Translations under genes and position numbers: made by a program
NCBI RefSeq assembly: GCF_000183545.2
Contig: NZ_JH976535.1
Span: 773,890-797,889 of the forward strand
Reading direction: 5' to 3'
From: Thermaerobacter subterraneus DSM 13965
Lineage (GTDB): Bacteria > Bacillota > Sulfobacillia > Thermaerobacterales > Thermaerobacteraceae
DNA length: 24,000 nt
Notes under the pieces: model-generated
The model's database searches: none
Told to the model about the DNA's origin: nothing
Seen by the model: the letters and a program-made list of their open reading frames with translations, nothing else
Shown: piece by piece, positions 1 to 24,000 of the stretch
Position numbering within the stretch: the stretch's first letter is position 1
Layout of the letters: every line of letters starts with the position of its first letter

Positions 1-129
1 CTGCTGTTGGTGGGTGCGGGGGTGGCGATGCAGCGGGGTCGGCCAGATCTCGCCACGGTGGTGGTGGCGCCCGTCTACCTTGCGGTCTTTGTCCTGCTCC
101 TGATGTACGGGATGGCAGCCGCCTACTGA
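1..129 (+). CDS. hypothetical membrane protein, 3' end (partial at window edge)
   Basis: Frame 1 is open from the window edge to TGA 127-129. The tail ...VVVAPVYLAVFVLLLMYGMAAAY is a hydrophobic helix. Third codon positions are G/C-rich like neighbouring genes. No family recognised. Confidence 0.35.
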   Translation: MLLVGAGVAMQRGRPDLATVVVAPVYLAVFVLLLMYGMAAAY

Positions 130-161
130 ACCTACTGACACGATGGAGGGGGTGGGGGACG

Positions 162-593
162 GTGCACCGGACCACGGCGACGCTGGCGTCCCTGGTGGGC
201 ACGGTGGGTTCGACGGCGGTGCTCTACGGCGCCCTGTTCTGGTTGCCCCATCACCTGCAGGGGGCCCAACTCCATCCCACCGGGATCATCTTGCTCGGAT
301 CCCTGCTGGTGCTGCTCTTGCTGAGTTGGGCGCCGCTGGTCGCGCGCAGGGTGAAGCGCGGCGCCAGTGCCGCCGGGCTCCTCGGCTACGACCTGGCCTT
401 CGCGACCGGCACGGCGATCCTGGCAGTGCCCTTCCTGCTGTCGCCGTTGCGGCTGATCTTCCTGCTGCCCCTGGTGGCATGCCTGGTCCTGGTGGGTGCG
501 GAACGCATCAATACAGGCAACGTGGGGCGCCCGCTGTCGGACCCCCGGGGTTCTGCGTCCGACCCCACCGGACGGCCCGCGGGATCACGGTAG
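162..593 (+). CDS. hypothetical integral membrane protein
   Basis: GTG start with GGAGGGGG about 10 nt upstream. The 143-aa product has about four hydrophobic helices (GIILLGSLLVLLLLSW, LIFLLPLVACLVLVGA). No motif recognised. Confidence 0.5.
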   Translation: MHRTTATLASLVGTVGSTAVLYGALFWLPHHLQGAQLHPTGIILLGSLLVLLLLSWAPLVARRVKRGASAAGLLGYDLAFATGTAILAVPFLLSPLRLIFLLPLVACLVLVGAERINTGNVGRPLSDPRGSASDPTGRPAGSR

Positions 594-2204
594 CCGCGGC
601 CGCCGCTCGAACCACGGCGCCGCCCGCTCCAGCTGCCCCGCCAGGCGGAAGAGCCGGTCTTCCGCGCCGAAGGGGGCGACGAACTGGATCCCGATGGGCA
701 GGCCCTCCGGCGTCCAGTGAAGAGGCACGGACATGGCGGGCACCCCGGCCAGGTTGGCCAGCTGGGTGAAGGGCGTGGCCGCCAGGTTCTCCAGGGCCAC
801 CTGCTCGAGGATCCCCGCCGCCCGGTACACCCGCCCCGAGCCCAGGATGCCCAGGGCGTTGAGCAGGTTCATCAAACGCTCTTGGGCCGGAGAGGGCTTC
901 AGCTCCCCGACGGCCACCGGCGGCCGGGCGACCGTCGGCGTCATGTAGAGGTCCCACTGCTGGAAGAACCGGCCCAGGGCCCGGGCGGCCTGGTCCCACT
1001 GCTCCAGGGCCTGGCTGAACTCGCCGGCGCTGACCGTCTCCCCGAGGATCCCCAGCATCCGGGTGGCCGGCTCAAGGCGCTTCACCGCCTCGGGTCCGCG
1101 GAGTTCCCGCACCCGCCGGACCTCGGCCGCCACCGTGCCGCAGTACATGGTGAGGTAGCTGCGGGCCAGGGCAAGCCCGTCGATCTCCGGCCGGGCCTCC
1201 ACCACGTGGTGGCCGAGTTCCTCCAACAGGCGGGCCGCCCCCTCCACCGCCTTGACGCACTCGGGATCTACCGGCCGGTCGATGGGGGAGCGGGTGTCTA
1301 CGGCGATGCGCAGCGGCTCGGGGTCCTGGCCGAGTTCGTCCAGATAGGATCGGCGGGGCGGGGCGATGACGTAAGGCGCCCCGGGCTCGGGCGGGGCCAG
1401 CAGGTCCAAGATGGCGGCGCTGTCCCGGACCGACCGGGTGAGGACCCCGTACACCGCGGCGCCGTGCCACATCTGGCCGAAGTCGGGCCCCGTGGGGGTC
1501 CGCCCCCGGCTCGCCTTGAGGCCGAAGAGGCCGCAGTGGGAGGCCGGGATGCGCAGCGAGCCCCCGCCGTCGCCCCCCGAGGCCAGGGGGACCATGCCGG
1601 CCGCCACCGCCGCCGCGGAGCCCCCGCTGGACCCGCCAGGGGTCCGGGAGGGGTCCCAAGGGTTCCGGCACGGGCCGTACAGTTCGGGCTCGGTAAAGGC
1701 CACAAGGCCCAGTTCGGGCGTGTTGGTCTTGCCCAGGATGACGAGCCCGGCGGCCTTGTAGCGCCGGACCGTCTCGGCGTCGTGATCCGGGACGAACCCG
1801 GCATACGCCCGGGAGCCGTGGGTCAGGGGCACCCCGGCCAGGGCCTCGCCCAGGTCCTTGACCAGGAAGGGGACGCCGGTGAAGGGGCCAGGGGCGCCGG
1901 CGCCGGAAGCGCCAGCGGCCCCGCCGGGCGTGCCCTCATCCAGGGCCCGGGCCTGTTCCAGGGCCTGGTCGAACAGGGGGACGACCACGGCATTGAGCCG
2001 GGGGTTGAGCACCTCCACGCGCTCGATGGCCGCCTCGACCACCTCGACCGCCTTGACCTGCCGCGAGCGGATGAGTTCGGCCAGGCCGAGACCGTCGTAC
2101 CGGTCGTATTCCTTGAAACCCACGGCTCGGGTCCCCCGTTCTCCAGAGCGGACTGCGCCGGTCAGGGCAGAACATGCCGCCCCGTCGCCGGCCATGTTCG
2201 CCAT
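585..2204 (-). CDS. amidase-signature family amidase (GatA-like fold)
   Basis: Amidase signature GGSSGGSAAAVAAGMVPLASGGDGGGSLRIPAS, Lys in FLVKDL, GKTNTPE. Start is uncertain: ATG 2204/2195, or in-frame GTG 2123 (VGFKEYDRYDGLGLAELI...), which matches typical amidase N-termini. Confidence 0.85.
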   Translation of the reverse strand: MANMAGDGAACSALTGAVRSGERGTRAVGFKEYDRYDGLGLAELIRSRQVKAVEVVEAAIERVEVLNPRLNAVVVPLFDQALEQARALDEGTPGGAAGASGAGAPGPFTGVPFLVKDLGEALAGVPLTHGSRAYAGFVPDHDAETVRRYKAAGLVILGKTNTPELGLVAFTEPELYGPCRNPWDPSRTPGGSSGGSAAAVAAGMVPLASGGDGGGSLRIPASHCGLFGLKASRGRTPTGPDFGQMWHGAAVYGVLTRSVRDSAAILDLLAPPEPGAPYVIAPPRRSYLDELGQDPEPLRIAVDTRSPIDRPVDPECVKAVEGAARLLEELGHHVVEARPEIDGLALARSYLTMYCGTVAAEVRRVRELRGPEAVKRLEPATRMLGILGETVSAGEFSQALEQWDQAARALGRFFQQWDLYMTPTVARPPVAVGELKPSPAQERLMNLLNALGILGSGRVYRAAGILEQVALENLAATPFTQLANLAGVPAMSVPLHWTPEGLPIGIQFVAPFGAEDRLFRLAGQLERAAPWFERRPRLP

Positions 2205-2258
2205 ATACGTTCCCTGGCAGTGGATTCCTGCCCGCGCTGTCCGGGGCCGGATCTGGTC

Positions 2259-3371
2259 TCACGGGGCGCCCATCGTCAAGCCGGTGCGGCGCAGGTGGAC
2301 GTCCACCTGCACCGAGACCGGCAGGCTCGCGACGCGCCGGCGCCACTGCGGGGCGACGCCCCGCCACGCGGCCGGATCGCGGCGATGCAACTCCAGGCCG
2401 AACCCCACGGGGTCGATCCCCTCCCGGCGGGCCAGCTGCAGCAGCGCCGCCACGTCGCGTCCCACGGCGCGTGCCGCCGCCGCCTGGGCCCGCGGCAGCA
2501 CGGACGTCGTCAGGGGCTCCGTACACCGCCACTCTTCGACGTCCGCTTCGATCCGCACCCGCACGGAGGCCGCCGGCCCGGCGGGCGTCCAGCGGACACT
2601 CCGCCGGCTGCTGCTGCGCACGGCGGTGACCCCGAACCCGCGGTCCGGCGGATCGCCGGGGCAGGGCCACACCAGCCGGTCCACCTCTTGCTGGCCGGTC
2701 AGCCAGTACAGGCCCCGGGTGGCCGGTTCGTCCGCCAGGGCGACCAGGCGCAGGCCGCGGAACAGGGCCACGCGCCGCACCATGGGCTCGGTCGGCGTCG
2801 ACGCGGCGAGATCCACCACGGGCACCGCCGGATCCTCACCCCCGTGGCCCACGGTGCGCAGGAAGGCGTTCAGATCGATGGGTGGGCCGAGACGGGCGGA
2901 GGGACGAAGCATCATCCGCTGGAAGGCGACGAAGCGCGGGGCGCCGAAGGCGGGCTGGAGGCGGTGGAGGAACCGGCCGGCGGGGCTGTCGGTGACGAAC
3001 AGGAAGGCGTTACGACGAAAGGTGTAGCGCCGGGACAGGGTGTCGAGGACGGGCTCGAGGCCCGATCGCGCCAGGTCCCGCCCCACCAGCACCACGTTGA
3101 CGTGGCTCCACAGCATCTCCCGCCCTGCGGCCAGCTCCAGCTGGCGCTGCGCGTCGAGGAGCGACTGGCCTTCGGCCTGGAGCAGCCGGTGGACGACGCT
3201 GCCCGGTTGTTCCCTGGGACCGGTGGTGGGGGCGCCGACGATCTCCACGGTGAGCAGCAGGCGGTCGCTGCGGGTTCGATCGAGGCCCAGCACCGTCACC
3301 ACGGCGGCCTGCTCGGGTTCGATGCGGCCGTAGCAGCCGCCAAGGAAGAGGCCGGCGCAGAGGGCGAGCAT
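2259..3371 (-). other. Ger(x)C lipoprotein-like domain (possible independent cistron from ATG 3371 or GTG 3464)
   Basis: Signal-peptide/lipobox-like segment with the Cys codon at 3333-3335, then sequence typical of GerAC/GerKC. Candidate internal starts lack a clear Shine-Dalgarno. Confidence 0.5.
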
Positions 3372-4718
3372 CGCCAGGGCTGCCGCCCGCCGCGACCTGG
3401 CCGCGGCGCCCCGGACCTCAGAGCCGGAGGGACCCGCTTTCGCAGACGTACCGGATCCGCTCACCTGGGATGACGGAAGCCTTTCACCAGGATCCGGACC
3501 AGGGAGGCGGCCTCCGAGGTCCGAACCAGGGACGCGGCGCAGGCCGGTACGCCCCCCTTCCGGTCCCTCGCGTGGTGGCTCCTCTCCCCCGTTCGTCCTG
3601 GGGGACGCGGTCCGGGGCGTCGGCGGTCGCGGCCGGCCGGACCGGCGTGCCTTGAGGCTCATCCACCCGCCGGCCAGCAGGAAGGCCGTCCCCGCCATGG
3701 ACACCTCCGGGAAGACCCTCTCCACGTGGTGAAGAAGCACCGGGCCGCTGGTGAACCCCACGACGCCCACCCACCCGGCCCCGGCGCCAATCACGGCCGT
3801 CACCACGCCCTGCCATCGCGGCTTCCCGGGGAGGGCCCGGGCCACCGCCGTAGCGGCCGCGGTCAGCAAGAGACCCAGATGGACGAACGTCCCCGTCAGC
3901 CACGCGAACAGCGTGAGGATCTCAAGGCGCTGGAGGAACAGGCTGGCGCGGACCTGACGGATCAGGCTGAGCACCGGGAAAGTCGACCGCGCCACCTCGG
4001 ACACGCCGAGCACTGCGACGGCGGCCGCGGTGTAGGCGACCAGCAGCAGGCCCGACAGGGCCACGGCCAGGGGCAGGGCCCAGCGCAGTCGTCCGGGGTC
4101 CCGCAACCGGCCGCCGGCCGCCAGCACCACGGCCGACGCGCCGGAAAAGGCGAAGGCGACCGGCAGGGCGGTCGCCACCGGACCCACACCCGTTTCCAGG
4201 ACCGGCGTCAGCTCGCGCATGTCCACGTTCCCCGCCAGCACGACGGCAAGGTTGAGCACGCTGGCGCCCACCATCAGGGGGAAGAGCACCTGGCCGCTGC
4301 GGTAGACCGCCTCCAGGCCGTAGGCTGCCAGGACCCAACCCGTCAGCGCCGTCCCGGCGGCGAACACCGCCACCGGCATCTCAGGCAGCACGGTGGCGAA
4401 CACGGTGGTGACCTGGGCGACGAGGACCACCGCCAGGTACGTGACATACCCGGCAAAGCCCGCCGCGAGCAGGCGGTCGCCCCAGCCGGGCCGGTCCCCG
4501 GCCGTCCGCTCGCCCGGCGCCCGCTCCGGCCGGAAGTACAGGGCCCACCAGCACCAGGCCAGGACCATCCCGAGCATCGCCGCCACGCCCACCGCCATCC
4601 AGCCGTCCCGTCCCGCCTTCACCACCACGGGCCGCGGCAGGTACAGCAGCGCCCCCGTGGTCACCGCGATGGTGGCGTTGATGGCGACCTGCAGGGCTTC
4701 GACCCGCTGCGACCTCAT
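2259..4718 (-). CDS. spore germination protein: GerB-type permease and Ger(x)C lipoprotein domain in one uninterrupted frame
   Basis: ATG 4718 overlaps the gerKA stop (ATGA). About 365 aa form a 10-TM GerB/spore-permease-like sequence, followed by an ~85-aa Pro/Gly/Arg/Ser linker. Then come a lipobox-like RRAAALAMLALCAGLFLGGC and a ~355-aa Ger(x)C-like domain. There is no in-frame stop anywhere between 4718 and 2259 (the ORF track shows one open frame). Confidence 0.7.
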   Translation of the reverse strand: MRSQRVEALQVAINATIAVTTGALLYLPRPVVVKAGRDGWMAVGVAAMLGMVLAWCWWALYFRPERAPGERTAGDRPGWGDRLLAAGFAGYVTYLAVVLVAQVTTVFATVLPEMPVAVFAAGTALTGWVLAAYGLEAVYRSGQVLFPLMVGASVLNLAVVLAGNVDMRELTPVLETGVGPVATALPVAFAFSGASAVVLAAGGRLRDPGRLRWALPLAVALSGLLLVAYTAAAVAVLGVSEVARSTFPVLSLIRQVRASLFLQRLEILTLFAWLTGTFVHLGLLLTAAATAVARALPGKPRWQGVVTAVIGAGAGWVGVVGFTSGPVLLHHVERVFPEVSMAGTAFLLAGGWMSLKARRSGRPRPPTPRTASPRTNGGEEPPREGPEGGRTGLRRVPGSDLGGRLPGPDPGERLPSSQVSGSGTSAKAGPSGSEVRGAAARSRRAAALAMLALCAGLFLGGCYGRIEPEQAAVVTVLGLDRTRSDRLLLTVEIVGAPTTGPREQPGSVVHRLLQAEGQSLLDAQRQLELAAGREMLWSHVNVVLVGRDLARSGLEPVLDTLSRRYTFRRNAFLFVTDSPAGRFLHRLQPAFGAPRFVAFQRMMLRPSARLGPPIDLNAFLRTVGHGGEDPAVPVVDLAASTPTEPMVRRVALFRGLRLVALADEPATRGLYWLTGQQEVDRLVWPCPGDPPDRGFGVTAVRSSSRRSVRWTPAGPAASVRVRIEADVEEWRCTEPLTTSVLPRAQAAAARAVGRDVAALLQLARREGIDPVGFGLELHRRDPAAWRGVAPQWRRRVASLPVSVQVDVHLRRTGLTMGAP

Positions 4719-6295
4719 GGCCCGGGCTCCGCCGCCCGCCCGGCGCTCCGCTCCACGGGGACGAAGGGGACCTGCTTGCGGTGCCGCCTCCAGGGCAGGC
4801 GCACCAGGGCGTCTTCCAGCAGCGCCTCGCCGCGCCACGGTGCCAGCGGGGCGAGGAAGGGCCTGCCCACCGACTCCAGGGAGCTCAGGTGCCCGACCAC
4901 GGCGGTCACCCCGACGGCGATGCCGAACAGCCCCAGGGCGCTGCCCAGGAGCAACAACGCGTAGGAAATCAGCCTGAAGGGGACCGTCACGGCAAAGGTC
5001 GGGAGCGAGAGGGTGGCGACGGCCGTCGTCGCGGCCAGCACCACCATCGGGGCGCTGGCCAGTCCGCCCCGCACCATGGCCTCCCCCACCACCAGGGCGC
5101 CCACCACGGAGAGCGCACCGCCGATGCCGCGGGGCATGCGGGCGCCCGCCTCCCGCAGGAGGTCGAAGCCGACGTTCAGGATGATCGCCTCGACCACCGT
5201 GGGATAGGGTACGGCGGCGCGGCTGGTGAGGATCGTGACCAGCAGGTTGGTCGGGATCAGCTCGTGGTGGTAGTTGACGATGGCCACGTACAGCGCCAGG
5301 CCGCTGACGCTGACCAGCACGGCGAACAGGCGCAGCAGTCGCATGGCCGTGCCGAAGGGCCAGCGCAGGTAGTAGTCTTCCGGGCTCTGCAGGAGGTCCC
5401 AGAAGGTCGCCGGGACGATCAGCGCAAAGGGCGTGCCGTCCAGCATCAGGACCACCCGGCCCTCGGCGAGGGCGGCGGTGCACACGTCCGGACGTTCGGT
5501 GCTGCGGTACTGCATGAAGGGGGACCAGGGCCGCCCCGAGAGGAAGGAGGCGAGCTGGCTCGTGTCGACCACGGTGTCGAGGTCCACGGCGGCCAACCGC
5601 CGCCGCAAGGTCTGGACCAGCAACGGGTCGGCTCGGCCGAGCACGTAGAGGAGAGCGCCCCGGCTGTGGCTCAGGCGACCGACCTCGAAGTCCTCGACGC
5701 GCAGGCGATGATCGGCCAGGCGGCGCCGCACGGCGGCCAGGTTGGTGCGGAGCACCTCGGTGAACCCCTCGCGCGGCCCGCGGGTCACCACCTCCGTGGC
5801 CGGTTCCTCGGGCAGGCGGTGTTCGAAGCCGCTGAAGTCGAGGATGAGGGCGCGGTCGACCGAATCCACCAGCACCACGGCACTGCCGCGGTGCAGCTCC
5901 CGCACGACCTCGTCGAAGAGGCGGGCCTGCTGCAGCCGGGTTCCTTGGAGCCCGCGGCGGACGAGCCACCGCACCACCTCGTCCGGGGTGTTCACATCGG
6001 CCGGGATGCTTCCCAGCGGGACCAGCACGAAGCGATGGATCAGTTCGTCGACGGCCAGCCCGTCGATCACCGCCACGGCCACCCGGACCTGGCCCCGCAG
6101 CCGCAGGTGGCGGATGTGCAGGTCGCTGGCATGGCCGAGCAGCGCAGCCAGGCGGCGGGTGGTCTCATCGAGCCGGTGGGAAAGGGGTTCCGCCGCGGCC
6201 CGATCGGCGGCCCAACCGTCCAGGTACGCGCCAAGGCGGCTGCTGGCCGTATGGATCTCTTGCGTGAGCCGGTCCAGCAGGTTGCGGTTGGCCAT
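4715..6295 (-). CDS. spore germination protein, GerA/GerKA family
   Basis: GerA-family hallmarks: YRSTERPD, GRVVLMLDGTPFALIVPATFWDLLQSPEDYYLRWPFGT, and a C-terminal block of TM helices. Start is taken at ATG 6295 (MANRNLLDRL...). The 83 upstream in-frame codons are Arg/Pro/Gly-rich junk. No obvious SD before 6295. Confidence 0.85.
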   Translation of the reverse strand: MANRNLLDRLTQEIHTASSRLGAYLDGWAADRAAAEPLSHRLDETTRRLAALLGHASDLHIRHLRLRGQVRVAVAVIDGLAVDELIHRFVLVPLGSIPADVNTPDEVVRWLVRRGLQGTRLQQARLFDEVVRELHRGSAVVLVDSVDRALILDFSGFEHRLPEEPATEVVTRGPREGFTEVLRTNLAAVRRRLADHRLRVEDFEVGRLSHSRGALLYVLGRADPLLVQTLRRRLAAVDLDTVVDTSQLASFLSGRPWSPFMQYRSTERPDVCTAALAEGRVVLMLDGTPFALIVPATFWDLLQSPEDYYLRWPFGTAMRLLRLFAVLVSVSGLALYVAIVNYHHELIPTNLLVTILTSRAAVPYPTVVEAIILNVGFDLLREAGARMPRGIGGALSVVGALVVGEAMVRGGLASAPMVVLAATTAVATLSLPTFAVTVPFRLISYALLLLGSALGLFGIAVGVTAVVGHLSSLESVGRPFLAPLAPWRGEALLEDALVRLPWRRHRKQVPFVPVERSAGRAAEPGP

Positions 6296-6542
6296 AGCAG
6301 GTGTAGTATGTGCAGTCGCGGACCGTGCCGCCTGCCCTGGTGGGGTGCCGGAGGAGCCGCTGGCAGGGACCGGTGGCCCCGAAGGCGGCCGAGCCCCGGC
6401 GGCGAACCGGGCTGGGGCCGCAGGCCACCGACCTTGTCGCCGCAAGCCGGGGCCTGCACGGTGGGGGCAGCGAGCGGCTGGCCCCAGGACCTGGAGGTTC
6501 TTGCCCTGCCCGCAGGGAAACAACCTGCGGGAGGTGGACGGC

Positions 6543-6833
6543 ATGATCGTCCTGGTGGCCCGCTACGTCACCCGCCCCGGCATGGCGGACCGGGTCGAGG
6601 CCGCCGTGCGGGAGATGATCACCCTCTCCCGCCAGGAAGAGGGCTGCCTGCGCTACGAGGTGAACCGCTCGGTGGAGCGGGAGAACGAGTTTCTGCTCTA
6701 CGAGGTGTACCGCGATGAGGCGGCGCTGGAGGCCCACCGGCAGTCGCCCCACTTTCGCCGCATCGTCCAGGAGACCATCGTGCCCCTGCTGGAGCAGAGG
6801 GAGCGCCAGTTCTACCGGCCGGTGACGCCGTGA
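6543..6833 (+). CDS. antibiotic-biosynthesis-monooxygenase (ABM) domain protein / putative quinol monooxygenase
   Basis: ATG 6543 is preceded by GGGAGGTGG at about 6-nt spacing. The 96-aa product MIVLVARY...LRYEV...FLLYEVYRDEAALEAHRQSPHF is the typical ABM ferredoxin-like pattern. Confidence 0.8.
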   Translation: MIVLVARYVTRPGMADRVEAAVREMITLSRQEEGCLRYEVNRSVERENEFLLYEVYRDEAALEAHRQSPHFRRIVQETIVPLLEQRERQFYRPVTP

Positions 6834-6858
6834 CGGCCGCGGTGCTGGGGGTGAGGCT

Positions 6859-7053
6859 GTGCTTGCCTGGCAGGTCGAGCGGCTGGGGCCGCCGCGGGAG
6901 GTCCTGCGCCTGACGGACGTGCCCGAACCGGTGGTGGAACCCGGCACGGTGAAGATCCGAGTGGAAGCGGCGGGCTTTGCCGGCGGCGGCATTCCCCAGG
7001 TGCCCGCCAACACGTACTGGTGAAGAACTACAGCGTGGTGGGGATTCACTGGG
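6859..7053 (+). pseudogene. NADPH:quinone oxidoreductase (MDR family) remnant with an internal deletion and a frameshift
   Basis: GTG 6859 follows GGTGAGG. The N-terminus LAWQVERLGPPREVLRLTDVPEPVVEPGTVKIRVEAAG is GroES-like. It runs straight into FAGGGIPQVPANTY, a C-terminal Rossmann-end motif, and stops at TGA 7021. After a 1-nt frame slip the sequence continues as VKNYSVVGIHWG. Confidence 0.55.
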
Positions 7054-7569
7054 GTTCATGCCATCGGCTACTATGCCACGGCCCTGCTGGCCACCCGGGC
7101 CGGAGCCAGCTTCCCCGTGGCTCTGCTGGGTGTCGCCGGGGTCACCGGGACCGTGAGGTATGTCATGGGACTGCCGGCCCTGCGCCTCCACGGCCATTAC
7201 CTGGCCCTGGCCAGCATCAGCTTCGGCGCGGCGGTGCCGGAGATCATCCTGCAGTGGGACACGCTGACGGGTGGCCATGCCGGGGTCCTAGTGCCGCGGC
7301 CCGCCTTGGGTCCTCGGGAGCTGGCCGGCGATCGGCAGGTGTACTACCTGGCCTGGGGCGCCGCCTTCGTGCTGATGGCCGTGGCCGGCAACCTGCTCCG
7401 CACCCGGCCGGGGCGGGCCCTGATGGTCCTGCGGGAAAGCGACGTGCTGGCCCAGTCCCTGGGCATCAACCTGGTGACTTGCAAGACCCTGGCCTTCACC
7501 CTGAGCGCCGTCTACGCCGGGATCGCCGGGGGCCTTTACGCCTAACTGGTGGGCTTCATCAGCCGTTAC
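7054..7569 (+). pseudogene. livM: branched-chain amino acid ABC permease LivM, 5'-truncated fragment with a premature TAA, interrupted by an IS
   Basis: ...AIGYYATALLAT...GLPALRLHGHYLALASISFG...LTGGHAG...RPGRALMVLRESDVLAQSLGINLVTCKTLAFTLSAVYAGIAGGLYA is LivM-like. TAA at 7543-7545 sits where LivM proteins have His/Tyr. The frame continues LVGFISRY up to the IS junction. About the first 100 codons are absent. Confidence 0.75.
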
Positions 7570-8527
7570 CTGAAACATCGTCATCTGTTTCAGGCAGCCG
7601 ATCCTTGCGGATCGGCGGTGCCGGTCTTACCCGGCGATGCGCCGGTGCCGGTTTCCCGCTTCCTCCGGGATCGCCTGCCTTGCGGCAGGTCTTCCATCCC
7701 GTCCACGGGCGTTTTCCGTCTCCGGACCACTCCCGGCGACGGCGGCCGCCAGGGCCGCGAGATTCCGGGCCGCGTTTTCGTCCCGATCCAGCACGAGCCC
7801 GCATTCCTCACAGCGGAAAACACGCTGCGAAAGCGGCAGCGACGGCTTGATCGCGCCGCACCGGGAGCAACGCTTGCTACTGGGATAGAAGCGCGGCGCT
7901 TCGACCAGGACCGCCCCGTGCCAGGCGCACTTGTATTGGAGCTGGCGGCGGATCTCCGCCATGGCCGCATCGGCCAGCGCCCGGGCGAGCCGGCGGTTCT
8001 GGACCATGCCCGCCACGTGCAGCTGTTCGACCACCACCACGCCATAGGTGGTCGCCAGGTGGTGCGTCAGCTTGTGAAGGGCGTCCTGGCGGATATTCCG
8101 GACCCGCGCATGGAGCCGGGCCAGCCGGCGGCGGGCCTTTTGCCACCCCCGGCTGCCCTTCTGGCGGCGGGCCAGGGCGCGGCTGGACCGGGCGACCTTC
8201 TGGAGGGCTTTTTCAAGGGGCCGCGGGTTCGGCCACACCTCGCCCGTCGAAAGGACCGCCAGGTGCCGCACCCCCGCGTCCACGCCCACCACCCGCCAGG
8301 GGAACCGGGGGCAGCCCGGCTGCCGCTCCACCTCGCAGGTGAAGCTGATGAACCACCGGCCGCCTTCCCGCGACACCGTGGCCGAGAGGATCCGGGCCGT
8401 CCCCGCCTGGATGCGCCGGAGCAGGGCCGTGGTCGGCTCGTGGGTCTTCACCCGCCCGATCCGGGGCAGGACGACGTGGCTTTGGTCGTCCACCCGGATC
8501 GCGCCGGTGGTGAACCGCACCGACTCC
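7563..8527 (-). repeat. direct repeat copy 1 (IS right end plus 3' two-thirds of tnpB)
   Basis: Aligns by hand to 12963-13917 at roughly nine-tenths identity in the stretches compared. The length difference of 10 nt is fully explained by a 9-nt hairpin-loop insertion here plus a 1-nt deletion in copy 2. Confidence 0.8.
7564..7740 (-). ncRNA. candidate TnpB omega-RNA (reRNA) scaffold, copy 1 (5' limit approximate)
   Basis: Four stem-loops lie between the tnpB 3' end and the element tip: 7569-7594, 7597-7616, 7631-7645 and 7674-7689. All are conserved in position in copy 2. The location overlaps the tnpB stop at 7627-7629, as in characterised TnpB systems. Confidence 0.4.
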
Positions 8528-8652
8528 AGCTCCCGCACCACGGCGGGGAACCAGCGGTGGGGCGGTCGGGTCGAACCGGGCCTCCGGCGGCCGGTACGGC
8601 GCGGGGCGGCACGGCGCGCCGGCCCTTGGGAGGCTGCTGGCCGACCCGTCAA
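7627..8652 (-). CDS. tnpB: RNA-guided endonuclease TnpB (IS605 OrfB family), 5'-truncated copy with an uninterrupted ORF
   Basis: RuvC-I VVGVDAGV, RuvC-II VVVVEQL, Zn-ribbon CSRCG...FRCEECG, RuvC-III DRDENAARN. It lacks the N-terminal LQAYRFALDPTP...FNWGL segment seen in copy 2. The TTG start at 8652 overlaps the TGA of the upstream 211-aa gene (TTGA). Confidence 0.8.
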   Translation of the reverse strand: MTGRPAASQGPARRAAPRRTGRRRPGSTRPPHRWFPAVVRELESVRFTTGAIRVDDQSHVVLPRIGRVKTHEPTTALLRRIQAGTARILSATVSREGGRWFISFTCEVERQPGCPRFPWRVVGVDAGVRHLAVLSTGEVWPNPRPLEKALQKVARSSRALARRQKGSRGWQKARRRLARLHARVRNIRQDALHKLTHHLATTYGVVVVEQLHVAGMVQNRRLARALADAAMAEIRRQLQYKCAWHGAVLVEAPRFYPSSKRCSRCGAIKPSLPLSQRVFRCEECGLVLDRDENAARNLAALAAAVAGSGPETENARGRDGRPAARQAIPEEAGNRHRRIAG

Positions 8653-9284
8653 AGGCGGGTGTGGACGTACCCCCGGGTTTCAAGCCAGTGGCCCACGGCA
8701 AAAAGGCCAACGGCGAGGACGCCCACAGCGGGTACCTTGCCCAGGTCACTCCAGCGATCGTACAGGCCGAGCTGAAAGATGCTCACGGGCAGGTTGGGCG
8801 CGGTCAACATGAAACCCACACAATACGTTACGTTGAAAAGTAGAGGGAGAAAAGTGTTTCGAACCACAAGGGCAAGGCAATAGGCTGCCGCGATGAGAGC
8901 CGCACTCTGGACGGCGACGGCGATAAAGAGCAGCCACAGGCGCCCAAAACGCGTCGAGAGATACAGGAACGAGACGGCGCACAAGGCGACGAACAGGACC
9001 CAACAGATGATCATCCTGGCGAAGAGGGCACTCCGGCGGCCGGCGTAGACGAGCAGCAGTTCCCGAGCCGGCGAGTCCACGTATTCCCGCAGGATCAGCA
9101 GGGGCCACCAGGGAGCGAAGACGGGAATCAACAACTGGCATACCGTCGCAACGATGCTTGGATCCTGACCTTCCGCGGTCGCCGCGAGCACGGTCAGAGG
9201 CGTCAACCCCACCACGATGGCGGGCGGCACCAGGCCGTAAAGGCCAAGATTCTTCATTTCGAGGTAAAAGGCCCGACTCAGCAT
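8649..9284 (-). CDS. six-TM membrane protein, probable ABC-2/BcrB-like permease component
   Basis: 211 aa with about six hydrophobic helices. ATG 9284 overlaps the ATPase stop (ATGCTGA), implying translational coupling. Confidence 0.7.
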   Translation of the reverse strand: MLSRAFYLEMKNLGLYGLVPPAIVVGLTPLTVLAATAEGQDPSIVATVCQLLIPVFAPWWPLLILREYVDSPARELLLVYAGRRSALFARMIICWVLFVALCAVSFLYLSTRFGRLWLLFIAVAVQSAALIAAAYCLALVVRNTFLPLLFNVTYCVGFMLTAPNLPVSIFQLGLYDRWSDLGKVPAVGVLAVGLFAVGHWLETRGYVHTRL

Positions 9285-10126
9285 AGCCCATGGATCAGCC
9301 CCATGTAGGCGTCCTCCAGTGTCGGCGCAACGGCGGGGAACCGCTGAGGCTGCCGTGTGACGACGCGGTGCTGCACGCGACCCGAGACCTCGGTGATTCG
9401 CACGGTGAAGTGAGGCCCGGCGATGTCCTGCGCATTCTCCGCATCGACCTGGTAGACCTTCCCCTCCGCCAGGCGGCGCAGTTCCTCGCAGCTGCCCTGG
9501 AACAGAACCTGTCCCCGGTCTAGGATGATGACCCTGTCACAACAGGCATCGACATCCTCCACCAGATGCGTCGAGAGGAGAATCGCCCGGCCTTGTTTAA
9601 TCGTGTTGACCAGGTTCTTGAACCGGGTCCGTTCGGCCGGGTCCAGACCCGCCGTCGGTTCGTCGAAGAGCAACAACCGGGGGCTACCCAGCAGGGCCTG
9701 GGCTATCCCGGCCCGCCGGATCATGCCGACCGACAGCGCCTTGACCCGATCGCCAGCCCGATCCGCCAGATTCACCGCTTCAAGCACCCTCTCGATTTCA
9801 CCGGCCAGCTGTTGCCGGGGTATGCCCTTCAGGGAACCTACGTAAGCCATCATCTCGTACAGGGTGAGTTCACGAAACATGCCATAGGTTTGGGGAAGAT
9901 ATCCCATTTCCTGATAGAACACCTTCGACTTTTCGATGGGCACGCCCTGGTAAAGCACCTGGCCCTGGTCGGGATGAATCAGGCCCACCATGCAGCGAAG
10001 CAAGGTCGTCTTCCCCGCGCCGTTCGGGCCTAACAGGCCGTAGACGCCCGCCTCCAGCCGGAGAGAGATGTTCTTCAGCACCTGTCGCCGTCCGAAACGC
10101 TTGCTCACCTGGTTGATCGCCATCAT
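9278..10126 (-). CDS. ABC transporter ATP-binding protein (ABC-2/exporter type)
   Basis: Walker A GPNGAGKTT, Q-loop LPQ, signature variant LSVGMIRR, Walker B LLLFDEPTAGLD, H-loop STH. The start overlaps the stop of the upstream gene (ATGA). Confidence 0.9.
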   Translation of the reverse strand: MMAINQVSKRFGRRQVLKNISLRLEAGVYGLLGPNGAGKTTLLRCMVGLIHPDQGQVLYQGVPIEKSKVFYQEMGYLPQTYGMFRELTLYEMMAYVGSLKGIPRQQLAGEIERVLEAVNLADRAGDRVKALSVGMIRRAGIAQALLGSPRLLLFDEPTAGLDPAERTRFKNLVNTIKQGRAILLSTHLVEDVDACCDRVIILDRGQVLFQGSCEELRRLAEGKVYQVDAENAQDIAGPHFTVRITEVSGRVQHRVVTRQPQRFPAVAPTLEDAYMGLIHGLC

Positions 10127-12204
10127 TCCCCGAGTTCCTCCCTCAAGGCCCGCTCGATGAAGTCAAGGGGTTCCCCACCTTCGCCGGAGGTCAGATGATC
10201 ATAAAACCTGCGACGGTGCTTCGTCTTTTGCGGCGATTCCAAAAACAGATAACGAGCTGCCTGGTCCAGGACCGTCGCCGCCAGCTCTTCCTGGCGCATG
10301 GACTCGGCGCTAGGGCCGGATTCTGTAGATGAAGCCGACTGCTGGCGCAGTCGCCGAACTTCCTGGATGTCAGACAAGATTTTGGCCGGGTCCAACCTTG
10401 CAGACGGATCGACCGGGGCACCCTCTGGGATCCCAACAAGGTAATCTACGTATTGGCTCACAAACCTAAAGTTTTCTGCAGACACTCCCGCTTGAAACTG
10501 GGTCATGATGATGCTACGGGCCAGTTCGGCGCCACTGCCGCATGATTGGGCCGTCACATGGTCGCTCATGATCACGACATCTTCCGTATTTGAATTGAGG
10601 CCAAAACTCCGCGGTACCTGAAAGAACTTCTTCTCAGAAAAACCCCGGATCAATGCCGGCATCGGCTGCTCAAGTTCCGTATAGACGCGGTCCAGGATAT
10701 GTTCGGCCCGGCGCAAGCACTCACGGGTAGGCCGGTCGTTGCGCGTGGGTTCTGCGTAGATTCCGTTCTCCACCTCGTCGTCAAGCCCAGCGAACAGCGA
10801 AAGGCCATTCGTACGACCGGCGAAGACGTTGTCGTGGCCGTCCAGATTCGAAAAGACCTTAAGGTTCGACCGCACTTTAACCGTGTATTCGCTTTCGTTA
10901 GATGACAAGTTGATCACGTATCCGTACCGGTCGGAGTCCCAGATCTTGAGTCGACCGGGTTTCGGGTAGTACGCAAAATACCCCGGCAGGGTGATGGCCT
11001 GGGCATTCGCATAGTATTTCGGTGACTTCCCATGGTACCGAAACGTGACGGTCCTCGCTCCAGCGAGTGGGCCCACGGTGACGTAGTCCCCATCGCGGAT
11101 AAAACGCACTTTGCCAGTTTCCGTGTGCACGTCCGTGATAATGTATCCGTGGTAAAGGGTGAAATCGTACCGGTCAAGATCAGGGTTGTCAAGGGTCACC
11201 CTGACCTCGGCACGCAACTCGTTGCTGATTGTGAACTTCATGTCATACGCCTCCACCTGAAATCCGGGCTCCAGTCGCTGGGAGTCTGGTTCGTCCTGCC
11301 CCATGTAGTAGATTGGATCCGCGTACGGAAACGACTGCATCCGCCGGTCCATCGCCAGGGTCGACCCGCGGTAGGAGAACAAAACGACGGCAACAGATGC
11401 CGTCACAATGGTTGCGGCGAGCAAGACATTCTTAACTTGACGACTACGGGCCGCGGTGTAACCGATTAAGGCGAGGGAAAAGACCATCCAAAAGAGAGCC
11501 AGACCCCACCGAACTGGTTCCAGTGGAAATCCATAGATGTCGGGAACGGCAAAGGCGTTGCCGATCTCATGGGGTACCAGGCGTACAAAGTCCTTAATGG
11601 AATAAAGCAGATTCTCGGTCCATGACGATCCAAAAAGAAGAAGGGGGATTCGGAAAGGAACCTCGGTGAACGTCGTGTTGAGAAGGATCAGGCCAACGGT
11701 TAGGCCATAAACCGCAAGCCGCCTCCCCCCGAAGACGGATCCAAACACGATACCGAGCAACCCGGCAATGAGAAAGGATAGCCATGAATACAGTATGCAT
11801 GTTTTAATGAGATGTATGAGCACTGGGTCGAAGTCCAAACCCGAAAGGGCATAAAACAATGCGCTCAACATTAGATAGAGGACGAAAGGAATTGTCGAGA
11901 TAACCAACAGACACCCGACGAGGCCAGCATACACCCTGGCTAGACCATACTTTGTCGTTTTGAAGGATTCGTCCAATGAGTGGTCGCGAAGGGTACGAGC
12001 CAGGTTATAAAAACAATAGATGAACAACGCCACAATAAAAATGTTAGGCTGGAAAACGGACTCTAACGCAGGGAATAGAGCTCGATGGCGCAAAAAGATT
12101 CGGAGATGATATCCCCAGTAGAGCGCCAGTGCTAGATGTGTAGTAATGAACAGGATGCTTCGATCTCTGGCACGCCAGAATATTCGAAACAAAGGAACAA
12201 TCAT
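10123..12204 (-). CDS. 693-aa polytopic membrane protein (permease-like, about 8 TM) fused to a ~400-aa soluble beta-rich plus helical domain
   Basis: GGAGG (12215-12219 on the minus strand) lies 10 nt upstream of ATG 12204. Residues 1-285 are hydrophobic helices. Residues 290-693 are hydrophilic (FQVEAYDMKFTISNELRAEVRVTLDNPDLDRYDFTLYHGYIITDV...). AT-richer codon usage than the host genes. Confidence 0.85.
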   Translation of the reverse strand: MIVPLFRIFWRARDRSILFITTHLALALYWGYHLRIFLRHRALFPALESVFQPNIFIVALFIYCFYNLARTLRDHSLDESFKTTKYGLARVYAGLVGCLLVISTIPFVLYLMLSALFYALSGLDFDPVLIHLIKTCILYSWLSFLIAGLLGIVFGSVFGGRRLAVYGLTVGLILLNTTFTEVPFRIPLLLFGSSWTENLLYSIKDFVRLVPHEIGNAFAVPDIYGFPLEPVRWGLALFWMVFSLALIGYTAARSRQVKNVLLAATIVTASVAVVLFSYRGSTLAMDRRMQSFPYADPIYYMGQDEPDSQRLEPGFQVEAYDMKFTISNELRAEVRVTLDNPDLDRYDFTLYHGYIITDVHTETGKVRFIRDGDYVTVGPLAGARTVTFRYHGKSPKYYANAQAITLPGYFAYYPKPGRLKIWDSDRYGYVINLSSNESEYTVKVRSNLKVFSNLDGHDNVFAGRTNGLSLFAGLDDEVENGIYAEPTRNDRPTRECLRRAEHILDRVYTELEQPMPALIRGFSEKKFFQVPRSFGLNSNTEDVVIMSDHVTAQSCGSGAELARSIIMTQFQAGVSAENFRFVSQYVDYLVGIPEGAPVDPSARLDPAKILSDIQEVRRLRQQSASSTESGPSAESMRQEELAATVLDQAARYLFLESPQKTKHRRRFYDHLTSGEGGEPLDFIERALREELGE

Positions 12205-12219
12205 GGATGCAAGGCCTCC

Positions 12220-12255
12220 AAAACCATAAACAGGGGCCCATACCCCTGTTTATGG
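12220..12255 (-). terminator. intrinsic terminator/attenuator hairpin between the small secreted-protein gene and the ABC genes
   Basis: On the minus strand: CCATAAACAGGGG-tatggg-CCCCTGTTTATGG (13-bp perfect stem, 6-nt loop) followed by TTTT, then the GGAGG of the next gene. Confidence 0.55.
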
Positions 12256-12280
12256 TGAGTCATTGTTAATTTAAAAGCAA

Positions 12281-12667
12281 CTAGTTCGACACTGTTCCCC
12301 TACCGATGCAATCGCTGTACCAATACATGCAATTCAGTTGAACACGCCACAGGAGGGCACCAGAACGCGAAGAACTTCCGTAGGCACCTGACCCGATGGC
12401 CATCAGCGACGTGCGTTCAGTCTGCCAACCTGTACCATCAGAGTACTGTAGGTCGATATACAACGGATGTCCGGAGGAAGAATAGTTGTAACCATCGTAT
12501 GATGCGCCGTAATTCGATGTAATCGCTGACGACCGCACACTGGTTTGTCCTGTGCTGATGTATACGGTCACTGAAGCAGCAAAGACAGTAACGGTAAGCG
12601 CTATAACGAAGATGAACGTCAACAGCAAGGCTACCGGCCTGACCCGCACGGAGAACAACGCTCTCAT
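12281..12667 (-). CDS. small secreted Ser/Gly/Tyr-rich protein (candidate secreted toxin/bacteriocin-like factor), family unknown
   Basis: GGAGGTG lies 6 nt upstream of ATG 12667. Sec-type signal: MRALFSVRVR, hydrophobic core, VFA|AS. The ~97-aa mature part has no Lys and a single Cys pair, CMYWYSDC. It is the first gene of the cassette. Confidence 0.7.
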   Translation of the reverse strand: MRALFSVRVRPVALLLTFIFVIALTVTVFAASVTVYISTGQTSVRSSAITSNYGASYDGYNYSSSGHPLYIDLQYSDGTGWQTERTSLMAIGSGAYGSSSRSGALLWRVQLNCMYWYSDCIGRGTVSN

Positions 12668-12692
12668 GCACCACCTCCGGGGTGTTAATGTG

Positions 12693-12956
12693 CTACCACT
12701 GGATAATTTCGGCAGGAAGGCTCCGTTTCCTTCTTAGAGAGGTCACTGGTGGCTCCCTTTCGCGTTGGATGTGACGGCTCGAAGCGAGGACGTGTACTGC
12801 TGACTGCTGGATGCAGGATGAGCGCACCTCCAGCCAGCCGCCGGGCCGCGATGGATGCCGTTCGTGGGCGGCGAGGGCGGCCAGCACGTCGTCCACCTCG
12901 CGGATGCACTGGGCCACCCCTCCGCAGGTTGCGCACGTGTAGGTGAACTCCGCCAC
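12693..12956 (-). CDS. hypothetical small ORF (possibly only an N-terminal remnant of the gene that flanked IS copy 2)
   Basis: GTG 12956 lies 7 nt from the IS right end. The N-terminus AEFTYTCATCGGVAQCIREVDDVLAALAAHERH is high-GC and protein-like. The C-terminal half runs into lower-GC promoter-region DNA and looks non-coding. Confidence 0.25.
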   Translation of the reverse strand: MAEFTYTCATCGGVAQCIREVDDVLAALAAHERHPSRPGGWLEVRSSCIQQSAVHVLASSRHIQREREPPVTSLRRKRSLPAEIIQW

Positions 12957-12962
12957 GCCGTA

Positions 12963-13917
12963 CCGTTACCTGAAACTGTTTCAGGCAGCCGATCCTCACG
13001 GATCGACGGTGCCGGTCTTACCCGGCCATGAGCCGGTGCCGGCTTTCCGTTTCCTCCGGGACCGCCTGCCGGGCGGCAGATCTTCCGCCCCGTCTACGGG
13101 CGTTTCACGTCTCCGGGCCACTCCCGGCGACGGCGGCCACCAAGGCCGCGAGATTCCGGGCCGCGTTTTCGTCCCGATCCAGCACGAGCCCGCATTCCTC
13201 ACAGCGGAAGGTGCGTTCCGAAAGTGGGAGCGATGCTTTCACCACCCCGCACCGGGAGCACCGCTTGCTGCTCGGGTAAAAGGGCGGTGCTTCGACCAGG
13301 ACCGCCCCGTGCCAGGGACACTTATACCTGAGCTGGCGGCGGATCTCCGCCAGGGCGGCATCGGCCAGCACCCGGGCCAGCCGCCGGTTCTTCATCATGC
13401 CCGCCGCATTCAGCTGTTCGACGACCACCACGCCGTAGGTGCTCGCGAGGTGGTGTGTCAGCTTGTGAAGGGCATCCTGGCGGAGATTCCGGGCTCGCGC
13501 ATGGATCTGGGCCAGCCGGCGGCGGGCCTTTTGCCACCCCCGGCTGCCCTTCTGGCGGCGGGCCAGGGCGCGGCTGGACCGGGCCAGCCGTTTTAAGTTC
13601 ATCTCCAGCGCTCGGGCATTGGGCAAGACCTCCCCGGTGGAGAGCACCGCCAGGTGCTTGACGCCCGCATCGACGCCGACGACCTTCCAGGGGAACCGGG
13701 GCCGGCCCGGCGGCCGCTCCACCTCACAGGTGAAGCTGACGAACCACCGGCCCCTTCCCGTGACACCGTGGCGGACAGGATGCGGGCCGTTCCCGCTTCG
13801 ATGCGCCGGAGCAGGGCCGTGGTGGGCTCGTGGGTCTTCACCCGCCCGATCCGGGGCAGGACGACGTGGCTTTGGTCGTCTACCCGGATCGCGCCGGTGG
13901 TGAACCGCACCGACTCC
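12963..13917 (-). repeat. direct repeat copy 2 (IS right end plus 3' two-thirds of tnpB)
   Basis: Partner of 7563-8527. High similarity stops abruptly after ...GTGGTGAACCGCACCGACTCC in both copies. Confidence 0.8.
12964..13135 (-). ncRNA. candidate TnpB omega-RNA (reRNA) scaffold, copy 2 (5' limit approximate)
   Basis: Stem-loops at 12969-12985, about 12989-13006, 13022-13036 and 13066-13079 match copy 1 in position, with different loop sequences. Confidence 0.4.
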
Positions 13918-14305
13918 CGCCCCCGGCCCTTCTTCCGGAGCCGGGGAAACCCCACCCGGCGCCCCTTGCGTTTACCCTGTCGGCTTTTGGACCCGTTCTG
14001 CAGGGCCCGGGCGAGCCCGTCCAGACCGGAGGAGTAGGCTTCCTTCGAGTTCTCCCGCCACCAGGGGGCGACGCGGTGCTTTTGCCGGTTCCACTCCCGC
14101 CGCAGGGCGGGGAGGGTCCACGGCACCTCGACGTCTTCACCCGGGCGTGGGCTTCCAGGCGCTCCTTCACCAGGGCCAAACCCCAGTTGAAGGCGAAGCG
14201 GCGGGCGCCCACGTGGGAGGCCAGCGCCCGTTCCTGGCGGGGTGTGGGGTCGAGTGCGAAGCGGTACGCCTGCAACACACGCACGGGCAGGCCCCCCAAA
14301 ATCAT
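13018..14305 (-). pseudogene. tnpB: tnpB (RNA-guided endonuclease TnpB), full length but with two frameshifts and a premature TGA
   Basis: The N-terminal frame (14305 down) reads VRVLQAYRFALDPTPRQERALASHVGARRFAFNWGLALVKERLEAH. The frame slips near 14140 (CCCGGG run) into ...GEDVEVPWTLPALRREWNRQKH...SATVSREG. A 1-nt deletion near 13745 relative to copy 1 shifts into ...PRFPWKVVGVDAGV...CEECGLVLDRDENAARN. TGA at 13105-13107 replaces the GAA of copy 1. The ancestral TAA is at 13018-13020. Confidence 0.8.
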
Positions 14306-14313
14306 CCAGGGCC

Positions 14314-14342
14314 AGCATACCAGAACGTATGTTCGATTTCAA
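14314..14342 (-). promoter_or_regulatory. sigma-A-like promoter in the IS left end driving tnpB
   Basis: On the minus strand: TTGAAA (14342-14337), a 17-nt spacer, then TATGCT (14319-14314). The -10 ends only 8 nt before ATG 14305, so the mRNA would be leaderless or start at the downstream GTG. Confidence 0.3.
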
Positions 14343-14387
14343 AGAGCGGCAGACGGGCGGAGGGGAGGGGATGCGAAAATTTGATGA

Positions 14388-14771
14388 CGTTACTTCAACC
14401 TGACCTCGTCCATCGCCCTGGTGGCCCTGCTGCAGGTATTCACCCGGATGCCGGGCTGGCTGTCCGTGGTCGAGGGCGCCATCATCGTCCTCTTTGCCAT
14501 GTTCCTTCCCGGCGGGCTGGCGTCGCTGCCGGCCCGCTGGCGGACCTGGCGGGCCTGGGGACATGTCCTGCCGGCCGGGGCCGGCCTCCCGCGGCCGTCC
14601 CCTGCCACGGCGGCGGAGGCGGCCGCCGGCTCCCCCGCCGCCGGGGAGCCGGGTCACGGAACCCGCCCGGCCGGACCCACCGGCCGGTCGACCTGGACCG
14701 GTGGGGACGAACCAGCCCCCCGCCTGGCCGGCCCGGAAGGAGGGAGCCCCGATGTCCCTCCTCGCCGTTGA
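14388..14771 (+). pseudogene. livM: LivM 3' fragment (continuation of the livM interrupted at 7569)
   Basis: RYFNLTSSIALVALLQVFTRMPGWLSVVEGAIIVLFAMFLPGGLASL is a LivM C-terminal-like sequence. It is in frame with the 7054-7569 fragment once the insertion is removed. A low-complexity tail overlaps the livG start. Confidence 0.7.
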
Positions 14772-15569
14772 GGGCATCACGGTGCGCTTCGGTGGCCTGG
14801 TGGCCCTCTCGGACGTCAGCCTGACCGTTGCGGAGGGGACGATCCACGGCCTCATCGGTCCCAACGGGGCCGGCAAGTCCACGCTCTTCAACGTCGTGAG
14901 CCGGTTCGTCCAGCCGGCGGCCGGCCAGGTGCTCTTCGACGGCCGGGAGCTGCTCCGGCTGCCGCCCCATGCCGTGGGCGGCCTGGGCATCGCCCGGACC
15001 TTCCAGAACGTGCTGCTCTGCCAGCGGCTCACGGTGCTGGACAACGTCCTCACGGGCCTGCACCGTTCCCTGCCCGTCTCCTTCTGGGGTGCCGCCCTCC
15101 GCCTGCCGGCAGCGATGCGGGCGGAGGAGCACGCCCGCGCCCGGGCGCTGGAGGCCCTGGAGTGGGTCGGCCTGAGGCCGTGGGCCCACCGGCGGGTCTC
15201 CGAGCTGCCCTTCGGGGCCCAGAAGCGGGTCGAACTGGCCCGAGCCCTGGTCAGCCGCCCCCGGCTGCTCCTGCTGGACGAACCGGCGGCCGGGCTGGCC
15301 GAAGGCGACCGGCGGCAGATGGCCGCCCTGATCGCCCGCCTGCAGCGGGAACTGGGGACCACGGTGGTGATGGTGGAGCACGACCTGGGCCTGGTGATGG
15401 ACCTCTGCCAGGAGGTGACGGTGCTGGACTTCGGCCGGGTGATCGCCCAGGGCCCGCCCGCTGCGGTGCGGCGGGACCCGACGGTGATCGCCGCCTACAT
15501 CGGCCGCGAGGCCGGTGCGGCGGGCGGCCCGGACGGTACGCTGGGCGGCCAGGACCGGGGGGAGCAGGC

Positions 15570-15582
<13 letters not shown>
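14752..15582 (+). CDS. livG: branched-chain amino acid ABC transporter ATP-binding protein LivG
   Basis: GGAAGGAGGGA lies before ATG 14752. MSLLAVEGITVRFGGLVALSDVSL, Walker A GPNGAGKST, LPFGAQKRVELARAL, Walker B LLLLDEPAAGL, MVEHD. Confidence 0.9.
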
Positions 15583-16283
<701 letters not shown>

Positions 16284-16350
16284 ATCGTCCGGATTCCGGC
16301 AGGACGGCCCGGAGGAAGATGGAAATCAGGAGGCTGGAGGTGTCTCCCGC

Positions 16351-17517
16351 ATGGATTTTTCCCTCACGCCGGAGCAGAAGATGATCGTCGAGACGGTGCG
16401 GGAGTTCGTCAGGCGCGAGCTCATGCCCCTGGAGCGGGAGATGCAGCGGGCCGAGCTGGAGGGGCGCCGGTTCCCCGACCTCGAGACCCACCGCCAGCTG
16501 CAGCTCAAGGCGAAGGAAATCGGGCTATGGGGGCTGATGACCCCGCCGGAATACGGCGGGGCCGGGTTCGACTACGTGACCACCTGCCTGATCCTGATGG
16601 AGACCGCCAGGAGCTTCGTGCCCTTCACCTACGGCGGGTCCGCGGACAACATCCTCTTCGCGTGCAATGAGGAGCAGAAGAAGCGCTACCTCATCCCCAC
16701 CATCAACGGCGAGCGCCGCTCGTGCTTCGCCCTGACGGAGCCCACCGCCGGCTCCGACGCCACCAACATCCGCATGACGGCCGTCAAGGACGGGCGCGAG
16801 TGGGTCCTGAACGGCGAGAAGATCTTCATCACCGGAGGCCTGGAGGCGGACTTCGCCATCGTCTTCGCCGTCACCGACAAGGAGAAGGGCGCCCGCGGCG
16901 GCATCACCTGCTTTCTGGTCGACCGGGAGATGGGCTGGAAGTCGTACCCCATCGCCACCATGGGCGGGTGGAGCCCGGCCCGCCTGGTGTTCAGCGACGT
17001 GCGGGTGCCCGAGGAGAACGTGCTGGGCGAGGTGGGCCGCGGTTTCGAACTGGCCATGCAGTGGATCGGCAACGGCCGGATCCTGATCCCCGCCCGGGCG
17101 GTAGGACAGGCCGAGCGGCTGCTGCAGCTGGGCATCGACTACGCCCGCCAGCGGGTGGCCTTCGGCAAGCCCATCGGCGAGTACCAGGCCATCCAGTGGA
17201 TGCTGGCCGACAGCGCCGTGGAGATCCAGCAGGTCAAGTGGCTGGTGCTCCACGCCGCCTGGAAAGCCGACCAGGGCAAGGACGTGCGCCACGAGGCCTC
17301 CATGGCCAAGCTGGCCGGGGCCAACATGATCTGGCGGGTGGCCGACCGGGTGATGCAGATCCACGGCGGCATGGGCTACACCAGGGAGCTGCCCATCGAG
17401 CGGGTCCTGCGGGACGTGCGCGTGTACCGCATCTACGAGGGGACCGACGAGATCCAGCGCCGCACCATCGCCCGCAACCTGCTGCGCGACCTCGTGCGTA
17501 CCGGCACCTGGGACTGA
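16351..17517 (+). CDS. acyl-CoA dehydrogenase
   Basis: GGAGGTG lies before ATG 16351. MDFSLTPEQKMIVETVREFV..., ALTEPTAGSD, GEKIFITGG, QIHGGMGY, IYEGTDEIQR are canonical ACAD motifs. Confidence 0.9.
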   Translation: MDFSLTPEQKMIVETVREFVRRELMPLEREMQRAELEGRRFPDLETHRQLQLKAKEIGLWGLMTPPEYGGAGFDYVTTCLILMETARSFVPFTYGGSADNILFACNEEQKKRYLIPTINGERRSCFALTEPTAGSDATNIRMTAVKDGREWVLNGEKIFITGGLEADFAIVFAVTDKEKGARGGITCFLVDREMGWKSYPIATMGGWSPARLVFSDVRVPEENVLGEVGRGFELAMQWIGNGRILIPARAVGQAERLLQLGIDYARQRVAFGKPIGEYQAIQWMLADSAVEIQQVKWLVLHAAWKADQGKDVRHEASMAKLAGANMIWRVADRVMQIHGGMGYTRELPIERVLRDVRVYRIYEGTDEIQRRTIARNLLRDLVRTGTWD

Positions 17518-17631
17518 CCCCAGCGGCCAGACGCACCGCCGGCGGACCGAGCCGGCCCGGAAAGCGAAGGCCGGAATCGGCCGGAGATGGCGCCGGATCC
17601 GTCGACGGGGCCGGAGAGGAGGCTGGGATCC

Positions 17632-18027
17632 GTGGCCGTGGACCGTTCCTTAATAGGAAAGGAATCGCCCGAAGAGGTCTTCGAGGTGGAGAGGGGGGCC
17701 ATCCGGAAGTTCGCCGAGGCCATCGGCGACCCCCACCCCGCCTTCCGCAGCGGCGAGATCGCGCCGCCCACCTTCCCCACCACGTTCCGCATGGGCATCC
17801 CCGGGGTGAACCTGGAGCTCAGCCGGGTGCTCCACGGCGAGCAGGAGTACAGCTACCGCCGCCCCATCCGGGCGGGCGACCGGCTGCGCTGCAAGACCCG
17901 GGTGGCCGACGTCTACGAGCGGGAGGGGCGCCTGGGCAAGATGACCTTCCTGGTCACCGAGATCGAGGGGCGCGACGAGGCCGGGGAGCTGGTCTTCACC
18001 GGGCGGAGTACCATCATCGTGCGCTGA
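17632..18027 (+). CDS. MaoC-N/FAS1-like hotdog dehydratase subunit (HadA-like)
   Basis: SLIGKESPEEVFEVERGAIRKFAEAIGDPHPAF...HGEQEYSYRRPIRAGD is typical of this family. Start is uncertain: GTG 17632 after GGAGAGGAGG, or ATG 17587, or GTG 17638. Confidence 0.75.
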   Translation: MAVDRSLIGKESPEEVFEVERGAIRKFAEAIGDPHPAFRSGEIAPPTFPTTFRMGIPGVNLELSRVLHGEQEYSYRRPIRAGDRLRCKTRVADVYEREGRLGKMTFLVTEIEGRDEAGELVFTGRSTIIVR

Positions 18028-18089
18028 GCCGCCGGGGCGCTCGCCCGCCGGGGTGCTCGCTGAGCAGGCTGCCAGGGAGGTGAACCACC

Positions 18090-18548
18090 GTGGTGGAACC
18101 GGTGCGGGCAGAGGCGGCGCCGGTGCGCTGGGAACCCGGAGCCGAGCTGCCGCCGCTGGTCAAAGAACCCATAACCAAGGTGCAGCTGGTCAAATACGCC
18201 GGGGCCTCCGGCGATTACAACCTGATCCACACCGACGACGAGACCGCCCGGCGGGTCGGGCTCGACGGCGTCATCGCCCACGGCATGCTCAGCATGGGTT
18301 TCCTCGGCCAGTATCTGGTCCAGCTGGCGGGCCCGGAAGGGGTGCGCCGGTTGAAGGTCCGCTTCCGGCAAATGGTCCGGCCCGGCGATGTTTTGACCTG
18401 CAAGGGCCGGGTGGTGGAGGTGGGGGCGGAAGAGGCTCCCGGCCTGCGGCGGGTGCGGGTCGAAGTGTGGGCCGAGAACCAGCGGGGCGAAGCGGTCACC
18501 GCCGGCGAGGGTGAGGTGCTGGTGCCGGCGCCGGCAGGTTCGTGCTGA
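18090..18548 (+). CDS. MaoC-like (R)-specific enoyl-CoA hydratase/dehydratase (HadB-like)
   Basis: GGGAGGTG lies before GTG 18090. Hydratase-2 motif YAGASGDYNLIHTDDETA, then AHGM. Confidence 0.85.
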   Translation: MVEPVRAEAAPVRWEPGAELPPLVKEPITKVQLVKYAGASGDYNLIHTDDETARRVGLDGVIAHGMLSMGFLGQYLVQLAGPEGVRRLKVRFRQMVRPGDVLTCKGRVVEVGAEEAPGLRRVRVEVWAENQRGEAVTAGEGEVLVPAPAGSC

Positions 18549-18681
18549 AGCGGGCCCGACCGGGAGCCGGTCCTGCAACGGGGCCTGCCCGGGAACCGGT
18601 ACCGGGCCCTGGACGAACCGGCCCGCCGGCCGGGCGGCGTAACCATCGAGCGACGGGCCATGGAGGGAGAGGAGGATCCGG

Positions 18682-19434
18682 ATGCGCTTTGCCGATCGGG
18701 TCGCCCTGGTCACCGGGGGCGGCCGGGGCATTGGGGCCGCCACCGCCCTGCGGTTTGCCCGGGAAGGGGCGGCGGTGGTGGTCTCCGACGTGGATGAGGG
18801 GCCGGCGGAGGAGGTGGCCTCCCAGATCCGCCAGGAGGGCGGCCGGGCCCTGGCCGTCGCCTGCGACGTGCGGGACCGCGGCCAGGTGGAGGCCATGGTG
18901 CAGCGGGCGGTGGACACCTTCGGCCGGTTGGACTTTCTGGTGACGTGCGCGGGGATCATCCGCGACAACCTGATCCACAAGATGACCGATGACGACTGGG
19001 ACGGGGTGATCGACACCCACCTCAAGGGCACCTTCCTCTGCGCCCAGGCCGCCCAGCGGGTGATGGTGCCCCAGCGCTACGGGAAGATGGTCTTCCTGTC
19101 GTCCACCTCGGCCCTGGGAAACCGCGGCCAGACCAACTACTCGGCCGCCAAGGCGGGGATCCAGGGCATGGCCCGGACTCTGGCCATCGAGCTGGGGCCC
19201 TTCAACATCAACGTCAACGCCGTGGCGCCCGGCTTCATCGAGACGCGGATGACCCGGGCCGTGGCCGAGCGCACCGGGGTCGACTTCGAAGAGCTCAAGA
19301 AGGCGGCCGCCGAGCGGACGCCCCTGCGCCGGGTGGGCCAGCCCGAGGATGTGGCCGGGGTCATCGCCTTCCTCTGCAGCGAGGACGCCGGGTACGTCTC
19401 GGGCCAGGTGATCTACGTCCGCGGCGGTCCATGA
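18682..19434 (+). CDS. short-chain dehydrogenase/reductase, 3-oxoacyl-(ACP/CoA) reductase-like
   Basis: GGAGGGAGAGGAGG lies before ATG 18682. TGGGRGIG, the NYSAAK catalytic Y-x3-K, PGFIET. Confidence 0.9.
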   Translation: MRFADRVALVTGGGRGIGAATALRFAREGAAVVVSDVDEGPAEEVASQIRQEGGRALAVACDVRDRGQVEAMVQRAVDTFGRLDFLVTCAGIIRDNLIHKMTDDDWDGVIDTHLKGTFLCAQAAQRVMVPQRYGKMVFLSSTSALGNRGQTNYSAAKAGIQGMARTLAIELGPFNINVNAVAPGFIETRMTRAVAERTGVDFEELKKAAAERTPLRRVGQPEDVAGVIAFLCSEDAGYVSGQVIYVRGGP

Positions 19435-19572
19435 GCGCCGCCGTCCCGGCCAGGGCAGCTCTCCGTCCCGCGGGCCGGGGTTCTCGGGGCCCGATCGGGG
19501 CCCGCCCGTGGCGCAGGCCCTGCGCCGCGGGCTCCCGGCCCGCAGGGGCCGGTTCTTCCAAGGCGGGGGGGG

Positions 19573-20784
19573 GTGGGGGCGACGTCGCAAGGCAACGAAC
19601 CGGACCGGTTGCCCGAACGACCCATCGACGAGCACTGCTGGGAGATGGCACCAGGTCTTTACCGCATCCTGCTGCCCTTGCCCTGGGATGTCCCCTTCGT
19701 GAACGCCTACCTGGTCCGGGCCCCCGGCGGGTGGGTGCTGGTGGACGCCGGGGTGGGCACTCCGGCCTGCCTCAGGGCCCTGGGCTGGGCGTTGCGGGCG
19801 GCCGGGGTGCCCGACGGCGGCCTGGCCGCCATCCTCTTGACCCACCGCCACCCCGACCACGCGGGCGACGTGGTGGCCGTCCGCCAGCGGTGGGGTGGAA
19901 GGGTCTACGTCCATCCGGCCGAGCTGGAGCTGGACCGGGCGGACCCGGCGGTGCTGGAGGCATGGCTCGCCTTCACGGGCATGCCGGCAGAGGTGATGGA
20001 GACCCTCCTGCGCCGGGCCGAGCGCATGCCCCTGCCGCCGGATGCCGTGCCCTACCCGCGGCGGGCCCCCCTGGCGGAGGGCCCGGGCTTGCCCGCGGCC
20101 GCCCTGCCGGTGGCGGGACTCACCTTTGAGGTGGTCTACGTGCCGGGGCACTCGCCGGGCCACGTCATGCTGCGGGTTGCCGAAACGGGCTGGGTTTTCA
20201 CAGGGGACCACGTCCTCCCCCGGGCGGGCATCAACGTCTGGGCCAACCCTGCCGGGCCGGCGGACCCCATGGGGGCCTATCTGGCCAACCTGGAGGCGGT
20301 GGCCCGGCTGGATGCGGCCTGGGGGCTGGAAGCCCGTGACGAGGCGGCCGGGGCGGCCGGGGCAAAGGCTCGGGCCTGCCTGGCCCGGGGCGAGGGCGGG
20401 TCCGGGGGCTGGCGGCAAGGTGCGGATGCTGCGGAGGGGAGCCCGGGGCGGGACCCTGGCTCCCGGACGGCAGGGCCGGTCCTTCCCGGGCACGGCTTGC
20501 CGTGGAGCGGGCCCATGATGCCCTATGCGACGGCCCTGGCGGGGTGGCACCGGCGGGCCGCCCTCGCCCTGCGCGACCGCCTGCCGGACGAACCCGGCCC
20601 CACGGCCTTCGAGATCGTGGCGGCCCGCCGGCCCGACGATGCCCGCCACACGCCCCACCGGCTGCGGGGGGCGGTGGCCGAGACCCTGGCTTTCCTCCTG
20701 TGGCTGGAGAGGGAGGGGCTGGCCGGGCGCCGGGGCGATGCGCCGGCCCGGTGGTACCGGCTGCCCGGTCCCAGGGAGGGGTGA
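19573..20784 (+). CDS. MBL-fold metallo-hydrolase
   Basis: The HRHPDHAGD (HxHxDH) motif, then VPGHSPGH. Start is uncertain: GTG 19573 is embedded in a G-tract, and ATG 19645 is an alternative. Confidence 0.75.
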   Translation: MGATSQGNEPDRLPERPIDEHCWEMAPGLYRILLPLPWDVPFVNAYLVRAPGGWVLVDAGVGTPACLRALGWALRAAGVPDGGLAAILLTHRHPDHAGDVVAVRQRWGGRVYVHPAELELDRADPAVLEAWLAFTGMPAEVMETLLRRAERMPLPPDAVPYPRRAPLAEGPGLPAAALPVAGLTFEVVYVPGHSPGHVMLRVAETGWVFTGDHVLPRAGINVWANPAGPADPMGAYLANLEAVARLDAAWGLEARDEAAGAAGAKARACLARGEGGSGGWRQGADAAEGSPGRDPGSRTAGPVLPGHGLPWSGPMMPYATALAGWHRRAALALRDRLPDEPGPTAFEIVAARRPDDARHTPHRLRGAVAETLAFLLWLEREGLAGRRGDAPARWYRLPGPREG

Positions 20785-20975
20785 AGGTCCCGAGACATAC
20801 CCCGGACAAGCGCCGAATAGACATGCATTGGGGCCGGCCTGCCCGGGTCGCTGGGGGAACCCGGGCGGGGCCATCCGGCGGAACCGGACCCGGCGGGGTG
20901 ACACCGGACCCGGCCCGCCGGAAAGGCCCCGGAGAAACGGGAGCGGGAAGCCGCCCGCCAGAGGGGGTGGGTCCT

Positions 20976-21959
20976 GTGGGCCGCACGGTGAACACCGTGA
21001 CGGGGCCGGTTCGTCCCGAGGACCTGGGCAAGACCCTGGTCCACGAGCACTTCGTGTTCGGGTACCCCGGATTTCACGGGGACCTGACGGTGGCGCCCTA
21101 CGACCGGCAGCGGGCGCTGGAGGTTGGCCTCGATGTGGCACGGCGGGTCATGGCCTGCGGCGTCCGCACGGTGGTCGACGCCACGCCCAGCGACTGCGGC
21201 CGCGATCCCGAGCTGCTGCGGGAGATCAGCGAGCGCACGGGACTGCAGATCATCTGTTCCACGGGCTACTACTACGAGGGCGAAGGCGCCCCGGCGTACT
21301 TCAAGTTCCGCCGCGCCCTGGGGGATGCCGAGGAAGAGATCTACGAGATGTTCATGCGGGAGATCACCGAGGGCATCGGCGGCACGGGGATCCGGGCCGG
21401 GGTGATCAAGCTCGCCTCCAGCAAGGGCGTGATCACCGAGTACGAGCAGATGTTCTTCCGGGCTGCGGCCCGCGCCCAGCGGGAGACGGGGGTTCCCATC
21501 ATCACCCACACCCAGGAAGGCACCATGGGGCCGGAACAGGCGGCCCTCCTGGTGGGGGAGGGGGCCGATCCACGGCGCATCATGATCGGCCACATGGACG
21601 GCAACACCGACATCGCCTACCACCTGGCCACCCTGGCCCACGGCGTCTTCATCGCCTTCGACCGCTACGGGATCCAGCGGTTCGTCGGCATGCCCTCCGA
21701 CGAGACCCGCAACGCCCTGGTGACCGGGCTGATCGCCCTGGGCTACGCCGACCGCATCATGCTCTCCCACGATTCGGTGAATTTCTGGCTGGGCCGGCCG
21801 GTGCGGTGGCCGCCCGAGCTGGCGGACCTGCTGGCGGCCTGGCATCCTACCCACCTCTTCGACGACGTGGTGCCGGCCCTGGTGGCGGCGGGGGTCCGGC
21901 CGGAGGTCCTGGAGGGAATCTTCACCCGCAACCCGGCCCGGCTCTTCGGGGCGGAGTGA
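20976..21959 (+). CDS. phosphotriesterase-like lactonase (PTE/PLL amidohydrolase family)
   Basis: VNTVTGPVRPEDLGKTLVHEHF, VIKLAS (Lys at the position of the PTE-family metal-bridging lysine), ITHT, GHMD, LSHD. GTG 20976 follows GAGGGGGTGG. GTG 20988 is an alternative start. Confidence 0.85.
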   Translation: MGRTVNTVTGPVRPEDLGKTLVHEHFVFGYPGFHGDLTVAPYDRQRALEVGLDVARRVMACGVRTVVDATPSDCGRDPELLREISERTGLQIICSTGYYYEGEGAPAYFKFRRALGDAEEEIYEMFMREITEGIGGTGIRAGVIKLASSKGVITEYEQMFFRAAARAQRETGVPIITHTQEGTMGPEQAALLVGEGADPRRIMIGHMDGNTDIAYHLATLAHGVFIAFDRYGIQRFVGMPSDETRNALVTGLIALGYADRIMLSHDSVNFWLGRPVRWPPELADLLAAWHPTHLFDDVVPALVAAGVRPEVLEGIFTRNPARLFGAE

Positions 21960-22019
21960 GGAACGGGCCCGGTGGGCCGAGCAGGGCCCGTACGGCCCGC
22001 TCCATGGGGGTGCCTGGCC

Positions 22020-23768
22020 ATGATGGAACCGTATGGCGCCCAGGGGGGCGGTGCGGGCATCCCGCCCCGCCGCCCCTGGCTGGGGCTTTACACCGCCGGC
22101 GTACCGGCCGACCTGCCCTTGCCCGCCCGGCCGGCGGTGGACCAGTTCCGGAACACCGCCCGGCGGGCCGGCGACCGGCCGGCGGTGTACTACTTCGACC
22201 GGGTGCTGACCTTTGGCGAGCTGGACCGCCTGAGCAATGCCCTGGCCGCCGGGCTGCGGGACCTGGGGGTCGAACCCGGCCACCGGGTGGCCCTGTTCCT
22301 CCAGAACGTCCCCCAGTTCTGGATCGCCCTGCTGGCGGCCTGGAAGGCGGGCGCCATCGCCGTGCCCCTGAACCCCATGTTCAAGGAAGAAGAACTGGCC
22401 TACCATCTCAACGACTCGGGCAGCACGGTGCTGGTCAGCCTGGAGTCCCTTTACGATGGCGTGGCCCGCGGGGTGCTGGGGCGGACCGAGGTCCGGCACG
22501 TGATCACCACCTCCGAGCTGGATTTCCTCACCCCGCCGACGGGGGCGCCGGGTGCGGCCGGCTCCGGGTCCGGGGGCGGGGTCCCGGCCGTTCTGGCCGG
22601 TTCGTCCCGGCGCCGGTTTGGCGAGACCTGGGACCTGGTGGAGATCTGCCGCCGGCTGGAAGGAGCGGCCGACCCCGGGGCCGAGCCGCGGCCCGAAGAC
22701 GTGGCGCTGCTCACCTACACCTCGGGCACCACCGGCTCGCCCAAGGGCGCCATGAACACCCACGGCAACGTGGCCTTCAACGCGGAGGTCTACCGGACCT
22801 GGATGGGGCTGGGGCCGGGGGACGTGGTGGTGGGCGCGGCGCCCCTCTTCCACATCACCGGGCTTATCGGCCACCTGGCCGCCGCCGGTCTGGCCGGCGT
22901 GCCGGTCATCCTGGGGTACCGGTTCGACCCGGGCACGATGCTGGAGCTCATCGAGCGCTGGCGCGGGACCTTCATGGTGGCCGCCATCACCGCCTACATC
23001 GCCCTGATGAACCATCCCGACTTCGGGCGCCGCGACGTGAGCTCGCTGCGCAAGGCCTACAGCGGCGGGGCGCCCATCCCGGCGGCGGTGGTGGAGCGCT
23101 TCGAGGCGGCCACCGGGACGTACATCCACAACATCTACGGGCTGACGGAAACCACCTCGCCCTCCCACGCCGTGCCCCTGGGGCGCCGGGCGCCCGTGGA
23201 CCAGGAGTCGGGCGCCCTGTCGGTGGGCGCACCGGTGCCCAGCACCGTGGTCAAGGTAGTGGACCTGGAGACCGGCCGGGACCTGCCGCCCGGCGAGGTG
23301 GGCGAGCTGGTGACCCGCGGCCCCATGGTGGTGGCCGGATACTGGCAGAAACCCGAGGAGACGGCCCATGCCATCCGAGACGGCTGGCTGCACACCGGGG
23401 ACGTGGGCCGGATGGACGCCCAGGGCTGGTTCTACGTGATCGACCGGAAGAAGGACATGATCATCGCCTCGGGTTTCAAGGTCTGGCCACGGGAGGTGGA
23501 AGACGTGCTCTACCGCCACCCCGCCGTCCGGGAAGCGGCGGTGGTGGGGGTGCCCGACCCCTACCGGGGCGAGACCGTCAAGGCGGTGGTGTCCCTGAAG
23601 CCCGAATTCGAGGGCAGGGTGACGCCGGAGGAGCTCATCGCCTTCTGCCGGGAGCGGATGGCGGCCTACAAGTACCCGCGGCAGGTGGAGATCGTGCCCG
23701 AGCTGCCGAAGACGCTGACGGGGAAGATCCTGCGGCGGGTGCTGCGGGAGCGGGGGAGGGAAGGGTAA
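22020..23768 (+). CDS. AMP-dependent acyl-CoA synthetase/ligase (long-chain-fatty-acid--CoA ligase-like)
   Basis: LTYTSGTTGSPKGAM (A3 motif), YGLTE, GWLHTGDVG, PKTLTGKILRR. Confidence 0.9.
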   Translation: MMEPYGAQGGGAGIPPRRPWLGLYTAGVPADLPLPARPAVDQFRNTARRAGDRPAVYYFDRVLTFGELDRLSNALAAGLRDLGVEPGHRVALFLQNVPQFWIALLAAWKAGAIAVPLNPMFKEEELAYHLNDSGSTVLVSLESLYDGVARGVLGRTEVRHVITTSELDFLTPPTGAPGAAGSGSGGGVPAVLAGSSRRRFGETWDLVEICRRLEGAADPGAEPRPEDVALLTYTSGTTGSPKGAMNTHGNVAFNAEVYRTWMGLGPGDVVVGAAPLFHITGLIGHLAAAGLAGVPVILGYRFDPGTMLELIERWRGTFMVAAITAYIALMNHPDFGRRDVSSLRKAYSGGAPIPAAVVERFEAATGTYIHNIYGLTETTSPSHAVPLGRRAPVDQESGALSVGAPVPSTVVKVVDLETGRDLPPGEVGELVTRGPMVVAGYWQKPEETAHAIRDGWLHTGDVGRMDAQGWFYVIDRKKDMIIASGFKVWPREVEDVLYRHPAVREAAVVGVPDPYRGETVKAVVSLKPEFEGRVTPEELIAFCRERMAAYKYPRQVEIVPELPKTLTGKILRRVLRERGREG

Positions 23769-23918
23769 GACCCGCCGGGGCACCGGATGCCGGCGGTGGC
23801 GCTTGCCGCGGATTGGGCAGGGCAGCGGCGGACCGCCGGGAGCCCAGGAAATGCCGGGGGGCGGGGTCCACGTGGGCGGGAACACCTTGGTCGTGTGAAG
23901 ATCTGGGGGGATGCAACC

Positions 23919-24000
23919 ATGTCCGTGCGGATGAAACTGTACGTTCTGGACTGTGGCCGGATGCAGATGGACAAGTCCTTGATGCTCGCCGGGGCGACCC
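23919..24000 (+). CDS. N-acyl-homoserine-lactonase-like MBL-fold protein, 5' end (partial at window edge)
   Basis: MSVRMKLYVLDCGRMQMDKSLMLAGAT resembles N-termini of AHL-lactonase-family MBL proteins. Only 27 codons are visible. Confidence 0.45.
   Translation, partial: MSVRMKLYVLDCGRMQMDKSLMLAGAT

Follow-up and report, generated by a model that had tools for sequence, protein, structure and literature searches.

A 24,000-nt stretch of the Thermaerobacter subterraneus DSM 13965 genome (hereafter the window) carries a branched-chain amino-acid permease gene, livM, interrupted at about 7563-14391 by a block of 6.8 kb. This block is most probably a fossil compound element, in which two independently diverged, non-autonomous tnpB ISs of the IS607 family, lying in the same orientation, surround an acquired four-gene ABC-transporter cassette at a canonical GG in livM. 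From left to right it consists of a right end (RE), a truncated IS copy, the cargo, a second RE, a full-length copy and a left end (LE), all inside livM; this anatomy had been proposed in the preliminary description and is borne out here (Table 1). In its present state the block can no longer transpose.

Table 1. Features of the interrupted livM locus, in window positions
Feature	Position	Strand	Remark
livM pseudogene, middle part	7052..7562	+	ends at insertion point; 81% DNA identity to L088 8343-8856
GG core dinucleotide (CC on + strand)	7563..7564	-	outer RE/livM junction; IS607-type crossover site
Outer IS copy	7563-8537	-	5′-truncated tnpB and intact RE; IS coordinates ~498-1475
Outer RE, omega-RNA scaffold (predicted)	7563..7737	-	near consensus, intact; Rfam RF03015 at 7593-7662, 76 bits
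Truncated tnpB, outer copy	7627..8537	-	Pfam OrfB_IS605 and Cas12f1-like_TNB
High-GC spacer, permease stop to truncated tnpB	8538..8648	-	part of block shared with T. marianensis; homology stops exactly at 8538
Cargo gene 4, 211-aa polytopic membrane protein	8649..9284	-	probably ABC-2-type permease; weak ABC2_membrane_3, E 0.006
Cargo gene 3, ABC transporter ATPase, 282 aa	9278..10126	-	Pfam ABC_tran, E 3.5e-30
Cargo gene 2, 693-aa membrane protein	10123..12204	-	86% identical to Tmar_1308, 100% to T. subterraneus protein
Cargo gene 1, 128-aa protein	12281..12667	-	hydrophobic N-terminus; 54% identity, E 8e-42, to 127-aa gene in L090
Flank of inner RE	12668..12962	-	GC climbs toward IS; absent from T. 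marianensis locus
Inner IS copy, full-length	12963-14391	-	RE, tnpB and shortened LE
Inner RE, omega-RNA scaffold (predicted)	12963..13137	-	more diverged than outer; Rfam RF03015 at 12984-13053, 68.8 bits
Inner tnpB, full-length pseudogene	13024..14284	-	three-frame translation; indel map against L086
Truncated LE	14285..14391	-	IS coordinates ~41-142 of T. composti and FW80 copies
livM pseudogene, 3′ part	14392..14560	+	restarts at ACTTCAAC

As reported earlier, the LivM frame is broken and later picked up again; it is lost after GFIS at 7561-7564 and restarts at 14392 (FNLTSSI...), and the joined translation matches Pfam BPD_transp_2. The host gene is dead and has been degraded several times over: its 5′ third is absent, the middle part carries an in-frame TAA at 7543-7545, and an additional in-frame deletion removed 22 aa between ALVA repeats of the 3′ part. 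We compared the RE junction with two empty-site references, the syntenic site in L088 and the LivM protein of PB12/4term. The empty site reads ...GAAGG-GG|CTGATG and the occupied site ...GGTAAC-GG|CTGATG; the outer RE thus meets livM exactly at GG. All relatives finish in ...AACGG, and the sequence differs straight after. The junction on the LE side has suffered a deletion of 46-48 nt (with or without the shared GG core), which took the last 40 nt of the LE and 6 nt of livM; what is left of the LE stands no more than 6 nt from the GG. The insertion is therefore not precise, as had been supposed: joined in silico, the window reads GFIS-RY-FNLTSSI, one codon short of the GFISPFDFNLTSSI of orthologues. 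Nor is the CGTTAC found at both edges a signature of insertion. The left one is the conserved IS terminus (...GGTAACGG), the right one is an LE-internal AACG fused to livM by the deletion, and a target duplication was rejected given these different origins, the repeat being coincidental.

Two copies, one in T. composti (L086) and the other at a different locus in Thermaerobacter sp. FW80 (L087), served to set the true ends of the IS. Both start at GG, and the normal IS of this lineage is a unit of 1.48 kb (L086 2859-4333). The right edge of the block is indeed the LE upstream of tnpB, but its terminus is gone: it begins at TCATCAAAT, and along with the terminal 40 nt it has lost the GG, both of the CGTTTCT repeats and one copy of the TGAGAACAG repeat.

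The IS had been placed in the IS200/IS605 family. Members of that family use a Y1 (HUH) TnpA, and their LE and RE each carry a subterminal imperfect hairpin that is recognised as single-stranded DNA. The TnpA of IS607 is a serine recombinase (MerR-like HTH and resolvase domain), encoded upstream of tnpB and overlapping it. P0184, the nearest TnpB of full length and 92% identical to the inner copy as reconstructed, scored 526 bits with the IS607_TnpB profile NF038280 (cut-off 350) and 252 bits, under the cut-off of 425, with IS200_TnpB (NF038281). TnpB relatives carry IS607 names and IS607 scores, and at 72-85% TnpB identity a serine-recombinase tnpA overlaps tnpB (L003-L007, L049, L050 and L073); that of L005 (7426-8016) reached 218 bits with NF033518 (cut-off 110) and matched Pfam Resolvase. 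No tnpA was found in either window copy, in the rest of the window, or in L086 and L087. Since relatives possess one, the window copies are non-autonomous derivatives.

Folding of the intact LE (L086 2859-3000) gave no significant hairpin (z +1.1; 178 of 200 shuffles folded equally well or better). The same LE carries short direct repeats, TGAGAACAG and CGTTTCT, each present twice, and no LE/RE terminal inverted repeat was seen among the longest 25 of 62 inverted pairs. IS200/IS605 membership was hence rejected on the TnpB score, the serine-recombinase transposase of relatives and the lack of a significant LE hairpin, and with it falls the scheme of hairpin ends served in trans by a Y1/HUH TnpA, inapplicable to an IS607 element with such an LE. 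The hairpin noted at 7569-7594 next to the tnpB 3′ end is present in the outer RE (CCTGAAAC/GTTTCAGG), but is not an end of IS200/IS605 type: with compensatory changes in 23 of the 51 pairs of the RE structure across 11 relatives, covariation supports its prediction as the last stem of an omega-RNA scaffold.

IS607 elements use a GG target without target duplication, by serine recombination at a GG core through a circle (PMC6188088), and the omega-RNA scaffold finishes ...CGG beside the guide (bioRxiv 10.1101/2023.11.20.567912). Similarly, the present IS combines an IS607_TnpB score and an overlapping serine transposase in close relatives with a GG terminus, a GG target and no target duplication at the RE, GG starts in L086 and L087 (the LE junction of the window being destroyed by the deletion) and short direct repeats in the LE, and its tnpB 3′ end and RE are predicted to encode a structured omega-RNA ending ...ACGG at the flank. 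Unlike IS607, both window copies are defective and without tnpA, and the pair brackets 4.4 kb of unrelated genes. Resemblance to IS200/IS605 extends to a TnpB with omega-RNA at the RE, the absence of terminal inverted repeats and solo tnpB derivatives mobilised in trans, whereas the GG target, where IS200/IS605 elements have a motif of 4-5 nt lying 5′ to their LE, and a serine-recombinase and not Y1/HUH transposase in relatives set it apart.

The two copies have decayed in different ways. The outer tnpB keeps its RuvC and zinc-finger region in frame and has no indels relative to L086. The N-terminal ~115 residues (~115/431 model positions) are missing, NF038280 being matched at profile positions 116-425 with 342 bits, and the ORF runs on to 8652 through unrelated sequence. 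Over its last 180 nt, the outer RE shows 93-98% identity to the copies of T. composti and FW80. As far as can be predicted from sequence, the guide of its omega-RNA would be the adjoining livM, read leftwards from 7562; this intact RE could at most still yield an omega-RNA with a livM-matching guide. The inner tnpB, described earlier as a full copy, is full-length but not intact: 1-nt deletions at ~14142 and ~13755 are followed by a premature TGA at 13105-13107, and the fragments match Pfam HTH_OrfB_IS605 and OrfB_IS605. The independent contig described below enters the inner IS by 60 nt only, and for this reason sequencing error is conceivable, in principle, as the source of the frameshifts. 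The terminal RE sequence does recur at 12963, but its hairpin loop has lost 9 nt (ATGACGATG) at ~12976. By eye, the lost loop seems similar to a GTCATC motif of the LE.

Both tnpB copies lie on the minus strand and are ~88% identical over ~970 bp. They share 11 derived sites, versus 66 unique to the inner and 49 unique to the outer copy; about a dozen of the latter fall at the junction, and ~36 remain. With 88% identity and independent divergence, the pair did not arise by duplication in situ. P0291 is a third copy of the same IS in T. subterraneus, and IS copies of this family are mosaic: over columns 720-780 of the alignment, for example, identity between L086 and L087 is only 83%, and the inner copy is 97% identical to L086 and the outer copy 95% to L087. 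No clear recombination switch point was detected in the alignment of the two window copies.

A repeated IS, of which P0291 is a further copy in the genome, at which short-read contigs tend to break, might have led the assembly to misjoin unrelated loci into an apparent composite. We consider this very improbable. In an independent assembly, Logan contig L001 (SRR3926791) crosses both inner cargo/IS junctions at 100% identity and extends 40-60 nt into each IS copy. Moreover, copies differing by 12% are not easily confused, and the same livM site adjoins both the outer RE and the LE.

The cargo between the IS copies occupies 8538-12962, and the cassette 8649-12667. As had been observed, the four genes between the two REs are of lower GC content, 46-63% versus ~70% in the flanks. 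Gene 1, with a putative signal peptide judged by eye, precedes a terminator-like hairpin; its partnership with the 693-aa gene is conserved, the 127-aa gene of L090 lying upstream of the homologue there. For gene 2, no family was found in Pfam or NCBIfam searches. Gene 3 is DrrA/GldA-like in NCBIfam, under the equivalog cut-offs, and the position of gene 4 after the ATPase is kept in L082 and L090. The flank of the inner RE holds an 87-aa ORF (12693-12956; MAEFTYTCATCGG...) starting 8 nt from the RE, with no family in profile searches and no metagenome relative. In T. marianensis, the cassette is present at another locus: window 8538-12224 corresponds to L082 13667-9981 at 92.9% identity (blastn). 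There, homology to the cassette block stops exactly at the tnpB breakpoint, and no intact IS lies beside the cassette. In other Bacillota, the cassette is a conserved four-gene module without any tnpB. Within the compound-element reading, the cassette was probably acquired from a lower-GC Bacillota lineage.

From these features we infer an order of events and an agent of insertion. In the donor context, one IS copy would have stood just upstream of the cassette flank, and a second, downstream copy, already without its 5′ third, would have been broken at the cassette boundary. A 26-nt T. marianensis match, only ~3 SD above shuffles, suggests that this junction of cassette and truncated tnpB may predate the arrival in livM. 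Next, the segment bounded by the first copy's LE and the second copy's RE would have entered livM, either excised as a circle by a trans-acting IS607 serine transposase using the LE and the distal RE, and integrated at GG, or by homologous recombination of the IS-bracketed interval with a simple IS resident at that GG. Later decay would have deleted the LE terminus with 6 nt of livM, brought two frameshifts and a stop into the inner tnpB and removed the inner RE loop, while livM was shortened by its 5′ part and by 22 codons and acquired an in-frame stop. The preliminary description had offered two such histories; both still stand, since they predict an identical outcome for every junction examined, and the block may or may not have moved as one unit.

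Compound transposition, in which the transposase brings the inner copy's LE together with the outer RE and carries a 6.8-kb circle into the livM GG, is a possible course of events that we hold tentatively. A tnpB-only IS would then have mobilised the cargo through an alternative RE. It would account for an outer RE placed exactly at the GG with the LE within 6 nt of it, and for an outer RE that is well preserved next to an inner one short of 9 nt in its terminal loop. In T. composti and FW80, solo tnpB elements with the same ends occur in multiple copies (a 26-member cluster, at different loci), which implies mobilisation in trans, and the distance between directly oriented sites is immaterial to serine recombinases (PMC6188088). 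However, no tnpA is present within the window, and neither the composite nor its diagnostic junctions were found at a second site in metagenome pattern, metagenome protein and plasmid searches. The reaction is not reconstructable, because the required LE terminus is now absent, and recombination into a resident IS explains every junction equally well.

Homologous recombination may likewise have been the route, although we would stop short of calling it probable. Here an IS resident at the livM GG takes up DNA carrying IS, flank, cassette and truncated IS, by a double crossover (left in LE/5′ tnpB, right in 3′ tnpB) or by a Campbell-type single crossover of a circle. This predicts the exact order of truncated copy, cargo and full copy and makes a transposase unnecessary; the homology available would amount to ~520 nt on the left and ~970 nt to the right and includes long runs of identity, and the mosaic IS copies suggest recombination among copies. 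Against it, the copies are only ~88% identical with no clear switch point, and a donor already bearing the IS-bracketed cassette is needed here too. The linear double crossover is preferred, because the circle, of 5.4 kb and lacking genes for replication or integration, is an ad hoc assumption. The fuller proposal, that a trans-acting IS607-family serine transposase moved the 6.8-kb compound element via one copy's LE and the RE of the second, truncated copy, the outer RE then drawing its guide from the new flank, appears rather unlikely. If true, the cargo would fall under a TnpB-guided homing/retention system which normally serves the IS alone.

Cargo bracketed by ISs is a classical arrangement, and the block is an ordinary IS-bracketed gene island. 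As in compound transposons of Tn9/Tn10 type, two copies of one IS surround passenger genes of foreign composition, and the outermost IS ends map to one target site, the livM GG, with the LE eroded here. Unlike those, the ISs at either side come from a serine-recombinase/TnpB family and not from a DDE one, one copy is 5′-truncated, giving one LE and two REs, and the unit was found at one site. TnpB transposons that carry cargo, for example those of branch Ser-3, are reportedly rare (PMC10691335). The block shares with these a serine-recombinase-associated TnpB lineage and extra genes between the ends; they hold particular genes recurrently inside a single element, whereas the present cargo lies between two separate IS copies, was seen once, and occurs in other genomes without any tnpB.

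The 6.8-kb block that interrupts livM is probably a fossil compound element, in which a decayed pair of IS607-family tnpB insertion sequences brackets an acquired cassette. Two copies of the same insertion sequence are present; they show ~88% identity across ~970 bp, with homology ending at ~8537. Between them lie four genes in the same orientation with 46-63% GC, in a chromosome segment (the window) of 70% GC. A Logan contig from an independent assembly (L001, SRR3926791, 4522 bp) matches window 8498-13019 at 100% identity and extends into both IS copies, which rules out an assembly artefact at the inner junctions. A third T. subterraneus tnpB copy is represented by protein P0291. We also observed that the truncated tnpB forms an open 341-aa frame at 7627-8652 (minus strand) whose first ~45 residues derive from the high-GC spacer, possibly a candidate chimeric ORF as judged from its sequence.

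Insertion sequence copies and cargo genes of the 6.8-kb block (window coordinates; RE, right end)
Feature	Position	Strand	Description
Outer IS copy	7563-8537	-	retains final ~980 bp including in-frame RuvC/zinc-finger part and RE
Inner IS copy	12963-14391	-	full length
Cargo gene			128-aa protein with hydrophobic N-terminus
Cargo gene			693-aa membrane protein
Cargo gene			ABC ATPase
Cargo gene			211-aa permease-like protein

The preliminary description had assigned the element to the IS200/IS605 family; TnpB profile scores, names and a serine transposase in relatives indicate IS607 instead. The TnpB protein P0184 scored 526 bits on NF038280 IS607_TnpB (cut-off 350) and 252 bits on IS200_TnpB, below the threshold of 425. 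Among full-length proteins, those nearest to the TnpB of the block are 422 aa long, share 88-93% identity with it, come from T. composti and Thermaerobacter sp. FW80, and carry the NCBI name IS607. An overlapping upstream gene accompanies tnpB in relatives with 72-85% identity (loci L003-L007, L049, L050 and L073), and in L005 it encodes an IS607 serine transposase (NF033518, 218 bits; Pfam Resolvase). Members of this family insert at GG, have GG termini, make no target duplication and end in short direct repeats rather than hairpins (PMC6188088). For the intact left end (LE) of the T. composti copy, folding was not better than for shuffled sequences; TGAGAACAG and CGTTTCT each occur in it twice. 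The change of family bears on the design of any test for use of a distal RE. In L005, from a Clostridiales MAG, a complete IS200/IS605 element with a Y1 tnpA and its own tnpB (9392-11053) begins ~140 nt past the IS607 RE, placing two TnpB transposon families side by side.

The limits of the element were set by copies at unrelated loci, one between dapA and the RNase J gene in T. composti (L086) and one in FW80 (L087), which define 1475 bp running from GG/TTGAGAACAGCT... to ...GTTTCAGGTAAC/GG. An empty site was found in the syntenic metagenomic contig L088, with the gene order qor, binding protein, thiolase, ligase, livH, livM, livG, livF, acyl-CoA dehydrogenase and onward. In element orientation it reads ...GGTGAAGTCGAAGG-GG-CTGATGAA..., and P0064, the LivM of Thermaerobacter sp. 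PB12/4term (88% identical), is continuous across it (GFISPFDFNLTSSI). The RE-side junction of the window, ...GGTAAC-GG-CTGATGAAGCC, is exactly of IS607 type. At the LE-side junction, GGTTGAAGT/AACGTCATCAAAT, livM ends 6 nt early and the IS begins at its own coordinate 41, which together imply a deletion of 46-48 nt. Neither the GG core nor the LE terminus, which holds most of the LE repeats, survives, and livM is shorter by two codons. On the LE side the insertion is thus not precise, contrary to what had been proposed from an apparently continuous LivM: the joined halves read GFIS-RY-FNL, one codon under every orthologue. The CGTTAC repeat is rejected as a target duplication or motif and is a coincidence, its left copy being the conserved IS RE terminus and its right copy a product of the LE-side deletion.

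Both the IS copies and their host gene have decayed. Single nucleotides are missing from the inner tnpB at ~14142 and ~13755, a TGA at 13105-13107 is a premature stop, and 9 nt of the terminal loop are gone from the RE of this copy. The outer copy is free of indels and misses approximately the first 115 residues. The block is now unable to transpose. The 3′ part of livM (window 14404-14420) bears a 22-aa in-frame deletion relative to all orthologues, located between short ALVA direct repeats (ALVA[MIVFGG...ALVA]LLQ); together with an in-frame TAA at 7543-7545 it marks livM as an old pseudogene. The 5′ part of the gene is missing along with its upstream neighbours; the ~6.9 kb concerned (window 6865-7051 versus L088 1346-8342) comprise the 3′ part of qor, the genes for a solute-binding protein, thiolase and AMP-dependent ligase, livH and the 5′ end of livM. 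A quinone-oxidoreductase N-terminal stub joined to mid-livM is what is left.

We then consider how the composite arose. Duplication of the 3′ kilobase in situ is excluded, since the outer and inner copies diverge from each other as much as either does from those of other species and have only 11 derived sites in common, compared with 66 found solely in the inner and 49 solely in the outer copy (~36 without junction sites). Insertion of a second IS in tandem, at the GG regenerated beside the first, was rejected as the simplest history, since the inner RE flank has no LE sequence. Two routes are left, and both would need a donor with the arrangement IS, flank, cassette and truncated IS. A serine transposase acting in trans may have joined the LE with the distal RE, the resulting circle integrating at the livM GG; we hold this possible, at somewhat under even chances, and the 6.8-kb unit was not found at a second site in metagenome and plasmid searches. 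Alternatively, and equally tentatively, the interval may have been copied by homologous recombination, via the IS arms on either side, into a simple IS resident at the livM GG; no strain was found to carry such an IS at this position. All junctions inspected are predicted equally by the two routes. No recombination switch point or gene-conversion tract was found between the copies, their patchy identity tracking conservation across all copies. In the metagenome scan, an 87-aa ORF beside the inner RE had no relatives.

TnpB-bearing insertion sequences are mostly minimal, and IS-bracketed cargo is a classical arrangement. The 6.8-kb block is comparable to a compound transposon or IS-bracketed island, assembled here from non-autonomous IS607-family tnpB elements; it is a further case of a known arrangement, for which two routes are equally likely. 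Cargo within TnpB transposons has been reported as rare (PMC10691335). Nature does produce an architecture of one LE and two REs with foreign genes between, in this instance at a canonical GG target. Should an IS607 transposase prove able to act on a distal RE, solo tnpB elements, which abound in many genomes, could occasionally package neighbouring genes, which would then come under RNA-guided retention. Because the block is a decayed single example, seen at one locus, and could equally well have arisen by recombination with a resident IS, we regard it as a lead for comparative or experimental work rather than evidence of a new mechanism.

The four cargo genes are a conserved module in other Bacillota. 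The 693-aa protein has a 100% identical match in T. subterraneus and shares 86% identity with Tmar_1308 of T. marianensis; neither it nor the 128-aa protein matched a family in Pfam or NCBIfam. A Syntrophomonadaceae MAG (L090, 5385-11576) carries genes for 127-aa and 704-aa proteins, an ATPase and a permease in one module with no tnpB nearby, its 127-aa protein being 54% identical to the 128-aa protein of the window. This module lies directly 3′ of genes for an ECF sigma factor, a DUF4367 anti-sigma-like protein and a DUF6147 protein, a context that suggests envelope-stress-type regulation. In T. marianensis (L082, CP002344), three of the four genes, without that for the 128-aa protein, are found elsewhere in the chromosome (92.9% DNA identity), where an IS256-like (Transposase_mut) fragment at L082 9567-9851 precedes them. 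Homology between the two cassettes stops exactly at window 8538, the truncated-tnpB breakpoint. At L082 13658-13684, a 26-nt stretch (the final 9 nt of the shared block and the next 17 nt) aligns to tnpB at the matching coordinate with a score of 31 versus 22.2 ± 2.8 in shuffles (~3 SD), a weak hint that the junction between cassette and truncated tnpB may predate the livM insertion. The cassette-end sequence common to both species gave 0 matches in the metagenome scan, and a plasmid search with the cargo returned generic ABC-ATPase matches only.

The hairpin formerly noted at 7569-7594 does exist, not as an IS200/IS605 end but as the last stem of a structured RNA of ~175 nt, the omega-RNA, which overlaps the tnpB 3′ end and the RE. 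Rfam RF03015 matches both REs, and in an alignment of 11 relatives compensatory changes occur in 23 of 51 pairs, those of the terminal stem among them. The scaffold terminates in ...AACGG, adjoining the flank; an IS607-family omega-RNA studied by experiment has ...UCGG at the corresponding end (bioRxiv 10.1101/2023.11.20.567912). From the livM flank, GGGG followed by CTGATGAAGCCCACC is predicted as a candidate target of the outer RE omega-RNA, which would span 7563-7737. The terminal motif GGCAACGG is found twice, 39 nt apart, in the RE regions of L004, L006, L070 and L073, one copy in the penultimate omega-RNA hairpin loop and the other at the true end, possibly reflecting an alternative crossover site or a constraint common to RNA and recombinase. 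The L073 RE further carries, compared with other copies, a GC-rich palindromic insertion of ~20-25 nt by eye (...GTCGCCTCCGGCGAC...) within one omega-RNA stem-loop.

Follow-up and report, generated by a model that had tools for sequence, protein, structure and literature searches.

A mobile four-gene cassette of Thermaerobacter subterraneus encoding a Sec-type secreted protein and an ABC-2-like transporter: a tentative toxin and immunity module

Background

The lactococcin 972 locus, lcn972-orf2-orf3, is composed of a Sec-type bacteriocin gene followed by putative ABC immunity genes, and a failure to clone lcn972 has been reported (PMC4055356). In pneumococci, the lactococcin-972-like scbABC locus is under quorum-sensing control via ComE and ComR binding sites, and 27.5% of genomes keep scbBC only (PMC11796350).

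Here we report the computational analysis of a four-gene cassette in a window (the whole stretch of DNA analysed) of 24,000 nt from Thermaerobacter subterraneus DSM 13965 (assembly GCF_000183545.2, contig NZ_JH976535.1, positions 773,890-797,889, forward strand) which, like the lactococcin 972 loci, encodes a small beta-rich Sec-type protein first and then a large membrane protein and an ABC ATPase (PMC4055356). As in the lactococcin 972 family, the small protein carries a Sec signal peptide and modification genes are absent from the cassette, in which Pfam and NCBIfam models revealed no modification enzymes; as in scbABC, the small gene has been lost and the ABC genes kept, in this case in Thermaerobacter congeners. 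Unlike Lcn972, the small-protein family fails the Lactococcin_972 model, the ATPase falls under the TIGR03608 cut-off and the mature product is predicted to be a nine-strand jelly-roll of ~97 aa; unlike the lactococcin 972 loci, the cassette encodes two putative permease subunits of ABC-2 type, one of them with a predicted M1-like external domain. The lactococcin 972 family is characterised by antimicrobial activity through binding of lipid II, and Lcn972 itself has 66 aa. We tentatively regard the cassette as analogous to the lactococcin 972 loci and not as a member of them.

The transporter genes also recall ABC-2 systems of the DrrAB, LanFEG and BcrAB types, in that the ATPase is nearest to the DrrA, GldA and lantibiotic-protection subfamilies, the partner permease is a small 6-TM protein and the genes overlap in the manner of translationally coupled operons. 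Unlike in those systems, no curated cut-off is reached here, and we know of no DrrAB, LanFEG or BcrAB-type system whose permease has, like the 693-aa subunit, a seventh TM together with an external domain of ~400 aa; the likeness to BcrAB is one of subunit size only, with no BcrA or BcrB model among the top NCBIfam matches. The reading that we tentatively favour, largely by analogy, is that the cassette is a mobile antagonism and self-protection module combining a Sec-secreted protein toxin with ABC immunity.

Results and discussion

Gene layout and base composition

The four co-directional minus-strand genes proposed in the initial annotation are borne out by the open reading frames found here (Table 1), and both gene overlaps that it described, ATGA (4 nt) and ATGCTGA (7 nt), are present. 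Ribosome-binding sites (GGAGG) stand 5' of the small gene and of the 693-aa gene. GC content is 0.517 in the small gene, 0.535 in the 693-aa gene (0.517 in its 5' and 0.568 in its 3' portion), 0.620 in the ATPase gene and 0.608 in the 211-aa gene; the cassette is thus clearly atypical in composition and graded from 5' to 3', its genes lying at 52-62% against 0.72-0.73 in the flanks. The earlier claim of a GC content below that of the flanks is borne out, although the "47-48%" given for 10.1-12.7 kb is not: values there range from 0.46 to 0.60 and are less uniform. No sigma-70 consensus site was found in the upstream leader, no regulator or recognisable promoter within the window, and no match to a riboswitch or another known RNA in the region 5' of the small gene.

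Table 1. Features of the cassette and its surroundings (positions in the window)
Feature	Position	Strand	Evidence and remarks
livM 5' part	7024..7564	+	BPD_transp_2 profile positions 32-198; cut by the 6.8-kb unit
TnpB element copy 1	7565..8537	-	5'-truncated, right end kept; Pfam/NCBIfam matches
Transposase-2 RNA, copy 1	7593-7662
Cassette 3' tail	8538..8648	-	83% GC; common to T. marianensis and T. litoralis; cassette homology stops here
211-aa membrane protein gene	8649..9284	-	ATGCTGA overlap with ATPase gene; hydropathy
ABC ATPase gene	9278..10126	-	282 aa; ATGA overlap with the preceding 693-aa gene; ABC_tran match
693-aa permease gene	10123..12204	-	ORF and AF2 model
Stem-loop, attenuator or terminator-like	12223..12256	-	15 pairs, 4-nt loop; then UUUU running into GGAGG of the 693-aa gene
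Small secreted protein gene	12281..12667	-	128 aa; ORF and AF2 model
Upstream leader, possible promoter region	12745..12815	-	~75-80% identity (by eye) with sequence upstream of the T. marianensis cassette
TnpB element copy 2	12965..14388	-	Full length, both ends present; tnpB frameshifted, one-base gap relative to copy 1; Pfam/NCBIfam matches
Transposase-2 RNA, copy 2	12984-13053
livM 3' part	14394..14771	+	Followed by livG-like and livF-like ATPase genes

The small secreted protein and the intergenic hairpin

The small protein begins with a single N-terminal hydrophobic helix followed by an A-A site, an arrangement that fits a Sec signal peptide (~aa 1-30/31), agrees with the signal peptide read by eye in the initial annotation and is conserved in every member of its family. 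The family comprises 81 clusters, with conserved residues N61, S65, W107, L111, N112, C120 and G124. The AF2 model (pLDDT 91.8) consists of one helix (aa 11-23) and nine strands, and the mature part of ~97 aa is predicted to be a jelly-roll. Its top fold matches are PirA, YPM, the Tk-SP domain, Ena (spore-appendage subunits) and CBM6, at TM scores of only ~0.5, further matches being the lysozyme inhibitor PliG and CBM36 modules; a structure search of a viral library returned generic jelly-rolls only. The jelly-roll is a generic fold. The window sequence has no Pfam or NCBIfam match, neither collection has a model for its family, and among 70 family members no Pfam family scored above its curated cut-off, with scattered weak matches in single members only; none of the 70 matched the Lactococcin_972 model at E <= 0.1. 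The initial annotation had left room for a housekeeping protein of the cell envelope, and no match to any housekeeping family was obtained. Neither lipobox nor anchor was found in the small protein, nor an N-terminal connector, sortase signal or wall-binding repeat, and profile searches with the small and 693-aa proteins against PDB sequences gave no match.

Pairwise identity has a median of 0.36 for the small protein, compared with 0.31 and 0.28 for the 693-aa and 211-aa proteins. An arms race expressed as faster evolution of the small protein was considered and dropped, its rate being similar to that of the permeases; the rates of the small and 693-aa proteins are moreover correlated (Spearman 0.61).

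The stem-loop between the small gene and the 693-aa gene has a folding energy of -31.1 kcal/mol (z = -4.6), and none of 200 shuffled sequences folded as well. The 13-bp stem and T-run described earlier correspond to a core within the 15-pair stem and to the UUUU that follows it. A strong hairpin occupies the same place in 19/20 genome loci and in 5/5 loci found from the small gene (24/25 altogether), conserved in presence while its sequence varies among loci. The order of structural gene, hairpin and ABC genes that had been proposed for this locus is kept across divergent loci.

The transporter

The multi-TM content of the 693-aa protein, described earlier as a membrane/soluble fusion, is supported by hydropathy and by an AF2 model (pLDDT 84.7). 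In the model, aa 1-279 (nt 11368-12204) comprise an ABC-2-like core of six TM helices, in which further helices sit between TM5 and TM6, and a seventh TM; aa ~295-693 form a domain that loop charges place outside the cell and that is predicted to adopt an M1-aminopeptidase-like fold without the catalytic motifs. The top 50 Foldseek matches are all M1 peptidases (E ~1e-8, TMq 0.27), including PepN, ERAP, IRAP, LTA4H and the two-domain M1 enzyme of D. radiodurans; their alignments span ~390-485 columns and cover the beta-saddle and thermolysin-like architecture, at TM 0.25-0.42 and an rmsd of ~10-13 A. Unlike M1 zinc aminopeptidases, this ectodomain is fused to a transporter, and neither the window protein nor any of 95 homologues contains HEXXH (HEXXH-(18)-E zinc site) or GXMEN, on which ground an active peptidase role was dropped. 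No Peptidase_M1 match was obtained with Pfam, and aligning the 693-aa profile with E. coli PepN in hhalign produced no signal (probability 0.04). The protein has no ABC2_membrane match, and its family has no Pfam or NCBIfam model, its members giving only scattered weak matches that reach no curated cut-off; no phage record carries the protein, and a literature search for fusions of an ABC permease with an M1 peptidase found no paper.

The ATPase matches ABC_tran (Pfam, E 3.5e-30) and possesses a Walker A (GPNGAGKT), a Walker B (LLLFDE) and an H-loop (H187). Its best NCBIfam matches are DrrA, GldA and PQQ-ADH ABC models, all under their cut-offs; it scored 184.6 bits against the DrrA subfamily (cut-off 312.45), 156.8 bits against lantibiotic-protection TIGR03740 (cut-off 309.75) and 107.7 bits against the Lcn972-group ABC model TIGR03608 (cut-off 254.85). 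PADLOC, run on the window proteins, gave generic P-loop matches only for the ATPase and nothing for the small and 693-aa proteins. The signature motif is LSVGM in Thermaerobacter and LSGGM in all relatives, a substitution that might weaken ATPase activity. The multi-TM character noted earlier for the 211-aa protein is supported by hydropathy; its match to ABC2_membrane_3 is weak (E 0.0057, 16.2 bits, cut-off 31.6), and we read it as a second ABC-2-like permease subunit. No ABC gene of the cassette passed a curated cut-off for a characterised transporter of nutrients or drugs, an identity that the initial annotation had set against its own interpretation.

Distribution, linkage and neighbours

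The module is widespread in Bacillota and recurs across Clostridia. Genome loci were found by an alignment-based contig scan, a single-sequence scan having given none, and a second, word-indexed homologue search with a profile added no new members. Synteny of the genes for the 693-aa protein, the ATPase and the 211-aa permease is seen in most of the 49 loci examined in genomes, and the complete four-gene arrangement, whose recurrence had been raised as a check earlier, is present in many genomes; a 211-aa homologue lies at the expected place downstream of the 693-aa gene in 36/56 modules. Linkage of the small gene is one-sided. Small-family matches adjoin a 693-aa gene in 23 of 24 cases at the 49 loci, and all five loci found from small-family members have a 693-aa homologue directly downstream, while only 22 of the 56 transporter modules have the small gene and 34 are without it. 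On the Geobacillus plasmid pGeo12b and at one Eubacterium locus the small-gene slot holds signal-peptide proteins of 127-129 aa that are apparently unrelated, in the sense that the family profile does not detect them, and on pGeo12b a hairpin again lies 3' of the slot gene; the payload slot may thus vary among loci.

Regulators neighbouring the modules include AgrB, AgrD-like peptides, LytTR regulators, AgrC-type kinases, ECF sigma/anti-sigma pairs and PadR, kinds that also adjoin bacteriocin and resistance loci. Agr-type parts adjoin 12/42 modules, and one locus (L048) has, immediately 5' of the small gene, a gene for an AgrD-like peptide together with a LytTR-type direct repeat. The idea that quorum-sensing neighbours are more frequent where the small gene is present was examined and dropped, the difference not being significant (8/20 versus 4/22, p = 0.17). 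No glycosyltransferase or polymer-synthesis genes recur near the modules.

Relatives within the genus and the mobile unit

Identity with T. marianensis is 75-92% over the 5' 1.35 kb and 96-100% over the remainder, a step that agrees with the earlier description of the cassette as a mosaic. In T. marianensis the small gene is wholly absent and the upstream leader is common with T. subterraneus; in T. litoralis, what is left of this gene is a 60-nt piece of its 3' end, together with a decayed hairpin. The three ABC genes are intact in both species. With dN/dS across the congeners at 0.14-0.3 (0.6 for the 211-aa gene, on few substitutions), they are under purifying selection there without the small gene.

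The cassette is the cargo of a 6.8-kb unit that interrupts livM and has a defective TnpB element at either end. Neither the flanking elements nor the interruption of livM was remarked upon in the initial annotation. TnpB domain matches are OrfB_IS605, Cas12f1-like_TNB and HTH_OrfB_IS605 (Pfam) and guided_TnpB (NCBIfam, 236.8 bits, cut-off 100), and RF03015 (Transposase-2 RNA) matches one site per right end (76 and 68.8 bits). GTAAC stands 5' of the left end and the same motif closes both right ends. The TnpB domains and the right-end RNA motif are as in TnpB elements of the IS200/IS605-IS607 type, from which the unit differs in having one left end and two right ends around 4.4 kb of cargo, in both tnpB genes being defective and in that no TnpA was found within 7-15 kb. 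The 5' part of livM contains an in-frame TAA (7543-7545), and joining the two parts extends the BPD_transp_2 match to position 217.

Since the cassette is IS-bounded, lies within livM and occupies three different chromosomal sites in three Thermaerobacter species, it is mobile, and the foreign origin first suggested by composition is supported. More broadly, the module is found on IS-bounded units, on plasmids and at these three sites.

Interpretation

The analysis shows gene anatomy, predicted folds, synteny, hairpin conservation, repeated loss of the small gene and mobility; we infer, tentatively, that the small protein may be toxic, that the transporter may protect against it and that the two may come into contact. 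The first gene would yield the jelly-roll protein, exported through the general Sec pathway, and the stem-loop would stop or stabilise most transcripts, leaving the secreted protein in excess over the downstream machine. The three downstream genes would form an ABC-2-type transporter composed of an ATPase dimer and the 693-aa and 211-aa permeases, in which the peptidase-shaped, catalytically dead ectodomain could recognise the secreted protein, or the envelope target attacked, at the cell surface; ATP hydrolysis would then remove or neutralise the recognised protein and so protect the producer. Cells losing the first gene would retain the transporter as orphan immunity. The considerations that point this way are the one-sided linkage, the repeated loss of the small gene only, the conserved expression design, a secretion that the Sec signal peptide, conserved throughout the family, makes independent of the ABC genes, a possibly variable payload slot, neighbouring regulators of bacteriocin and resistance kinds, mobility, and a layout matching lcn972-orf2-orf3. 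Against it count the generic fold, a small protein that evolves no faster than the permeases, quorum-sensing neighbours not significantly enriched with the small gene, LSVGM in the Thermaerobacter ATPase, and the lack of a regulator or recognisable promoter in the window. The initial annotation had proposed dedicated export of the small protein by the ABC machine, which we judge unlikely: the conserved Sec signal peptide argues against it, and the transporter is ABC-2-like and without the features of peptidase-containing exporters. Its alternative of a signalling role found no support.

A different role for the same core, which we consider rather unlikely, would be that of an ABC-2 resistance or detoxification exporter directed against an external compound, with the small protein as an optional extracellular adaptor or sequestering partner (LanI-like or inhibitor-like) that binds the compound or docks on the external domain. 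Such a partner would accord with transporters that often stand alone and remain under purifying selection without the small gene, with neighbours (ECF sigma/anti-sigma, PadR) of the sort usually met beside genes for envelope-stress resistance, with the correlated rates of the small and 693-aa proteins and with PliG among the fold matches. Having no lipobox or anchor, however, the small protein would diffuse away; a conserved hairpin favouring its excess would be odd for an accessory subunit, its gene has been lost repeatedly without loss of the pump, and apparently unrelated secreted proteins can fill its slot.

The Ena and CBM6/CBM36 fold matches and a high-expression arrangement, which would suit a structural product, raise the case of a surface, matrix or carbohydrate-binding protein (Ena, TasA or CBM-like), for which the ABC-2 transporter would export or anchor a glycopolymer or a needed assembly factor; ABC-2 exporters handle wall polymers in other systems. 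We hold this to be improbable: the small protein lacks a connector, a sortase signal and wall-binding repeats, selection maintains transporter modules from which it is missing, and no polymer-synthesis or glycosyltransferase genes recur nearby.

Less probable again is that the T. subterraneus cassette has no current function and is carried as inert cargo by a dead IS-derived unit. The two defective TnpB copies, the atypical LSVGM signature and the failure to find a promoter consensus or regulator would fit, but the four reading frames are intact and have good ribosome-binding sites, dN/dS across congeners is about 0.3 or less (apart from the few-substitution value for the 211-aa gene), and the hairpin is intact here and decayed in T. 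litoralis, where the small gene was lost. Finally, a signal or pro-signal processed by the peptidase-like external domain and feeding neighbouring Agr/LytTR circuits, to which the Agr-type parts and the L048 arrangement could point, is highly improbable, given that the catalytic motifs are absent from all 95 homologues and proteolysis is hence unlikely, that Agr-bearing loci already encode their own AgrD-like peptides and that most loci, this one included, are without such regulators.

Returning to the toxin and immunity reading, a broader form of it seems to us doubtful: that the cassette is the founding member of a widespread but so far unrecognised class of Clostridia Sec-secreted jelly-roll protein toxins (human-gut Eubacterium/Lachnospiraceae, C. 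botulinum group III plasmids, thermophiles) whose immunity would be an ABC-2 transporter with a dead M1-like ectodomain as toxin receptor, the Thermaerobacter cassette being cargo of a TnpB-derived transposon with one left and two right ends. If the small protein is antimicrobial, its ~80 sequence clusters, for which there is no curated model, would constitute a new protein bacteriocin family, and its partner would be a novel kind of ABC immunity machine, one that has a pseudo-peptidase as its ectodomain, both families occurring in gut and environmental Clostridia and on plasmids; two "hypothetical" families would gain names, and the four genes would offer a compact test system with thermostable versions available. 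Should the toxin reading prove wrong, a functional module absent from current databases is still delineated by its strict one-way linkage and conserved hairpin. The IS context, for its part, presents a concrete case of how TnpB-type elements might acquire cargo.

Gene organization and composition of the cassette

ORF analysis recovered the four minus-strand genes of the cassette exactly where the initial annotation had placed them, together with the ATGA and ATGCTGA overlaps that join the last three. Both the small gene, encoding the 128-aa signal-peptide protein, and the 693-aa permease gene are preceded by a GGAGG ribosome-binding site. Between them lies a hairpin that none of 200 shuffled sequences equalled in folding, followed by UUUU running into the ribosome-binding site of the next gene. 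No promoter or regulator was found within the window.

Positions of the cassette genes and associated elements in the window
Feature	Position	Strand	Description
livM stop		7543-7545		in-frame TAA
TnpB unit	7565-14388		6.8 kb
TnpB copy 1	7565-8537		5'-truncated
3' tail	8538-8648		111 nt, 83% GC
211-aa gene	8649-9284	-	ORF
ATPase gene	9278-10126	-	ORF, 282 aa
693-aa gene	10123-12204	-	ORF
Hairpin	12223-12256		15 pairs; -31.1 kcal/mol, z = -4.6
Small gene	12281-12667	-	ORF, 128 aa
CxxC ORF	12693-12956	-	87 aa, CxxC motif
TnpB copy 2	12965-14388		full length, frameshifted

GC content is 0.517 in the small gene, 0.535 in the 693-aa gene, 0.620 in the ATPase gene and 0.608 in the 211-aa gene, against 0.72-0.73 in the flanks, so that the region is atypical in a graded manner. 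The low GC originally noted thus holds for the region as a whole, but between 10.1 and 12.7 kb the hand counts underestimated GC and overstated its uniformity. The tail 3' of the last gene, which is kept in all three Thermaerobacter cassettes, marks precisely where the mobile segment ends on its 3' side. Between the right end of TnpB copy 2 and the cassette leader, the CxxC ORF, which has no family match, occupies a region of 64% GC absent from T. marianensis.

A T. subterraneus protein matches the 693-aa product with 100% identity. Within the protein collection searched, the exact small protein occurs in Logan assemblies only, and a 99% identical relative belongs to an NCBI record; neither of the two carries an accession or name there. 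The public T. subterraneus genome may lack an annotation for the small gene.

The cassette is the cargo of a TnpB-element unit in livM

TnpB elements, overlooked in the initial annotation, flank the cassette on both sides in direct orientation. The two copies are 79-94% identical across their common part and both keep the Rfam Transposase-2 RNA motif at their right end; tnpB is defective in each, and no tnpA was found within 7-15 kb. Outside the two copies lie the halves of a split livM gene: the BPD_transp_2 match ends at profile position 198, at the left livM junction, and continues past the junction when the halves are joined. In the orientation of the element, GTAAC stands 5' of the left end and also closes both right ends. 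The TnpB copies, their GTAAC ends and the split livM together define a unit, comprising one left end, 4.4 kb of cargo and two right ends, that was inserted in a housekeeping gene, and the cassette is its cargo. The unit may have originated in a transposition that ran from its left end as far as the second right end; alternatively, homology-assisted recombination into a resident IS may have produced it. Around the unit lie core genes, among them spore germination genes, liv ATPases and an acyl-CoA dehydrogenase. Seven codons 5' of the insertion point livM also carries an in-frame stop and is therefore doubly inactivated.

Recombination and gene loss within Thermaerobacter

The cassette occupies a different chromosomal site in each of three Thermaerobacter species, the three ABC genes adjoining a transposase remnant in T. 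marianensis and lying at a third site in T. litoralis. Homology to T. marianensis is ungapped from 12224 to 8538, with 75-92% identity in the 5' 1.35 kb and 96-100% in the remainder. The switch is abrupt, at ~10870 inside the 693-aa gene (dS 0.54 upstream, 0.05 downstream), and indicates allelic recombination within that gene. The mosaic character first deduced from composition is thus borne out by identity, and the cassette is a recombinant mosaic.

In T. marianensis the small gene and hairpin are absent by a clean deletion, with ~70 nt of the upstream leader in common (L001, the T. marianensis locus, 7840-8000), whereas T. litoralis still has the final 60 nt (~20 codons) of the small gene, along with a hairpin decayed by mutation (L060, 7864-8000). 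It follows that the ancestral cassette of the genus had all four genes and that the small gene was lost on two occasions. The ABC genes are intact in both species, with dN/dS of 0.14-0.3; the 211-aa gene gave 0.6 from few substitutions.

Distribution and linkage of the gene families

The 693-aa family has ~60 close members (38-54% identity) in Syntrophomonadaceae, Peptococcaceae, Desulfoscipio, Contubernalis and relatives, and distant ones (25-39%) in gut and rumen Clostridia. Among 56 modules at 49 genome loci, the ATPase gene lies 3' of the 693-aa gene in 47 and a 211-aa homologue follows in 36. An exhaustive profile search defined the small family as 81 clusters of 112-154 aa. At the 49 loci, 23 of 24 small-family matches adjoin a 693-aa gene, 22 directly upstream and one directly downstream. 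Six further loci were retrieved from small-family members; in each of the five whose downstream DNA was usable, a 693-aa homologue lies directly 3' of the small gene. Linkage is one-sided, the small gene being nearly always found with the transporter while 34 of 56 transporters have no small gene beside them. The small and 693-aa genes are separated by a strong stem-loop (10-19 pairs), variable in sequence among loci, at 19 of 20 genome loci and at all five small-first loci.

The module is also plasmid-borne. It occurs without the small gene in C. botulinum group III plasmids, and the conjugative Geobacillus plasmid pGeo12b carries it between IS256 and IS982, in the order 127-aa signal-peptide protein (to all appearance unrelated to the small family), 16-bp hairpin, three ABC genes and ECF sigma/anti-sigma pair. 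The slot upstream of the 693-aa homologue holds signal-peptide proteins of 127-129 aa in pGeo12b (L063, 4359-4742) and at another homologous locus (L034, 1917-2306), neither matched by the small-family profile, which suggests an exchangeable payload or else extreme divergence within one family.

Sequence and structural features of the proteins

With every aligned member scanned, neither the small nor the 693-aa family matched Pfam, NCBIfam or PDB sequences above curated or significance cut-offs; scattered weak matches appeared in single members only. The small protein was modelled (pLDDT 91.8) as a signal helix followed by a nine-strand jelly-roll. Its best structural neighbours, PirA, the YPM superantigen, the Tk-SP jelly-roll domain, Ena subunits and CBM6, all score TM ~0.5, so the fold match is generic. 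N61, S65, W107, L111, N112, a single Cys at 120 and G124 are conserved.

In the 693-aa model (pLDDT 84.7) the N-terminal helix is amphipathic and precedes a 6-TM core, in which TM5 and TM6 have short helices between them; a seventh TM and then a C-terminal domain of ~400 aa complete the chain. The basic character of the short loop before TM7 places this domain outside the cell. The top 50 Foldseek matches are all M1 aminopeptidases (E ~1e-8, TM just 0.25-0.42). None of 95 homologues contains HEXXH or GXMEN, and the family profile gave no signal against E. coli PepN. The domain is accordingly described, from the model, as M1-like in shape and predicted to be catalytically dead.

The ATPase is an ordinary ABC protein; its closest subfamilies are DrrA, GldA and lantibiotic protection, and it scores below every curated NCBIfam cut-off. 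Its ABC signature reads LSVGM in Thermaerobacter (aa 131-135), versus LSGGM in 37 of 42 related ATPases.

Proposed function

The ABC system is unlikely to be the exporter of the small protein, since every small-family member has its own Sec signal; the dedicated export machine of the initial annotation is therefore not supported. We consider it possible, though short of probable, that the cassette encodes a secreted putative toxin with a self-protection pump. This reading draws jointly on one-sided linkage, a transporter kept under purifying selection while the small gene was repeatedly lost, a conserved hairpin that fits production of the first product in excess, an apparently variable payload slot, and module mobility. 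The generic fold, a small protein evolving no faster than the permeases, and a window devoid of promoter or regulator speak against it or do not discriminate. Its main rival, a resistance exporter aided by an optional secreted protein acting as adaptor or sequestering partner, appears unlikely; still lower probability attaches to the structural, signalling and "dead cargo" readings.

Lactococcin 972 loci resemble the putative toxin-and-pump arrangement in placing a Sec-type protein first and putative ABC immunity genes behind it (PMC4055356). However, the cassette matches none of the sequence models that define that family and its transporter differs in type and architecture, so membership was rejected. 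In pneumococci, scbBC alone is kept in 27.5% of genomes (PMC11796350). Antagonistic proteins secreted by Sec and paired with ABC self-protection are an already known kind of system; undescribed in the libraries and literature searched are the small and 693-aa families, an ABC-2 permease with a predicted pseudo-peptidase ectodomain, and the conserved hairpin arrangement.

Neighbouring regulators and other loci

Regulators adjoining the module differ by locus and include AgrB with AgrD-like peptides bearing a YQPK motif, LytTR response regulators with AgrC-type kinases, ECF sigma/anti-sigma pairs and PadR. Agr/LytTR-type parts lie beside 12 of 42 modules, without significant enrichment where the small gene is present (8/20 vs 4/22 without it, p = 0.17).

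A three-gene module, 44% identical, occurs in a MAG labelled Candidatus Sumerlaeota (L009), outside Bacillota, and reflects either inter-phylum transfer or a binning error. Peptococcaceae SCADC1_2_3 (L003) has a tandem duplicate of 693-aa gene, ATPase, 213-aa gene, AgrB and response regulator, with the small gene directly upstream of the second copy only; upstream lie a LytTR regulator and another, different ABC system that begins with a gene for a 135-aa secreted protein. AgrD-like propeptide ORFs sharing the YQPK motif were seen in L003 (12235-12370) and, ~260 nt 5' of the small gene, in another homologous locus (L048), where a perfect 12-nt direct repeat with 21-nt spacing, resembling a LytTR box, stands ahead of the AgrD-like ORF as well as the small gene. 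At two further loci (L028 and L034), a conserved 21-aa ORF (MYQNK...) and then a hairpin lie upstream of the small gene.
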